Source: an uncultured Acidimicrobiales bacterium (GTDB lineage Bacteria; Actinomycetota; Acidimicrobiia; Acidimicrobiales; UBA10347). From it: DNA of 64,000 nucleotides. The notes beneath the pieces were generated by a model, which saw nothing but the letters and a program-made list of their open reading frames with translations, was not told the DNA's origin and did no database searches. Shown in pieces: positions 1-64,000 of the stretch (the stretch's first letter is position 1; each line of letters begins with the position of its first letter). The DNA is taken from NCBI GenBank assembly GCA_943788915.1, contig CALSSD010000002.1, positions 60,265 through 124,264 on the forward strand, in the 5' to 3' direction. The position numbers and the translations under genes were made by a program.

Positions 1-30
1 CATTCTGCGGTGGTAATTCACGCAACCTGG

Positions 31-2796
31 TCAGCCGAGCAACAAATGGAGCGGATGGTCGAGCTCGGCGTCGGCGAAACGTTTGGCTTGTGAGCGACAC
101 GAGTATCCCGTGGCCACCGTGCGTGCCGCCGCTGGCTCAGCGACCTGGCGGGCCCACGACATATCCCAGAGTTCTCTGGACATCTTCTGATTCTCTGCCT
201 CGTGTCCAAAGACACCTGCCATGCCACAACAGCCGACTTCAGGAGCCTCGACTTGGTAGCCGGCAGCTCTCAGGATGTCTGCCCACCCTGCGGCAAGCGC
301 TGGTTCGGTTGCCCGTTCGGTGCAATGACCCAACAGCATCACCGACGCGTTGGCACCCACCTGCGGCAGGCGATCAGCCCGGTTCAGGAGTAGCTGCACC
401 AGCGATTGGACATCAGCTGTTGGATACGACGGCAACATGGAGGGGTATTCATGGCGATGCAATAACGCCACCGCTGGCTCGATGACCGTTGGTGTTGCGC
501 CTGACGCAGAAATCGATCGAATCAGTTCAGCTTGTCGCTCCACGGCGTTTAGGAATCGACCGCGGCGGCCCTTGACATGATCGAACTTCCCCGAGCTTCT
601 GAACGGAGCGACCGCAGTGCGGTAACCCAACATTTCGAGGACCCGCACTGCCTGGGTCAGTGTTGTTGGTTCGAGGGCCGACGTGAACACGTCGGGAACA
701 AGGACAACGTCGAAACCCGGTTGGCCGGTGAATTTCACGAGCGTGGTATCTCGTTTACCTTTCGGTGCAGGTAAATCGGCCAGGCCGAGAAGACGTTCGG
801 CCGGTTTCAACCCAAGACCGGCGAGGCGAGGGATACGGCTAGCAAACACCGCCATCTCTTCGAAGCGACTCATCAGGTGATGGCTCAGCGGCCGACGGTT
901 ACGGGTGTGATAGTCGTCGAAGAACCGCGACTTCAGCTCAGGGACATTGACCTCGACCGGGCACCGACCCGAGCAGGCCGAACACGACAGGCACTCATGC
1001 AGATTCGCCGCCAGCGAATCCTCAAAGCCTGGATCACCGCCCTTGTCGCTGAGCCACGAACGGAGTAGATCGACACGGCCACGGGGTGACAGGGCAGGGT
1101 CACCGGTTGCCTTGTACGACGGACACATCACTTCGTCAGCCGAGTAGTGGTGGCAAAGTCCATTGCCGTTGCAAGCAAAGGCGGAGTCGTACTCTCGGCG
1201 CACGGTCAGCGTCACCCGAGCGTCGAGTTCGCCTCGCATCGCCGGGTCATCGACATCGAGCAGCGGCGAAGTCGCGTCAAGCGGCCGGTACAACTTGCCT
1301 GGATTGAAGATGTCTCGCGGGTCGAATGCACTCTTGACCCGACGCATGAGCATCACAGTCTCAGGTGGCAGGACCTGGTCGATATGTGCGCCTCGGAACC
1401 CACGACCGTGTTCGCCCCATACCAACCCACCGTGTTTGGCCACCAGGTCGATGACTTTCTGGGTGACCTCTGCCACGAGTTCTCGCTGCCCAGGGTCGGT
1501 CAGGTCAAGTGCTGGTCGCACGTGTACACAACCAACGTCGGCGTGGCCAAACATGCCGTACATCAGTCCGGCGTCGTCGAGGGTCTTACGGAAGCCAGCA
1601 ATGAACGATGGCATCTCTGCGACCGGCACCGCACAGTCTTCGACAAAGGCAGTCGGGCGAGCAGACAGCTCGGGGCCACCCACCGAGACCTTGGCCAGCA
1701 GGCCGACGGCATCGGCTCGCACCTTCCAAATCGCTGACTGCTCGGCTGCGCCTTCAATCTCCCGCCGAGCGATGCTGCGTCCGGTGGCTTCGATTGTCGC
1801 CATGATCCCCTCGACGTCCTCGGCCGCCTCGCCGGTGTACTCCAGCAATAAGACTGCGCCATGGTGATCACCGATTGCAGCGCCAAGCGCTGGCCAAGCA
1901 GGTGATGATCGGCCACGCTCGAGTGTTGTCTCATCGAATGATTCGATCGCAATCGGCCCGGTCTCTCGCAACACAACGGCATCCTCGAGCGCATCGCCGA
2001 AGGTGTCGTAGCTGGCAACAACGAGCCGGGTCAGCTCGGGAATCGGGCTCAAACTGATCGTGGCCTCAACCAGAATGCCGAGCGTCCCCTCTGCTCCACA
2101 GACGAGTGCGATTGGGTTCACTCTGCCATCGACGCGCAGGCGGTCTAGGCCGTACCCGCTGAAGCCGCGAGCCAATTCCGGCAGGCCAAGGTTCGCAGCT
2201 TCAGGGATCGTCATGTCCAGCAGAGCCCGCCACAGCTGTCCCCCACGACCTGGTTCATTGGCCCGACGTTCGGCTTCATCTTCGGTCACCGGTTCGGCGA
2301 TCCATTCGGTGCCGTCGTCGAGCAGCATCACGAGCCGTTCAACATGGCGGTGTGCTCGTCCGTAGACAAGTGAACCCTTGCCGGCTGCATCGGTCGAGAT
2401 CATGCCACCGACGGTCGCCCGGTTCAGAGTCGATGTGTGTGGTGGCCAGAAAAGACCATGTGATGCCAATTCGGCGTTCAGCTCAGCGGTCACCATGCCA
2501 GGTTGGACAACCGCGGTCATTGCTTCGACGTCGACGTGCACCAGACGATTCATGTTGCGCTTGAGGTCGACCGTTGTGGCCTCTGTCAGGCTCTGGCCGT
2601 TCGTGCCGGTACCCCCGCCACGAGCAACTATGGCCTTCGGTTCGGCCAACAAGAAGTTCGCTCGTAGCGATGCTGCTATCTGTGCAGCATCGTCAGGCAG
2701 TCCCACGCGATCGGGTGTGAGTTGATAGATCGAGTTGTCCGTCGCGTACACCGTGCGAGTTACTCGATCGGTATGCCACTCGATCTCTTGCTGCAT
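31..2796 (-). CDS. FAD-linked oxidase fused to Fe-S/CCG domains (GlcD-GlpC fusion, YdiJ-like 2-hydroxyacid dehydrogenase)
   Basis: 921-aa ORF. N-terminal FAD-binding region (ARGGGTGTNGQS). Cys clusters 'CNGNGLCHH...CPSY' and 'CLSCSACSGRCP'. C-terminal CCG-type 'VGCCGMAGVFG'. Confidence 0.85.
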   Translation of the reverse strand: MQQEIEWHTDRVTRTVYATDNSIYQLTPDRVGLPDDAAQIAASLRANFLLAEPKAIVARGGGTGTNGQSLTEATTVDLKRNMNRLVHVDVEAMTAVVQPGMVTAELNAELASHGLFWPPHTSTLNRATVGGMISTDAAGKGSLVYGRAHRHVERLVMLLDDGTEWIAEPVTEDEAERRANEPGRGGQLWRALLDMTIPEAANLGLPELARGFSGYGLDRLRVDGRVNPIALVCGAEGTLGILVEATISLSPIPELTRLVVASYDTFGDALEDAVVLRETGPIAIESFDETTLERGRSSPAWPALGAAIGDHHGAVLLLEYTGEAAEDVEGIMATIEATGRSIARREIEGAAEQSAIWKVRADAVGLLAKVSVGGPELSARPTAFVEDCAVPVAEMPSFIAGFRKTLDDAGLMYGMFGHADVGCVHVRPALDLTDPGQRELVAEVTQKVIDLVAKHGGLVWGEHGRGFRGAHIDQVLPPETVMLMRRVKSAFDPRDIFNPGKLYRPLDATSPLLDVDDPAMRGELDARVTLTVRREYDSAFACNGNGLCHHYSADEVMCPSYKATGDPALSPRGRVDLLRSWLSDKGGDPGFEDSLAANLHECLSCSACSGRCPVEVNVPELKSRFFDDYHTRNRRPLSHHLMSRFEEMAVFASRIPRLAGLGLKPAERLLGLADLPAPKGKRDTTLVKFTGQPGFDVVLVPDVFTSALEPTTLTQAVRVLEMLGYRTAVAPFRSSGKFDHVKGRRGRFLNAVERQAELIRSISASGATPTVIEPAVALLHRHEYPSMLPSYPTADVQSLVQLLLNRADRLPQVGANASVMLLGHCTERATEPALAAGWADILRAAGYQVEAPEVGCCGMAGVFGHEAENQKMSRELWDMSWARQVAEPAAARTVATGYSCRSQAKRFADAELDHPLHLLLG

Positions 2797-2914
2797 TCGG
2801 GAAGCGCCTTTCCACGCAGCGGACTCACAATTCTACGTTGCCAGGTCGCGACACGAAGTAACTTGTTCACATCGTGCCCGCCGATTGCGCTGGCCATCAT
2901 CCGGGGGAACCGAC

Positions 2915-4224
2915 ATGCTCTGTAGCTACTACGACGTCGCACTTGAGTCTGGCGACGACGCATTCAGCATCGATGCGTCGAACATCACGTTTGGCCCTGG
3001 GTGCTTGCGAGAAGCTGGCGACATTGCCAAGAACCTTGGCATCAAACGGATCGCTGTCTTTACCGATGATGCGCTCGTTGGCACCGAACATGTCGCCACT
3101 GTGTTGGCCTCGCTCAATGCTGCGGGATCGATGTCGCTCTCTATGACAATGTCCGGGTCGAACCGACCGACGAATCTTTCAAGGCTGGCGTCAAGTTCGC
3201 CAATGATGCCGATGTCGACGGGTTCATCTCGGTGGGTGGTGGTTCGGTCATCGACACCGCCAAGGCCGCCAATCTGTACTCCACCTATCCCGCCGAGTTC
3301 CTGGACTACGTAAATGCACCCATCGGCGGCGGCATTGCTGTACCCGGAACGCTCAAACCGCACATTGCCTGCCCGACGACCAGCGGCACCGGAAGCGAGT
3401 GCACCGGTATTGCCGTGTTCGACCTTCTCGAGATGAAAGCCAAGACCGGCATTGCCTCAAAAATGCTGCGACCGACGCGGGCACTCATAGACCCGAACGT
3501 GACCTCGACCTTGCCAGCCAACGTTGTTGCCGCGAGCGCTTTCGATGTCCTGAGTCATGCACTTGAGTCCTACACCGCACGGCCATATACCCAGCGCCCA
3601 GCGCCCGCCACGCCGTTCATGCGCCCCTCAAGCCAGGGCGCTAACCCGTGGAGTGATCTTGGTTGTGGCGAAGCACTTCGCCTGATCGGCTTGTTCCTTG
3701 AGCGGGGCGTGCACGATGCCACCGACACCGAAGCTCGCCACCAACTCATGTGGGCATCGACCCTGGCTGGCATCGCGTTCGGCAATGCTGGGTGCCATGC
3801 CCCCCACGGCATGTCGTACTCAGTGGCGGGTCTCGTCAAGGACTTCTGTCCGCACGGTTATCCGCAAGGCGAACCCATGGTCCCCCACGGCATGTCGGTC
3901 ATGGTCAACTCGCCGTCGGTGTTCCGCCATACGTCGGCAGGAAACCCTGAGCGACATCTCGACGGCGCCCGCTGGCTTGGCGTCGACACCACCGACCTCG
4001 GTCCGGCCGAAGCAGGTCCTGCGCTTGGCGATCGACTCGTTGAGCTGATGAAGGCAACGAACATGCCAAACGGCCTGATCGGTGTTGGTTACGAAGCCGC
4101 CGACGTACCCGCTCTCGTCGAAGGATCGCTTCCCCAGCGCCGCCTGCTCGACAACGCCCCAATCGAAATCGACCGCGAAGTGCTGACCACCGCTCTGTAC
4201 GAAGGCGCCCTCAGCTACTGGTAG
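2915..4224 (+). pseudogene. Iron-containing alcohol dehydrogenase, hydroxyacid-oxoacid transhydrogenase (ADHFE1)-like; frame broken at GGG run 3124-3126 (probable sequencing error)
   Basis: ATG 2915 gives MLCSYYDVALESG...VLASLNAAG. The next frame continues [18 protein letters not shown]...[16 protein letters not shown]...[11 protein letters not shown] to the stop at 4224. The joined product is collinear with Fe-ADH/HOT proteins. Confidence 0.8.
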
Positions 4225-4720
4225 CGGTTGGGCTCAGCACGACCACAGCGGTCTGCCTCGGTCGGCGAGCTGCATACCCTTCGAGCCCCTTGTCGATGGC
4301 GCACCAACGCTCCCAGAGCCGGTCACGTTCGTCGCCCTCGGCAGCGGAGCCACGCACGCTGACGGTCTTGTCGGTCAGGGTGAGTGTGACATCGGGATGG
4401 TCTTGCAGGTTGAGCCACCACGCTGGTTCAGCAGCACCCCAACCATTCATGGCCATGGTCACATAGTCACCGCCATCTTCGTAGTAGCCGATCATCACGC
4501 TTCGTTCGAGACCGCTGCGTCGGCCAATGGTGGTCAGGTGCGCAAGCCCGTACGTTCCTGGCTTCGGCCGACGTAGACCGAACCGCTGACCGCTCCAGCG
4601 ATACAGCGCCTTGTGGACCTTCCAAGCACCGCGAATTAACCATCGTGGTGGAAGGAAGCCAGATTTCTCGGGAGTTGTTGCCACGGGTGCAATGGTAGAG
4701 AAGAACACCCGGGCCGTCAT
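4211..4720 (-). CDS. Nitroreductase-family deazaflavin (F420)-dependent oxidoreductase (DUF385/Ddn-like)
   Basis: Motifs '[45 protein letters not shown]' and 'ERDRLWERW'. Start trimmed to MTARVFF (4720) to avoid overlap with the divergent gene at 4741. Confidence 0.8.
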
Positions 4721-4740
4721 GCCCACCCACAAGCCGAACA

Positions 4741-5725
4741 TTGGAGATGCCCGTGGACGTACAACGAACGCCCGACGAACGATTTGTTGACCTCGCGGAC
4801 TGGCCATACCAGCCAAGCTACGCAACAGTCACCGCATCGGACATCGACATTCCGCTCCGACTTGCCTACGTCGACGTGGGGCCCGAGACAGGACGCTCGG
4901 TGCTGCTGATCCACGGCGAGCCCACCTGGGGGTATCTGTACCGCAAGATGATCCCCGGCCTCGTCGAAGCGGGCTGCCGGGTCGTTGTCCCCGACCTCAT
5001 CGGCTTCGGCCGCTCTGACAAACCAGCGCAGAAGAGCGACTACACCTACGCCCGACATATCGACTGGGTCTCGTCGCTGGTCGAACAGCTCGACCTTCAG
5101 GACACGGTGTTGTTCGGCCAGGACTGGGGCAGCCTCATCGGCATGGCAGTCGTCGCCCGTTATCCGGAACGCTTTGCCGCGGTGATGATCGGGAATGGCG
5201 GGCTCCCCGACCCCGAACATCGGGACCAGATGATGGCCGCGCAACAGACATCGCCCGATCCTGGAGCATTCCTGCGGTGGCAACAGCACGCAGCCCAACT
5301 TGATTCGATGAACGTCTCAGAAACGCTGCGCCGCGGGCTCGCTGACATCCCCGGAGCTGCAATCAAGCTGACCGACGCCGAAGCCGCTGCCTACGACGCA
5401 CCGTTCCCCGACCGCACCTACCAGGCTGGCCCTCTCATCTTTCCCGCGCTGGCGTCGCCCCATGGCCACGAAGGCTCGCCGTTCACTCCAGTTTGCTCAG
5501 GCATGGAGAGTGCTGGAGACGTGGCAAAAGCCGTTCTTGTGCCGCTTCGGAGCGATCGACCCCATTCTGGGCTACTTCGACCACCACCTCATCGAGCGCA
5601 TCCCGGGCAGCACCGGCCAGCCTCACCAACGTTTCGCGACCGGAGGCCACTTCATCCAAGAGCAGGAACCAGATGCCCTCGTGGACGGAATCCTGCACCT
5701 TGTTCACCAAACCCACCCTGGTTGA
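4741..5725 (+). pseudogene. Haloalkane dehalogenase-like alpha/beta hydrolase; frame broken at CCCC run 5458-5461 (probable sequencing error)
   Basis: N-terminal part shows 'LLIHGEPTWGYLYRKMIP...PDLIGFGRSDKP...GQDWGS'. The C-terminal part 'AQAWRVLETWQKPFLCRFGAIDPILG...GQPHQRFATGGHFIQE' lies in the next frame (track ORF 5462..5725). Confidence 0.8.
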
Positions 5726-6032
5726 ACACGGTTGGGCCCGGTTGAGCGCTCGTCGCCCGACCGTGGCTTCTTACGCCGCGCGCAGCGCCCACGCAGCGTG
5801 GACGACTGGGTGGGCGGCGGAGTGGATGCGGCAAGCCAATCTCGACGCCATCGATCACTGGTGTTGCCGTTCTCCTTGTCGATCAGATGCTCCTGTCACA
5901 CGAAGCAGTGGCGAGATAGCACCACCCTCGGCAGAGGCGCTCGACGAGTTCCTACCGAGTGTCTGTGCGCCACTCGCGCGGTCGAACGAGTATGGCGACA
6001 AGCAGGCCGGTCAATTGTCCATGCGTACTCGG

Positions 6033-6599
6033 CTACTCGCCCTCGAGCGCGACAAGTACATCGGCCAGGCGCTTCGCCCGCGTCTCTTCTCGTTTGGCCG
6101 AATACAACGGGTAGAGCACCGCCCGCTTGGCCGAGTTCGAGAGCGCTTCGTACGCGTCGCGCGCGCTGTCGGACCCTTGCAGGGCCGACTCCAGATCCGC
6201 CGGAACGATGAGCGCGTCGAGCGGCTCGAGAAACGTCCAAGCACCGTTCTTCTTTGCGACGTCGACCGCTCGAAGTCCAGCGTCGGACATGAGCCCCAAC
6301 TCGGTGAGCTCGGCGATGTGCTGCTTGTTGATCTTCGACCACACGCTCTTTGGTTTCCGCGGTGTGAAGATCTGCTTGTAGCGCTCGTCGTCGATCGACT
6401 TGGCCTTGCTGTCGATCCAGCCGAAACACAGCGCTTCTCGCACAGCTTCTTCCCAGGTCAGGCGACGGCTACCCGTCGACGCTCGGTAGTAGATCAGCCA
6501 CACGCCGTCGCTGGTGGTGTGGTTCTTCTGCAGCCAGGAGCGCCATCCAGTGGGCGTTTTGGGATGGATTTCATGGAGCTCGGAGTCGAACGAAGACAT
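6033..6599 (-). CDS. YdeI/OmpD-associated family protein
   Basis: 188-aa ORF with 'WRSWLQKNH...GVWLIYYR...EEAVREALCFGWIDSK...FTPRKPKSVWSKIN', typical of the YdeI bacteriocin-protection family. Confidence 0.75.
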   Translation of the reverse strand: MSSFDSELHEIHPKTPTGWRSWLQKNHTTSDGVWLIYYRASTGSRRLTWEEAVREALCFGWIDSKAKSIDDERYKQIFTPRKPKSVWSKINKQHIAELTELGLMSDAGLRAVDVAKKNGAWTFLEPLDALIVPADLESALQGSDSARDAYEALSNSAKRAVLYPLYSAKREETRAKRLADVLVALEGE

Positions 6600-6601
6600 T
6601 C

Positions 6602-7495
6602 TCAGTTCAGCCCTCTATCAATTGCTCGAATCCGCTGAGCCAGCACCTCGTCGGTAGCGAACAGCACCCCTCGATGGTTCATGTAGCTGGAGTCCGCCCG
6701 ATTCAGGTCGAGAGGGCCTCCGTGTATGTCGGTGGCGACGGCGCCAACTTCATAAAACAGACACGCGGTGGCGGCGAAGTCCCACAAGCTGCCGCCGCCG
6801 TTGGTGGGTCTGGGGTACTTGACGTAGCAGGCGGGCGGGTTGGCCAGCACTCCACAAGCGTTCATCACTGCACCACTGGTCGCGTGGAGCCGCAGTCCGG
6901 CCAGGCCCATGTCTCGTGCGATCTGGCCCAGTGCATCGACGACAACATCGTGGTCATCGCTCACCAGGAAGCTGCGGTCGGCGAACACCGATAGGACGTC
7001 TCCCCATGGCCGCTTTCCGGTCGGCCATGGACGGTGGTTACGAAATGCCCCGACCTCCGAGATCGCGTGCAACACCGTCGCCTCCACAGGGTCAAAGACA
7101 ACACCGATCACAGGGGTGCCATCGCTGCCGACCAGAGCGATGGAGACGGCATAACCGTGTGACCCTTCGATGAATGGGAGGGTGCCGTCGAGGGGATCGA
7201 TGCACCAGAAGTAGTCGTTGGTCAGACGGCCGCCGTCGTCGTCTTGTTCCTCGGTGAGCAGGCCGAGCTCGAACCGTTCGAGTGTCGGGGTGAGGATGCC
7301 AAGGATGATGTCCTCGCTGTGCCGGTCGATCTCGGTCACCACCTGAGACGCCAAGCTCTTGTCCCTGGCCGTGGCTTGCATATCTTTGTACTGGATCTCA
7401 CGGGGCCGCGACCGAGCGATCATCTGCCCCGCCTGGCTGGCGGCCAGAATCGCCAGGTCAGCGAGCTCGCTCAGGTCAGATGTGGAGAGTTTCAT
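6602..7495 (-). CDS. Inositol monophosphatase / CysQ-family phosphatase
   Basis: 'WCIDPLDGT' metal-binding motif and 'GGSLWDFAA'. Start trimmed to MKLSTSDL, which makes an ATGA overlap with the stop of the upstream gene (7492-7495). Confidence 0.8.
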
Positions 7496-8553
7496 AGTTC
7501 TTCCTGGCTCTCCTGGAGGTCCGTGGCCTCTCGGGCCCCTAGGGCCTCGAGCACCTCGCGTGCGAGCCTCTCGCTGTACCGGTGCAGCTTCCAATGACCG
7601 GGGCTCCATCCCTGCAAGAAACGGTAAAAGTCGGTCCATGCGATTGGGTAGAGCGCGCGCCAATCGTCCTCAAGTGCTCCGAAGTCCAGAGCCTTGCTCG
7701 AGCGCTCCAGAGCATCGCTCAGCAATGCGAAGTATCGGTCGAGCAGGCCGGGGCCCATCGCCTCACTTTCGTCCTCGTCGAGGCAGCTGCTAATGAAATA
7801 GGCGACATCTTTCATGCCGCAGCCGCCTCCGACGTACTGAAAATCGACCGCAGCGGCCTGGCGCCCGTCGTCGTCGAAGCAGAAGTTGGCCAGCTTCGCG
7901 TCTCCATGGACGAAAGTCTGGAACGGGCTCTTGGCGAGTCGGCGATCGATGGTCGCTGCCGCTGCCTTGAGTGGGCCGTCCTGGAGTGCGTCAAGTTCGT
8001 CGGGGCGGGTGGCCAGGTGCCAATAGGTGCCAGTGGCCCACAGACCCTCGGGACGCTCACCCATGAAGGTGGCGTGGAAGCTGGCCAGCCACGCCAAACA
8101 AGCGTCGATCTCCACCTCGTTGACGTGCTGGCGTCGCCCAGCAAAGCCCGACGCGTCCAGATCCTCCAAGACCATGATGACCTCGTCAGCCCTGGTCGCC
8201 AAGGCCAGGCAACGTGGTACCCGGCATGCGTCTGGACACAGGTGCGCATACCGGTCGTACCACAGGGTCTCGACGCGATAGGACTGCAGCTTTCGCTCGT
8301 GGGACAGTTCGGAAGTCCAGCCGTGGAGATGCTGTCGCTCGTCAGGCCAGCGCACGTGCTTGACGATCACGCTGGTTTGCGCCCCACCCTCGAGCCAACA
8401 CCGCAGGATCTGCCCATAACCACTCCACAGGCTCTGAACGATCTGCGTGTCCACGATCGTGCGAGCCCCGGACACCTGCAGCACCATGGCCTCAAGGCCA
8501 GCATCGATGTCGCCGGCCCCAGTCACGAGCGAAGGGTAGCGGCACGGTCGCAA
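7492..8553 (-). CDS. Phosphotransferase-family kinase (APH/choline-kinase/CHK-like fold)
   Basis: Catalytic-loop-like '[13 protein letters not shown]' followed by '[10 protein letters not shown]'. Brenner-type HxD and DFQ motifs. The start could instead be the internal Met at 8487. Confidence 0.7.
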
Positions 8554-9223
8554 CGGCTCCGCTATCCGACGGTCGTTCGGACCTGGCAGATCTGGCCCAA
8601 GCGGGCGGGCTTGTGTCGTGGTGACGGGCGTAGGCCGTGTAGCCCAACCACTAGAACGGTGGCCTTCGCATTATGAGTTCGTTCAAGGCTGGCCGTCGCT
8701 CCAGGTTTTGAGGTAGTCACAGATTTCTTTCCGGATGTGGGTGATTTCGGTGCGAAATCGTCACACCGGTCCGTGATGATGGTTGCGCCCCGCACGGCAT
8801 TGAAAGCGAAGCCATGGGTCGTGCACCTGCCCTACGAGGGACTGCTTCTGCTAGGAACTGCGGAACGGGGCGCCATCCGCGGATCGATCTGGGGCATTGT
8901 GAACCCAGCAGTTGCAGAAATTCGCGGGCTTGGTCAGAGACGCCGTCCGAACGACCAGCCAAGAATGCTTCTGGTTTGGCTGCTGGTTGCCGGCGACAAG
9001 ATGCGAAACCGACCATCTTCACGATCATGCCAAAGTTGGCAGAACCAACCCGAGAAGGATGGTGCGCCCGGGTAAAAAGCGCAGCGAGCAACTCGGTTGG
9101 TGAGCGAAGCGAACGGCGGTATGCGGTATGCGGTACGCAAAGCCGATGGAGGGAGTCCGGCTTGCTCCGGCAACCCGCCGCTCCCGCTCACCGCAGAGCT
9201 CAGCGTCAGCAACCGATCGGACG

Positions 9224-9823
9224 TTAGACCGTTTGCCCCGCTGGTGTTTGTGATCGGATGCCAGCACACAACAACTCGATCAAGCCGTCGAAAGTAAGGT
9301 CGAGGTCATGCGGGTGCGGATGCCCGTCGCCGGACTCAAGATGACAGAAGCCGTGGAACGCCGAACGGAGCGCACGGGCGGAATGTACCCGGTGATCATC
9401 ATCAAGATCGAACCCGACGAGCGCTTGCGCGATCACGCCAACAATGCGTTCGACGGCTTCTTCCAGTTCTTCGTCGCCAGCACATGGATAGCGGTCGGTC
9501 GCTTCGTACAGGCCAGGGCTAGCAAGCACTGTTTCGCGCCATGCCCGGCCGACTGCGCCGATAGCTTCGTCTCCAGACACACCAATCGCAGCCTCGCTGA
9601 GTGCTACTGCTAGCTGATCCCGGCCTCGCAGACTAAGGAGCCGGAGAAGGTCCTGGTAACTCTCGACATGGCGGTACAGGGCCGGCTGGCGGACTCCAAG
9701 TATCTTCGCCACTCGGGTAAGTGTCAGCGCATCAAGACCTTCAGCATCTGCCAAATCGGCAGCGGCGTTCACGACTTGTTCTTGATCCAGTGGGACTCGT
9801 GCCACGGGTGGTTTGGGGGTCAC
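9224..9823 (-). CDS. TetR/AcrR family transcriptional regulator
   Basis: N-terminal HTH 'LTLTRVAKILGVRQPALYRHVES'. C-terminal 'FHGFCHLE' (WHG-like) region. Confidence 0.85.
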   Translation of the reverse strand: MTPKPPVARVPLDQEQVVNAAADLADAEGLDALTLTRVAKILGVRQPALYRHVESYQDLLRLLSLRGRDQLAVALSEAAIGVSGDEAIGAVGRAWRETVLASPGLYEATDRYPCAGDEELEEAVERIVGVIAQALVGFDLDDDHRVHSARALRSAFHGFCHLESGDGHPHPHDLDLTFDGLIELLCAGIRSQTPAGQTV

Positions 9824-9935
9824 GGAGAACCAAACCTTGTCACCTCTTGTTAGGTCATATCACGCGATAGTTAGACCTCCGACGTTCTTACTTGGTGACC
9901 TTGTTCACAACCCTGTTGTCATTCAGCATCCGGGC

Positions 9936-10851
9936 TCAGCTCTGCAACCCAGCAATGACCGAAACGTTTACGATGTCGTCGGCGCTGCAGCCACGAGAGA
10001 GATCGTGCATAACACCGCCGAGGCCTTGCAGTAGCGGACCGAACGCCAGCGCTCCTCCGAGCCTTTCAGTGATCTTGTACGCGATGTTGCCAGCATCGAG
10101 ATCGGGGAAGACAAACACGTTCGCGTGGCCAGCGACAGGTGAACCGGGCGCCTTCGACGCGCCGATGGCGGGGACCCACGCTGCATCGAATTGCAGCTCA
10201 CCATCAGCAGCCAACCCGGGGGCACGATCGTGTACGAGCGCCGTCGCTTGTCGAACCTTGTCCACCCGCGGATGTTCGGCGGAACCCTTCGTGGAGAAAC
10301 TCAACATGGCGACCCGCGCTGTCTCGCCGGCGAGCTGTTCGAAGGTTGCTGCGCTGGAAATAGCGATCGATGCCAACTGGTCCGCATCAGGATCCGGCAC
10401 CACACCACAATCCCCGTAGACGAGTGGCTGACCATCAGGCAATACGAAGAAGAAACAGCTGCTGAGTGTGCCTGCAGCAGCGTTGACGCCAAGAATACGA
10501 AGCCCCGCCCGCAGCACGTCAGACGTGGCCCGGCTTGCACCACCGACGCAGGCGTCTGCCCAACCTGACTTCACCAGCAGCGCTGCGATCACGAGCGGAT
10601 CATCGACTATCGAGCGTTCGCCCCTTCGCCGCTGCATCATCGGTTGCCTGCAAGGCAGCGTGTGCAACCCGATCATCGTCGAGTTCAGCCAGCGACGAGA
10701 CATCGACGCCCAGCAGCACCGGACTGGCAAGCCCTTCAGAACGCAGGCGGGCCGCGGCCCGGATCGCCCGGTCGTCGCCCTGGTCTGCGAGCACGATGCG
10801 TTTCGGGTTGGCACGAGCACGCTCGTACCAACCCTGCAAGATGTCAGACAT
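9936..10851 (-). pseudogene. pta: Phosphate acetyl/butyryl-transferase (Pta-like); frame broken at homopolymer 10621-10624 (probable sequencing error)
   Basis: N-terminal 83-aa ORF (MSDILQGW...[21 protein letters not shown]...PVLLG). The remainder lies in another frame ([28 protein letters not shown]...STKGSAEHP...[13 protein letters not shown]). The junction is at GGGG on the coding strand. Confidence 0.75.
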
Positions 10852-10930
10852 TGTTCAGCCTCCCGGATGGCCGGGACCGTAGATCAAACGCTAGAAAACA
10901 GCCATTGCATGCCTTTTCGCACTGGTGGAT

Positions 10931-12307
10931 CTAGTGCTGGCCCTCAAGCCATTGACCGACCCGATCGACGATCTGGTCGACTCGACCCAGCAAGTCGTCG
11001 AGGACGTCGCGATCGGCGATAAGCGGCGGCGACAGAATCAGCATGGTTGCGCCGCGATCGTCGGGGCGAATCATCACCTTGGCATCGCGCACAAACCCAG
11101 CCATGACACCCGTCTGTAGCGCCTTGGCTTCTTCGTCGGAAAGTGGCACCCGATTCGGGCCGTCTTTCCAGAACTCAACTGCGTAGAAGTAGCCGGTGCC
11201 GCGAACATCGCCCAGGCATTTGTGGGTGGCCATGATCTGATGCAGGCCGTTCTTGAAGTAGTCCTCGTTGTTGAGGACATTATCGAAGACCTTTTCGTCC
11301 TGCATGGCCCGCATGTTGGCCACGGCGACCGCGGTCGCGACAGGATGGCCGCCGAACGTTGACCCGTGATTGAAGAAGCCGGCCTCGGAGTCCCACACGG
11401 CCTCGACCAGCGGGCGTCGAATCATCACGCCGCCGAGCGGCTGATAGGCACTGGTCACGCCCTTCGCAAACGTGATCATGTCTGGCACCACACCGAAACG
11501 TTCACTACCGGTGAAGTGGCCCAAACGCCCGAATGCATTGATGACCTCGTCGGCGCACAACAAGATCCCGTACTTGTCGCACAACTTGCGCAGTTCCTGC
11601 CAATAACCAGCGGGTGGCACTACACAGCCACGTCCGTTCTGCACCGGCTCAGCGATAACCAACGCAACGGTCTCGGGGCCCTCGGCCAGGATCCGTGCCT
11701 CGATGGCCTTGACGCTTGCCAGGTCAGCGGCGGTTCCGCCCGCAGGAATCTCGTCGTCGCAGGTGTTCATGACATGGTGCACGCCGTCCCACATCATGGG
11801 GGCGAAGACTTCTTTGAATTTGGGGATGCCGGTCACGGCCAGAGCGCCCAGGGTGGTGCCGTGATAGGCCCACTCGCGAGAGATGACCTTGTAACGGCCC
11901 GTGTCGCCCTGGCTCACGTGATAGTTACGAGCGAACTTGAGGGCCGACTCGACTGCTTCGGAACCTGAATTCACGAAGAACACTTCGTCGATGTCACCAG
12001 GTGCGTTCTCAGCGATGATGGTCGCTGCTTCGATGGCCGGCGGATGTGAGAAACCCCATGTGGGGAAGAAGGCCAACTTCTCCATCTGTTTCATCGCCGC
12101 GGCAGCAAAGTCTTGCCGACCATGGCCCATGTTCGTGCAGAAGAGGCCAGCAAGGCCATCGAGGTACTTCGTACCGTCGGTATCCCATACGTAGCAGCCC
12201 TCACCCCGGTCGATAATCGCGTGTTGGTCCGACTTCCAGGCAGCGCCCTTGGTGAAGTGGGGCATCAGATGCGCCTTCGCCTGGTCGATCGTTGGTGAAT
12301 GCATCAC
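10931..12307 (-). CDS. Class III (omega) aminotransferase, PLP-dependent
   Basis: 458-aa ORF with 'FVNSGSEAVESALKFAR' and 'LLCADEVINAFGRLG...DMITFAKGVTS' (PLP-Lys context). Confidence 0.9.
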   Translation of the reverse strand: MMHSPTIDQAKAHLMPHFTKGAAWKSDQHAIIDRGEGCYVWDTDGTKYLDGLAGLFCTNMGHGRQDFAAAAMKQMEKLAFFPTWGFSHPPAIEAATIIAENAPGDIDEVFFVNSGSEAVESALKFARNYHVSQGDTGRYKVISREWAYHGTTLGALAVTGIPKFKEVFAPMMWDGVHHVMNTCDDEIPAGGTAADLASVKAIEARILAEGPETVALVIAEPVQNGRGCVVPPAGYWQELRKLCDKYGILLCADEVINAFGRLGHFTGSERFGVVPDMITFAKGVTSAYQPLGGVMIRRPLVEAVWDSEAGFFNHGSTFGGHPVATAVAVANMRAMQDEKVFDNVLNNEDYFKNGLHQIMATHKCLGDVRGTGYFYAVEFWKDGPNRVPLSDEEAKALQTGVMAGFVRDAKVMIRPDDRGATMLILSPPLIADRDVLDDLLGRVDQIVDRVGQWLEGQH

Positions 12308-12469
12308 TCCCCCTGTGGACTGGACATTATGTTCGCGAGTGGACTGCGGAGTGTGACCGTATCACCATCTTGTTAGATCGTCTAGCTTGAATGTTACGGA
12401 CACTAACTTGGGCTTCTCCGCCTAGGTTGAACCGAGTGTGCCGACCGAGAGCCTTGGAGCATCAAGAAC

Positions 12470-14942
12470 ATGCGTGAACTCCCCATGAACGCCAAGATCG
12501 TCATCGTTGGCGGCGGCATCGTAGGTGCAAGCGTCGCCTACCACCTGGCAGCGAAGGGTGTTGCCGACGTCGTCCTACTCGAACAAAACACCATGACCAG
12601 CGGCACCACATGGCATGCCGCTGGCTTGGTCGGGCAGCTCCGAGCGACCCAGAACATGACTCGGCTTGCTTCTTACGGTGCCGAGCTCTACGAACAACTC
12701 GAACTCGACGGGTTCCCTACCGGCTTCAAGCGCACCGGTTCGATCGCTGTTGCCAACAACGAGGAACGGCTCGAAGAACTCGTGCGGGGCGCCGACATGG
12801 CCAGCTGCTTCGACATCGATATCCAACACGTCGACGTCGACACATTGGCGAGTCATTGGCCGCTCATGCACACCGACGACTTGATCGGCGGCGTGTGGGT
12901 CCCCCGCGATGGCCAAACCAGCCCGGTCGACACCACCATGGCACTGGCAAACGCCGCCAAACAGATGGGCGCCCGGATCTTCGAGAACACCGGCGTTGCC
13001 GAAATTATGACCACTGGTGGCAGTGGTTCTGCTGGCAGGGGTTCTGGTCGCAGGGCCACTGGGGTCCGCACCACCGACGGTCACGAGATCACTGCCGATG
13101 CTGTTGTCACCTGTGCCGGACTCTGGTCTCGTCATCTCGCAGCCAAGGCTGGTGCGAGTATTCCGCTGCACGGCTGCGAGCACTTCTACCTCGTGACCGA
13201 ACACATCGAGGGCCTCGGACAGGGATTGCCGACGCTTCGAGATCCTGGCAGTAACACCTACATCAAGGAAGAGACCGGACGGATCCTGGTCGGCTTCTTT
13301 GAGCCCGTAGCCAAACCAATTGATGCCCACGAGCTTCCCGACAAACCGTTCATCCAGCTCGAGGACGACTGGGACCATCTTGCGCCGCAGATCGAAGCGG
13401 CGATTCATCGCATGCCGATCATTGGCGAGACCGGCATTCGGCTGTTCTTCAACGGCCCCGAGAGTTTCACGCCCGACGATGCATACATCCTGGGTGAGAC
13501 GCCTGAACTTCGTGACCATTTCACTGCGAGTGGCTTCAACTCGGTAGGCATCCAGTCAGCCGCTGGTGCCGGCCGGGTGCTTGCAGATTGGATCGTCGAC
13601 GGACACCCCCCGATGGATCTGGGCGATGTCGACGTGCGTCGTTTCCACCCGTTCCAGGGCAATCGTAAGTACGTCCGCGACCGGGCAACCGAGACACTCG
13701 GCCTCCTCTACGAGATGCACTGGCCATATCGCCAGAAGGAAACCAGTCGTGGTGCCCGCCGTTCGCCGCTGCACGACAAGCTGCTTGCTGCTGGCGCCTG
13801 CATGGGTGAGGCCACCGGTTGGGAACGCCCAAACTGGTACGCACCGACGCCAGAAGAGGCGAAGTACGAGTACTCGTACAAACGCCAGAATTGGTTTGAT
13901 CACTCCGCCGCCGAGCACACCGCTGCTCGCGACAACGTCGCGCTGTTTGACCAGACATCGTTCTCGAAGTTCGAGGTTCAGGGTCCTCGCGCGGTCGCAG
14001 CAATGAATCGCATCTGCGCGAACGATGTCGACGTCGCCCTTGGCGCGTCGGTCTACGGCGCATGGCTAAACGAACGAGGCGGCATCGAGGCTGACCTGAC
14101 CGTGACTCGCACCGGCGAAAACTAAGTTCTTCGTAGTGACCGCCGCGGCCACCCAAACTCGCGACTTCGATTGGCTTACCAAGAATTTGCCAGCCAACGG
14201 TTCCGTTATGGCTACTGACGTGACCTCTGCATACACCGCGTTGGCGGTCATGGGTCCGAACTCGCGCACCTTCCTCCAGTCTGTGACCGACTCCGACTTG
14301 AGTAACGAAGCGTTCCCGTTCGGCACGTCGCAGCAGATCGAGATTGGCTACGCAACGGCAACCGCACTGCGTATGACGTACGTCGGCGAGCTCGGCTGGG
14401 AACTCTATGTACCGAGCGAATTCGCCGCCCACGTGTTCGAGACACTCACCACAGCCGGGGTCGTCCACGATCTGAAGTTGGCTGGTTATCACGCCCTCGA
14501 TTCGCTACGACTCGAAAAGGGTTACCGCCACTGGGGCCACGACATCACCGACGAAGACACGCCGCTCCAGGCAGGCCTGTCGTTTGCAGTCGCATGGGAC
14601 AAGCCGGGTGGTTTCATCGGACGCGACGCGCTGCTCGCCCAGAAGGAAGCCGGTCTCGACCGCCGTCTCGTGCAGTTCAAACTCGATGACCCGGAACCGC
14701 TGCTCTACCACGACAATCCCATCTTTCGAAATGGCGAACTCGTGGGCAACACAACGTCTGGTAACTACGGGCACACCGTCGGCTCGGCACTCGGCATGGG
14801 GTACGTGAAGTCGCCCGTCGATATGCCTCGGGCCGACGTCATCGACGCAACCTTCGAGCTACAAGTCAACGGCGAGCGTTACCCCGCCACCGCCAGCTAC
14901 CGCCCGTTCTACGATCCAACGTCACAACGCACCCGCCTCTGA
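12470..14942 (+). pseudogene. FAD-dependent oxidoreductase fused to a GcvT aminomethyltransferase domain (dimethylglycine/sarcosine dehydrogenase-like); frame broken at AAAA run 14118-14121 (probable sequencing error)
   Basis: 'IVIVGGGIVGASVAYHLA' dinucleotide fold. The first ORF stops at 14125 after 'ADLTVTRTGEN'. The next frame continues 'KFFVVTAAATQTRDFDWL...YVGELGWELYVP...' to 14942. Confidence 0.85.
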
Positions 14943-14972
14943 ACTAACGAATCGGTGCCAGGCACCTGTTCG

Positions 14973-16109
14973 TTAGTTGGGTTCGATGGCGGTCAGTGTG
15001 GATGCCAGGGTGTCGACTGTGCGGTCGATGTTCTTGAGCTTGTCCAGACCAAACAGACCGAGACGGAAGGTCGAGAAACCCTCGGGTTCGTCGACCTGCA
15101 GCGGCACACCTGCGGCGATCTGCATACCTTGGGCGACAAAGGCCGAACCGTTCTTGATGTTCGGGTCGGTGGTGTAACTCACGGTCACGCCAGGAGCGCC
15201 AAAGCCATCGGCGGCGACACTCTTGAACCCGTGATCGTTGAGAACCGTGCGGACTCGATCGCCAAGAACTTGTTGTGCCATTTTGGCTTCGGAGTAACCA
15301 AACGCCTTTGTCTCCAAGACCACATCGCGGAATGCCCGCAGAGCGTCGGTCGGCATGGTTGCGTGGTACGCGTGCCCACCGTTCAGGTAGGCATCCATGA
15401 TCGAATGCCACTTCTTGAGGTCACACGAGAAGCTCGTGCTTGTGGTTTCGCCCATACGGGCAACTGCGGCATCGCTGAGCATGACCAGGCCTGCGCACGG
15501 TGGGCCACTCCAGCCCTTCTGGGGGGCGGAACACAGGATGTCCACACCAAGTGCCTGCATGTCAACCCAGATCGCTCCTGATGCAATGCAATCGAGTGCG
15601 AACAGTGCTCCCACATCGTGGGCTGCGGCAGCCACCTGGGAGATGTAGCCGTCGGGCAGGATCATGCCTGCCGACGTTTCGACATGGGGTGCAAACACCA
15701 CCGCGGGCTTGTCCGCCTTGATCCGGGCAACCACATCTTCGATCGGGTGGGGCGCAAACGACGGCGCTGCTGCATCGTCGTCGACGGGGAGTGCCTTCAA
15801 CACGATCTCTTCAGACGGGATGGAGCCCTGCTCAAAGATCTGTGACCAGCGATAACTGAACCAGCCGTTGCGGATTACCAGGACCTTGGTGTCGGTCGCG
15901 AACTGGCGAGCGACAGCTTCCATCCCAAATGTGCCGCTGCCGGGAACCACTACAGCCGAGGCTGCGTTGTAGACCGAGGTCAGTTCGGCATGGATATCGC
16001 GCATCACCTGTTGGAAGGATTGCGACATGTGGTTGACGGCGCGATCGGTGTAAACCACCGAGTACTCCATCAAGCCGTCGGGGTCTACATCTGGCAGCAA
16101 GCCGGGCAT
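14973..16109 (-). CDS. Class V aminotransferase (alanine-glyoxylate / serine-pyruvate aminotransferase-like)
   Basis: 378-aa ORF with 'VVPGSGTFGMEA' and 'CSAPQKGWSGPPCAGLVMLS' (PLP-Lys region). Confidence 0.8.
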   Translation of the reverse strand: MPGLLPDVDPDGLMEYSVVYTDRAVNHMSQSFQQVMRDIHAELTSVYNAASAVVVPGSGTFGMEAVARQFATDTKVLVIRNGWFSYRWSQIFEQGSIPSEEIVLKALPVDDDAAAPSFAPHPIEDVVARIKADKPAVVFAPHVETSAGMILPDGYISQVAAAAHDVGALFALDCIASGAIWVDMQALGVDILCSAPQKGWSGPPCAGLVMLSDAAVARMGETTSTSFSCDLKKWHSIMDAYLNGGHAYHATMPTDALRAFRDVVLETKAFGYSEAKMAQQVLGDRVRTVLNDHGFKSVAADGFGAPGVTVSYTTDPNIKNGSAFVAQGMQIAAGVPLQVDEPEGFSTFRLGLFGLDKLKNIDRTVDTLASTLTAIEPN

Positions 16110-16136
16110 ATCAGGGCCTCGTTAGTTCAGTGCGCC

Positions 16137-17252
16137 TCAGGCGAGGGCGTCGAGCGGTGCGACATAGTCGTAGCCGAGTGCTTCGGCGACAGCCAAGTCG
16201 GTGATCTTTCCGTTGGCCACGTTAAGGCCATTACGGAGGTGTTCGTCGGCTGCAAGGGCAGCTTTTGCACCCTTGTTTGCGAGGGCAACCACGAACGGCA
16301 GCGTCTCGTTGTTTAGCGCGTAGGTCGAGGTACGGGGAACCGCTCCGGGCATGTTGGCCACGCAGTAGTGCACAACATCGTGGACCAGGAAGGTAGGAGC
16401 AGCGTGGGTCGTTGCCTTCGAGGTCTCCATGCAGCCGCCTTGGTCGATGGCAACATCGACGAGTACCGACCCTTTGCGCATTGCCTTAACCATCTCTTCG
16501 GTCACGATCTTGGGCGCTTTGGCACCCGGGATCAGCACCGCACCGACAACAAGGTCTGCGTCGGTCACGAAGTCCCAGGTCGTCGCTGCGTTGCTGTGCA
16601 CCGTGCGCAGGTTCGTACCGAATCGTTTCGCGAGCCGATCGAGTGCGTCGCCGCTGCGATCAAGCACCGTGACATCGGCACCCATGCCGACCGCCATCTC
16701 GATGGCGTTCTCACCAACGACACCACCACCGATGACAACAACCTTTGCCGGCGGCACACCTGGGACCCCACCAAGCAACAGTCCTGCGCCACCTTGGGTC
16801 GACTCGAGATGATGGGCCCCAGCCTGAATGCTCATGCGCCCGGCGACCTTCGACATCGGAGCGAGCAACGGAAGCCCACCTCGGGCCGCAGTCACCGTCT
16901 CATAGGCGATACAGGTTGCGCCACTCGCGACGAGGTCCTGAGTCTGCGCTGCGTCTGGGGCCAGGTGCAGATAGGTGAAGAGCAGATGGCCCGACGTAAG
17001 CATGGCCCGTTCAACCGCCTGGGGTTCCTTGACCTTCACGATCATCTCGGCACCACCGAACACCGCTGCAGCGTCGGCTGCAATCGTTGCGCCAGCAGTC
17101 TCGTAGTCGCTGTCTTCGGCCCCGATGCCAAGACCTGCACCACTCTGCACGATCACGTCGTGACCATGGTTGGTCAACTCATTGGCGCTCGACGGCGTGA
17201 GGCCGACTCGTCGTTCATCTGGCTTGATTTCGGTGGGTACGCCAACGATCAC
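16137..17252 (-). CDS. ald: Alanine dehydrogenase
   Basis: 371 aa from a GTG start. '[20 protein letters not shown]', '[13 protein letters not shown]' and '[16 protein letters not shown]' are collinear with Ald. Confidence 0.95.
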
Positions 17253-17354
17253 GATGCCTCTACTCCTGCGGTCCTGCTTGTGAAGATCGTAGGAAAAACC
17301 GGCTGACGATGTCGTGCAAAGTTAGACGTCCCAACTGCCAGCTACACCCGATTC
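17253..17354. promoter_or_regulatory. Divergent ald / lrp promoter-operator region
   Basis: 102-bp spacer between divergent ald and an Lrp/AsnC gene. This arrangement matches the AldR-ald regulon known in mycobacteria. No site was mapped. Confidence 0.35.
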
Positions 17355-17852
17355 GTGCGCCATCGTCACAAACTGCGCAATACTTATGCAGTGGTCGATC
17401 TGGATAAGCTTGATATTGCAGTGCTCGATGAGTTGCAGGCCGATGGTCGCATGACGAGCGCCGAACTTGCCGACCGAGTTGGCCTCTCCCCTTCCGCAGC
17501 ACTTCGGCGGGTCCGTCGCCTCGAAGAAGCCGGTGTCATCGACCGCTATGTGATGCTGATCGACCCGGTTGCCATTGGGCGCACGGTCTCGGTCTTCATC
17601 GAGGTCTCGCTCAGCTCACAGTCAGAACATCTTCTCGATGAGTTCGAAGCCGCAATCGCCCAGACTCCCGAAGTCATGAGCTGTCATCTGATGGCCGGCG
17701 ACGCCGACTACCTGGTGCACGTGGTGTGTGTCGATGTCGCCGACTATGAGCGCATCCATCGCCAGACGTTGGCCAGCCTGCCCCATGTCTCCCGGCTCCG
17801 CACCAGCTTCTCGATTCGCGAAGTCTGCAACCGCACCAACTTCCAACTCTGA
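17355..17852 (+). CDS. Lrp/AsnC family transcriptional regulator
   Basis: 'LDKLDIAVLDELQADGRMTSAELADRVGLSPSAALRRVRRLEEAGVI' HTH plus a RAM/AsnC_trans_reg C-terminal domain. The start is uncertain. Confidence 0.9.
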   Translation: MRHRHKLRNTYAVVDLDKLDIAVLDELQADGRMTSAELADRVGLSPSAALRRVRRLEEAGVIDRYVMLIDPVAIGRTVSVFIEVSLSSQSEHLLDEFEAAIAQTPEVMSCHLMAGDADYLVHVVCVDVADYERIHRQTLASLPHVSRLRTSFSIREVCNRTNFQL

Positions 17853-17938
17853 GATACGTGATGCTGCAACTGGCAGCGACACCGATAGTCAGCGAAGCGG
17901 TCACAAGCTCCAACGCTGCGCACCCGTAAAGCAAATAA

Positions 17939-17973
17939 GGAGCCTGGTGTACCAAATAGGTACACCAGGCTCC
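17939..17973. terminator. Perfect 15-bp hairpin between convergent genes (bidirectional terminator candidate)
   Basis: GGAGCCTGGTGTACC-AAATA-GGTACACCAGGCTCC. On the minus strand it is followed by TTATTTGCTTT. Confidence 0.6.
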
Positions 17974-18004
17974 TAAGAAGCGTCGCTGGGTGGGTGGGTG
18001 TTGG

Positions 18005-19003
18005 TTATTCGGCTTCGGTCACGAAGTCGATGAGCTGTTCCACCGAGTTCACCAGTGGCGTTTCCACGTCTTTCCAGCTTGAAACCTTGCCCAGAATATG
18101 CTTCCAGAACTGGGGCGGGGCCGCGCCGATACCCAACCGCTTGAGCACGCCTTCTTTCCACTGCTCACCCATGGGAACCCTGGGCCAGGCGTCGATGCCG
18201 ATAGCGGCTGGCTTGATCGCCTCCCAGATATCGACATAGGGGTGCCCCAAGATCAGAACGTTTGGGTCGTCGACCTGAGCTGCAATACGGGTCTCTTTGG
18301 AGCCGTCGACGAGGTGGTCGAGCAACACGCCCAAACGCTGCGAATCGTTTGGCCCAAACTCGCGAACCATGGCAGCTAAATCGTCGGCGCCTTCGAGTTG
18401 CTCGACCACGATGCCCTCGTAGCGAAGGTCGTCGCCCCACACCCGTTCGATGAGTTCGGCATCGTGGATGCCTTCGACCCAAATACGACTAGGCCGAGCA
18501 ACTCGGGCGCTCGTGTCTTCTGCGGCAATCGAACCCGACGCAGTGACTGAGCTCGCAGCCTTCTTCGGAAGCAGCGGCGATCGCAGTGCAACGAGGTCGC
18601 CCTCGTGACGGAAGAACCCCGGCACAGGATCGAAACGGTGTTCAATGCCAAGTTGATCCTTGATCACGACGATCACGCCTTCAATGAACGACACCACCGG
18701 GCCACTGGTCTTCGAAGGAGTATGTTCGAGTCGCATTCCCGGTTCGACGAACAGCTCGCGTTTGGCCAGACCCTTACGGCGCGCATCATGCATGTCGTCG
18801 AGGGATTCAAGGATGCCACCACCGCCGCTTTGTGACATGACATCGTCTCGAGAACGAATCTTGTCTGGCGTCTCAACGAAGTCGTCGAGCGACTCTAAGA
18901 TTCCACCGCTAGCGCTGCCACGCGAACCTTCGCTCCGGGGTGGAGCCGTCTCGCGTGCCTCGCTCATGGCATCGAGCGGTTCAAGAATTCCGTCGTCAGG
19001 CAC
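18005..19003 (-). CDS. DUF3097 family protein with an N-terminal triple repeat
   Basis: C-terminal two-thirds ('IWVEGIHDAELIERVWGDDLRYEGIVVEQLEGADDL...GHPYVDIWEAIKP') matches the conserved actinobacterial DUF3097. Confidence 0.75.
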   Translation of the reverse strand: MPDDGILEPLDAMSEARETAPPRSEGSRGSASGGILESLDDFVETPDKIRSRDDVMSQSGGGGILESLDDMHDARRKGLAKRELFVEPGMRLEHTPSKTSGPVVSFIEGVIVVIKDQLGIEHRFDPVPGFFRHEGDLVALRSPLLPKKAASSVTASGSIAAEDTSARVARPSRIWVEGIHDAELIERVWGDDLRYEGIVVEQLEGADDLAAMVREFGPNDSQRLGVLLDHLVDGSKETRIAAQVDDPNVLILGHPYVDIWEAIKPAAIGIDAWPRVPMGEQWKEGVLKRLGIGAAPPQFWKHILGKVSSWKDVETPLVNSVEQLIDFVTEAE

Positions 19004-19066
19004 AACCAGAGATTAGGTCGTACCGGTGCACGTCAGAGGTTCATATCTGGCGTTCTGGTGTGCCCG

Positions 19067-20125
19067 TCAGGTGAGCGGGAAATATCCAGGCACCCGGTGC
19101 GGGTGGGTATCCAGATGCACCTTGGCCTCAGGTGCCCCCGAGAAACGCCCATGGGTCCAACGAATCTCAACATGCCCTTCGATCACGCACAGTTCATCGC
19201 CGACGGCCGCGTCGTTGTCGACATCGCGGGCGAGATCACGATCGAGTACCGCGGCCCGCCATCGGACCATCGGTTGGCCAGCAGACTCTGGCCAGGCATC
19301 AAACGACTTCAACTCGAAGCGGTTTCGGAAGTCCCACGGGGTGCCCACTCGGTAACGCAGAGGTTCGCCCGAGGTGGTTGCGCCCAACACGAAGTACGGC
19401 GCTGCTTGCAGCCGAAGTAACCGCCACAACATGGCTTCGCGTTCGCGTGCGGTACGCAAGGACGACCGCCATCGGTCTGCAGACGCAGTTGCGACGGCCA
19501 TCGAGAATTCTTCATAGAGTTGCTGAGATTTGTCCGGCAACCGGCCTCGTTTGGGCAGCGCAGCCTTGAGGCGTTTGCGGTCGCTGGTTTCGAGATCGGC
19601 GGCCAGCGCAGGTAGGGCCCGATAGTCGCGATCGAGTCCGGTGTCGACCAGGCATGCGGTGTACAACTCTTGGTACGCGTGGGGTGCGGTTGAAACGAAC
19701 CAATCGCTTCCTCGTTCCACACGTTTCTCTGCCAGTGCTCGGTCAAACAAATGGGATGGGCTTACGTTGTGCAGAATCGAACTGCCGTACTTGCACGAAA
19801 CTAGATACACATGATCGATGCGCAGGTCAGCCGGCACCTGCTCGTACCCCGGTGGTTTGTGCGGACCCTTCCACTCGACGCTCCACGGAGGTCGCCCCCG
19901 CAGGCCATCGTCGGCCCGAGCAAAGATGTGCCCGTTCTCCCATGCCGTTTCGAACTCGCGATCATGGGAACCCGCGGCACGTGCGTCGGTCAACCGTTCG
20001 TAGTGTTCGGTCTCTAGGTTGACCACGCTCATCGGCCGCACTCGCAGCGCTTCGTCGAGGTCGCGGAAGCCCAACATGGCTAAGCCAGTGACGATCTCGG
20101 TGATCTCGGTGCGTAGCGCGACCAT
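19067..20125 (-). CDS. Hypothetical protein; candidate nuclease partner of the upstream methyltransferase
   Basis: 352-aa ORF starting 2 nt after the preceding ORF in the same operon. I recognise no family. It contains a short PD-(D/E)XK-like string 'PADLRIDHVYLVSCK'. Confidence 0.55.
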   Translation of the reverse strand: MVALRTEITEIVTGLAMLGFRDLDEALRVRPMSVVNLETEHYERLTDARAAGSHDREFETAWENGHIFARADDGLRGRPPWSVEWKGPHKPPGYEQVPADLRIDHVYLVSCKYGSSILHNVSPSHLFDRALAEKRVERGSDWFVSTAPHAYQELYTACLVDTGLDRDYRALPALAADLETSDRKRLKAALPKRGRLPDKSQQLYEEFSMAVATASADRWRSSLRTAREREAMLWRLLRLQAAPYFVLGATTSGEPLRYRVGTPWDFRNRFELKSFDAWPESAGQPMVRWRAAVLDRDLARDVDNDAAVGDELCVIEGHVEIRWTHGRFSGAPEAKVHLDTHPHRVPGYFPLT

Positions 20126-20127
20126 CG

Positions 20128-20445
20128 TCAGCCGTCGCGGAAGAGTGCGGCGAACTGCAATTGTGCACCGATCAGATCTGCTGGCAGATCTTCGTTGGTA
20201 TACACGCTGCTATTCGAGTAGACGTCGATCCCAGTGCCAGTCTCACGGATCCAACTCACCACCGCGTCGCCCCATCGTTCCGCCAAGAGAGCATCGCGAA
20301 TCTCGGCTGCCCGTCCGTTCAGCAATCCAGCGTCGGTTCGGGCAACGACCTCGAGAGCCAATACTCGGTGCAAAGTGTCTAGGTCATCGGCGAGATAGAC
20401 AAGCGGTGGTTCGGCATGCACCACTGCGGTTGCGACGGCAGGCAT
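20128..20445 (-). CDS. Hypothetical small acidic protein (105 aa)
   Basis: Its ATG shares one base with the methyltransferase stop (TGATG, 20445). No HTH or other recognisable motif. Confidence 0.45.
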   Translation of the reverse strand: MPAVATAVVHAEPPLVYLADDLDTLHRVLALEVVARTDAGLLNGRAAEIRDALLAERWGDAVVSWIRETGTGIDVYSNSSVYTNEDLPADLIGAQLQFAALFRDG

Positions 20446-21992
20446 CAGACTTGGCGCTCAGTAAATTCTTCGAACTCGGCAATATCGGCGTCGGTCCAGA
20501 AGCCAGCAATCGGAACTTGGACGCCAGCGGCATAGGCGGCGAGTCGTTGCGACACCGCAGCATCGTCGAACATCTCGATCGCATCAAACACGCTGTGGGG
20601 GCCGATCGCCCGCAGCGCCTTGTCGCCCTCGCTGCCGTTCGACGGAAGACTCGACGTGAGAACCAACACCCGACTTCGGTTCTGTGAGTCTTCGCGGGCC
20701 TTGAGCACATGCACTCGGCCAAGAAGTTTCCACATAGTGTCGGTGCGCCGAAGCCCTGGACGCACGGTCGTAAACGCGCCAGAAACGTCGACGTAGTATT
20801 GGCGGCCTTCCTTGTCAGCCACCAGGAAGCTGAACTGCAAACCCAGCTTGGGGATCTTGGCCTTCTCTTTGACAATCTCGAATCCGGCACTGCGTAATAC
20901 TTGCTCGGCGAGATCGGCCGCCTTTTTACCCACGCTTGTGGCACGAGCCTGGAAGTGTTCGAGGCGATCCTGACCGTCGTCGGGCAACTCGATAGCGAGT
21001 TGACCCTTCTGGGCAGCGTCGTAGGACGGCACCTTGGGACGTTGCTTCTCGGCTTCAAGCCGGGCAATCGCTATGTCGGCATATTCGCGATCGAGTTCGA
21101 AACCCATACCCCGGCGACCAGTACGTTCCGCAGCGAGCAATGTGGTGCCGCTGCCAAGGAACGGATCGATCACGATGTCATCGCGGTAGGTGTAAAGGTC
21201 GATTAACCGACGCGGCAATTCAATTGGGAACGGCGCAGGATGCTGGACTCGGCGAGCCGACTCGGGTGCGATCTTCCACACATCAAGCGTGGCTTCCATG
21301 AAGTCATCGGCACTGAGGGTGCTCTCGTGGGGCAGTCCCTTTTCAGCGCGACCTTTGGGCATCGCCCGATCGAAACGACCCTTGCTGACAACAATGACCC
21401 GTTCGGTGAGATCGCGAAGCACCGGGTTTGTGGCCTTGCGATACGAACCCCAGGCGACCGACCCGGTGGCACCCTCGGCCTTCTGCCAAATAATCTCGCC
21501 CCGCAACAGCATGCCGAGGTCGTCCTGCAGAATGCGGATGATGTCGGCCGACAGGCTTCGATATGGCTTGCGTCCCAGGTTGGCCACATTGATCGCCATA
21601 CGACCCCCCGGCTCCAGAACCCGGAGGCAGCTGGCAAACACATCGTGCAGCATCTGGAGATACTCCAGATACGTGGTTGGTATGGCATTTCCGTCGCGAC
21701 GGGTATTGGGATCACCGGCAACCGCTAATTCGTACTCTTTGCCGACGAAGTACGGCGGTGATGTGACCACCAGCGCAACGCTGTTTTCAGGCAATACCTC
21801 GTGGATCTTACGGCTATCCATGACCCGTACCGGCTCGGCTAGAACCGAATCAGGAACGGGCGTGACCTCGTTGTCGTCGCTAATCGTTGGCGGCGAGAAC
21901 CGGGCATAAAACGCTGAGCTGTCATGGCTCTCGCGCGCTCCAGCACCGAACGAAGCGGTTGCCGTACCCCGGCGCGGTTTGTCTTGACTCAT
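20445..21992 (-). CDS. Site-specific DNA methyltransferase, beta-class N4/N6 family, with an extra C-terminal domain of about 185 aa
   Basis: Motif IV 'VVTSPPYFVGKEY' lies near the N-terminus. Motif I 'VIDPFLGSGTTLLAAERTGRRGMGFELD' lies near residue 300 (the beta-class order). About 185 further residues follow. Confidence 0.9.
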   Translation of the reverse strand: MSQDKPRRGTATASFGAGARESHDSSAFYARFSPPTISDDNEVTPVPDSVLAEPVRVMDSRKIHEVLPENSVALVVTSPPYFVGKEYELAVAGDPNTRRDGNAIPTTYLEYLQMLHDVFASCLRVLEPGGRMAINVANLGRKPYRSLSADIIRILQDDLGMLLRGEIIWQKAEGATGSVAWGSYRKATNPVLRDLTERVIVVSKGRFDRAMPKGRAEKGLPHESTLSADDFMEATLDVWKIAPESARRVQHPAPFPIELPRRLIDLYTYRDDIVIDPFLGSGTTLLAAERTGRRGMGFELDREYADIAIARLEAEKQRPKVPSYDAAQKGQLAIELPDDGQDRLEHFQARATSVGKKAADLAEQVLRSAGFEIVKEKAKIPKLGLQFSFLVADKEGRQYYVDVSGAFTTVRPGLRRTDTMWKLLGRVHVLKAREDSQNRSRVLVLTSSLPSNGSEGDKALRAIGPHSVFDAIEMFDDAAVSQRLAAYAAGVQVPIAGFWTDADIAEFEEFTERQV

Positions 21993-22106
21993 GACCGTGG
22001 TGGCCTCCTGCTATGACTCTAAGCGGACCATACGCCTGGGGTGCGACAATCTCGCCGGGGTTACGCCCTAGGCGTTAGCACGCAGCACGTTCACTAGAGT
22101 GAGCGC

Positions 22107-23156
22107 GTGGCGTTTCATGAGATTCCAATCGTTGATGTGAGCGAACTGCGTCGGCCCAACGGCCCCAGCGCAGAGTTCTGTGCCGAGTTCACCAACATCT
22201 GCCACAACGTGGGATTCGCTCTGGTCACCAACCACGGCATCCACACCGAGCTGACTGCCGATGTGTTCGAGATGATGCGCCAATTCTTCGACCTGCCGCT
22301 TGCCGACAAGCAGCGAATCGATAAGACACAGTCGGCTCAGTTTCGAGGCTGGGAACCGGTCGGCGCCGAGACGACCAACAATGCGGCCGACATGCGCGAG
22401 CAGATCGATGTGTGGACCGAATGGCCGACCACCTCGGCGATCGACCCCGTCTACAACCGACTTCTCGGCCCGAACCAATGGCTGCCAGACAGCGTCCTCG
22501 ATCAACACCGCAACCTGTCATTGCACTGGATCGAGGCACTCGCCGGACTCGCCGATCAACTCATGGCGGCGTTAGCGGTCGGCCTCGGCCTGGAAACAAA
22601 CCATCTGCGCGACCTGTTCGGCGACCAGCCAATGTCGCTGGCCAAGTTCATCCATTACCCGCCAACGCCCGCTGGCGGCGCCGGTGTGAATCCGCACCAC
22701 GATGCTGGTTTCTTGACAGTGCTCGCACCTGGCCCCACTCCGGGCCTGCAGGTCCAGAACCCTGATGGCGAGTGGATCGATGTGCCGATCATTCCTGACA
22801 CGTTCGTGATCAACCTGGGCGAGATCCTGCAGTCGATGACCGGCAACTATCTGGTGGCCACCCCCCACCGGGTCATCACCAACGATGAGCGTTACTCGGC
22901 CGGCTACTTCCATGGTCCATCGTTGACCACACCACTCACCCGGCTGCCGCTCGATGCCCGCTACGCCGCCGCGGTCGAAGCCAGCCCCCATCACCACGAT
23001 GCCGGTTTCATGCCCACCCCGGAAGAAGCCCGCAACGGCACCGGGGCGATGGCAAGTGAACATCGACCCGAGACGTACGGCGAACAGCTGTGGAACTACT
23101 TCAGCCGTTCTTACAGCGCCCAGATGACCGCCCATCACAGCGATGTCCTTGCGTAG
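22107..23156 (+). CDS. 2-oxoglutarate/Fe(II)-dependent oxygenase (isopenicillin N synthase family)
   Basis: 'IPIVDVS...GFALVTNHGI' N-terminal DIOX_N region. 'HHDAGFLTVL...' and 'ATPHRV' fit the HxD...H...RxS facial-triad pattern. Confidence 0.85.
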   Translation: MAFHEIPIVDVSELRRPNGPSAEFCAEFTNICHNVGFALVTNHGIHTELTADVFEMMRQFFDLPLADKQRIDKTQSAQFRGWEPVGAETTNNAADMREQIDVWTEWPTTSAIDPVYNRLLGPNQWLPDSVLDQHRNLSLHWIEALAGLADQLMAALAVGLGLETNHLRDLFGDQPMSLAKFIHYPPTPAGGAGVNPHHDAGFLTVLAPGPTPGLQVQNPDGEWIDVPIIPDTFVINLGEILQSMTGNYLVATPHRVITNDERYSAGYFHGPSLTTPLTRLPLDARYAAAVEASPHHHDAGFMPTPEEARNGTGAMASEHRPETYGEQLWNYFSRSYSAQMTAHHSDVLA

Positions 23157-23202
23157 GCCACTCGACGTGCCAGCTCTTGGACGGAGCGCCTAACCTAGGG
23201 CC

Positions 23203-23610
23203 ATGACCGAGTACCAAGTTGACGACGCCGAACTTCGCGAACGACTGACCCCAGAGCAATACGTGGTCACCCAGCAGGCAGGCACCGAACGTGCGTTCAC
23301 CGGCAAGTACTGGGACACCACCGACGACGGCGTGTACCACTGCGTTGTCTGCGACGAGCCACTGTTCATCAGTGACACCAAGTACGACGCTGGCTGCGGC
23401 TGGCCGAGCTTCTATCAAGCGATCGACGAAGACAAGATCACCCGCAAGGTCGACATGACCATGGGTATGCAACGCATCGAAACCGATTGCGCAAAGTGTG
23501 GTGCCCATCTGGGCCATGTATTCCCCGACGGCCCACAGCCCACCGGCGAGCGTTTCTGCATGAACTCTGCGTCGCTGAATCTCGAAGCTGGCGGGCCAAC
23601 CGCCGATTAG
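23203..23610 (+). CDS. msrB: Peptide-methionine (R)-S-oxide reductase
   Basis: 135 aa with '[11 protein letters not shown]', '[11 protein letters not shown]', 'CGWPSF', '[12 protein letters not shown]' and 'RFCMNS'. Confidence 0.95.
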
Positions 23611-23618
23611 CTGACTGG

Positions 23619-24368
23619 CTAGCGGACGTGGGTAGCGCCATTGATCTCCACGGTTGATCCGGTGATATGTCGAGCAAGGCCCGAGGCCAAGAAGGCGACG
23701 GTGTTCGCAACTTCCTCGGGCGGCACGGCTTCGCCCAGAGGGAAACCATCGAGTGCATCCGGGTTGGCCGCGAAGAAATCGGTAGCCATATCGGTAGACA
23801 CCCAACCCGGGTTGACGGTGTGTGCGATCACGCCATCCTTGCCGTAGCCCCGAGCGATCGACCGACTCAGAGACACCACCGCACCCTTGGATGCGGCGTA
23901 GTGCATCATGTTCGGCTCGTCGCCGCGGAAGGCAGCACGGCTGGCGATGTTGATAATCGTGCCTCCGCCGTTTGGCACAAAGTGAGAGATCGCTTTGCGA
24001 CAGATGTCAGCAAGCGAGAACAGATTCACCTGCATCGTCGTTTGCCATGCGTCAGCCCACTCCTGGTCGGTCGCGTCGATATCTGCCGTTGGAGCAATAC
24101 CGGCGTTGTTCACCACCACGTCGATAGAACCGACCTGGTCGATGGCCTTGTCAAACAGTTCCGACGCTGCGCCTGGTTGCGCCAGATCCACCTGAAGCAC
24201 AACCGGGTCATTAGTGCAGGATGCAGCCACTTCCTGCGCCTTGGCCGCGCTGCTGCTGTACGTCAGGACAACTCGGGCACCAGCGTGATCAAGCGCGAGT
24301 GCCGTCGCCGCACCTATACCTCGAGACGCGCCGGTTACCAGAATGGTCTTGCCACTGAGATCGATCAT
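23619..24368 (-). CDS. SDR family oxidoreductase (FabG-like)
   Basis: 'TGASRGIGAA' cofactor motif, 'NNAG', and catalytic 'YAASKGAV'. Confidence 0.9.
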   Translation of the reverse strand: MIDLSGKTILVTGASRGIGAATALALDHAGARVVLTYSSSAAKAQEVAASCTNDPVVLQVDLAQPGAASELFDKAIDQVGSIDVVVNNAGIAPTADIDATDQEWADAWQTTMQVNLFSLADICRKAISHFVPNGGGTIINIASRAAFRGDEPNMMHYAASKGAVVSLSRSIARGYGKDGVIAHTVNPGWVSTDMATDFFAANPDALDGFPLGEAVPPEEVANTVAFLASGLARHITGSTVEINGATHVR

Positions 24369-24381
24369 TTACTGACTGTAC

Positions 24382-25200
24382 TCAGCTGCCCCCGTCGGCA
24401 TTGAGTGCATCGACGACCTGGTCAAGCGTGACATCGGTCGCGCCTTTGAAACCCGCCATCCGGCTATAGATCTCGTCGGCTGCAACGGCGAACCCTGCCG
24501 GCAACCCTGCCTCTTCGAACGACGACGCGATCTGCGCCATCTCCCCGGTGAACCGCCACGCCTTCGGCGAATTACCTTTCGCCACTCGGTCAGATCGTTC
24601 GACTGCACCTGGTTGCGACAGGTTCCATTCTTCGACAAGTGCGTCGTCGACACCCTCGGCCCTGGCCAGAGCTCGAATCGCCAGGTTCATCGCTGAGCCG
24701 ATCTTGGTCCAGCTTGCATAGGCCATCTTCAACGCAGATGCAGCACCTGGATCGGTGCCGATCACCCGGGCATCAAGCGCACTGTCGTGATACCAGCCTG
24801 CGACTTCAGAAGCCCGCAGGCCACTCAGGTACATACGCGTGGTGCCAGGATTGTGAGCCGGTGGACCGATCAATGAGCCGTCGACGAAATCGTCGAACAT
24901 CTCGCCGATCTGGCGTGCCGTAGACGAACTGATGGCGTTTGCATCGACATAGAGCCCGGAGAAGCCGGTCGCCGCGACCTGGGTGGCAAGTTCGACCGCT
25001 GCGTTCGGTGGACAGATGGACACGATCGCATCTGCGGTAGTCGCGAGTTCAGCGAGCGACGCGACTTCTGCCATGCCGTGCGACTCGGCCCGGCTACGGG
25101 TTTCGTTGCTTCGCCCGGCGCTGACCCACAACGTGGCAGCCGAACAGTTCGCAGCCAGCGTTTCGCCCATCAGGCCCGGATGAAGAAAACCAACGTTCAT
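24382..25200 (-). CDS. NAD(P)-binding oxidoreductase (6PGDH-type N-terminal domain plus DUF1932-like C-terminal domain)
   Basis: 'VGFLHPGLMGETLA' Rossmann start. C-terminal 'ASALKMAYASWTKIGSAM'. Confidence 0.7.
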   Translation of the reverse strand: MNVGFLHPGLMGETLAANCSAATLWVSAGRSNETRSRAESHGMAEVASLAELATTADAIVSICPPNAAVELATQVAATGFSGLYVDANAISSSTARQIGEMFDDFVDGSLIGPPAHNPGTTRMYLSGLRASEVAGWYHDSALDARVIGTDPGAASALKMAYASWTKIGSAMNLAIRALARAEGVDDALVEEWNLSQPGAVERSDRVAKGNSPKAWRFTGEMAQIASSFEEAGLPAGFAVAADEIYSRMAGFKGATDVTLDQVVDALNADGGS

Positions 25201-25257
25201 ATGACCAGGGTGTCAGATCCCCGTTCATACACCCGAATCCCGCAGTGTCCTTGCCGA

Positions 25258-25827
25258 CTACTCGTAGTCGGGTACAGCCGATCTCACGAGGGCAAAGAAT
25301 GCAGCTCGTTCATCGCTCGCACCGAGCAGCGCTGCAACATCTCGATCAAGTTGGCGAAGATCGACTGCTTTGACTCCGACCATCGCAGCAATATCGATCG
25401 CGTCCTTTGGACGTCCGAAGAAGGCCTTGAAGACAGCCAGGTCTGTACATGCAAGGACCGGGAGGTCTTCGACGTCGGCAAACGGTACGAACCGCAGGTT
25501 TTCTCTCACATTGTCGTGAAACGAATGGTTGGACAGGAAGATGTCGACGGGTGTGTCGTCCCACCACAGCCTGCTTTGGCCATCTCGTACCAACTCGCTC
25601 CGATTCTTTTCGCTCACTTCAATCCCGACAGCCAGGCCGGGAACCATGTGGTCGACTTCGTCAGGCGACACGAATATGTTGATGTCGATATCGCGCGTAG
25701 CTCGGGGCTCCTGTGTGCAGTACGCCAGCGCGAGTGCACCTCCGAACGCGTGCGCCAAGCCCGCTTCCTTGAGAGATCGATGGAGCACGACGATCTTGTC
25801 GGCAAGCGATGTTGGCACGTCGCTCAC
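25258..25827 (-). CDS. Minimal nucleotidyltransferase-fold protein (pol-beta superfamily), putative toxin/effector of a two-gene module
   Basis: 'FGGALALAYCTQEPRATRDIDINIF' fits the G[GS]-x(n)-DxD NTase signature. 4-nt overlap with the upstream HTH gene. Confidence 0.6.
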   Translation of the reverse strand: MSDVPTSLADKIVVLHRSLKEAGLAHAFGGALALAYCTQEPRATRDIDINIFVSPDEVDHMVPGLAVGIEVSEKNRSELVRDGQSRLWWDDTPVDIFLSNHSFHDNVRENLRFVPFADVEDLPVLACTDLAVFKAFFGRPKDAIDIAAMVGVKAVDLRQLDRDVAALLGASDERAAFFALVRSAVPDYE

Positions 25828-26141
25828 CTGGCGAGTTTCGCAAAGATAGGGGCATCAAGTTCACCCGGTCGGCGCGACGGAAGATGTTCGGACAGATCCA
25901 GCACCTGCAACAGAATGTCGCCGCTAACAGAGGCATCCAACTCAGCGTCGGTCCAAGCATCGACCACCAGTGTTGCGCCTGTGGCCCGGAGGATCCGGGC
26001 CAACGTATCGACTCGAGGAACTCGCTGTCCGGTCTCGTAGAGGCAAATCGCAGCGGCAGACGTGGCCGCCCGTTTCGCAAGTTCCCTTTGTGAGAATCCA
26101 GAGCGAGTCCGATGGATCCGGATCAACGTTGCACAGTCCAT
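25824..26141 (-). CDS. XRE-family helix-turn-helix protein
   Basis: 'IRIHRTRSGFSQRELAKRAATSAAAICLYETGQRVPRVDTLARIL' is a classic HTH_3/XRE pattern. Confidence 0.8.
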   Translation of the reverse strand: MDCATLIRIHRTRSGFSQRELAKRAATSAAAICLYETGQRVPRVDTLARILRATGATLVVDAWTDAELDASVSGDILLQVLDLSEHLPSRRPGELDAPIFAKLAR

Positions 26142-26208
26142 GAACGGACACTAGCAGAGTGTTATCGCATTCGATAACAGGTCTCCCGTGTGACAGCATC
26201 TCGCCTTA

Positions 26209-27762
26209 TTACTGGAAACGATTCATGATGTTGGCGGTGACCTGACCAACAAGACGGTCGTCGGCCAGACCGAACACCCAATCCGTGCTGCCGAAGGTCA
26301 CAACCTCTCCCCCAGCGGGCCCGTGGGGTTTACACACGACCATTACCGCGTTGCCGTGGCGCACCTTGGCCAGATTCTCGGGGCTCGTATCGCCATAGAA
26401 ACGTTCAGCCAGAAACTCGAGGTCGCCCTGGTCGTTGAGGGCCGAAATCGACTTCGGATACTCGCCGATACCAAGATTGCTCGACAAGGCGAGTCCCACG
26501 ATCTCATGATCGGACGGCATGCCGTCGACGGAGCGAACCACCGGCAACTGGTACTCATCCAGCTGGATCGGGCAGCCGAGCGTCTCGTAGCCGACCACAC
26601 CGTGGTCGCCGCCGAGCAGATCGCCATAACGAAGGCCAGTGCCTTCGAACAGCCAATGGTCATAACGAAACACGGTGAAGCCGCCTGTGCCACGGGGCGT
26701 GGCCTGGCCGAAGCGGTGATACAAACCGAACACGCTGCCAGCACCCAGCGTGGTCCACTCAGGACGGCCGACCAGAGGATCACACCACAAACCAGACATT
26801 TCTGCGCTGGCATCGGTTGCTGCCACCGGATCAGCAGTGTGGCCGCCGTACTTGTGGCCGATCATGTGGTCGAGACCTGGTTCGCCCCCGTCGTCCACCA
26901 GTCGCACCTGCCAGAACATCGTGTTCCCGGATAGCGAGACGTAGTTGCCGCCACCAGCGATGTGTGCATCGACCTGGTCGCGTGCGCTTCTGGTCCAGTA
27001 CTCGTCGTGGCCAACACCAAATACGACCTCGTAGCCGGCCAACAGATCCGGCACGGCATCGAAGTCCGATGACACCGCATAGTCGAACTCGTAGCCCGCT
27101 GATTCGGCCCACTCGACGAACCGTCGTTCGTGCGTGAACCAGCCAGTGGAGCCGATTGCTGGCGAATACCCGTGGGTTAGACGATATTCCTGGAAGATCT
27201 CGCCGTCGGCATCGGGTTCTTCACCAAATCGCACCGGCCGGGCCTTGCGGTCATCACGGTCGACCCGAGGACGATCGAGCAAGCCGCGTGGCCATGGACG
27301 CCGGAAAGACACCTGATGACCGCCGGTATAGAGGCTCGCGCCACCCCAGGTGTTGTAAGCATTCCAGGTGTTCGTTCCCAGAACAAGAAGTGCTCGTCCT
27401 CGTTCACTTGCCGGAGCGTGGACCACAAAACCTGCATGAGTAACGTTTCGGCCATCGGCCGCTCCGTGTGCTGTGAGCGTCATCAGGTAGAAACCGCTGC
27501 GCCAAGACGGATCGATCTCAAGTTCGAACGAAACTGGCCAGTGACAACCATCCGAATCGGCGTCGGCGGGCGCTTCATGGAACGTCCCTGATCGACCAGT
27601 TTCCTCGTGAACCGTTTCCCGTTCAGCACCCCACCGTTCGACACGAACATCGAAGCCGGTGCAATTGGTAGAGACATGAACGCCAAGGCGTGCGCCCGAA
27701 GCCACGCTCAGCTCCGAACAATACGCCTCGATCTCATCAAAAAATGTAACCTCGTCAGCCAT
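26209..27762 (-). CDS. N,N-dimethylformamidase large-subunit-like family protein
   Basis: 'LLVLGTNTWNAYNTWGGASLYTG' and 'GHDEYWT' are characteristic of this family. Start trimmed to MADEVTFF (27762). Confidence 0.65.
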   Translation of the reverse strand: MADEVTFFDEIEAYCSELSVASGARLGVHVSTNCTGFDVRVERWGAERETVHEETGRSGTFHEAPADADSDGCHWPVSFELEIDPSWRSGFYLMTLTAHGAADGRNVTHAGFVVHAPASERGRALLVLGTNTWNAYNTWGGASLYTGGHQVSFRRPWPRGLLDRPRVDRDDRKARPVRFGEEPDADGEIFQEYRLTHGYSPAIGSTGWFTHERRFVEWAESAGYEFDYAVSSDFDAVPDLLAGYEVVFGVGHDEYWTRSARDQVDAHIAGGGNYVSLSGNTMFWQVRLVDDGGEPGLDHMIGHKYGGHTADPVAATDASAEMSGLWCDPLVGRPEWTTLGAGSVFGLYHRFGQATPRGTGGFTVFRYDHWLFEGTGLRYGDLLGGDHGVVGYETLGCPIQLDEYQLPVVRSVDGMPSDHEIVGLALSSNLGIGEYPKSISALNDQGDLEFLAERFYGDTSPENLAKVRHGNAVMVVCKPHGPAGGEVVTFGSTDWVFGLADDRLVGQVTANIMNRFQ

Positions 27763-29308
27763 GTGACGCCTCCTCCTCGACGGTGATGGTGACACCGCGC
27801 CTAGCTATCGAACCCAGTAACGACGACCGACCATTGGCAGTAAACGTCTCGACCGTTGCGTCCTGACCAGCAGCGACATGGGCCACGACGGTGAGCGCAT
27901 CCTCGGTGGAATCGATCGACACAGAAGTCACGATCGAGCTCCGGGTACGATCTAGCGCAATCGCAATCCGCAACATTCCCGCCAACCACCGGACACGATT
28001 CTGATCCGCTTTGGCCAGTGCCATAAACCGGTTATGGGACTTCTTGGGAGCGCTGCGCCGGTGATAGCGGGCGACCTGGGCCACGACTGCGATTTCACGT
28101 TCGGTGTACCCGGTCAGTCGGTCGCTGTTTCGAATGATGTATTCGCTGTGCTGGTGATGTGCAGCGTGTGACACGAACAAGCCAACGTTGTGCAGCAGGC
28201 CCGCCGCCTCGAGTAACTCGCGATCAGCTGGCGCCAAGCCGTGAAGATCAGAAAGTTGATCGAACAGATCCAATGCCAACTTTGTGGCATGAAGCACGTG
28301 GGGCTGATCCTCTTCGAAGTCTTCGACCATACGCATGAGCGAATCACGGCGCAGATCAGATAGCCGCAAACTACCCGTCTCGATGCCGAGCGTGCGATCC
28401 AACAAGACGCCTTCACGCAACGCGAACGGGCTGGTGATCATGCGATCGATCTCAAAGGCCCGGAAGATCTCATCGAGCAAGATTGCACCGCCAACGATCA
28501 CGTCGGCTCGTTTGACGGCCAGTCCTGCGACCTCGTCAGCCCGTTCCTCGGGGGTTGACCACTGCACCAGTTCGTCGATCAGCGCATCGAGCCCATCATC
28601 GGTGATCACGGTGTCGAGACCAGCACCGACGGACTCGCCGTGGGAGCGGAGTCTGATCATGTCACCCAGCGCTTCAGCTGTTCCTGATGACCCAATCGCG
28701 GTCTGGTACCCCAACCGCTTCAACGCGTTCACGGCCGGGACGATGAACGAACGGGCGTAGACCCGGCACGCCGCTACCGACTCGGCCGTAATCACACCAC
28801 CAGGAAAGAATCGATTGGTAAGCCGGAGATGGCCGATCCGCAGGCTGCGAGCACCCAGGCTTCGGCCAGACTTACCAATCAGAAACTCGGTGCTGCCGCC
28901 TCCGATATCGACCAGCAGCAACTGCTGATCAAACACTGGCAACGCTTGCAGAACACCCAGGTGTATGAGTCGGGCCTCTTCAGGCCCTGAGATCACATCG
29001 ACGGTCACGCCAGCCTGCGCCGCCAATTCGACGAAGACATGGCCATTGTCTGATTCACGAACCGCGCTGGTGGCAACTGCATAGATGGTTGCGTCAAAGC
29101 TGTCGGCGATTGCTGCAAATCGTCGCAGCGCAGCAACACCTCGGCTGATGGCGTCCTCGCTCAGCAGTCGGATATCACCCGGTCCGTCGCCAAGGCGCAC
29201 CGTCTCCTTGTCGGTGGTAAGGACTGTGAACTCGCCGTCTTGACCAACCTCGGCGACGAGCAGGTGAACGGAGTTCGTGCCGATGTCGATGGCGGCATGG
29301 TTGGTCAT
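27755..29308 (-). CDS. Ppx/GppA-family phosphatase with a C-terminal HD domain
   Basis: 'AAIDIGTNSVHLLVAEV' and 'LLLVDIGGGSTEF' ASKHA motifs. 'LLHNVGLFVSHAAHHQHSEYII' is the HD region. The start at 29308 makes an ATGA overlap with the cinA stop. Confidence 0.85.
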   Translation of the reverse strand: MTNHAAIDIGTNSVHLLVAEVGQDGEFTVLTTDKETVRLGDGPGDIRLLSEDAISRGVAALRRFAAIADSFDATIYAVATSAVRESDNGHVFVELAAQAGVTVDVISGPEEARLIHLGVLQALPVFDQQLLLVDIGGGSTEFLIGKSGRSLGARSLRIGHLRLTNRFFPGGVITAESVAACRVYARSFIVPAVNALKRLGYQTAIGSSGTAEALGDMIRLRSHGESVGAGLDTVITDDGLDALIDELVQWSTPEERADEVAGLAVKRADVIVGGAILLDEIFRAFEIDRMITSPFALREGVLLDRTLGIETGSLRLSDLRRDSLMRMVEDFEEDQPHVLHATKLALDLFDQLSDLHGLAPADRELLEAAGLLHNVGLFVSHAAHHQHSEYIIRNSDRLTGYTEREIAVVAQVARYHRRSAPKKSHNRFMALAKADQNRVRWLAGMLRIAIALDRTRSSIVTSVSIDSTEDALTVVAHVAAGQDATVETFTANGRSSLLGSIARRGVTITVEEEASHG

Positions 29309-30549
29309 GCGGCTCGAGCGAGCAGTCGCTTCCGAAGCTGGTTCAACACGGTGATCGTGGTGAATTCTCGGGTGCGTTTCCGGTCGAAAGGCCACTCGAC
29401 CATCAATGACTCGGTAACACCGTCGACATGAGTGGCCATGAACACGGTGCCGGCCTTGTAGCCGCCAGACTCGGCCGGACCTGCCACGCCTGTCACTGCT
29501 ACCGAGCAGTCAGCGAGGAGAACACGTGCTGCACCTTCGGCCATAGCAATCGCCCCCTCGTCGCTGATCGCAGCGACGTCTTCGAGGCCGAGAACATCGC
29601 GTTTGACCGAATCGGCGTAGGACACAATGGATCCCTGGAAGACGTCGCTGACACCTGGATGCGACGTGATTCGTTGCCCGATAAGCCCACCTGTGAGCGA
29701 CTCAGCGACCCCCAGCTTCAGGCCCTGAGCCCGACACAGGTCGACGACCACACTCTCCATCGTGTCGTCATCGGTTCCGAACACCATGTCGTCGCCGATG
29801 ATGGAACGCACGATTATCTCCTCGGCGGCAAGTTTGGCATCGACCTCTTCCTGGGTCGAGGCCTTTGCGGTAATCCGCACCTTCAGGCCTTCGATGCCGC
29901 TGGCAAGAAAGGCAATGGTGGCTTCGCCGGTCGTATCGAGACGGGTGATTTCATCGGCAAGCATCTCGGCCAGTCCTGATTCACTCGAGCCCCAGGTACG
30001 AAGCACCCGACTGGCGATAATCGAAGTGATCCCTGCACGCACTCGTAGGTCCGGGAGCACGAAACCATCGATCATCTGCGTCATCTCCCATGGCACACCG
30101 GGCACGGCGTAGATGACCTTGTCGCCGATGGGGCAACACAGACCAGGTGCGGTCCCTGGTTGGATCGGTATGGGCTTGCCCCCAACCGGAATCATGGCTT
30201 GGAGCAAGTTATTCTGCGGCATCTGCCGGCCCCGTTGGCTGAACATGGCACTGATCTTGTCGACCAACTCTTGACGGGTCTCGAGTTCCACACCCATCAC
30301 ATCGGCAACGACGTTGCGGGTGATGTCGTCCTGAGTCGGACCGAGGCCGCCACACAAGATCACGGCATCACTTCGAGATAACGCCAGGTCGATGGCGGAC
30401 CTCATCCGATCGGCATTGTCACCAACCTTTACCTGGAAATGACTGTCGATCCCAGCTAAGGCAAGCTGCTCGCCGATATAGGACGAGTTGGTGTCCACGA
30501 TCTGACCCAACAGCAGCTCGGTACCAACCGCAATAACTTCACACTTCAT
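29305..30549 (-). CDS. cinA: Competence/damage-inducible protein CinA (MoCF domain plus nicotinamide-nucleotide amidase domain)
   Basis: 'MKCEVIAVGTELLLGQIVDTNSSYI', 'CGGLGPTQDDITR' and C-terminal 'GVAESLTGGL'. Confidence 0.9.
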   Translation of the reverse strand: MKCEVIAVGTELLLGQIVDTNSSYIGEQLALAGIDSHFQVKVGDNADRMRSAIDLALSRSDAVILCGGLGPTQDDITRNVVADVMGVELETRQELVDKISAMFSQRGRQMPQNNLLQAMIPVGGKPIPIQPGTAPGLCCPIGDKVIYAVPGVPWEMTQMIDGFVLPDLRVRAGITSIIASRVLRTWGSSESGLAEMLADEITRLDTTGEATIAFLASGIEGLKVRITAKASTQEEVDAKLAAEEIIVRSIIGDDMVFGTDDDTMESVVVDLCRAQGLKLGVAESLTGGLIGQRITSHPGVSDVFQGSIVSYADSVKRDVLGLEDVAAISDEGAIAMAEGAARVLLADCSVAVTGVAGPAESGGYKAGTVFMATHVDGVTESLMVEWPFDRKRTREFTTITVLNQLRKRLLARAA

Positions 30550-30614
30550 CGCCCGAGGCTAGTCGCCCCGCCGCTACGGGCTCTCCTCTGCGGACGGCCG
30601 AGTGCGAACGACGG

Positions 30615-31196
30615 CTACCCGTGGGCCTGGTGGGCGGCTTGTTCGCCGTCGACCAGGTATTGGGCGCCGGTGAACACGGTGAGGACCACGGCAGCCCAGA
30701 TGGCGATGTCCACCACCAGTTGATTGCCTTTAAGAATTGGCATGACGGCCAACAGGAGCGCAGCGCCTTGCACCGTTGCCTTCCATTTGGCCAGAGGCCG
30801 CGCCGGAATCGAGATACCACTGACGGCAAATCGGATGCGCATCGCGCTGATAATCACTTCGCGGGCAGCAATAAGAACCATGGGAGCGAGACCGAGACGG
30901 TCGACCGACACCAATGTGAATCCGACACCGAGAATAACGATCTTGTCGGCGAGCGGGTCGAGAAAGGCACCGCTGCGGCTGTAGCCATTCGTGGCTCGAG
31001 CAACACTTCCATCGATCAAATCAGTGAAGGCCATGAGTAGACCAACAGCGAACGCCGCCCATGAGGTGCCAAGCGCTGACGAGTCTGCGAGCACCATCAG
31101 GCACAACACCGGCGTGAGAGCAATACGGCTCACGGTGATGAAGTTCGCTGGAGTTGCTAACCCATACAGCGGGTAGCTCCGCACGACCTGAGTCAT
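30615..31196 (-). CDS. pgsA: CDP-diacylglycerol--glycerol-3-phosphate 3-phosphatidyltransferase
   Basis: CDP-alcohol phosphatidyltransferase motif 'DLIDGSVAR...GAFLDPLADK'. Confidence 0.9.
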   Translation of the reverse strand: MTQVVRSYPLYGLATPANFITVSRIALTPVLCLMVLADSSALGTSWAAFAVGLLMAFTDLIDGSVARATNGYSRSGAFLDPLADKIVILGVGFTLVSVDRLGLAPMVLIAAREVIISAMRIRFAVSGISIPARPLAKWKATVQGAALLLAVMPILKGNQLVVDIAIWAAVVLTVFTGAQYLVDGEQAAHQAHG

Positions 31197-32491
31197 CAGT
31201 GCATATCTCCGAGTGCGCCTTCGGCGCGCAGGTCTGGTCCAGCTGCATCGGCAATGGTCACCGTCGCAAATTCGCCAACTGGCAGATCCGCGGAAACATG
31301 AATGATTCCATCGATTTCGGGGGCTTCTCGGTGAGAGCGCGCAACGCCAGCTTCGTCCACAAGTACTTTGACCTGCCGACCGATCAATTCGTCACGTTTT
31401 TCTTCAGTAATGAGATCTTGCATCTCCCGGAGCTCGCCCAAACGCTCGGAAACCAAGCCGGAATCGACTTGCCCATCGAGATCTGCGGCATAGGTTCCTT
31501 CTTCCTTGCTGTAGGAAAAGAAACCACACCAGTCGAGCCGAGCCTGCTCGACGAACTCAAGGAGCGCATCGTGGTCTTCCTCGGTTTCCCCGGGGTAACC
31601 AACGATGAAGTTGCTTCGGAAGGCAGCATCGGACTCGCGGGAGCGAATCGCCTCGATGCGCTCGAGGAAGACGTCGGAACCGCCCCAACGGCGCATCCGA
31701 CGCATCAATGGCTTTGACACGTGCTGCAACGACAGATCGAAGTACGGCACGCCGGTTTCGCACATGGCATCGATCAACGTGTCATTGAGATCACTGGGAT
31801 ACAAGTACAACAACCGGACCCAGTCGACGCGTTCAGCAACTGCTTTAACCAGGGGAACGATGGATCGTTCGCCCTTACCTTGATCTCGTCCAAAGGCAGC
31901 CAGGTCTTGGGCGACAAGGACGATTTCTTTGGCGTCGAGTTCATCGACCTCGCGGCAGATGTCTTCGATGGTTCGGCTGCGCTGTGGGCCACGAAAGGTC
32001 GGGATGGCGCAGAATCCACAGTTGCGATCGCAGCCTTCGGCGATCTTCACATACGCCCAAGGTGAACGCGACGGAGGCCGAGGCAGATGTAACAGGTCGA
32101 GCAGGGGCGCCTTTGGTTTGGAACCAATAGTTACTGGCACACCGAAGCCTGCGATTTGGTCTGCTTCAGGAAGCGCCTCGGCCAATTCATCGCCATAACG
32201 CTCTGCCATGCAGCCGGTCACGACCAGTTTGGAGTCGCCGGAGCGGTTGTGGTCGAGCTCCAGAATCGTGTGGATCGACTCTTCCCTGGCTTCCTCGATG
32301 AACGCGCACGTGTTCACCACGATGAGATCAGCTTCGTCAGCCGACTCAGCAGCGGTCATGCCGTCGGCGATCAGCGTGCCTTCGAGCTTGTCGCTATCGA
32401 CCTGGTTCTTGGGACACCCCAAGGTTTCGATGAAATACGAGCCCGGTACCGCTGATACAGGGGTTCCGGTCAGGTCTACAGAATTAGCCAC
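31196..32491 (-). CDS. rimO: Ribosomal protein S12 methylthiotransferase (radical SAM)
   Basis: 'YFIETLGCPKNQVDSD', radical-SAM 'CDRNCGFCAIP', and a C-terminal TRAM region. Confidence 0.88.
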   Translation of the reverse strand: MANSVDLTGTPVSAVPGSYFIETLGCPKNQVDSDKLEGTLIADGMTAAESADEADLIVVNTCAFIEEAREESIHTILELDHNRSGDSKLVVTGCMAERYGDELAEALPEADQIAGFGVPVTIGSKPKAPLLDLLHLPRPPSRSPWAYVKIAEGCDRNCGFCAIPTFRGPQRSRTIEDICREVDELDAKEIVLVAQDLAAFGRDQGKGERSIVPLVKAVAERVDWVRLLYLYPSDLNDTLIDAMCETGVPYFDLSLQHVSKPLMRRMRRWGGSDVFLERIEAIRSRESDAAFRSNFIVGYPGETEEDHDALLEFVEQARLDWCGFFSYSKEEGTYAADLDGQVDSGLVSERLGELREMQDLITEEKRDELIGRQVKVLVDEAGVARSHREAPEIDGIIHVSADLPVGEFATVTIADAAGPDLRAEGALGDMH

Positions 32492-33488
32492 CGGGTAAGG
32501 CTAGCGCCACTACTTCGACGCACTCTTGCGCCTCGGGTTCTTCCGCACAGTCGATCGTGGTGCTGATCGTGAATGGCATCGTGCCGAGGTAGATCAGCAG
32601 TAGCGCTGCTGCCTGCCACCGGACGACTCGACCACCGGTGTAGAGGAACACGGCTGCGATGAGTACAACGCTGATCATGATGATCGTCGCCAGGCCAGCA
32701 AGGTTGTTGTCCTCGAGCGGACCGGGGCCAAGCAGGCCAAGAACCGCACCAACAGCCAGGCTGTTGAAGATGTTCGAACCGAGCAGATTACCGATGATCA
32801 GATCGGTCTCGCCCCTACGGGCGGCGACAACCGCGGTCACCATCTCAGGGAGCGACGTACCAATAGCCACCAGCGTGAGCCCAACAAACCCGCCGGTCAA
32901 ACCGACCTCATCGGCCAGGCTGGTGGCGCCTTCAACGAGAAGCCATGCGCCGCCGACCGTACCGGTCAGACCGACAACCGTTCGCACGCCGCTTGCCATC
33001 GCACCTTTCGGTTCATGCTCCTGCGCTGGTGATTCAAGGTCATGATCATGAGCGTTGCGAAGCAGCCACAACAATGTCGCGACCAGGGCAACGAGGAGTA
33101 CCACGCCTTCCCAACGACGAAAGCCGTCTTGGACGAGCACAGCAAAGAGGAGGACCGACCCGACACAGAGCGGGAGTTCGCGTCGGCTCGTCAACGTGTC
33201 GATACTGATCACTGCAATCAACGCAGCAATACCCAGAACCAGCGTCAGGTTCGCGACATTCGAGCCCAAAACATTGCCGACACCAAGATCGGCGTCGCCC
33301 TGCACCGCTGCAACTCCGGACACGAGCATCTCGGGCAGGCTCGTACCGAAGCCGATGACCAATGCGCCCACCACTACCGGCGAGATGTTGAACACATCGG
33401 CGACCGACACTGCGCCCTCGACAAAATGGTCCGCAGCAAAGGTCAAGATGACGATGCCCACAACAAGGAGAATGAGGGCAAGAACCAC
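32484..33488 (-). CDS. Ca2+/Na+ antiporter (CaCA/YrbG family)
   Basis: Two alpha-repeats, 'GTSLPEMLVSGVAA' and 'GTSLPEMVTAVVAA...GNLLGSNIFN'. Polytopic hydrophobic profile. Confidence 0.85.
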   Translation of the reverse strand: MVLALILLVVGIVILTFAADHFVEGAVSVADVFNISPVVVGALVIGFGTSLPEMLVSGVAAVQGDADLGVGNVLGSNVANLTLVLGIAALIAVISIDTLTSRRELPLCVGSVLLFAVLVQDGFRRWEGVVLLVALVATLLWLLRNAHDHDLESPAQEHEPKGAMASGVRTVVGLTGTVGGAWLLVEGATSLADEVGLTGGFVGLTLVAIGTSLPEMVTAVVAARRGETDLIIGNLLGSNIFNSLAVGAVLGLLGPGPLEDNNLAGLATIIMISVVLIAAVFLYTGGRVVRWQAAALLLIYLGTMPFTISTTIDCAEEPEAQECVEVVALALPGG

Positions 33489-33537
33489 AACGCGAGGTTA
33501 TCCAGTCAGGTATGTGACCGACGCGTCGAACAGCGCC

Positions 33538-35277
33538 TCACTCAAGCAAGGTGACCGTGCCCGCTGTTGCGTCTACCCGAACCCTGGCTCCGTGCGGAAT
33601 CCGGGTGGTTGCGTCGGTGGCTGCAACGACACACGGCATGCCGAACTCACGAGCGACGATGACCGCATGGCTCATCTGGCCCCCGACGTCGACGACCACG
33701 GCCTCGGCCGCAACAAAAAGCGGCGTCCATGCTGGGTCGGTCAGTGGCGCGATAAGTACATCGCCAGGTCCAAGGTCCCCGGGATCAAACGGGTCGGTGA
33801 CCACACAGGCTCGTCCCTCGGCCACACCCGGCACTGCCGCCAGACCGGTTATCGACTCGCCCACGGCCAATCGGGATTCAGAACCCGCGTGGCTGCGTAA
33901 TGGCCAGCTCTGGACTGGCGGCATCTCGCCTTCGAACACGAACGGAGGCACTCGGTCACTGAGCGCCTGACGAGTAGCACGGCGGGTAGCAATCGTGTCG
34001 GCAAACGCTGCCGGGTCAGCGATGTAGGCATCGAGCTCATCGGCCATGCAGAACCACATATCTTCCCACTGGCCATCGTCGGTCCTGCGGGCGGCCCGCC
34101 CAGCAAGCTCACGAGAAAGTAGCCGGCTCACATGAATGAGCTCGACGACCGTTGTCTTCGAACGTTCACGTCCGGCACTGAAGAGCATCGCTGCCGAAAG
34201 CGCACGGTCGAACTGTTTACGCAGCGGCCACGAGACACGAGCACGGGTTTGAGCCGTTACTGCTTCGCGATCCGCTGTGAGACCAAGCGCTCGGGCAACT
34301 GGATCCTGCTTTTCTTCCGCGAGGCGTAACCGGTCGATCAATGCGAGCGCGAGCCGTGGTTCGGTCCCCCACGTCTGCGACGCGGTCTCCCACTCGTTTG
34401 GACCTCGAGCACCGAAGTCGTCCAGGAAGGTTTCAAAATCGCGAGTGAAGTCCGAGGGCTCACACTCCGCGAGCCGTTCACTCAGCCCGTCGAGGCCCTG
34501 ATCAAACGCCGACGTCAACAGGGGCGAAGCTGCTACCGACCGGCCCAGCTTCCACAACGCGGTGCTGGGCGCAGCACTATCGACATCGCCGATCGAACTC
34601 AGTAACGACAGCGCCAACGCCCGATCATCGAGCTGCTTCTCGCAAAACGTCGACAGGAACTGCACGGCAGCACCGGCCTTGCCGGTCACCTCGAGGTGAC
34701 GGCTGAACAGCTGCATACCCACCGGGATAAGGCTGCGGATCGTGGCAAGAAGCGCCTGATCGTCGGCTTCGAGAAGGCGGGGCACACGTCGTTTCCACTC
34801 AGCGACCATGCGCTGATCCGCTTGCAACTCGACGAGTGACCGGGTACGCAGAACGTTGATCATGTACCGAACGGCGTTGAGACTTGCCCGCACACTGCGG
34901 TCGGCCTTGTTCGGTAGATGGGGCGGAGCGCTCGCTTCGCTGCCGAGATAGATGGCGTCGTTCTCAGCAATCGAGACGCCAGGAGAGCGAACAGCCAGCA
35001 CCCGTGACAACGACAGGTTCAGATACATGTAGCCGCCGAAAACGCCTGCGGCGCACCCACTCCCCTCGGCCAGTTCGGCGTTGGTCACCAGTCCGGTCTT
35101 TACCATCGCAGCGTTCATCGGGTCGTCGAACGCCCGCGTCAGGCTGATCGACAAGGGATACGCGACCTCGGGCCAAACCTCGCCGGCGTTACCGCGGGTG
35201 TACACAGGAAATCGAGTGCTGCACCTCTCGTGCACGTACGGGCCAACACCCAGATCTACCAAGGCCAGAGACTGCAT
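33538..35277 (-). CDS. PEP-utilising-enzyme mobile-domain protein
   Basis: C-terminal 'GDVLIAPLTDPAWTPLF...VVDVGGQMSHAVIVAREFGMPCVV' is the swivelling phospho-His domain. I could not assign the N-terminal 450 aa. Confidence 0.7.
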   Translation of the reverse strand: MQSLALVDLGVGPYVHERCSTRFPVYTRGNAGEVWPEVAYPLSISLTRAFDDPMNAAMVKTGLVTNAELAEGSGCAAGVFGGYMYLNLSLSRVLAVRSPGVSIAENDAIYLGSEASAPPHLPNKADRSVRASLNAVRYMINVLRTRSLVELQADQRMVAEWKRRVPRLLEADDQALLATIRSLIPVGMQLFSRHLEVTGKAGAAVQFLSTFCEKQLDDRALALSLLSSIGDVDSAAPSTALWKLGRSVAASPLLTSAFDQGLDGLSERLAECEPSDFTRDFETFLDDFGARGPNEWETASQTWGTEPRLALALIDRLRLAEEKQDPVARALGLTADREAVTAQTRARVSWPLRKQFDRALSAAMLFSAGRERSKTTVVELIHVSRLLSRELAGRAARRTDDGQWEDMWFCMADELDAYIADPAAFADTIATRRATRQALSDRVPPFVFEGEMPPVQSWPLRSHAGSESRLAVGESITGLAAVPGVAEGRACVVTDPFDPGDLGPGDVLIAPLTDPAWTPLFVAAEAVVVDVGGQMSHAVIVAREFGMPCVVAATDATTRIPHGARVRVDATAGTVTLLE

Positions 35278-35295
35278 GATCCTGACAATAGTGGG

Positions 35296-36642
35296 TTACG
35301 GGTTGATGACCCGTGTGTCAGGCTCGAACGCTGCGAGCGCGAACCAGAACGTATCAAGGTGCTCGACACGTTCCAGTTGGTGACCTTCGAGCGGACCGCC
35401 TACAGCCAGGCCCTGGATGTTCCAGGTTGAGCCTGTTTCCTCGTCCACAAAGTTGCCACCGTCGCCCGCCGACTCGTTGCTGCTCATGAAGCTCAGAGCC
35501 TGGCCATCGGCCATCGGCAGGTAGACGCCTACAGCGCCGACGTCTCGGCCATCTGCGATCGCCCGTTCTTCGAGTGCTGTCGCCGTGCCAGGCAAGTGCC
35601 ACACACTCAACAGTTCGCCGTCAACCTCGGTGGCGAGAACACCAGCCGACGCCAGGCTTTCGAGCACAATCGCAGCGCTGTCGTCTCCTCGACGGATACC
35701 CACAATACGTTCCTTGGCCGGCAGGCGCGGGTCGTTCTCACCGTCGAACAGAAACGGGCTCGTGGTCACGTCGTCGTAGCCCGAGTAGGGGTTCTGGCCG
35801 TAGCTGCGCTCATGTCCCGTTTCCCGAGTTAACACCAGAGCCTCAGGATTGGCTTGTAGAAAACTACGCCACGACAGCGTCTGCATAGGAAGTAACTCAA
35901 GCTCGGTACCAACGAGGGTGCCGACAACTGCGGTGCCGTTGAAGTGTGTCCACATCGATTCGGTTTCTCGGTCGTACATCGCCAGCGACGAGTTAAACAG
36001 CCGACCCGACGTTCCGAACGTGACGATGCGATCGCCTAGGTCTCGGCGATACGCGAGTGCCGAATTACACAGCGGGCAATACGAAACAGCAACGGGAACA
36101 CCGCCGAACGTGTCGTTTACCAACTCGTGCCACGTCATGATCTGCACCGGATAGGCCCGGGTTTCGCCATCCACGGAAAGCGCAAGAACCGGCTCAGTGC
36201 AATGGATCCAGTCCACCGTGTTTGCCGTTTGGAAGACGGGAGCGTCGATTGGAGGTATGCCATCTGGCGGCGGTCCGCCACTCAAGATGCGGTTCAGGTC
36301 GACAAGTGGCTCACCGAACGATGCATCGTCGGGGAAGTCCAGCGCAGACACGGTGTTTTCGCGCCCGTCGCCTGGGATCTGTGCCACCTCGATGCGATCC
36401 GGTTCGAGGTCTTCATCGAAACCACAGACCGTCGCGTTCGTAACCGCAAGTGTTGCGTGCGGCTCATCAACTTGTGGCGCACCTCTCGATGGTGCATGCG
36501 CCTGTTCGCTTTCGGCAGCGACGCCACTGGTTTCACTCAGTGGTCGCACTGCCGCTGCGCCTTGTACCGTCGCTCTTTCGTCCGGGCCACAGGCGGTCGC
36601 GAGCAACACGACCGCAACCAGCGTGAAGAGAAGATTGCGCAT
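35296..36642 (-). CDS. DUF3179 domain lipoprotein
   Basis: Lipobox 'LLATAC' at the N-terminus. 'PPDGIPPIDAPVF' and 'VAVSYCPLCNSALAY' are typical of DUF3179. Confidence 0.75.
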   Translation of the reverse strand: MRNLLFTLVAVVLLATACGPDERATVQGAAAVRPLSETSGVAAESEQAHAPSRGAPQVDEPHATLAVTNATVCGFDEDLEPDRIEVAQIPGDGRENTVSALDFPDDASFGEPLVDLNRILSGGPPPDGIPPIDAPVFQTANTVDWIHCTEPVLALSVDGETRAYPVQIMTWHELVNDTFGGVPVAVSYCPLCNSALAYRRDLGDRIVTFGTSGRLFNSSLAMYDRETESMWTHFNGTAVVGTLVGTELELLPMQTLSWRSFLQANPEALVLTRETGHERSYGQNPYSGYDDVTTSPFLFDGENDPRLPAKERIVGIRRGDDSAAIVLESLASAGVLATEVDGELLSVWHLPGTATALEERAIADGRDVGAVGVYLPMADGQALSFMSSNESAGDGGNFVDEETGSTWNIQGLAVGGPLEGHQLERVEHLDTFWFALAAFEPDTRVINP

Positions 36643-36736
36643 GAACTCGAAACCCGCCGAGTCACCGTCATGTTCCCGATTCCCGCGCTAACTCAGCTCA
36701 CGCAGGGTTTCGGCGAGGAACGAGCCCAAAGCCGGA

Positions 36737-39499
36737 CTACTCGGGGTCGCTCTCCGAGACCATGACTTCGCGGGCCTTTGAACCAATTGATGGTCCGACC
36801 ACACCGTTTTCTTCGAGCAGATCCATCAGGCGCCCGGCACGAGCGAAACCGACCTTGAGTTTGCGCTGCAGCATTGAGGTCGACCCGAGTTGTGAACTCA
36901 CGACGAGTTCCTTGGCCTGGATGTAGAGCTCGTCGTCGCTGCCAGCGTCGCTGCCCGCGCCGCCGCTGCCACTGCCGCCTGATGACGACGAGGCACCGTT
37001 TGCACCAGCACTACCTTCCACGATTTCGGCTTCGCTGACCGATTCGTCGATTTTGAAGTCGTCGGCCTGCTTGCGCCACATCTTGACGACTTTTTTGACC
37101 TCGTCCTCTTCAACCCAACAACCCTGAATGCGGTCAGGAGCACTCGATGTTGGTGAGAGCATCAGCATGTCACCCTGGCCAATCAGGCGCTCGGCGCCAG
37201 GTTGATCCAGGATCACTCGACTGTCGGTAAGGCTTGAGACCGAGAAGGCAACACGAGCGGGCACGTTGGCCTTGATGATGCCGGTAATGACGTTGGTCGA
37301 TGGGCGCTGGGTGGCGATGATCAGGTGAATACCCACAGCACGGGCCTTCTGAGCAATGCGGCAGATCGAATCTTCAACGTCGCGGGCCGCGACCATCATC
37401 AGGTCGGCGAGTTCGTCGACCACGATCAAGATGAACGGCAGGCGGCTGATCTGGCGGCGGGTGTCAGACTCGTTGTCCTCGATTTCCTGGTTGTCCTTGT
37501 CGAACTGGCCCGCGTCGAACGCCTTATTGAAGCCAGCAATGTCACGGAAACCTTGACCAGCAAGCAGTTCATAGCGGCGGTCCATCTCGCGACAGGCCCA
37601 TGCCAATGCGTTGGCTGCTTTGCGCGGGTCAGTAACCGGTTGGGTGAGCAGATGAGGAACCCGCTCATACTGCGTCATCTCGACCATCTTTGGATCGACC
37701 AGGATCATGCGAACGTCGGCCGGGGTCGATCGCATCAGAATTGATGTGATGATGCCGTTAATGCCCGAGGACTTACCCGAACCGGTCGCACCAGCGATCA
37801 GCAGGTGGGGCATCTTGGCCAGGTTCATGAGCTTGGCTTTGCCCTGAATATCGCGGCCAATAGCGACTTCGAGCGGATGGGTTGCCTTTTGTGCTTCCTT
37901 TGAGCGCAACAAGTCGCCGAGCGCAACGATCTGACGGTCGGCATTTGGCACTTCGATGCCAATGGCCTGTCGACCCGGGATGGGAGCGAGGATACGGACA
38001 TCAGCCGAAGCCATTGCATAGGCAATATCGCGGTTAAGGCTAGTGATTCGTGCAACCTTGACACCCTCGCCGAGCTCAAGCTCAAACCGGGTCACGGTTG
38101 GGCCAACCACCATGCCAACGAGATGTGCGTCGACGCCGTGCGACGACAGCGCTTTCTCCAGTCGCTGGCCCTGTTCGGCCACTGCGTCTTGGTCGACGGC
38201 GCGGGCCCCACCGGTGTTCAGCAAGGACAACGGCGGCAGTTTCCAAGCAGAACCCTCGACACTCGGACCAAGGTCGAGCGCCCCCTGCTCGCCAGGACCA
38301 ACGTCGGACACGGTGATCTTGGGCTTCTTGCGAGGCTTGGGTTTCGGTGCAGGGTCTTCTTCTGCGGCCGATTCCGGGGTTGCCGGCGCTGGTGACTCAG
38401 GCTGGGCCAGTGCGCTGAAACTCGATGCCTTGGCTGCGGGCTTCGCCTCAGCGTTCGCTAGCAGCGGATCGGCGGTGGCGTTCGCAGCCACGTGTTCCTG
38501 GGCCGACTTCTTACCCCGGGTCCGTTTGGCCTTGGGCTTGGAGGCCCCTTCGCCGCGGCGGTATTCACCGACTTGTTGACCACCCACGATGATCGGCGCC
38601 GACGGATCTTCGAGCAGGATGTCGTCGCCGGCATACAAGTCGTTGGATGCATCCTGTGCACCGTAGGCAGCTGGGGGCATGCCAGTGAGATGGCCCCAGA
38701 AGCGCTGGACGGATCCGCCGAGTGCATCCATGCGGCGTGCGCCTGCGCCCCACCACAGGGCAACAGACATGGCGGTGATAACGACTACGCCAATAATGAA
38801 CAGGCCGATCAACACGATGGCCGCCCCAATACTGCTGAAGGCAGCGTGCAGAGGTGCACCAATCATCCATCCGAGGAAGCCGCCAGCGTCGACGAAATTG
38901 TCGACGGGATCTTGCCATACCGGTTGTCCGGCCCACAGGTGCAACAGGCCAGCAGCGGCGATGATGGCCACCATGCCACCAAGCGCGAGACGAGTTCCTT
39001 GGTCGGCATCGTCGATGACGTCAAGGTTGTCACCCAAGTCACCGGTGGTACCCCGGGGCGGACGACGCCGCATGTGGCCCCGTATCAGCACGATGCCGGT
39101 GGCGATGAAGACAACCGGCAGCGCTACCCGGAGAAGTCCAACGACCCCACCAAAGAACTGACTCAAGCCGTTGCCGAGTGGCCCAGCGGCATCCCAGTAC
39201 ACCCCAAGTGCGGTGAGGAGACCCAAGGCGACGAAGACGACGCCCCAAATATCGCGACGGTGGCCATGCAGGACCCGAACAGCATTTGGGGCAACGACGT
39301 CTCGTTTCCCCGGCGCGTGCGCGCCATCCCTTGCTGTTCGGGCCCTGCTTGACTTCTCCCGGCTCCGGCTCTTAGTGGTAGCCGCAGGTTTCTTCCGAGC
39401 TGTCGTACCGCTTTTTTTGGCGGACGCACGCCCACCAGTCGCGGGCTTTTTGGCCCGGGATGACGCGGTTTTGGGCTGGGAATCGGTCTTGGCTACCAC
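36737..39499 (-). CDS. ftsK: DNA translocase FtsK
   Basis: N-terminal TM segments and a Pro/Ala linker. Motor domain 'MPHLLIAGATGSGKS' (Walker A) and 'LPFILIVVDELADLM'. C-terminal gamma domain 'STSMLQRKLKVGFARAGRLMDLLE'. GTG start. Confidence 0.95.
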   Translation of the reverse strand: MVAKTDSQPKTASSRAKKPATGGRASAKKSGTTARKKPAATTKSRSREKSSRARTARDGAHAPGKRDVVAPNAVRVLHGHRRDIWGVVFVALGLLTALGVYWDAAGPLGNGLSQFFGGVVGLLRVALPVVFIATGIVLIRGHMRRRPPRGTTGDLGDNLDVIDDADQGTRLALGGMVAIIAAAGLLHLWAGQPVWQDPVDNFVDAGGFLGWMIGAPLHAAFSSIGAAIVLIGLFIIGVVVITAMSVALWWGAGARRMDALGGSVQRFWGHLTGMPPAAYGAQDASNDLYAGDDILLEDPSAPIIVGGQQVGEYRRGEGASKPKAKRTRGKKSAQEHVAANATADPLLANAEAKPAAKASSFSALAQPESPAPATPESAAEEDPAPKPKPRKKPKITVSDVGPGEQGALDLGPSVEGSAWKLPPLSLLNTGGARAVDQDAVAEQGQRLEKALSSHGVDAHLVGMVVGPTVTRFELELGEGVKVARITSLNRDIAYAMASADVRILAPIPGRQAIGIEVPNADRQIVALGDLLRSKEAQKATHPLEVAIGRDIQGKAKLMNLAKMPHLLIAGATGSGKSSGINGIITSILMRSTPADVRMILVDPKMVEMTQYERVPHLLTQPVTDPRKAANALAWACREMDRRYELLAGQGFRDIAGFNKAFDAGQFDKDNQEIEDNESDTRRQISRLPFILIVVDELADLMMVAARDVEDSICRIAQKARAVGIHLIIATQRPSTNVITGIIKANVPARVAFSVSSLTDSRVILDQPGAERLIGQGDMLMLSPTSSAPDRIQGCWVEEDEVKKVVKMWRKQADDFKIDESVSEAEIVEGSAGANGASSSSGGSGSGGAGSDAGSDDELYIQAKELVVSSQLGSTSMLQRKLKVGFARAGRLMDLLEENGVVGPSIGSKAREVMVSESDPE

Positions 39500-39584
39500 A
39501 ACAGCACCAACACTAACACCAACAACACAAACAACACGGCCAACAGTTGTTGCGATGTCTTAGTCGATGCCGTCAGGCCGACCG

Positions 39585-39617
39585 AAAAGTTATGTTCCCC
39601 TGGGGTGCATAACTTTT
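39585..39617. terminator. A-tract/T-tract hairpin between rnj and ftsK
   Basis: AAAAGTTATG..CCCC-T-GGGG..CATAACTTTT. The 10-bp outer stem includes the A and T tracts. Confidence 0.5.
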
Positions 39618-39634
39618 GTGCTGCAACGGCTGCT

Positions 39635-41302
39635 TCAGATATCGATGATGACCGGAATGATCATGGGGCGCCGCTGGCTGCGCACGTTCACACAGGTGCC
39701 AGTTGCTCGGCGGGCCTTACGCATGAGCGAGGCTCGGTCCCACTTCTTGTTCTCTAATTCAGCATCGATCGCCACGCCGACAAGCCTCACGATCTCGGCT
39801 TCGATCTCATCACCATCTTCGCCATCGAGCCAACCACGACATTCAACCCACGGGTCACAGACCTGCTTGGCCTGGGCGAAGTCGACCACAGCGGTCACGG
39901 ATACGAACCCGTGCTGACCAATAATTTTGCGTTGACCAATGACACCTCGGTCAGGTCCAAGGAATCGACCGTTCAGCATCTGGTGAGCGCCTGGTGTCAC
40001 GCCGTGGCGGAGGGACAAGCCATCGTCGGCAAGCACGACCTGATCGCCATCTTGGGCCAACAGTGTGTGATCGGCAGCCAGACCTAAGGACTGGGACAAC
40101 AGTTGGTGCGCAACCAGGTGTCGGTATTCGCCGTGCACGGGAACAAACCATTCAGGGCTCGCCACCGTGTGCAATGTGGTGAGTTCATCACGCTTTCCGT
40201 GACCACTCGTATGGATCTCGACGAGGCCGCTGTGCACAACTTCGGCACCACGTTTGATCAAGTCGTTCATCATGTTCGACACTCGAGCTTCGTTGCCCGG
40301 GATTGGGTGTGAACTCAAGATGACCGTGTCGGTGTCATGGATCGTGATCCACCGGTTACCACCCTTGGCCGCAGTGGCAAGCGAAGAACGTTCCTCCCCT
40401 TGTGAACCCGTCGAGATAATGCACAACTCGCCGGGTTCAAAGTCGCCGATTTCTTCGATGTCAAAGAATGCAGCGTCGGGAATCTTGAGCAATCCCAGCG
40501 ATCGCGCAAGTGCAACGTTCTTCTTCATCGACAGGCCAAGAGTGGCGATCTTGCGGCTGTCTTCGAGCGCAGCGTCGGCAATCTGTTGCACCCGATGCAT
40601 ATGGCTTGCGAAACATGCCGTGATTACTCGGCGGCCCTGATTCGAGCGGAACACCTCTGCAAGAGGTGCACCCATCGAACTCTCGCTGGCCGAACTTCCC
40701 GGAGCATCGCTGTTCGTGCTGTCAGCAAGCAACAGACGAATGCCTGGATCTTCGGCCAACGCACCGATGCGAGGCAGGTTTGTGCGGCGACCGTCGATCG
40801 GATGAGGGTCGAGCTTGAAGTCACTGCTATGGAGCACCAAACCCTGCGGTGTGGTGATAGCGCTGATCAGACCGCCAGGAACCGAGTGAGTGACGGCCAA
40901 GAACTCGACACTGAACGGGCCGATCTGCACGGTCTCGTTGTCGGCGACTTCGATGAGTTTGGTGCGCCCCATGACATTACGCTCGTCGCAGCGATAACGG
41001 ACCAGGCCCAGTGTGAAAGCCGAACCATAGATCGGGAACTCCAGGCCGCGATCGAGCACCTGGGCGATAGCGCCAATGTGGTCCTCGTGGCCGTGCGTAA
41101 CCAGACAGCCGATGATCTTGTCTTTACGCTCAAATAGGTAATCGACGTCGGGCAGTATCGAATCGACGCCAGGTTCTTCTTCGCTCGCGAACAACTGTCC
41201 GCAATCGAGTAACAAGAGTGCGTCGTCGGTTTCGATGGCCGCGCAGTTGCGGCCAATGTCGCCAAGGCCTCCGAGGAAGGTGATCGTTACCTCGTTGGTC
41301 AT
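39635..41302 (-). CDS. rnj: Ribonuclease J
   Basis: 'ITFLGGLGDIGRNC' and the metallo-beta-lactamase motif 'VTHGHEDHIGA'. Start trimmed to MTNEVTI (41302). Confidence 0.9.
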   Translation of the reverse strand: MTNEVTITFLGGLGDIGRNCAAIETDDALLLLDCGQLFASEEEPGVDSILPDVDYLFERKDKIIGCLVTHGHEDHIGAIAQVLDRGLEFPIYGSAFTLGLVRYRCDERNVMGRTKLIEVADNETVQIGPFSVEFLAVTHSVPGGLISAITTPQGLVLHSSDFKLDPHPIDGRRTNLPRIGALAEDPGIRLLLADSTNSDAPGSSASESSMGAPLAEVFRSNQGRRVITACFASHMHRVQQIADAALEDSRKIATLGLSMKKNVALARSLGLLKIPDAAFFDIEEIGDFEPGELCIISTGSQGEERSSLATAAKGGNRWITIHDTDTVILSSHPIPGNEARVSNMMNDLIKRGAEVVHSGLVEIHTSGHGKRDELTTLHTVASPEWFVPVHGEYRHLVAHQLLSQSLGLAADHTLLAQDGDQVVLADDGLSLRHGVTPGAHQMLNGRFLGPDRGVIGQRKIIGQHGFVSVTAVVDFAQAKQVCDPWVECRGWLDGEDGDEIEAEIVRLVGVAIDAELENKKWDRASLMRKARRATGTCVNVRSQRRPMIIPVIIDI

Positions 41303-41315
41303 GATTGATTCCTGA

Positions 41316-42233
41316 TCAGTTGGTGGGAAGGCTGGCTTCGATCGCCAGGCCGGAACCTTCGATGAGTGCCCGGGCTGCGGCTTCGAGACCCGGAGGTTCC
41401 ATATGCATGGGCGATCGGCCGTGCCCCACGTTATGACCAAGCATGCGCAACATCGCCTTAGTGGGCACAGGATTCGGCGCATCGAGCATGGATTCGAAGC
41501 CAAACGAAGGAAGCATCATGGCATTGATCTGTCGTGCCTTGACGACATCGCCAGCAGCGAACGCGTCAAACATCTGGACATGTTCTTGACCTGTCCAGTG
41601 AGTTGCGACGCCGATGGCACCCACGGCCCCAATCGACAACAACGGCAGTGTCAAGCCGTCGTCGCCGCTATAGACCTCGAAGTTCTCGGGGGCTTGCGAG
41701 ATCAGCACGGCTGTCTCGCCGGGGTCTCCAGCGGCGTCCTTGATGCCAACGATGTTGTCGACGTCGTAGGCCAAGGTGAGCAGATTCTCGGTTTCGACCT
41801 TGCGGCCGGTGCGTGCCGGAATGTCATAGATCAGCGTGGGGACATCGTCGCCGGCTGCAGCAACAGCGGTGAAATGATCAACCAATGCAGCCTGCGACGG
41901 TCGGTTGTAATACGGCGTGACCACGAGAAGGCCATCGACGCCAGCCAGTACGGCTCGTTTGGTCAGATCAACGGCGGCTCGGGTGTCGTTGCTGCCCGTA
42001 CCAGCAATGATGGGCACGTTAACGGCCTCGCGCACGGCACGGAAGAGTTGGCCCTGTTCGTCGTGGGTGAGCGTCGGAGACTCGCCAGTCGTACCAGCGA
42101 GCACCAGGCCCTCGTGGCCCTGCGTCTCAACCAGCCACGATGCGAGTGCTTGCGCTGCATCGAGGTCGAGGTCTTCATTCTCATCAAACGGGGTAACCAT
42201 TGCCGAGAGAACTCGGCCAAATGTCGGGTTCAT
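41316..42233 (-). CDS. dapA: 4-hydroxy-tetrahydrodipicolinate synthase
   Basis: 'MVTPF', 'GTTGESPTL', 'PYYNRP' and the Schiff-base 'GIKDA' context. Confidence 0.95.
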   Translation of the reverse strand: MNPTFGRVLSAMVTPFDENEDLDLDAAQALASWLVETQGHEGLVLAGTTGESPTLTHDEQGQLFRAVREAVNVPIIAGTGSNDTRAAVDLTKRAVLAGVDGLLVVTPYYNRPSQAALVDHFTAVAAAGDDVPTLIYDIPARTGRKVETENLLTLAYDVDNIVGIKDAAGDPGETAVLISQAPENFEVYSGDDGLTLPLLSIGAVGAIGVATHWTGQEHVQMFDAFAAGDVVKARQINAMMLPSFGFESMLDAPNPVPTKAMLRMLGHNVGHGRSPMHMEPPGLEAAARALIEGSGLAIEASLPTN

Positions 42234-43015
42234 GCGTGTCCTTCTTTAGCTCGGTCGATGCCGAGTGATGCCAGTAGATCCTCGTGTAACTCAAACCAGA
42301 TCGTGTGATACGACTCGATCATGGGTTTGGTGAACCACTCGAGCTCGCCGGATTGCACCTTGGCCAGGGCCTCGGCGAAGCTGGGTGCATAGTGCTCGAA
42401 TCGCTGGAACAACGCTCCAAGATCGGCGCAGATGGGTTGCATGCTCGCATCGGCTTCGGCGAGACGACCAATGATCATGGCGTCGTATTCGGCGTCGCCA
42501 TGATCGTTCGACACCTGCGCTCCGTCGATCATGCGAACTTGCCAGTCGGTACACAGACCGAGGAACGGCTTGTTGTGTTCGAGGAACCGACGGTAGATAG
42601 CGTCGAGTTGTGCACGCCTGCCAGCGTCGTCGAGTTGCTGCGCGAGCAGTGCCTCGCCATGAGCACGCCCGGCGGGCAACAACATCCAGCCGGTCATACG
42701 TCCTTCGCGGTACTTAACTCGCTCAGCGTCCGCGAGTCCGTCGAGGACCTGCTTGGCTCGTTCTGGGCTCACTCCTGCGGCTTCGGCCACCACGTCGGTG
42801 TCCGCAAAACTTTTCAGGCGTAGCGCGTGCACCACGCGCAATTGTTCTTCGTTGTCCACAGCGGTGGATGTTATCGCCACTGCTCCCCCGCCTCGAAGTT
42901 CTTTATATGCCTCGGACAAACCAAACCTGCTGAGGATGCTGGTCAGGCCGTCGCAAAATTCCCAAACAACCGGGGAAGAACCATCGAACCGGGTAGCGGC
43001 CGCTGCTACTCCCAC
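42230..43015 (-). CDS. Hypothetical protein (possible winged-helix N-terminal region)
   Basis: ORF with a 4-nt overlap onto the dapA start. No family recognised. The start is uncertain (ATG 43015 or GTG 42880). Confidence 0.5.
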   Translation of the reverse strand: MGVAAAATRFDGSSPVVWEFCDGLTSILSRFGLSEAYKELRGGGAVAITSTAVDNEEQLRVVHALRLKSFADTDVVAEAAGVSPERAKQVLDGLADAERVKYREGRMTGWMLLPAGRAHGEALLAQQLDDAGRRAQLDAIYRRFLEHNKPFLGLCTDWQVRMIDGAQVSNDHGDAEYDAMIIGRLAEADASMQPICADLGALFQRFEHYAPSFAEALAKVQSGELEWFTKPMIESYHTIWFELHEDLLASLGIDRAKEGHA

Positions 43016-43800
43016 TCAGGGGCTGAACTCGCTTTGCCACGTGCGACGCGTCGCAGAATCAGCGGGTAACCGGCCAGCGCAATCGTACTGAAGATGAACC
43101 ACTGCACGGCATAACTGGCATGAGGGCCTGCATCGAGAGAGGGCAACGACAACGCCGTCGGCAGTGCGCCCGGGTCAACCGATGCTGGATCGAGGCGCAG
43201 TACCACCGGCGACAGATCATAGGCGACCTGCTCGGCCAGCCGGGCCACGTCTGGTCTCCCCAACGTCGACAGCTGTCCTTCTTCGGGATCAGCGACTTGG
43301 AACCCTTCGGCGGTGCGAGCTGGCTGAATCGTGCCGACGATCTCGATTCGGCCCGACGCAGGTTCTGTTCCCGGACGAGGTGCATCAGCTTCGAACACAC
43401 GCGGGATCCAGCCTCGATTGACTGCTACGGCCCAACCGTCGTCGGTCACGAACGGGGTCAGAACCCACCAGCCTGGTGATCCTTCGAGCGTGCGATTCCG
43501 TATCAGCACCTCGTCTTCGGTGCGGTACTCCCCCGTGACTACAACGCGAAGATACTGCTCTTCTTCACCAACCAAGGCGTCAGCCCCGGGAGGCGCGACC
43601 GACGCCAGCGACACCGGCGCTTGTTCGACACGAGCCGTGATGAGTTCGTTGCGGTCGCCTCGTTCACTGTGGCGGTTGACTTGCCATATGCCAGCGAAGA
43701 GCATGGCGGCGACCAGCCCTGCTACCAGGACGTGGGAGAGAACCCATGCGGGTCTTCGCACAAAGCTGTAGTCGGGAGTTTCCTCGACGGTGGGCGTCAC
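43006..43800 (-). CDS. SURF1-family cytochrome oxidase assembly protein
   Basis: N- and C-terminal TM helices. 'GIWQVNRHSER', 'VLIRNR' and 'HASYAVQWFIFS' are typical of SURF1/Shy1. Confidence 0.8.
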   Translation of the reverse strand: MTPTVEETPDYSFVRRPAWVLSHVLVAGLVAAMLFAGIWQVNRHSERGDRNELITARVEQAPVSLASVAPPGADALVGEEEQYLRVVVTGEYRTEDEVLIRNRTLEGSPGWWVLTPFVTDDGWAVAVNRGWIPRVFEADAPRPGTEPASGRIEIVGTIQPARTAEGFQVADPEEGQLSTLGRPDVARLAEQVAYDLSPVVLRLDPASVDPGALPTALSLPSLDAGPHASYAVQWFIFSTIALAGYPLILRRVARGKASSAPEWE

Positions 43801-43811
43801 GTTGTCAGGAT

Positions 43812-44591
43812 TCAGACGTCGAGGATGGCATCAAGGCCCACGGTGACACCTGGCTGAGCAGCGATGCGTTTGCAGCCCAGCACGACACCTGGCATGAACG
43901 ACGACCGGTCGTAGCTGTCTTGGCGAATGGTCAGGCTCTGGCCAAGCGCCCCAAGAATGACTTCCTGATGCGCAACCATCCCCCGCATACGCACCGAATG
44001 CACATGGATGCCAGCGGGCCCGACACCGCCACGGGCTCCGGGGTACACCTGGTGCTCAGTTGGGTCTGGAGCCCAGTCGTCGGAGGCCGCCGCCAAGCGC
44101 TCGACGGTGGCCACGGCAGTTCCTGACGGCGCGTCGATCTTGTTGTCGTGATGCAACTCGATGACTTCGGCGGTGTCGAAGAACGGCGCCGCAATCTCTG
44201 CGAAACGCATCATCAGCACCGCACTGATCGCAAAGTTCGCGGCGATCAGCAGATTGCTCGAGGTAAACGCCGCCTCGAACGCAGACATGTCATCGTCGGT
44301 AAATCCGGTCGTGCCAACTACGGCATGGACACCAGCAGCAGCGACGACTGGCAGGTTGTTTCGCGCTGCTTCGGCCACAGTGAAGTCCACGACGACGTCG
44401 GGACCCGAGGCAAGAAACATATCGAGGTCTGTCTGGATATCCAGGCCTTGCGCCGTCACAGCACCGGCACCATATGGATCGAATGCTGCGACAAGCAACA
44501 GTTCTGGGTCTGCTTCAACGGCTTCGCAGACCGAGGCACCCATGCGCCCCGCTGCTCCAAGAACACCGACCTTGACCTGTTCACCCATCAC
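43812..44591 (-). CDS. dapB: 4-hydroxy-tetrahydrodipicolinate reductase
   Basis: 'VGVLGAAGRMG' and 'EVIELHHDNKIDAPSGTA'. Confidence 0.95.
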   Translation of the reverse strand: MMGEQVKVGVLGAAGRMGASVCEAVEADPELLLVAAFDPYGAGAVTAQGLDIQTDLDMFLASGPDVVVDFTVAEAARNNLPVVAAAGVHAVVGTTGFTDDDMSAFEAAFTSSNLLIAANFAISAVLMMRFAEIAAPFFDTAEVIELHHDNKIDAPSGTAVATVERLAAASDDWAPDPTEHQVYPGARGGVGPAGIHVHSVRMRGMVAHQEVILGALGQSLTIRQDSYDRSSFMPGVVLGCKRIAAQPGVTVGLDAILDV

Positions 44592-44774
44592 TCCAAGCTA
44601 CCCGAAGTCCATCGGTGTGCTGCTGCTGTTTGGCCGCACAAAACCACGAAGGTGAGCGCAACAGGACAGGAGTCGGAGCGATGGAGAAGCGGCTGGAAGG
44701 ACCGTCGAGGTGAAGGCCGTCGACAGAATGAGCGCAACGAACCCGGCTACCTCCGAGGGGAACAGCGCAACATG

Positions 44775-44813
44775 GTGAAAACGAGAATGGGCGCCGCGCG
44801 CTGCGCGGCGCCC
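44775..44813 (-). terminator. Intrinsic terminator downstream of pnp
   Basis: Perfect 11-bp GC stem GGGCGCCGCGC-gct-GCGCGGCGCCC (44789-44813). On the minus strand it is followed by ATTCTCGTTTTC. Confidence 0.6.
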
Positions 44814-44857
44814 ACTCAGATTTGATTACCGATAGTGCCAGCTAGGCCACCAGCTGG

Positions 44858-47328
44858 TTAGTCCTTGTAGCGATCAGACTGTTCGGCATCGAAGGCTTCG
44901 TTGAACGACACGACTTCGACGTCGCCAGCGGCCTTCTTCGGACGGTCACTGCGACCACCACCGCTGTCACGATCGCGGCCACCGCACCACCATCACGGCC
45001 ACCGCCGTCACGGTCACGACCACCACGAGCGCCACGGTCACGACCACCACGGCCGCCACCACTGTCACGGTCACGACCACCGCCGCCTTCACGACTACGA
45101 CCACCACGATCACCACGGCCGTTGCCGCTGCTCTCGCCAGAATCGTCGCCACCGCCGCTGGTGAGTTCATCAGCGAACTCGGCAGGCATCAGGCTGATCT
45201 TGCCGTTGGGGTCGATGTCTTCGACAATCACCTCGATGGTGTCGCCCAAGCTGAGCTCGTCTTCGACCTTGTCGATGCGGCGTTTGCCACCGATCTTCGA
45301 GATGTGGACCAGACCGTCTCGGCCAGGCATGATGTTGACGAACGCACCGAAGTTGGTGATGTTCACAACACGACCCGTGTAGGTCGCTCCCATTTCTGGA
45401 GTCGGCGGATCAAGGATCAGCTTGACCTGGCGTTCTGCTTCGGCGACCGCATTGCGATCTGCAGAGGCAATCGACACCACGCCGACCATGCCGTCGTCGT
45501 CGACAGAGATGTCGGCGCCGGTCTCGGCCTGCATGGCGTTGATGACCTTGCCTTTAGGGCCAATGATCTCGCCGATCTTGTCGATCGGGATCTCGAAGCT
45601 AACGATCTGCGGAGCGTTCTCGTTGACCTCAGAGCGAGGTTCAGCGATTGCTTCGGCCATGTTGGCCAACACCTGCATGCGAGCATCGAGTGCTTGCTGA
45701 AGAGCGGCAGCAAGAACGTCGGCAGGGATGCCGTCGATCTTGGTGTCCATCTGCAGTGCGGTTACGAAGTCAGCAGTACCGCAGACCTTGAAGTCCATGT
45801 CGCCCATGGCATCTTCGGCACCGAGGATGTCGGTGATCGGGATGTACTTGCCATCTTCGTGGATGAGACCCATGGCGATACCGGCAACAGGAGCTGCGAT
45901 CGGTACACCAGCGTCCATCAGCGACAACGACGAGCCACAGACCGAGGCCATTGAGCTTGAGCCGTTCGACGCCATAACTTCTGACACCAAACGGTAGGTG
46001 TACGGGAAGTCTTCGAAGTCAGGGATGACCGGAACGAGGGCTCGTTCGGCGAGTGCGCCGTGGCCGATCTCGCGACGCTTCGGTCCACGCATGAAGCCGG
46101 TTTCGCCGGTGCAGTATGGAGGGAAGTTGTAGTGATGCATGTACCGCTTACGGCTTACCGGGTCGATGCCATCGATCATTTGGTCCATGCGTCCGGTGCC
46201 CAACGTGGTCACGTTAAGAACCTGTGTGTCGCCACGCTGGAACAGACCAGAACCGTGGCCGGTCGCAACAACGCCGATTTCGGACTTGAGCTCACGGAGA
46301 TCGGCTGGGCCACGGCCATCCATGCGGATGCCTTCGTTCAAGACACGGTCGCGGACGACCTTCTTGGTTAGCTTGCGCAATGCGCCGCCGATGAGATCAC
46401 CGTCGTGATCTGAGAGTTCTTCACGAACAGCGGACTTGATTGCGCCTTCGGCTGCCTGGCGTTCCATCTTGTCAGCAATGGTCATTGCTTCTTTGACACG
46501 ATCCGTAGCGATCGCTGCAACAGCTTCGTAGACCTCGTCGGTCGTGTCAGCCGTGACGCTGTAGTCCATCTTTGGCTTGGCGCCAAAGGACGTGACCAGC
46601 TCATGCTGCAGATCGATTGCCTGGCGGATCCACGCCTTCGATGCTTCGAGGCCTTCGCCGAGCACGGTCTCATTGACCTTGGGAGCGCCAGCTTCGTACT
46701 TCGGGATCGAGCCAGCAACGCCGCCGGCTTCAACCATCGAGATAGCGATATCGCCGGTGCTGGTCTCGCGACCGGCAACCACGATTTCGAAGGTGCCTTC
46801 TTGGCCCTCTTCATACGTTGGGAACGGAATCCATTCACCGTCGGTTGAGTAACCCAGGCGCACGGCGCCAACCGGGCCGTCGAACGGAATGTCGCTGAGC
46901 ATGAGTGCTGCAGACGCTGCGTTCAGAGCCAATACGTCGTACTGGTTCGCCTGGTCAGCAGCCAGAACGGTGGCGATGACGTGAACCTCGTTGCGGAACC
47001 CATCAGGGAAGTTGGGGCGCAATGGGCGGTCCAACAGGCGACAGACCAGGATGGCCTGTTCGCTTGCGCGACCTTCACGACGGAAGAACGAACCGGGGAT
47101 TTTGCCCGCGGCGTACATGCGCTCTTCGACATCGACGGTTAGCGGGAAGAATGAGGCATTCTCACGTGCTTGTTTCGCGCCGGTTGCGGTCACCAAGACC
47201 TGCGTACGGCCCATGGTGGCGATTACGGAACCGCCAGCGAGGTTGGCCATCCGGCCAGCCTCAAGTGTGAACAGCTTGTCGTCCGCACCTTGTATTTCTG
47301 TAGAAACGCTCTTCGCTTCTTTGGTCAT
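44858..47328 (-). pseudogene. pnp: Polyribonucleotide nucleotidyltransferase (PNPase) with an RGG/RD-rich C-terminal tail; frame broken near 44985 (probable sequencing error)
   Basis: Start trimmed to MTKEAKSV (47328). Two RNase PH domains, then KH and S1 ('GRVVNITNFGAFV'). After '...GGGRDGG' the frame gives an implausible hydrophobic tail. The neighbouring frame reads 'GRDRDSGGGRSDRPKKAAGDVEVVSFNEAFDAEQSDRYKD*' and stops at 44858. Confidence 0.88.
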
Positions 47329-47604
47329 GGCTTTCTCCTGCCGTGACCGCGCCGCCAATGTGCTCGGGTGAGCACTGCTCTCTACTAGAGCGCGGCGGGC
47401 GGCCGTTGTTGAGTAGTTGGGTGACACTCGCCTTGAGTGTCGTGCCAAGCCAGTGACCAGTTGACGGTTTCCCTCACAGTTGTAGGGAAAGCCTCGACTG
47501 TCCACCGACTAGGTGGCGTCAATAATCATTACCGATGAAGGTTAATGATGTGGGGATGGCGACGAACTCTGTAGCTCGGCCGCATTTGTAATTGGTTCGA
47601 CCTG
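47329..47604 (-). promoter_or_regulatory. rpsO-pnp intercistronic leader with several hairpins
   Basis: 276-nt spacer containing GACACTC-aaggc-GAGTGTC and GGTTTCCCT..AGGGAAAGCC stems. By analogy with the structured pnp leader of E. coli; not verified. Confidence 0.3.
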
Positions 47605-47886
47605 TTAGCGGCGAAGTCCGAGTTCACCAATGATTGCGCGGTAGCGCTCAACATCGATGCCAGCAAGGTAGTCGAGCAGACGACGGCGACGACCAACAAG
47701 CATCAGCAAGCCGCGTCGGCTGTGGTGATCCTTCTTGGCGGTCTGCAGGTGCTCCGTCAGATGAACAATGCGGTCAGTGAGCAGTGCGATTTGGACCTCG
47801 GGCGAACCGGTGTCGCCTTCGCCTCGTGCGTGCTTTGCGATCGTTGCAGCTTTTGCGGGCAGATTTGTTGCAGCTTTTGCGCTCAT
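47605..47886 (-). CDS. rpsO: 30S ribosomal protein S15
   Basis: 93 aa with '[51 protein letters not shown]'. The 178-aa track ORF was trimmed to MSAKAAT. Confidence 0.95.
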
Positions 47887-48116
47887 CGTCTTGTCTCTCG
47901 ATTTCTTGGGTTTCGGACCCAGCCCACGCTGCCCGTTCGGTCCTGAGCTGATGTAACAGCGAAGTACCGTGACGAAGCGATGAGCATTGCCTAACAGGTG
48001 CCAGGCGGTTGCCCGACCACGAGAGGGTAACGCCGGAATACCGGTTCCACGCCTGCAGCCGAATCGTTCCGGACCGCACCCAAGAGAGCGGCTCGATAAC
48101 TCGGCACCACTACCTG

Positions 48117-48617
48117 CTAGTAGACAGCGTACTGACGGCAATATTCATAGATGGCCATCGAGGTGGCCGTGGCCGCGTTGAAGCTATACGGCAGGCCATA
48201 CACGGGGATCTCAACCACGTCGTCCAATGCCGCCAGAATCTCAGGAGCGATACCCAGCCGCTCGTTGCCCACGACCAGCAAGGTCCGTTCTTCGAATGCG
48301 TAGCTGTGGATGTTCTGCGAGTGCGTGGCCTGTTCGACACCGACCAAGCGGTAGCCGTCGTCTTTGAACTTCTTGAGCGCCGGCAGCAGCGTTCGGCGAA
48401 CGACTATTTCCAGTTCGTCTGCACCGTCACGAGCAATCTTGCTGATCAGCTTGTTGTTGCCACACAAGACCAGTTTCTGGACGCCGCATGCACTTGCGGT
48501 TCGAGCGATCGCTGAAATGTTGACGTTGCTTCTCATAGGAACGCAAGCAACAACGAGCTCTCGAGGGTACGAAAGTTCGGACTGAGGCCGGCGCCGCACT
48601 TGTTCAAAAGAGGCCAT
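48117..48617 (-). CDS. TrmH/SpoU-family RNA 2'-O-methyltransferase
   Basis: '[15 protein letters not shown]', '[11 protein letters not shown]' and '[22 protein letters not shown]' are SPOUT motifs. Confidence 0.8.
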
Positions 48618-48639
48618 TGTGCACCGAGGGTACCGGAGG

Positions 48640-49557
48640 TCAGCTCGCTGGTTCTTCGGAGGGCGCTGCAGGGATCACGACGGCTGGCTTGATCTTGCCG
48701 CCTTCGACTCGTTCATGCACCGCAACCACGGCGCCCTGTGAGTCGAGCAGCACCCATGGTCCTGCACCCGTCAGGACATCTTCAGAAAGCCGTTGGCCGT
48801 TCCGGACCCGGGCGACGGTTTCGTCATCGAGCGACACCGATGGATAATCGGCAAGCCCCTCGGCCAATGAGATGATCGTGGACTTTTCAAGGACCGCAGC
48901 GTTGGCTTCGACATGACGGCCAATCGCGGTGCGTCGTAGGGATCGCAGGTGTGCTCCCCCACCCAACGCAGCACCGATATCGGCGGCGATGGTTCGAATG
49001 TAGGTGCCAGATCCACAGCGGGTCGTGAACTTAAAGACGTGTGGCTCGCCAGGTTCCGTCGGCAAAAAGGCTGGATCGACCGAGATTTCGTGCACCGTGA
49101 CCGGCCGAGGTTTACGCTCGACCGTCTTGCCTTCACGAGCAAGCTGATGCAGCCGTTTCCCGTCGATCTTGATGGCAGAGACCATCGGCGGGATCTGTTC
49201 GATATCGCCAACGAATTGGGGCGCAACCCGGATCACATCTTCGATTGTTATGTCCGACATGTCATGGCGCACCGTGACCTCGCCATCGGCATCGAGCGAA
49301 TCAGTCTCAACGCCAAGCACCGCTTCGGCTACGTAGGTCTTTTCGAGCTCCGTAATGAAACGAAGCAACCGGGTACCGCGGCCGACGCCCAACACGAGCA
49401 CACCGGTTGCACCTGGATCTAACGTGCCGCTGTGACCGATCTTGCGGGTGCCGAAGACACCACGAGCCTTGGCGACAACGTCGTGGCTGGTCCACTCGGC
49501 TTCCTTGTCGACCACCACGAACCCGCTGGGACCCTCATGGCCGCCTTTTCTTGCCAT
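48640..49557 (-). CDS. truB: tRNA pseudouridine(55) synthase
   Basis: 'GFVVVDKEAEWTSHDVV', catalytic 'GHSGTLDPGATGVL', and 'QIPPMVSAIK'. Confidence 0.95.
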   Translation of the reverse strand: MARKGGHEGPSGFVVVDKEAEWTSHDVVAKARGVFGTRKIGHSGTLDPGATGVLVLGVGRGTRLLRFITELEKTYVAEAVLGVETDSLDADGEVTVRHDMSDITIEDVIRVAPQFVGDIEQIPPMVSAIKIDGKRLHQLAREGKTVERKPRPVTVHEISVDPAFLPTEPGEPHVFKFTTRCGSGTYIRTIAADIGAALGGGAHLRSLRRTAIGRHVEANAAVLEKSTIISLAEGLADYPSVSLDDETVARVRNGQRLSEDVLTGAGPWVLLDSQGAVVAVHERVEGGKIKPAVVIPAAPSEEPAS

Positions 49558-49566
49558 GGCGCGTAC

Positions 49567-49986
49567 TTACTCTTCTTCTGAATCTTCTGCGGGTAGGGCT
49601 TCGGGTGATGACGCATAGGCGCGATCGCCCTCGGCCTCCATGGTCTGGAGGATCTCTCCGACCCGGGTTCCTGAGCGCAAGCCGGGGTCGATCAGAAACT
49701 CCAAGTCGGGCACCCTGCGCATATTGCCTTGGCGAGCGATGGCCTTTCGGAGCCGACCCATGTGGGTATACAGACCTTCGAGATCTTCCTCTTCGAGATT
49801 CAGCGTCGAGAAGTAGACCCGGGCTCGCGTCAACTCATTGTCGACCTCGACATCGGTGACGGTCACATAGGCGACATAATCGTCATCGATACGTCGTAGT
49901 TCCTCGCCGATAATTTCGCGCAGGGACGAGCCCAGGCGATCGGTCCGGGCAAAGCCCCGGCTTCCACGTTGGTTTCGTCGACTCAC
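49567..49986 (-). CDS. rbfA: Ribosome-binding factor A
   Basis: GTG start (VSRRNQRG...). 'RLGSSLREIIGEEL', 'VTVTDVEVDNELTRARVYF' and 'RRVPDLEF'. Acidic C-terminal tail. Confidence 0.9.
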   Translation of the reverse strand: MSRRNQRGSRGFARTDRLGSSLREIIGEELRRIDDDYVAYVTVTDVEVDNELTRARVYFSTLNLEEEDLEGLYTHMGRLRKAIARQGNMRRVPDLEFLIDPGLRSGTRVGEILQTMEAEGDRAYASSPEALPAEDSEEE

Positions 49987-50139
49987 GCCGCCACGGTACC
50001 GGCCGCAGCGTTGACGCCTACTTCTTGATGACGACTGTCGATGCATTCCGGTCCATCACGGTGCGATGTTGGCTGCCAGAGAACAACATGATGAGTGGCA
50101 CCAGCACGATCAGCAACCTCTTTCGCCGTTGCCTCGGTT

Positions 50140-50772
50140 TTATGTGCCGTTCGCACGAATGGCTTGCACTGCGATAGAGATCTGCGCAGCCGCAACTGCC
50201 GTCATCATGAACGCACCACCGGGCGACTCGTTCTCAAAGACCGAGTTGCGAGCCTGGTTCCATGCCGACCAGGAGCCGATCGCGAGCAGCACATCGATGA
50301 GCGACATAATCAACGCCGGTATGAACACCATAAGCGGGCGTTCTTTGAGCGCTCCCACAAACTGGAAACCCACCAGCAGAGCGCCGATCGCCACAAAGAA
50401 GACGATCACGGCGATGGCTGCGCCAACGAGTCCGTCGAGTCCGAACCCCAACTCACCGAAATCATCATCGATACTGCGAGAAGCTGCCGCCAGGAAGATA
50501 GCTGCGATCAGCCCAAGGACGAGAGGGATGGCCTTCAGCACTGAGACAACGATTGCCACCGTCTTCAGCGCCGCTGAAAACCGTAACGGCGCAACTACCG
50601 GCCCGCCCCCATACGTGTACTCGCCGTATGGCGGCGGCGGAACCACCTGTGGGGCTAGTGATGGTTCGAACACCGGATCGCCGATCCATCCATTGCCGTC
50701 CCAATACCGCTGGGTACCAGGTGGGTCACCCGCTGCGTTGTACCAACCCGGTTCAGCCACGATCGCCTCCAA
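50140..50772 (-). CDS. DUF2510-domain membrane protein
   Basis: N-terminal 'GWYNAAGDPPGTQRYWDGNGW' (DUF2510), a Pro-rich linker, and four predicted TM helices. Confidence 0.7.
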   Translation of the reverse strand: MEAIVAEPGWYNAAGDPPGTQRYWDGNGWIGDPVFEPSLAPQVVPPPPYGEYTYGGGPVVAPLRFSAALKTVAIVVSVLKAIPLVLGLIAAIFLAAASRSIDDDFGELGFGLDGLVGAAIAVIVFFVAIGALLVGFQFVGALKERPLMVFIPALIMSLIDVLLAIGSWSAWNQARNSVFENESPGGAFMMTAVAAAQISIAVQAIRANGT

Positions 50773-50847
50773 CTGTCGCCCATGTCCGCAACTCAGCTCA
50801 AAGTAGACGACGAGCGCCGTGACTGGACGATCGGCTGGAGTAGGTAA

Positions 50848-51141
50848 CTACCGGTCGATCTCCAGCCAATGCCGGTTGATCTGGACGACTTCGGTATCGA
50901 CCGCCTCCCAAATGAAACGTTCTACCTGGTCGGCGAGTTTCTCGACCATCGACACGTGGCCACTTACCAAGGCAATACCAAGCTCACATCGTTGCCATGT
51001 GTCATGGTGAGCGACCTCGGCCACACTCGCGTCGAAGCGGCTGCGCAAGCCGTCGATGACGGGCTTGCGCAGCATGCGCTTCTCTTTCAACGAATGACTC
51101 GACGGAAACCGCAGATCTACCTGCAGAGCGAGGACATACAT
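50848..51141 (-). CDS. DUF503 (YlxP-like) protein
   Basis: 97 aa with 'LQVDLRFPSSHSLKEKR'. Conserved position between infB and rbfA. Confidence 0.85.
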   Translation of the reverse strand: MYVLALQVDLRFPSSHSLKEKRMLRKPVIDGLRSRFDASVAEVAHHDTWQRCELGIALVSGHVSMVEKLADQVERFIWEAVDTEVVQINRHWLEIDR

Positions 51142-51148
51142 TGCCGAG

Positions 51149-54098
51149 TTAGGTGCGAGGAACCTCGACGTCTTCGTAGGTTTCGATGATGTCGCCTGGG
51201 ATCAGCTCTTGGAAGTCGCTGAGACCCACACCACATTCGAACCCGGCGCGGACTTCGGTGACATCGTCGGTGAACCGCTTGAGCGATGTCAGGGTGCCAT
51301 GCCAGATGACGGTGCCGTTGCGCAAGAAGCGGACCTTGTCGTTGCGTGTGATTACGCCGCTTTGGACCAAACAACCGGCAACGTTGCCAGCAGACTTGGT
51401 CTTGAAGACCTCGCGTACTTCGGCTTCGCCAGTGACAACTTCTTTGAACTCGGGCTCGAGCATGCCAATGACGGCTGCTTCGATGTCCTCGATGACCTTG
51501 TAGATGATCTCGTAGGTGCGAATCTCGACACCCTCTTGATCTGCAATCGCTCGCACACCACGATCAGGTCGGGTGTTGAAGGCAATAATCGTTGCACCAG
51601 CAGCTTGGGCCAGTGTGACGTCGCTTTCGGCTGGTGGCCCAACGGCCTTGTGCAGGAAGTTGATCTTGACCTCGGGTCGTTCGAGACCGGCCAGGCTGTC
51701 GGCCAGTGCTTCGAGCGAACCATGCGTATCGGCACGGATGATGAGTTCGAGCTTGGCAGCTTCGCCGATCTGAACATCGCTGAACAGATCCTCGAGCTTT
51801 GCACCACTAGCGCCACCAGCGCCTTCACGGGCAATGCTGGCAACTCGGCGGTAATGCGCCCGAGTGTCGGCGACCTTGCCTGCAGTCTTTTCGTCCTGAG
51901 CAATAACGAACTCGTCGCCGGCTCGGGGAACATCGCTGAGACCAAGTACCTGTACAGGCATTGATGGGCCAGCAATCTTGATGCGCTCACCACGATCATT
52001 GATCAAGGCACGCACGCGGCCCCAGGTGCCGCCAGCCACAAGTGGCTGTCCGACTTCGACCTGACCCTGTTGAACCAGGATGGTCGCAACGGGACCCTTA
52101 CCAACTTCGATGTTGGACTCAAGCACGACACCAGCAGCACGGCCGGTAGCGGGAGCGGTGAGCTCTTCGACCTCGGCAACCAATTGAATGGCGTCGAGCA
52201 AGGCATCAATGTTGTCGTTCTGCAATGCAGAAATCTTGACCATTACCGTGTCGCCGCCCCACTCCTCAGGGACAAGACCCTGCTCGGAGAGACCGTTCAT
52301 TACCCGGTCGGGGTTGGCTGCTTCGCGGTCCATCTTGTTGATAGCAACAATGATCGGCACGTCTGCGGCTTTGGCGTGGTTGATTGCTTCGATCGTCTGA
52401 GGCATAACACCATCGTCGGCGGCAACCACCAGGACAACGATGTCAGTGGCTTCGGCACCTCGGGCACGAATTGCGGTAAACGCAGCGTGACCAGGTGTAT
52501 CGATGAACGTAAGTGCGCCACTATCGCGTTCGACCATGTAAGCGCCGATGTGCTGGGTGATGCCACCGGCTTCACCGGCGACGACGTTTGCATTACGAAT
52601 GGTGTCGAGCAGTTTGGTCTTGCCGTGGTCGACGTGGCCCATGATCGTGATGACCGGCGGGCGTGTTACACCTTCTCGTTCATCGAGATCGTCGACGTCG
52701 AGCATGTCGCGCATTTCTTCTTCGCGCTCTTCGCCTGGATCGACAAGGCGGACATCGGCGCCAATCGACTCAGCAAATCCAAGGACCTGCTCATCGGTCA
52801 GCGTCTGTGTGGCCATGACCATTTCGCCGCTTTGCAGCAGGAAACGAACAATATCGGCACCGGTGCGGTCCAGCTTTGGACCGACCTCTTGCGCGCTTCC
52901 GTTGCGCTCGATCATGATCGTGCCAGACGGAACCGGCGCACCCTCAGGGGTGTACGTCGGGACGTCTACAGGACGCAATTCCTCGAGTGAACGACGACGA
53001 CGACGGCTGCGACGACGTGGTGGGCGACGGTTGTTACCGCGACCACCAGGACCGCCGGGACGACCGCCACCTGGACGTGGAGGACCGCCACCAGGAGCAG
53101 GGGCTCCGCCGCCACCAGGGCGAGGAGCACCGCCTCCGCCACCAGGGCGGGAGAAGCCACCGGGGCGGCCTCCAGGACGGTTTGCAGGAGCGGGGCCACG
53201 TCCACCGAGACCGGGAGGTGGCGGGATGGGCTTGCCAGATGCACTCTTTGGTGGACCTGGCGGAGGTGGAATGGGCTTACCAGACGCCGAGCGAGGCACG
53301 CTTGATGGATCAGGACGGCGAGGTCCTGCATCCTTGCCCTTAGGGCCTGGCTTAGACTCGCCACCAGGAGCTGCGGGCTTGGCCTCAGCGGTGGGCGCAG
53401 CGGGCTTCGCTGGTGGCGCAGCGGCAGGCGGAGCTGCAGCCGGAGGCCGAGATGGGCCACTAGAGCCACTCGATGTGACGACACGCTTTGGAGGCGCCCC
53501 ACCCGGAGGCGGGCTGGTCGGCACAGGGGCTGCGGGTACGGTTGGCACAGCAGGCGGAGCAGCCGGTGGCGGGGTTGCCGCGGTCGGGGCTGCCGCTGTC
53601 GGGGCTGCCGGAGCTTGCGCCACAGGAGCAGGGCGGAGCAGGCGCTGCCGGAGCCGGGGCTGCCGGGGCTTGTGCCGCCGGGGCTGCCGGAGCTTGCGCA
53701 GGCGCTGCCGGAGCAGGCGTTGGCCGCGGTCCAGGAGGCGGCGTTGTTGGCACCGGAGCCGCCTGACCTACAGGTCGTTGTGGGGGCCGGTCTGGAGCGG
53801 GGCGTCGAGGGGCAGCTGACCCGGGTGGAGGTGGCACGCGGCGCGGCGGTGGCTTCCGGGTGGAAATCACAGATTTCGGCGCTTCGGCGGGCTTGTCTTC
53901 GGGCTCGTCATCGACGATTGGCTCGCGGCGGAGGCCTTCGCGATCGGCCTTACGCCGGGCGCGGTCAGCGTGTGCTTCTTCCATAGAGGAAGAAGCACTC
54001 TTGACACCAATGCCAAGCGATTCGCATAGTGCGAGGGTTTCTGCGTTATCTAGCCCAAGTTCACGAGCGAGCTCGTAGACCCGTACTTTCTTAGCCAA
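51149..54098 (-). pseudogene. infB: Translation initiation factor IF-2; frame broken in the Pro/Ala-rich N-terminal region at 53631-53633 (probable sequencing error)
   Basis: N-terminal 'MAKKVRVYELARELGLDN' is the ORF from 54098. The GTPase and C-terminal domains ('[14 protein letters not shown]', 'DTPGHAAF', 'NKMD') lie in the ORF ending at 51149. The frames join at a run of three C on the coding strand. Confidence 0.9.
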
Positions 54099-54222
54099 GT
54101 GGCTGAATTCCTTGTTCGTCGGTGTGGTGTTCGCAAAGCGTCTTCGCGATCGGTGTTAAGACGCGCCGACCCGGGAGTTGGCGTTTCTCTGGCCTAGCGT
54201 CGCGCTCCCGATAACCAGATGG

Positions 54223-54507
54223 CTATTGGGGCGGTTTATCAAGCCAGCCCAGCAGGGTATCAGCGCAGACTGCATCGGCGAGTTTTGAGCGCAAAGCTCT
54301 AGAAAATGCTTTTGTCTTGCCAGCGGTCACAACGCACTGCTCGTCGTGACACAACCATGCCCCTCGTCCGTGCCCCCGTTCGTTGATCACCACATCACCG
54401 TTGATGACAGCAACACGAACGAGGGCATGATCGGGTCGTCGCGTCCGACAGCCGATGCATGTTCGCACCGGCCCTGACGGCTTCGCCGCCGGAGTACTTT
54501 CAGACAT
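54223..54507 (-). CDS. YlxR-family (DUF448) RNA-binding protein
   Basis: 'VRTCIGCRTRRPDHALVRV' and 'GRGAWLC'. Conserved nusA-ylxR-infB position. Start trimmed to MSESTPA. Confidence 0.85.
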   Translation of the reverse strand: MSESTPAAKPSGPVRTCIGCRTRRPDHALVRVAVINGDVVINERGHGRGAWLCHDEQCVVTAGKTKAFSRALRSKLADAVCADTLLGWLDKPPQ

Positions 54508-54551
54508 GATCAGTTCAGAAGGCAGCAACCAGCGTTACTTCTGCTGTTCTT

Positions 54552-55724
54552 CTACTCTTCTTCGTCGCTCGATGACGTGCCTGAATCCGTTGCAGCTGTG
54601 TCTGCATCTGCGTTGTTCGCAGCGACCATTTGTTCCCACTCAATCGAGGAAATGGCATCGCCGCCTGCAGCTGGTTGCCACATCTGCTCGCCGGTCTCAT
54701 CGTCGGTGATCCATTCACCGGCGGCCCAATCAATTTCCGAGTAGGCCTTCTCTTCGGCCATCTCGGTTTCGCTCTTGATGTCGACACGCCAGCCGGTCAG
54801 ACGTGCAGCAAGACGCGCATTCTGGCCTTCTTTACCGATCGCCAGCGATAGCTGATAGTCGGGAACAACCACGGTCGCAGTGCCAGTGGTCTCGTCCAGC
54901 AGGACCTCTTTGACCTTGGCCGGCGACAGCGCCTTCATGACGAAGTCCTGGGTGTTCTCGCTGAACGGGACGATGTCGATCTTCTCGCCCTTCATCTCGT
55001 TCACGATCATGCGCACCCGGCTACCCCGGGCGCCCACACAGGCGCCGACAGGGTCGACGTTTTCGTCGTTGGAGCGCACTGCGATCTTGGTGCGATGTCC
55101 AGGCTCACGGGCGCACGCCATGATTTCGACGATGCCGTCGGCAATTTCAGGAACTTCGAGTTCGAACATGCGCTTGATCAGGCCGGGGTGGGTGCGGCTG
55201 ACCACGATCTGTGGACCCTTGGGGGTTTTTCGAACCTCGACGATGTACGCCTTGAGGCGGGTGTTCGGATCCGGGCGCTCGTGGGGAACCTGCTCGGCTT
55301 GGGGCAGCAATGCTTCGACTCGACCGAGATCGAGGAGCGTGTACCGACTGTCGGTCTGTTGAATGATGCCGGTGACGATGTCGCCCTCGCGGCCCGCGTA
55401 TTCTTCGTACTTGAGCTCGCGCTCGGCCTCGCGGATGCGCTGCGACATGACCTGACGGGTCGTCTGGGCCGCGATACGACCGAAATCGTCGGGCGTGACT
55501 TCGAATTCCTCGCCGAAAGGGTCGCCGTACTCATCAAGTTCTTGCGCGAAGACGCGGAACTCCATGGTGTCAGGGTCAATGGTGACCCAGGAGTATTCCC
55601 ATGCATCAGGGCGGCGCTTGTACGCGGACTCCAGTGCATCGGCGAGCGCTGCGAACAGTGTCTCGATCGTGAGACCACGTTCGGTCGCGACTGCCTGCAG
55701 TGCTTCCATCATGTCTTGATTCAT
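54552..55724 (-). CDS. nusA: Transcription termination/antitermination factor NusA
   Basis: N-terminal domain, S1 ('[21 protein letters not shown]') and KH1/KH2 ('[14 protein letters not shown]', '[18 protein letters not shown]'). Acidic tail. Confidence 0.95.
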
Positions 55725-56260
55725 GATTCTGAGCCTTTCGGGGATTCGTTTGAAGACCCGCCAGAGGCGGCCTTATTTGTGTTCTTCTTCGATGGGCCTT
55801 TGCCAGGTTTCGGCGCTGGGCCCCAGTCAAAGACGGTGTTCGCCTTTGCGATCTGTTCGTACGACAACGTGTGCACGCCGTCGTCGTTGGACAACGTGAT
55901 GCCGTCGTCGTCGGCGGAGGCGAGCTCACCTTTGACCCGGCGTAGATTCTCGGCATTCGGCTTGAGTTTGACGGCGATCTGTTCGCCGATCGAGCGGGTG
56001 TAATGCGGAGGTGTCCGTAGTTGTCGTTCGACCCCAGGGCTCGATACCTCGAGGGTGAAGGCACCATTAATTGGCTCTTGCAGGTCGATCTCATGGCTGA
56101 TCATGCGAGTCGCCTTGGTCAGCACCTCGGTGCCCAGGCCGTCGGGATGGTCGATAACGATCTTAAGTCGACCACCGGCGTAGACCAGGTCGACGAGTTC
56201 TAGTTCGAGTTCTTCGATGATTGGATCAACCACCGCGTGGGCTCGTTCTTCTGCTGCCAT
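55721..56260 (-). CDS. rimP: Ribosome maturation factor RimP
   Basis: 'LELVDLVY', 'LEVSSPGVERQLR'. GGAGGTG Shine-Dalgarno sequence 6 nt upstream of the ATG. ATGA-type overlap with nusA. Confidence 0.9.
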   Translation of the reverse strand: MAAEERAHAVVDPIIEELELELVDLVYAGGRLKIVIDHPDGLGTEVLTKATRMISHEIDLQEPINGAFTLEVSSPGVERQLRTPPHYTRSIGEQIAVKLKPNAENLRRVKGELASADDDGITLSNDDGVHTLSYEQIAKANTVFDWGPAPKPGKGPSKKNTNKAASGGSSNESPKGSES

Positions 56261-56284
56261 CGTTCACCTCCAGATTCAACAAGT

Positions 56285-56321
56285 GGAAAAACGAAGAGCG
56301 TGGACAAATTGCCCACGCTCT
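56285..56321 (-). terminator. Intrinsic terminator/attenuator hairpin 25 nt upstream of the rimP start
   Basis: On the minus strand: AGAGCGTGG-gcaatttgt-CCACGCTCT followed by TCGTTTTTCC. Confidence 0.55.
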
Positions 56322-56540
56322 GAACCGATCTACCAATCAATTATTCAGGGCTACGCCACTATACCCCTCACAAGGTGAGGGAGACCACGAGTGTTCGCTG
56401 CTGGTCGGTCTCGACCAGCACCACCGCTGCCCGACGGAGATGACACAACTCGAATCACCTCGGTCGGCGAACCCTGCACGCCGGCGTCAGCGAAAGTTCC
56501 GGCCAGACACGCTTGGGCCCGACCGCTGCCGTCGGCTCCC

Positions 56541-56571
56541 ACCGTGTGGATCACACCGTGTGGATCACACC
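56541..56571 (+). repeat. Tandem 14-nt repeat ACCGTGTGGATCAC x2.2
   Basis: Exact copies at 56541-56554 and 56555-56568, then a partial ACC. Confidence 0.9.
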
Positions 56572-56640
56572 TGCGCCAAGGTCAAAGATGCACCACTGGT
56601 TGCCGCATCGTCCGAGCGCATCGACGGTATCGAAGCCTTC

Positions 56641-56698
56641 GATCACCAAGACAATGGATCACCAAGACAATGGATCACCGGGGACAATGGATCAACGG
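56641..56698 (+). repeat. Tandem 16/17-nt repeat GATCACCAAGACAATG x3.5
   Basis: Exact copies at 56641-56656 and 56657-56672. Variant GATCACCGGGGACAATG at 56673-56689. Partial GATCAACGG at 56690-56698. Confidence 0.9.
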
Positions 56699-56756
56699 AG
56701 TCGGTAGCCGATCCCGGATCATCGAGGCCTCGATCGCCTAGCTCGAGCAGCACCCA

Positions 56757-57977
56757 TCAGCGTTTGCGGATGAGGTCAACCTTGGCTTCGGCGTCGTTGA
56801 CGTCGTCGCCTTGCTTTTCGAGCAACATGTCGCGATCACGATCAGCTTCGCGTTTTGCCTTAACGGTGTCGGCTCGGGCCAGCGCTGCTTCGGCACCGTG
56901 TTCGTGCATAAATTCGGCCCACTCGACCAAAGCATCGACCATCTCGTCTTCGGGCACCACTGCGACGTTCTGACCCTTGACAAACAGATGACCACGCTTG
57001 TTGCCAGCGGCAATGCCGAGGTCCGCATCGCGTGCTTCGCCCGGACCATTCACTACGCAGCCCATGACTGCGACCTGCAGTGGGATCTTTCGTTCACCGA
57101 AGGCTTCAAGGGCCCGATTGGCCACGTCGTAGACATCGATCTCTGCCCGTCCACACGATGGGCATGCGATCAGATCCACGTTCTTGCGTTCGCGCAAACC
57201 CATCGACTCAAGCAGAGTTCGGCCAGCACGTGCTTCCTGCACCGGGTCGGCGGTGAGTGAATACCGGATGGTGTCGCCAATACCTTCGGCCAACAACGTG
57301 GCGATACCGGCGGTGGACTTGATCAGACCGTTTGGTGGCGGACCAGCTTCGGTTACACCCAGGTGCAAAGGATGATCGGTGACATCGCTCAGCTTGCGGT
57401 ACGCCTCGATCATGAGCGGCACGCTTGACGCCTTGACCGAGATCTTGATGTCTTCGAAGCCGACCTCGTCGAAGTACGCCATTTCTTGCTGTGCGGATTC
57501 AACCATGGCATCGGCGGTAACCGTGCCCCCGTACTTCTCGTACAGGTCCGGGTGCAAGGAGCCGCCATTCACCCCGATACGGATAGGCACACCCTTCTCG
57601 CCGCAGGCTTCGGCCACGGTCTTGATGTGTTCTGGTTTGCGAATATTGCCCGGGTTCAGACGCAGACAATGCACGCCAGCATCCAGTGCTGCAAGAGCCA
57701 TCTTGTACTGGTGATGGATGTCCGCAATGATCGGGACCGGCGACCGGGGCACGATCTGGGCCAAACCTTCAGCGGCGGCTCGCTCGTTACAGGTGCACCG
57801 CACGATGTCGGCTCCAGCCGCAGCTAATGCATAAATCTGCTGCAGCGTTCCTTCGACATCGGATGTCTTGGTGGTCGTCATCGACTGCACCGTTATCGGC
57901 GCACCGCCGCCCACCGGCACATTGCCCACCATGATTTGGCGGGTAATGCGACGTTCACTTACAGGCGTGATGTCCAC
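56757..57977 (-). CDS. ispG: 4-hydroxy-3-methylbut-2-en-1-yl diphosphate synthase
   Basis: 'VGNVPVGGGAPITVQSMT', 'RLNPGN' and 'LIACPSCGR...GCVVNGPGEA'. Charged C-terminal extension of about 50 aa. Confidence 0.95.
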   Translation of the reverse strand: MDITPVSERRITRQIMVGNVPVGGGAPITVQSMTTTKTSDVEGTLQQIYALAAAGADIVRCTCNERAAAEGLAQIVPRSPVPIIADIHHQYKMALAALDAGVHCLRLNPGNIRKPEHIKTVAEACGEKGVPIRIGVNGGSLHPDLYEKYGGTVTADAMVESAQQEMAYFDEVGFEDIKISVKASSVPLMIEAYRKLSDVTDHPLHLGVTEAGPPPNGLIKSTAGIATLLAEGIGDTIRYSLTADPVQEARAGRTLLESMGLRERKNVDLIACPSCGRAEIDVYDVANRALEAFGERKIPLQVAVMGCVVNGPGEARDADLGIAAGNKRGHLFVKGQNVAVVPEDEMVDALVEWAEFMHEHGAEAALARADTVKAKREADRDRDMLLEKQGDDVNDAEAKVDLIRKR

Positions 57978-58016
57978 GAGGGGTCTCCGTTTCAGCTGGG
58001 TGAGCTACACCCAGCT

Positions 58017-59812
58017 CTACCAGGAGAAGATATCGAGTGTTGTCGTCCACAAGCCGAGTCCAACCAAGAACAGGATGACAACCCAGGTGACGGGAACCAG
58101 TTTTGCAGCGTCGACCCGGTGTGGTTTGCGAGTAACCAGCTCACGGCTGCGCTCATAGGTGGCAATCGCTGCATGGCCACCGTCGAGGGGCAATAGCGGC
58201 ACCAGATTAAAGATGCCGATGAAGATGTTCACCACTGCGAACAAGAACACCACCTGATCTGCTGACTCGCTGCACGAGATAAGGCGGCCGATGCCGACTA
58301 CCGATAATGGTCGATTCGTATCGGGACCATCACATTGTGAGGCTGGCACGTCGGTACGTGGCGTCGAGTTGATCTCGACAGAACGACGCATGATCTCGCC
58401 ATCGTCTCCCCCAACCCAGCTTGCGGGATTTGCAAGATCGACGAGTCCAACAATATTGACCTTGGCAATCGTGCCAAAGTCTGAAAAGCCGAACTGACGG
58501 AATCGCCAAAGCCGCGATCCGCTTCGGGTTCGAACGACGGTCCGACTCCGAAGAAACCACGAAACGGCGTGGAGCGGTTCAGTTCGACAGTCCCATCGAG
58601 TGTCACGGTGTCACCGCCACGGAGGACTTGGATACGCACAACCTCGCCGGCGTTATCGCTCAGGGCCTGCCGCAGCACGCTGTCGCTGACGAGGTCGGTG
58701 CCACCAAGGCGAAGCAGTCGATCGCCTTCTTCGACACCGAACAGGTCAAGGATCTTGGGGAGGTCTTCAGGCCGCTGAGCAGTGCCGGGCAACGACACGA
58801 TTTGCCCACCCCGAAGGACATCAATGCTGATGGTTTCGCCTTCGCGATCGCGTAGAAGTGTCGACAGCGCCACGTCGTCAGGGAACGCAACACCACCGGC
58901 GTTCAGGATCACGTCGCCGACCGCGATACCAAAGCGGTCAGCGGGGTCCTGGGGCCACACGAATGCGGCTTGGGCGCCGAGACCGGGAACTTCGTCGAGC
59001 ACACTCAGTCCGAAGCCGTCGAGCAACACATCCTCGGGACGGAGACCGAGGTCGCCGCTCAGTGCTTGTTCTTGGCCATCGCGACGAATCACGATCTCGA
59101 CGGGGCCATCTTCGAGGTTGCTAACGACTTCGCCAAACTCGTCCCAGTTCGCAAATGTCTCATCGTTCACCGACACGATGGTGTCGCCGACTTCGATGCC
59201 CAGTGCCGATGCCGTGGAGCCGGGAACCACCTGCGAAACCACCCACGGCGGACCATTGAACCCTTGGTAGCTGTAGGCGGCGAACAACACGACGAGGGCG
59301 ATCGTGGCCATCAAGAAGTGCATGGCCGAACCGGCACAGATGGTCATCATTCGCTGCCAGTACGGCTGGCTGCGGTAGGTCCGGTGTTCCTCGGCCGGGT
59401 TGATGTCGTCGAGGTTCGTCATGCCCATGATGCGGACATACGCCCCTGCGGGAATGCCCTTGACGCCGTATTCGGTCTCGCCCCGCTGGAACGACCAGAT
59501 CTTTGGGCCAAACCCGATGAAGAACTCGGTGACCTTCATGCCCGAGGCGCGAGCGGTGATGTAGTGGCCGAACTCGTGCATGAACAACATGAACAGGAGC
59601 CCGGCCAGGATGCCTGGAAACCACCAGCTGCGAAGGAAACCAATCGCCAGGATTACGCCGATGAAACCGAACAGCAGTGGCAGGCTTCCGTTGTTCGTGG
59701 CTGGCAGAGCCGCGTCGTCGGACGACTGGCCACCAAACGCCTTCTCCGACCATTGTGTAGGCGGCTGGTTGCTCAGATCGTCGGTTGCCGTCAGGTCCGA
59801 GAGCCTCGACAA
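58017..59812 (-). pseudogene. rseP: Site-2 (M50) zinc metalloprotease RseP/Rip1-like with PDZ domains; frame broken around 58480-58510 (probable sequencing error)
   Basis: 'FMHEFGHYITA' (HExxH) is in the ORF from 59812. The second motif 'NIFIGIFNLVPLLPLDGGH' is in the ORF ending at 58017. A plausible junction is 'GFGDSV|QFGFSDFGTIAKVNIVG'. Confidence 0.85.
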
Positions 59813-59827
59813 GCGTTGGGTCAGGTG

Positions 59828-61015
59828 TCATGTGGTCAGCTGTTCCGCAGCTGCGGTGCGCGCCCAAGCGTCGGCGTCGAGTACGGCTTCGAGATCTGGG
59901 TCACGATCTCCATTGTGGTTGCTGAGAACGCTCTCGACCACGCGGGCAATGTCGACCCAGGCAATCTGGCCCTGCAGGAACGCCTCGACGGCGACTTCGT
60001 TTGCGGCACTCAGTGCAGCAGGAGCCGTGCCGCCCATACGTCCAGCCGCATAGGCCAGATCGAGACACGGAAAAGCCTGACGGTCTGGCGGAGCGAACGT
60101 CAGCTCACTGAGGGCCGTCCAGTCGATGGCGCCGTACGCGTTGTGATGACGGTTGTCGTAATCGAGCGCATACCCAATACACAGGCGCATATCAGGCATA
60201 GACAGCTGAGCAATGGTGGCCCCGTCGGTGTATTCCACCATCGAGTGCACAACTGACTGTGGGTGCACGACAACGTCGATGCGGTCGAAGCCGACCCCAT
60301 AGAGTTCGTTCGCTTCGATGACTTCGAGGCCCTTGTTCATCAGCGTCGACGAATCGACGGTGATCTTGGGGCCCATCGACCATGTCGGATGAGCGAGCGC
60401 CTCGTCGATGGTAACCGTGGCGAGTTCGGCCGCAGTTCGACCACGAAACGGGCCCCCACTGGCAGTGACAACAAGCCGGGTGACCTGATCGAGTCGGCCG
60501 TCGGTGAACGATTCGTTCGCCCGCAGACACTGGTGAAGCGCACAGTGTTCACTATCGACAGGCACAATTTCGGCACCCGGCGTGTTTCGCACCTTCTGCA
60601 CGACTGGCCCAGCGGCAATGAGCGATTCCTTATTGGCAAGGCCAAGACGTTTACCAAGCTTGAGCGTCTCGAGGGTCACCGTGAGGCCGGCAAAACCAAC
60701 GATGCCATTGATCACAACATCGGCATCGTGACACGCCGCGGCAAACGCATCGTCGCCAGCTTCGACCGAAAAGGCCGTGCCCAGCTGATCTTGCAGACGT
60801 GTGCGGTTTGTGGCGGCTCCGAGCGCGATTGTGTGGCAGTCGAACTCCTGGGCCTGTGCAGCGAGCAGTTCCGGTGTTCCGCCGCCAGCCCCCAGGGCAG
60901 TTACCTCGTACGCGGGCTCGCGCCCGGCTTCGGCAGCCTGACTGTTTGCAACCGCAATGATGTCGAGTGTTTGGGTCCCAATCGAACCAGTAGAACCCAT
61001 CACGGCCACACGCAT
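59828..61015 (-). CDS. dxr: 1-deoxy-D-xylulose 5-phosphate reductoisomerase
   Basis: 'MRVAVMGSTGSIGTQTLD', 'LANKESL', 'PVDSEH' and 'HPQSVVHSMVE'. Start trimmed to 61015. Confidence 0.95.
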   Translation of the reverse strand: MRVAVMGSTGSIGTQTLDIIAVANSQAAEAGREPAYEVTALGAGGGTPELLAAQAQEFDCHTIALGAATNRTRLQDQLGTAFSVEAGDDAFAAACHDADVVINGIVGFAGLTVTLETLKLGKRLGLANKESLIAAGPVVQKVRNTPGAEIVPVDSEHCALHQCLRANESFTDGRLDQVTRLVVTASGGPFRGRTAAELATVTIDEALAHPTWSMGPKITVDSSTLMNKGLEVIEANELYGVGFDRIDVVVHPQSVVHSMVEYTDGATIAQLSMPDMRLCIGYALDYDNRHHNAYGAIDWTALSELTFAPPDRQAFPCLDLAYAAGRMGGTAPAALSAANEVAVEAFLQGQIAWVDIARVVESVLSNHNGDRDPDLEAVLDADAWARTAAAEQLTT

Positions 61016-61107
61016 TGTCACCGAGGAGACTCTATTTCGTTTAGCGGCCGTTCGTCTGGTCGAACCCCTATCACCGCTGTCACGCCCTTTCGAGCAAGAA
61101 GCGCTGG

Positions 61108-62445
61108 TTAGGCGCTTACCGCCGAGGTTGCTTCGAGAATGTTCAGGGCCAAGCCTGCACACCAGACAGCTGGCATAACGAAGAGAAGACCGTCGAAGCG
61201 GTCAAGAATGCCGCCATGGCCTGGCAACATCGTGCCCATGTCCTTGACACCGAGATCACGTTTGAGCATGGACTCACACAGGTCGCCGAGCGTGGCAGCC
61301 ACTGCCGCGACCACCCCGAGCACGATGGTGTCAGCGAAACCACCAGGGGCATCACCCCATGGAGCGATATTGAAGCCGCCAATGACGACAACCGACACGA
61401 TGATGCTCATCACCGCTCCGCCGACGACACCTTCGAGCGTCTTGTTCGGACTGTGCGCAGATAACGGGGTCCGTCCCATCGATCGACCGACGACGTAGGC
61501 GCCGATGTCGTACACGACAGTTGCCAGAATGGCTGCGAAGAGTAAGCCGGCACCGTGTGATTGGAACTCGAGTAGGCCGGTCGTGTCGTTCGCAACGATG
61601 GAATCGCTGGACAACAACAGACCTGCAAACGAACCAAGCACGCTGATGTAGCCGATCCCGAGCAAGGTGATACCAAGGTTGGGTACGGGTCGGCCGCTTC
61701 CCACGCCAAGCAGGTACCACAACAGAGCACACACGATGGCAATGAACAGCACCACCGGATAGGCCGCGGCACTCTTCCAGTACACAGCGACGTTCAGCCC
61801 AACGGTGGTCGCGATCCCGAGCAGCGACGCCGGGTTGTACCCAACAATCCGCATGGCGTTATAAAACTCAGCGGTCGCGAGGCCCAAGATGGCGGTCGCC
61901 ACAATGAGTCCTGGAACCTCGCCGATGTACAACGCACCAAGCGCAAGCACTCCCAGGCCCAGCCCGGTCACGGTTGCAGCAGCAATATTGCGGTCTGAAG
62001 ACTTCGCCGCAGCTGATTCCGCCGAGCCTGCGGTAGCCGCGGCCTGGTTGGCGGCCCGAGCTCGCTGAGCCCGCCCGCCGGTCGGCGTAGGCGCAGGTGT
62101 CCCAGAAGCAGGCTCAGCTGGTGGGGCCGGTGGCGGAACCGGAGAACTAGCAGTAGCGGGAGGCGCTGGATCAGCGTCGAGGCCAAAGAACACATCTCCG
62201 GCAGCTTCGACAGGGTCCACAACTTCTGGTGGAGGTGTTGGATCGAGTAGCCGGATGTCGTCGAGTTCGTTGTAGTCGCTCGCTCCGTCGCGCCAACGCG
62301 GCCCCCCTCCTTCGGACGCATCGACCTGGCCAGTACCTGGCTCGGTCCAGTGCGGAAGTGTGAGATCACTCCCGCCTTCGTCGTCGCCCGCGAACCAGCT
62401 CTCGGGTCCGCGTATTGGCCCACCTGGCGGATCGATGTCACTCAT
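61108..62445 (-). CDS. cdsA: Phosphatidate cytidylyltransferase with an acidic/Pro-rich N-terminal extension of about 160 aa
   Basis: C-terminal signature 'GDLCESMLKRDLGVKDMGTMLPGHGGILDRFD'. ATGA overlap with the frr stop. Confidence 0.85.
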   Translation of the reverse strand: MSDIDPPGGPIRGPESWFAGDDEGGSDLTLPHWTEPGTGQVDASEGGGPRWRDGASDYNELDDIRLLDPTPPPEVVDPVEAAGDVFFGLDADPAPPATASSPVPPPAPPAEPASGTPAPTPTGGRAQRARAANQAAATAGSAESAAAKSSDRNIAAATVTGLGLGVLALGALYIGEVPGLIVATAILGLATAEFYNAMRIVGYNPASLLGIATTVGLNVAVYWKSAAAYPVVLFIAIVCALLWYLLGVGSGRPVPNLGITLLGIGYISVLGSFAGLLLSSDSIVANDTTGLLEFQSHGAGLLFAAILATVVYDIGAYVVGRSMGRTPLSAHSPNKTLEGVVGGAVMSIIVSVVVIGGFNIAPWGDAPGGFADTIVLGVVAAVAATLGDLCESMLKRDLGVKDMGTMLPGHGGILDRFDGLLFVMPAVWCAGLALNILEATSAVSA

Positions 62446-62999
62446 ACTTCGAGTAGCTCTTCCTCTTTGGCGGTAACGGCAGCGTCGATCTCTCGTTCGT
62501 GCGATTGAGTAATTTCGTCGATCCGTTTCTCGGCTCGGTCGATGTCGTCTTCTGGAGCATCGCCGTCTTTCTTCATCTTGTCGAGATCTGAGCGGGCCGA
62601 CCGGCGGCTATTTCGAATGGCAATGCGCCCATCTTCGGCCATGTTCCGCACGACCTTGATCAGGTCCTTGCGACGCTCAGCAGTCAGCGCAGGGAACGCG
62701 AGTCGGACAACAACACCATCGGTCGACGGGGACAATCCCAGGTCGCTCTCTCGGATCGCCCTCTCAATCCCTTCGACGGAGTCTTTGTCGAAGGGGGTGA
62801 TGACCAACATGCGAGCCTCGGGAACGCTGAACGAGGCGAGCTGCTGCAACGGCACAGGTGTGCCGTAGTACATGACCGGCATTTTCTCGACCAGAACTGG
62901 CGTTGCTCGACCCGTACGCACCCCGCTGAAGTTCTGGCGAGCGTGGGCAACAGCTCCGGTCATACTTTCTTCGGCATCTTCGAGGACTAGCTCGATCAT
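62442..62999 (-). CDS. frr: Ribosome recycling factor
   Basis: 185 aa from MIELVLEDAEESM. 'VRTGRATPVLVE' and 'LTAERRKDLIKVVRNMAEDGRIAIRNSRR'. Confidence 0.95.
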   Translation of the reverse strand: MIELVLEDAEESMTGAVAHARQNFSGVRTGRATPVLVEKMPVMYYGTPVPLQQLASFSVPEARMLVITPFDKDSVEGIERAIRESDLGLSPSTDGVVVRLAFPALTAERRKDLIKVVRNMAEDGRIAIRNSRRSARSDLDKMKKDGDAPEDDIDRAEKRIDEITQSHEREIDAAVTAKEEELLEV

Positions 63000-63165
63000 T
63001 TCATCGCTCACGGCGACTGTTCTCCTGTTGGATTCAACGCGTCTAAACGAACGCTCCTGCAACAGTACCGATCAGGAGCCCCATAAGTAGACCACCACTC
63101 GCGTGTTCCTTGCCATAGGGGGCCCGTGGTGGTTGTAGAGTACGTGGTGCCGACGACCTAGCGAG

Positions 63166-64000
63166 ATGTTGACCGTGGCCCCACCTTTGCTTGCAGGCGA
63201 CGTAATCGTCGTCGGGAACTCTTCCGATGATCCATTCGCGATCGATATTGCGTTCGCCTTAGGACAGTCCGAAGACATCGCCGATCTCATCAGCATGAAG
63301 GTGTTCGCTAACAGTGAGTTCTGCCCCCGCTTCATCTCCGACGAGAATGATCTGACCGAGATTGGTCATCAGCTCGAGGGCAAGACGATCGTGATCGTGA
63401 GCACGTCAAGCTTGACCATGAGTCGCAACTCACTTGCGATGCGGAACCTGCTCATCGCCAGAGCATCCAAGGACAATGGTGCGGCAGCGGTAGTGCTCGT
63501 CGAGCCCGATCTCTTCTATAGCGCACAAGATCGGGGGCCTCGGCACGGCCAAGGCACTACCCATTTCGATCGCGACATCAAGGATCTGAAGAAGTTCGAT
63601 GGCCAACCGTTCTCGTCTCGGCTCTATGCCCAGATGCTCCGGCTAGCAGGTGTTGACCGAGTCGTCACGGTGCACAACCACTCGGTGGCTGTCCAAGCTG
63701 AGTTCACCGAGGTATTCGAAGGACGATTTCACAATCTGATCCCGTACGACCTGTACGCCGATTATCTGCACAATGCGAACATCGTCGACTTCGACTCAGA
63801 CGGCGAAGGCCTGGTCCTCTGCGCTCCTGACAAAGGGGCACGAGAGTTCGTCCGAGAGATGTACGCGGTCTTGGCGCTTCCCAAGGCCAAGTTCATCCTG
63901 TTGGACAAACAACGGAACGGTGAACGCGACGTCGAGATCAGCTTGGACCCTGAAAGCGATACAAGCATCGACGAGGTCGCCGGTCACGATCTCGTGCTCT
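63166..64000 (+). CDS. Diverged ribose-phosphate pyrophosphokinase (Prs)-family protein, 3'-truncated by the window edge
   Basis: Translated by hand; it is absent from the ORF track because no stop is reached. 'MLTVAPPLLAGDVIVVGNSSDD...KVFANSEF...IVIVSTSS...YSAQDRG...RVVTVHNHS...VLCAPDKGAREF' is collinear with the Prs N-terminal and PRT domains. An in-frame stop at 63136 fixes the ATG at 63166. Confidence 0.65.
   Translation, partial: MLTVAPPLLAGDVIVVGNSSDDPFAIDIAFALGQSEDIADLISMKVFANSEFCPRFISDENDLTEIGHQLEGKTIVIVSTSSLTMSRNSLAMRNLLIARASKDNGAAAVVLVEPDLFYSAQDRGPRHGQGTTHFDRDIKDLKKFDGQPFSSRLYAQMLRLAGVDRVVTVHNHSVAVQAEFTEVFEGRFHNLIPYDLYADYLHNANIVDFDSDGEGLVLCAPDKGAREFVREMYAVLALPKAKFILLDKQRNGERDVEISLDPESDTSIDEVAGHDLVL

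Follow-up and report, generated by a model that had tools for sequence, protein, structure and literature searches.

Within the 64,000-nucleotide stretch of Acidimicrobiales DNA analysed here (the window), three genes, which we call MT, g2 and g3, form a genuine, tightly coupled operon encoding a predicted DNA methyltransferase, a small acidic protein and a highly conserved protein without known relatives. The operon is inherited vertically across many Acidimicrobiia and is no mobile defence island. We tentatively read it as a lineage-fixed methylation module of Acidimicrobiia that derives from restriction-modification (R-M) and possibly writes the class-wide m4C CGCG mark; g3 would be its effector, coupled to methylation.

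The three open reading frames, MT (20445..21992, 515 aa), g2 (20128..20445, 105 aa) and g3 (19067..20125, 352 aa), all lie on the minus strand. The stop codon TGA of MT (20447-20445) and the ATG of g2 (20445-20443) have one A in common in the string TGATG, and a 2-nt spacer, CG, separates the TGA of g2 (20130-20128) from the ATG of g3 (20125); the dense packing, the overlap and the gap described in an earlier note on this DNA were all reproduced. On the same strand, an AGGAGG Shine-Dalgarno sequence was read at 22009-22004, 11 nt 5' of the MT ATG, within the upstream intergenic region (21993..22106) that is common to MT and a divergent 2OG oxygenase gene. The promoter of the operon presumably lies inside this region; a promoter/terminator scan, which was uninformative, found no consensus sigma-70 site on the minus strand. 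Coupling was further surveyed in about 160 loci related to the MT-g2-g3 operon, and was kept there: MT overlapped g2 in 97 of 127 loci, and g2 overlapped g3 in 52 of 128 and was spaced from it by 1-20 nt in 69 of 128. Since gene order and tight spacing recur throughout these related loci, they go beyond chance.

The N-terminal part of MT (aa 1-320; 21033..21992, minus strand) was annotated as a beta-class amino-DNA-methyltransferase domain. Pfam N6_N4_Mtase (PF01555) matched aa 72-308 with an E-value of 3e-37 (129.1 bits against a cut-off of 26.7 bits), and the PADLOC model MTase_II (PDLC03350) matched with an E-value of 8e-81. Motif IV, SPPY, occupies aa 79-82, and motif I, DPFLGSGTT, occupies aa 279-287. 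The beta class is defined by a circular permutation that puts motif IV before motif I. Because SPPY is N-terminal to DPFLGSGTT, MT is assigned from its sequence to the beta class, with a motif IV that is probably of the N4-cytosine type, in line with the earlier proposal. Further alignment showed that SPPY and the other methylase motifs are kept in all MT variants, and the nearest solved structures were TTHA0409 (2zie), which also has SPPY, followed by the N4C enzymes 8s9m and PvuII. No orthology with CcrM was found by NCBIfam NF050803 (52.3 bits, cut-off 830). MT was the only methyltransferase candidate within the 64-kb window.

MT continues for about 190-200 residues beyond the Pfam domain, which bears out the approximately 185 extra residues claimed before. 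According to AF2 and Foldseek, this C-terminal part (aa 321-515; 20448..21032, minus strand) consists of a linker and a PD-(D/E)xK-like fold. The AF2 model of the C-domain (pLDDT 82.5) has an alpha-beta-beta-beta-alpha-beta topology, the core fold of the PD-(D/E)xK superfamily. The best Foldseek match in the PDB was NucS (2vld; E 0.019, prob 0.99), and the other top matches, namely EndoMS, SfsA, BsoBI, BspD6I, VRR-NUC and PspGI, were all PD-(D/E)xK proteins; with E-values of 0.02 or weaker, the assignment applies at the level of the fold only. Sequence searches with the C-domain returned no match in Pfam (E up to 10) or the PDB, and none in PADLOC for variants A and B, the two deep variants of MT described below. 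A restriction-endonuclease-like fold, new in this analysis, is thus predicted for the C-domain. The earlier note had placed a nuclease-like element in g3, and the one that Foldseek recognises is this domain of MT instead.

The catalytic Asp in beta-2 together with (D/E)xK in beta-3 was not found in the C-domain. The corresponding positions, put on the strands by reading the AF2 model and not by superposition, are S...D-V-S in the window, N...DxS in variant A, D...DxT in variant B and DxA in the variant without g2; where the catalytic Lys would be expected, every variant has S, T or A and never Lys. As modelled, the catalytic triad therefore appears incomplete. Other residues of the domain are strictly kept: the loop SGAFTTxRPGLxRTDTxWK is invariant, as are D87, D103 and K107 (C-domain numbering; D402, D418 and K422 in the full-length protein) in the variant-A set.

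These observations bear on the explanation that MT is a single-chain R-M enzyme (Type IIC/IIG or methylase-Shedu-like) whose C-domain restricts, with g2 as inhibitor or controller and g3 as an accessory or unrelated protein. The PD-(D/E)xK fold would suit such an enzyme, as would the Asp at beta-2 and in beta-3 of variant B, the three invariant residues of variant A and the persistence of D87 and K107 in variant B and the no-g2 variant. Likewise, g2 co-evolves with MT and shares its acidic character with many inhibitors and DNA mimics, MT with its C-domain is found without g3, and N6_N4_MTase-nuclease fusions provide a published precedent (PMC10441436). However, conservation does not extend to the canonical triad, the C-domain was matched by no Shedu/DUF4263 or other nuclease HMM (Pfam E up to 10; PADLOC), the Foldseek E-values are weak, and it would be left unexplained why g3 is so strongly linked and conserved. 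We consider this explanation improbable.

The protein encoded by g2 has a pI of 4.3, and its family is conserved and divided into two deep variants. It had no confident match in Pfam, NCBIfam, PADLOC (no family up to E 1), PHROGs or the PDB, and its sole Pfam signal was a sub-threshold PF25687 in 6 of 21 members. Given this pI and no HTH or other Pfam/NCBIfam family, a role as an R-M controller (C) protein was rejected, as it had been before on the grounds that g2 is acidic and lacks an HTH.

The g3 family is compact, highly conserved and without detectable relatives. It comprises more than 2000 homologues, all annotated as hypothetical, in 613 clusters at 50% identity, and g3 identities of 49-84% are comparable to those of core enzymes. 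No match to g3 was obtained in Pfam, NCBIfam, PADLOC (searched up to E 1) or PHROGs, nor in the PDB by sequence search, profile search or Foldseek of the AF2 model (pLDDT 80.5). A comparison with the MT C-domain by hhalign gave no match, and Foldseek against viral models (BFVD) returned only two uncharacterised phage proteins. The view that g2 and g3 stand outside described families was upheld by these searches. The PD-x(n)-SxK motif previously proposed for g3 is conserved: the segment 'PADLRIDHVYLVSCK' is present, and none of its residues P98, D100, D104, S110, C111 and K112 varies among 23 homologues. Its structural side did not stand, since the fairly confident g3 model resembles no solved fold, nucleases included, and the segment (PAD-x9-SCK) falls partly in a low-confidence stretch of that model. 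With the PDB searches and the hhalign comparison all empty, g3 was rejected as a recognisable nuclease. The first invariant motif of the family reads GLRGRPPW.VEWKGPH.PPGYEQ.PADLR.DHVYL.SCKYGS, and the others are YRVGTPWDF and GHVE.RWSHG.F...PEAK. Longer g3-family proteins were also checked for telling fusions. Two of them bear the MT C-domain tail at the N-terminus and are read as frameshifted gene calls; one bears an unrelated small-molecule methyltransferase domain.

At least 594 species genomes carry g3, and those listed are virtually all Acidimicrobiia. When loci were seeded with g3, 63 of the 79 usable ones had the arrangement MT-g2-g3 and 9 had MT-g3, while 7 carried an intact g3 with no methyltransferase within 6 kb. 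Seeding with the MT C-domain gave the full trio in 51 of 59 loci, so the three genes do co-occur across genomes, as the earlier note supposed. Loci with MT alone or with MT-g2 also occur, and the C-domain stays on MT even without g3. The flanking genes are DUF3097 and a DIOX_N/2OG-FeII oxygenase, as had been stated, and all genes checked over about 10 kb on either side are metabolic or housekeeping; in agreement with the same account, no integrase or transposase was seen among them. The GC content of the operon is native and its synteny with housekeeping genes is long-lived; a convergent PolB-exo-like 3'-5' exonuclease gene adjoins g3 in 34 of 80 loci. The operon was not found in the collections of plasmids, phages and IMG/VR viral contigs that were searched. 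Together with the housekeeping neighbours, the conserved synteny and the native GC, this speaks against a defence-island setting.

In some loci, the adjacency of the operon genes outlives the loss of all other synteny. This argues against the explanation that MT is solitary and that g2 and g3 are unrelated passengers, kept downstream through inherited gene order and without a role in methylation, as do the start/stop overlaps kept in most of the approximately 160 loci and the tight co-evolution of g2 with MT. The separate occurrence of the parts (g3 alone, MT alone and MT-g2), the fact that g3 does not co-evolve with MT and the finding of no DNA-related fold in g2 or g3 would all fit passengers, which we nevertheless regard as very unlikely.

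To describe how the parts have evolved, sequence identities were compared across loci. Those of the N-terminal and C-terminal parts of MT and of g2 correlate at 0.83-0.85 among themselves and at 0.27-0.35 with g3; g2 identity tracks MT at a Spearman coefficient of 0.83-0.84 and g3 at only 0.35. By tblastn, the methylase domains of MT variants A and B are 55% identical and their C-domains 37%, and three g3 clusters each hold both MT-g2 variants. The flanks of locus L001 are closer to those of the window (MsrB 96%, DUF3097 87%), yet its MT is only 55%/37% and its g2 32% identical; for locus L003 the values are 90%/84% for MT and 86% for g2. These comparisons show that MT and g2 co-evolve and have been exchanged as a cassette, of which there are two deep variants, while g3 stayed constant. 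Conservation of g3 is independent, and the gene tracks the host lineage. Loci under diversifying selection typically show such replacement of a cassette; as the region that usually holds the target-recognition domain in beta-class enzymes is similar in both MT variants, the swap need not alter specificity.

Both the setting and the exchange of the cassette have to be weighed for another explanation, namely an epigenetic module with a housekeeping role, comparable to CcrM or Dam and their readers. Here MT would be a lineage-wide orphan methyltransferase, the C-domain a DNA-binding aid as in CcrM, and g2 a modulator. The g3 protein would read the methyl mark outside restriction or use it in repair or replication, much as MutH, SeqA or Vsr do, or would have a separate DNA-metabolic role. 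Such a module would agree with the class-wide distribution of g3 in its at least 594 species genomes, the class-wide methyl marks (PMC8919816), the synteny kept over deep divergence, including the exonuclease beside g3, the housekeeping neighbours, the native GC and the lack of carriage in any of the searched collections of plasmids, phages and viral contigs. It would further agree with a g3 that is conserved like core enzymes and persists alone, with an incomplete C-domain triad, which suits binding rather than cutting, and with a C-domain that stays with MT where g3 is absent. Against it, housekeeping genes are not usually replaced in place, time and again, by a variant of about 50% identity, as MT-g2 has been, and the operon is not demonstrably universal in Acidimicrobiia. 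In addition, PADLOC places MT among Type II R-M methyltransferases, MT falls far under the CcrM cut-off (52 vs 830 bits), and neither Foldseek nor profile search found a reader or repair fold in g3. We judge a module of this kind to be rather unlikely, yet it is the strongest competitor of the reading that we prefer and has to be taken seriously.

GANTC methylation in Alphaproteobacteria and GATC methylation in Gammaproteobacteria are marks that control the cell cycle, repair and replication. Reminiscent of these, m4C CGCG and m6A BAAAA were, in Acidimicrobiia, reported by Hiraoka et al. 2022 in every marine MAG of the class examined, and both were absent from class Actinobacteria (PMC8919816). 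The closest REBASE matches of the verified BAAAA enzymes were other m6A enzymes at about 25%, in the two MAGs described in detail one methylated motif had no matched methyltransferase, and CGCG is the only m4C motif named for Acidimicrobiia in that paper (PMC8919816). We infer that MT possibly writes this class-wide m4C CGCG mark. MT variants A and B, with their 55%/37%, do not fit the two published BAAAA enzymes, whose mutual identity is reported as 32%. Among palindromic tetramers, CGCG shows the strongest depletion in the window (O/E 0.68, z -13). Because this depletion is equal in g3-alone loci and present in every locus class and in an Azospirillum control, it is no evidence for the operon and was discarded as a signal of restriction avoidance.

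In the reading that we tentatively prefer, a lineage-fixed module derived from R-M, MT would mark the host chromosome at a short motif, for which m4C CGCG is the best candidate. The nuclease-fold domain of MT and the acidic g2 would serve as a DNA-binding or control part of the enzyme, and g3 would act as an effector on DNA without the mark, possibly via its invariant PAD-x9-SCK and PEAK acidic/basic motifs. With MT marking the chromosome and g3 acting on unmarked DNA, the module would behave as a resident R-M system, in which modification subunit and adaptor are exchangeable and the effector is constant. Counted in its favour were the class of MT, the REase-like fold of the C-domain, the conserved and coupled operon, the movement of MT-g2 as a unit, the invariant charged motifs of g3, the Acidimicrobiia-wide m4C CGCG and the single MT candidate in the window. 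Counted against it were the lack of a recognisable nuclease fold in g3, its partly low-confidence motif and its occurrence alone in 7 of 79 loci, the loci with MT alone and with MT-g2, the housekeeping synteny, native GC and lack of mobile carriage, the lack of a PADLOC match for g2, g3 and the C-domain, and a conservation of g3 far above what is usual for restriction enzymes. An intact g3 without MT within 6 kb is moreover the opposite of what would be tolerated for a free-standing restriction enzyme. The operon appears to be no ordinary mobile Type II system. Of the atypical R-M or defence module first suggested, the co-conserved operon, the class of MT and the novelty of g2 and g3 were borne out, whereas the evolutionary behaviour is unlike that of typical defence; such a reading may still hold, with a housekeeping role in methylation as a serious alternative.

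A further reading, which we hold to be unlikely, is that g2 and g3 are new families which form, with MT, a system that is passed on vertically and both writes and reads the class-wide mark. There, g3 would be a novel type of methylation-sensing DNA enzyme, serving genome maintenance and not phage defence, with a role for example in strand or self discrimination during repair or replication (MutH/SeqA-like), and the MT-g2 cassette would provide tuning. The operon offers a concrete, widely conserved candidate for one class-wide mark of Acidimicrobiia, an abundant and almost uncultured lineage of sea and soil, and combines an unusual methylase-nuclease-fold fusion with two strongly conserved, uncharacterised partner proteins. 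If g3 reads the mark as an effector, it would represent a new family of restriction enzymes or a new methyl-directed genome-maintenance factor; if it is no effector, the operon would still be a useful marker, with clean cassette exchange at a fixed chromosomal locus.

Among known systems, the operon resembles Type II R-M systems with beta-class N4-cytosine enzymes (PvuII, BamHI type) in the order of motifs IV and I, the SPPY/F motif, the strong PADLOC MTase_II match, and an MT upstream of and coupled to a partner of unrecognisable family, which is common for restriction enzymes. It differs from them in the extra nuclease-fold domain of MT, in the acidic non-HTH g2 between MT and g3, and in a g3 that has no recognised nuclease fold, is highly conserved and vertically inherited across the class, stands alone in some genomes and shows no signal of mobility. 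In dcm-vsr of enterobacteria, a chromosomal methyltransferase gene likewise overlaps its downstream gene, which encodes a nuclease-fold protein, and the pair is not a restriction system; in our operon, however, the nuclease fold is fused to MT, MT is an amino (N4/N6) and not a C5 enzyme, and no homology to Vsr was detected. With Type IIC/IIG enzymes and the N6_N4_MTase-Shedu fusions proposed as R-M equivalents (PMC10441436), MT shares an amino-methyltransferase and a PD-(D/E)xK-fold domain in one polypeptide, but its nuclease-like domain is C-terminal, lacks the full catalytic triad and matches no Shedu (DUF4263) or other nuclease model, and MT is coupled to two additional conserved genes. Like CcrM of Alphaproteobacteria, MT is a beta-class enzyme with an added C-terminal domain, and like CcrM and Dam of Gammaproteobacteria, it is lineage-wide, vertically inherited and located among housekeeping genes, with a class-wide mark reported. 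MT is nevertheless no orthologue of CcrM and has SPPY rather than DPPY, and it is set apart from CcrM and Dam by the predicted nuclease fold of its C-domain, by its coupling to g2 and g3, and by two deep allelic variants exchanged between lineages.

The three minus-strand ORFs proposed in the earlier note as a candidate atypical R-M or defence module were recovered at the same positions. They encode a methyltransferase of 515 aa (MT, 20445-21992), an acidic protein of 105 aa (g2, 20128-20445) and a protein of 352 aa (g3, 19067-20125). The minus strand reads gtcTGATGcct where the MT stop (20447-20445) overlaps the g2 start (20445-20443) by one base, and ggcTGAcgATGgtc where 2 nt separate g2 from g3; 11 nt ahead of the MT start stands an AGGAGG Shine-Dalgarno sequence. 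The flanking genes were identified as DUF3097 and a 2OG-Fe(II) oxygenase, as had been described, and the factual part of that note (ORFs, junctions, domain matches and flanks) was thereby confirmed. Every gene checked within about 10 kb on each side is metabolic or housekeeping, the GC content of the operon equals that of its flanks, and MT is the only methyltransferase candidate in the whole window. In the abundant marine Acidimicrobiaceae MAGs from which the window derives, the operon is annotated as a methyltransferase and two hypothetical proteins.

DUF3097 (18005-19003, minus strand) is the next gene after g3, in the same orientation and 63 nt away, as it is in close relatives; a DUF3097_C fragment lies near the operon in an unrelated locus (L084:3619-3756), where the arrangement differs. 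Elsewhere in the window, a dimethylglycine or sarcosine dehydrogenase-like gene with DAO, FAO_M and GCV_T domains (12470-14942, plus strand) occupies two ORFs in different frames (12470-14125 and 14136-14942, both plus), GCV_T being broken at profile positions 102 and 108, the gene being frameshifted, wrongly assembled or a pseudogene.

MT belongs to an ordinary class of methyltransferase. Residues 72-308 match Pfam N6_N4_Mtase (E 3e-37), and the protein matches the PADLOC Type II methyltransferase model (E 8e-81). The beta-class assignment made at first reading holds, since SPPY (aa 79-82) stands ahead of DPFLGSGTT (aa 279-287), the order that marks this class; the alignment showed that all MT variants keep SPPYF and DPFLGSGTT. 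Among solved structures the nearest is that of TTHA0409 (2zie), another SPPY protein, followed by two N4-cytosine enzymes, N4CMT (8s9m) and M.PvuII. N4-cytosine enzymes typically have a serine in motif IV, and we rate MT as more probably an N4-cytosine than an N6-adenine methyltransferase.

In a marine data set, m4C CGCG and m6A BAAAA were methylated in all Acidimicrobiia MAGs, and neither mark was found in the class Actinobacteria (Hiraoka et al., NAR 2022, PMC8919816). Two BAAAA enzymes were verified in that study, their best REBASE matches being m6A enzymes at about 25% identity; the two MAGs described in detail have one methylated motif without a matched enzyme, and CGCG is the sole m4C motif named in the text for Acidimicrobiia (PMC8919816). 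Given that a putative N4-type MT is conserved throughout the class, it is an obvious candidate to write the CGCG mark, and we put the chance that MT is the writer at about even. Among palindromic tetramers in the window, CGCG is the one most strongly depleted (O/E 0.68, z -13), and every Acidimicrobiia locus fetched shows depletion too (0.62-0.87), including those with g3 alone or MT alone; the controls gave 0.79 for Azospirillum and 1.09 for Burkholderia. Since the depletion is the same across locus types and is seen in Azospirillum too, it does not discriminate between readings, and was rejected as evidence for the operon.

The extra C-terminal residues reported for MT extend about 200 residues beyond the Pfam domain, and this C-domain has no sequence match in Pfam, PDB or PADLOC. 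Its AlphaFold2 model, based on an alignment of 28 homologues, has a pLDDT of 82.5 and an alpha-beta-beta-beta-alpha-beta-alpha-beta topology. The top Foldseek matches against the PDB all have the restriction-endonuclease fold, the best being NucS (2vld; E 0.019, prob 0.99), and the others including EndoMS (5gke), SfsA, BsoBI, the R2 endonuclease domain, BspD6I and VRR-NUC, as well as PspGI, Exo5, LmuA, McrC, AdnAB and Bse634I. Because these matches agree, weak though their E-values are, we accepted a restriction-endonuclease fold for the modelled domain. The earlier note had sought a restriction-like element in g3; the sole recognisable one in the operon is this C-domain. The catalytic signature is incomplete: the expected beta-2 Asp site holds Ser in the window, Asn in variant A and Asp in variant B (the two deep MT-g2 types, the window being of variant A), beta-3 reads D-V-S, D-V-T or D-V-A, with (D/E)xK in none of the variants, and an invariant loop, SGAFTTxRPGLxRTDTxWK, follows. 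The C-domain is either a degenerate, DNA-binding form of the fold or a form with a non-canonical active site. A single-chain R-M enzyme, with MT both modifying and cutting and g2 acting as controller, has a precedent in the methylase-Shedu fusions noted previously (PMC10441436); against it, the C-domain gave no Shedu signal and lacks a complete catalytic triad, and we regard this arrangement as improbable.

At another locus (L083:6001-6672), a 223-aa remnant consisting of the end of the methylase domain and the C-terminal nuclease-fold domain, without g2 and g3, adjoins an rve integrase and an HNH gene and looks like a decayed or disrupted MT copy. Several 'short' C-domain proteins in the databases (194-237 aa) resemble frameshifted gene calls, as at L084.

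The protein g2 has a pI of 4.3 and gave no confident match in Pfam, NCBIfam, PADLOC, PHROGs or the PDB. With its homologues it forms a true family that splits deeply into two variants, ending in ...GAQLQFxxLFRD and ...ASMAIRTSRLF, respectively. PF25687 (Mycobacteriophage_Gene3) was matched below threshold by 6 of 21 members (best E 0.0034), and by the window copy not at all.

Linkage of the three genes was assessed in two censuses. Among 79 usable loci seeded with g3, MT, g2 and g3 occur in the same order in 63, MT is followed directly by g3 without g2 in nine, and g3 stands alone in seven, of which several have an NAD synthetase gene upstream and one is monocistronic among metabolic genes. 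Seeding with the MT C-domain gave 59 metagenome-contig loci with at least 1.5 kb downstream, comprising the full trio (51), MT-g3 (1), MT-g2 only (2) and MT alone (5). When spacing was surveyed over all 160 loci, MT overlapped g2 in 97/127 (-4 nt in 53 and -1 nt in 34), while g2 overlapped g3 in 52/128 and was separated from it by 1-20 nt in 69/128. The censuses and the spacing therefore indicate that the trio is the dominant, tightly coupled form, yet each part exists without the others. The conserved unit is a translationally coupled operon whose first gene encodes an SPPY methyltransferase of the beta class carrying a nuclease-fold C-domain.

In a low-GC relative (L159:3981-5824, GC 0.515), MT and g2 overlap by 1 nt without g3 and a convergent membrane-protein gene comes directly after, so MT and g2 can exist as a pair by themselves. 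In a long-read MAG (L010:4112-5998), MT and g2 are continuous as one 628-aa ORF, which is a genuine fusion or else the product of an indel error.

The earlier note recognised no restriction-enzyme family in g3, and searches of Pfam, NCBIfam, PADLOC and PHROGs gave no match. Over 2000 homologues were retrieved at E <= 1e-3, every one annotated as 'hypothetical', and their named sources are Acidimicrobiia or Actinomycetota MAGs. An exhaustive profile search yielded 613 clusters at 50% identity, the best 150 of which gave no pointer to another family; when one genome per species was scanned, at least 594 genomes held relatives, the best 80 of which are nearly all labelled Acidimicrobiia or Acidimicrobiales. 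Across 23 sequences, mean column identity is 62%, with about 100 invariant positions. The AF2 model is fairly confident (pLDDT 80.5, pTM 0.78), with pLDDT below 50 at the most conserved segment (89-104) and at residues 130-137. Its best Foldseek match in the PDB reached only E 0.24, and neither a profile search against PDB sequences nor hhalign against the MT C-domain gave a match. Foldseek against viral models (BFVD) returned only two, both uncharacterised phage proteins: A0A1J0F9H5 (571 aa, E 5e-4) and A0A8D9C8Y9 from an uncultured marine phage (517 aa, E 1.4e-3, TM 0.43 over 473 columns).

The motif behind the suggestion of a PD-x(n)-SxK nuclease in g3, PAD100-LRID104HVYLVS110CK112, is invariant and kept in a divergent member, but a nuclease gained no structural support, Foldseek, the profile search and hhalign having found nothing. 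A second ExK-like element, PE333AK335, is also invariant. The spacing of the PAD...SCK motif would fit short PD...(D/E/S)xK sites, such as those of PvuII and MutH. Given the invariant PAD...SCK and PEAK motifs, nuclease function is conceivable, and g3 is a possible nuclease.

Pairwise identities were then compared over 60 loci with all three genes. The methylase domain, C-domain and g2 correlated strongly with one another (Spearman 0.83-0.85) and g3 only weakly with each of them (0.27-0.35); g2 co-evolves with MT, and g3 is conserved independently. With overlaps conserved and MT and g2 co-evolving, the view that g2 and g3 are unrelated passengers is contradicted, and we consider it very unlikely. 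Both MT-g2 variants are present inside each of three g3 clusters. Within the window's clade, the loci L001 (variant B) and L003 have flanking genes in common with the window. L001 is nearer to the window in MsrB (96% identity, against 80% for L003) and DUF3097 (87% against 83%), and g3 is alike in both (80% and 78%), whereas its methylase domain, C-domain and g2 (55%, 37% and 32%) are far more divergent than those of L003 (90%, 84% and 86%). This pattern shows that MT-g2 was replaced as a cassette while g3 and its neighbourhood stayed. The usual beta-class target-recognition region is similar in both MT variants, and divergence is largest in the linker and C-domain.

In 34 of 80 g3 loci, spread over several g3 clusters and including L012:6999-7790 (minus strand), L029, L049, L066 and L074, g3 faces a convergent gene for a PolB-exo-like 3'-5' exonuclease (Pfam DNA_pol_B_exo1, 25.1 bits vs a 23-bit cut-off), the two 3' ends touching or overlapping. 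The window lacks this gene. The arrangement may be synteny that was inherited, or it may point to a functional connection with DNA metabolism.

A divergent 290-aa gene of no known family lies ahead of MT in 22 loci, and in a 4.45-Mb genome the operon neighbours citrate synthase, HSP70, TetR, aminotransferase and HIT genes. No g3 homologue was found in the plasmid collection, phage collection or IMG/VR searched. The module is long settled in stable chromosomal contexts, and its inheritance is vertical, chromosomal and class-wide, with cassette exchange. These contexts, together with the lack of g3 in the plasmid, phage and IMG/VR searches, are unlike the behaviour of mobile defence islands. The evolutionary data fit better with the main rival, a housekeeping epigenetic module with a role comparable to CcrM or Dam with readers, than with an R-M-derived one; it accords less well with the exchange of cassettes and with parts descended from R-M systems, and we judge it somewhat less likely than the reading given next.

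Our best reading, held tentatively, is a resident R-M-derived module in which MT would mark the chromosome, its C-domain and g2 would handle DNA binding or control, and g3 would act as a methylation-coupled effector. In favour of the R-M-derived module are MT's affinity to Type II enzymes, the nuclease fold, the way the operon is organised and the swapping of cassettes; it is weakened because g3 shows no recognisable nuclease fold, persists alone and is unusually conserved, and because signs of mobility are absent.

The literature searched yielded no description of the trio. New are the fusion of a methyltransferase to a restriction-endonuclease-fold domain, two partner families (g2 and g3) without described relatives, and the class-wide, vertically inherited, cassette-swapping behaviour. 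The operon is a solid, testable lead to the writers and readers of the methyl marks shared across Acidimicrobiia. It is set apart from classical Type II R-M systems because no recognisable nuclease partner, one of their defining features, was found; we class it as an R-M-like methylation module.
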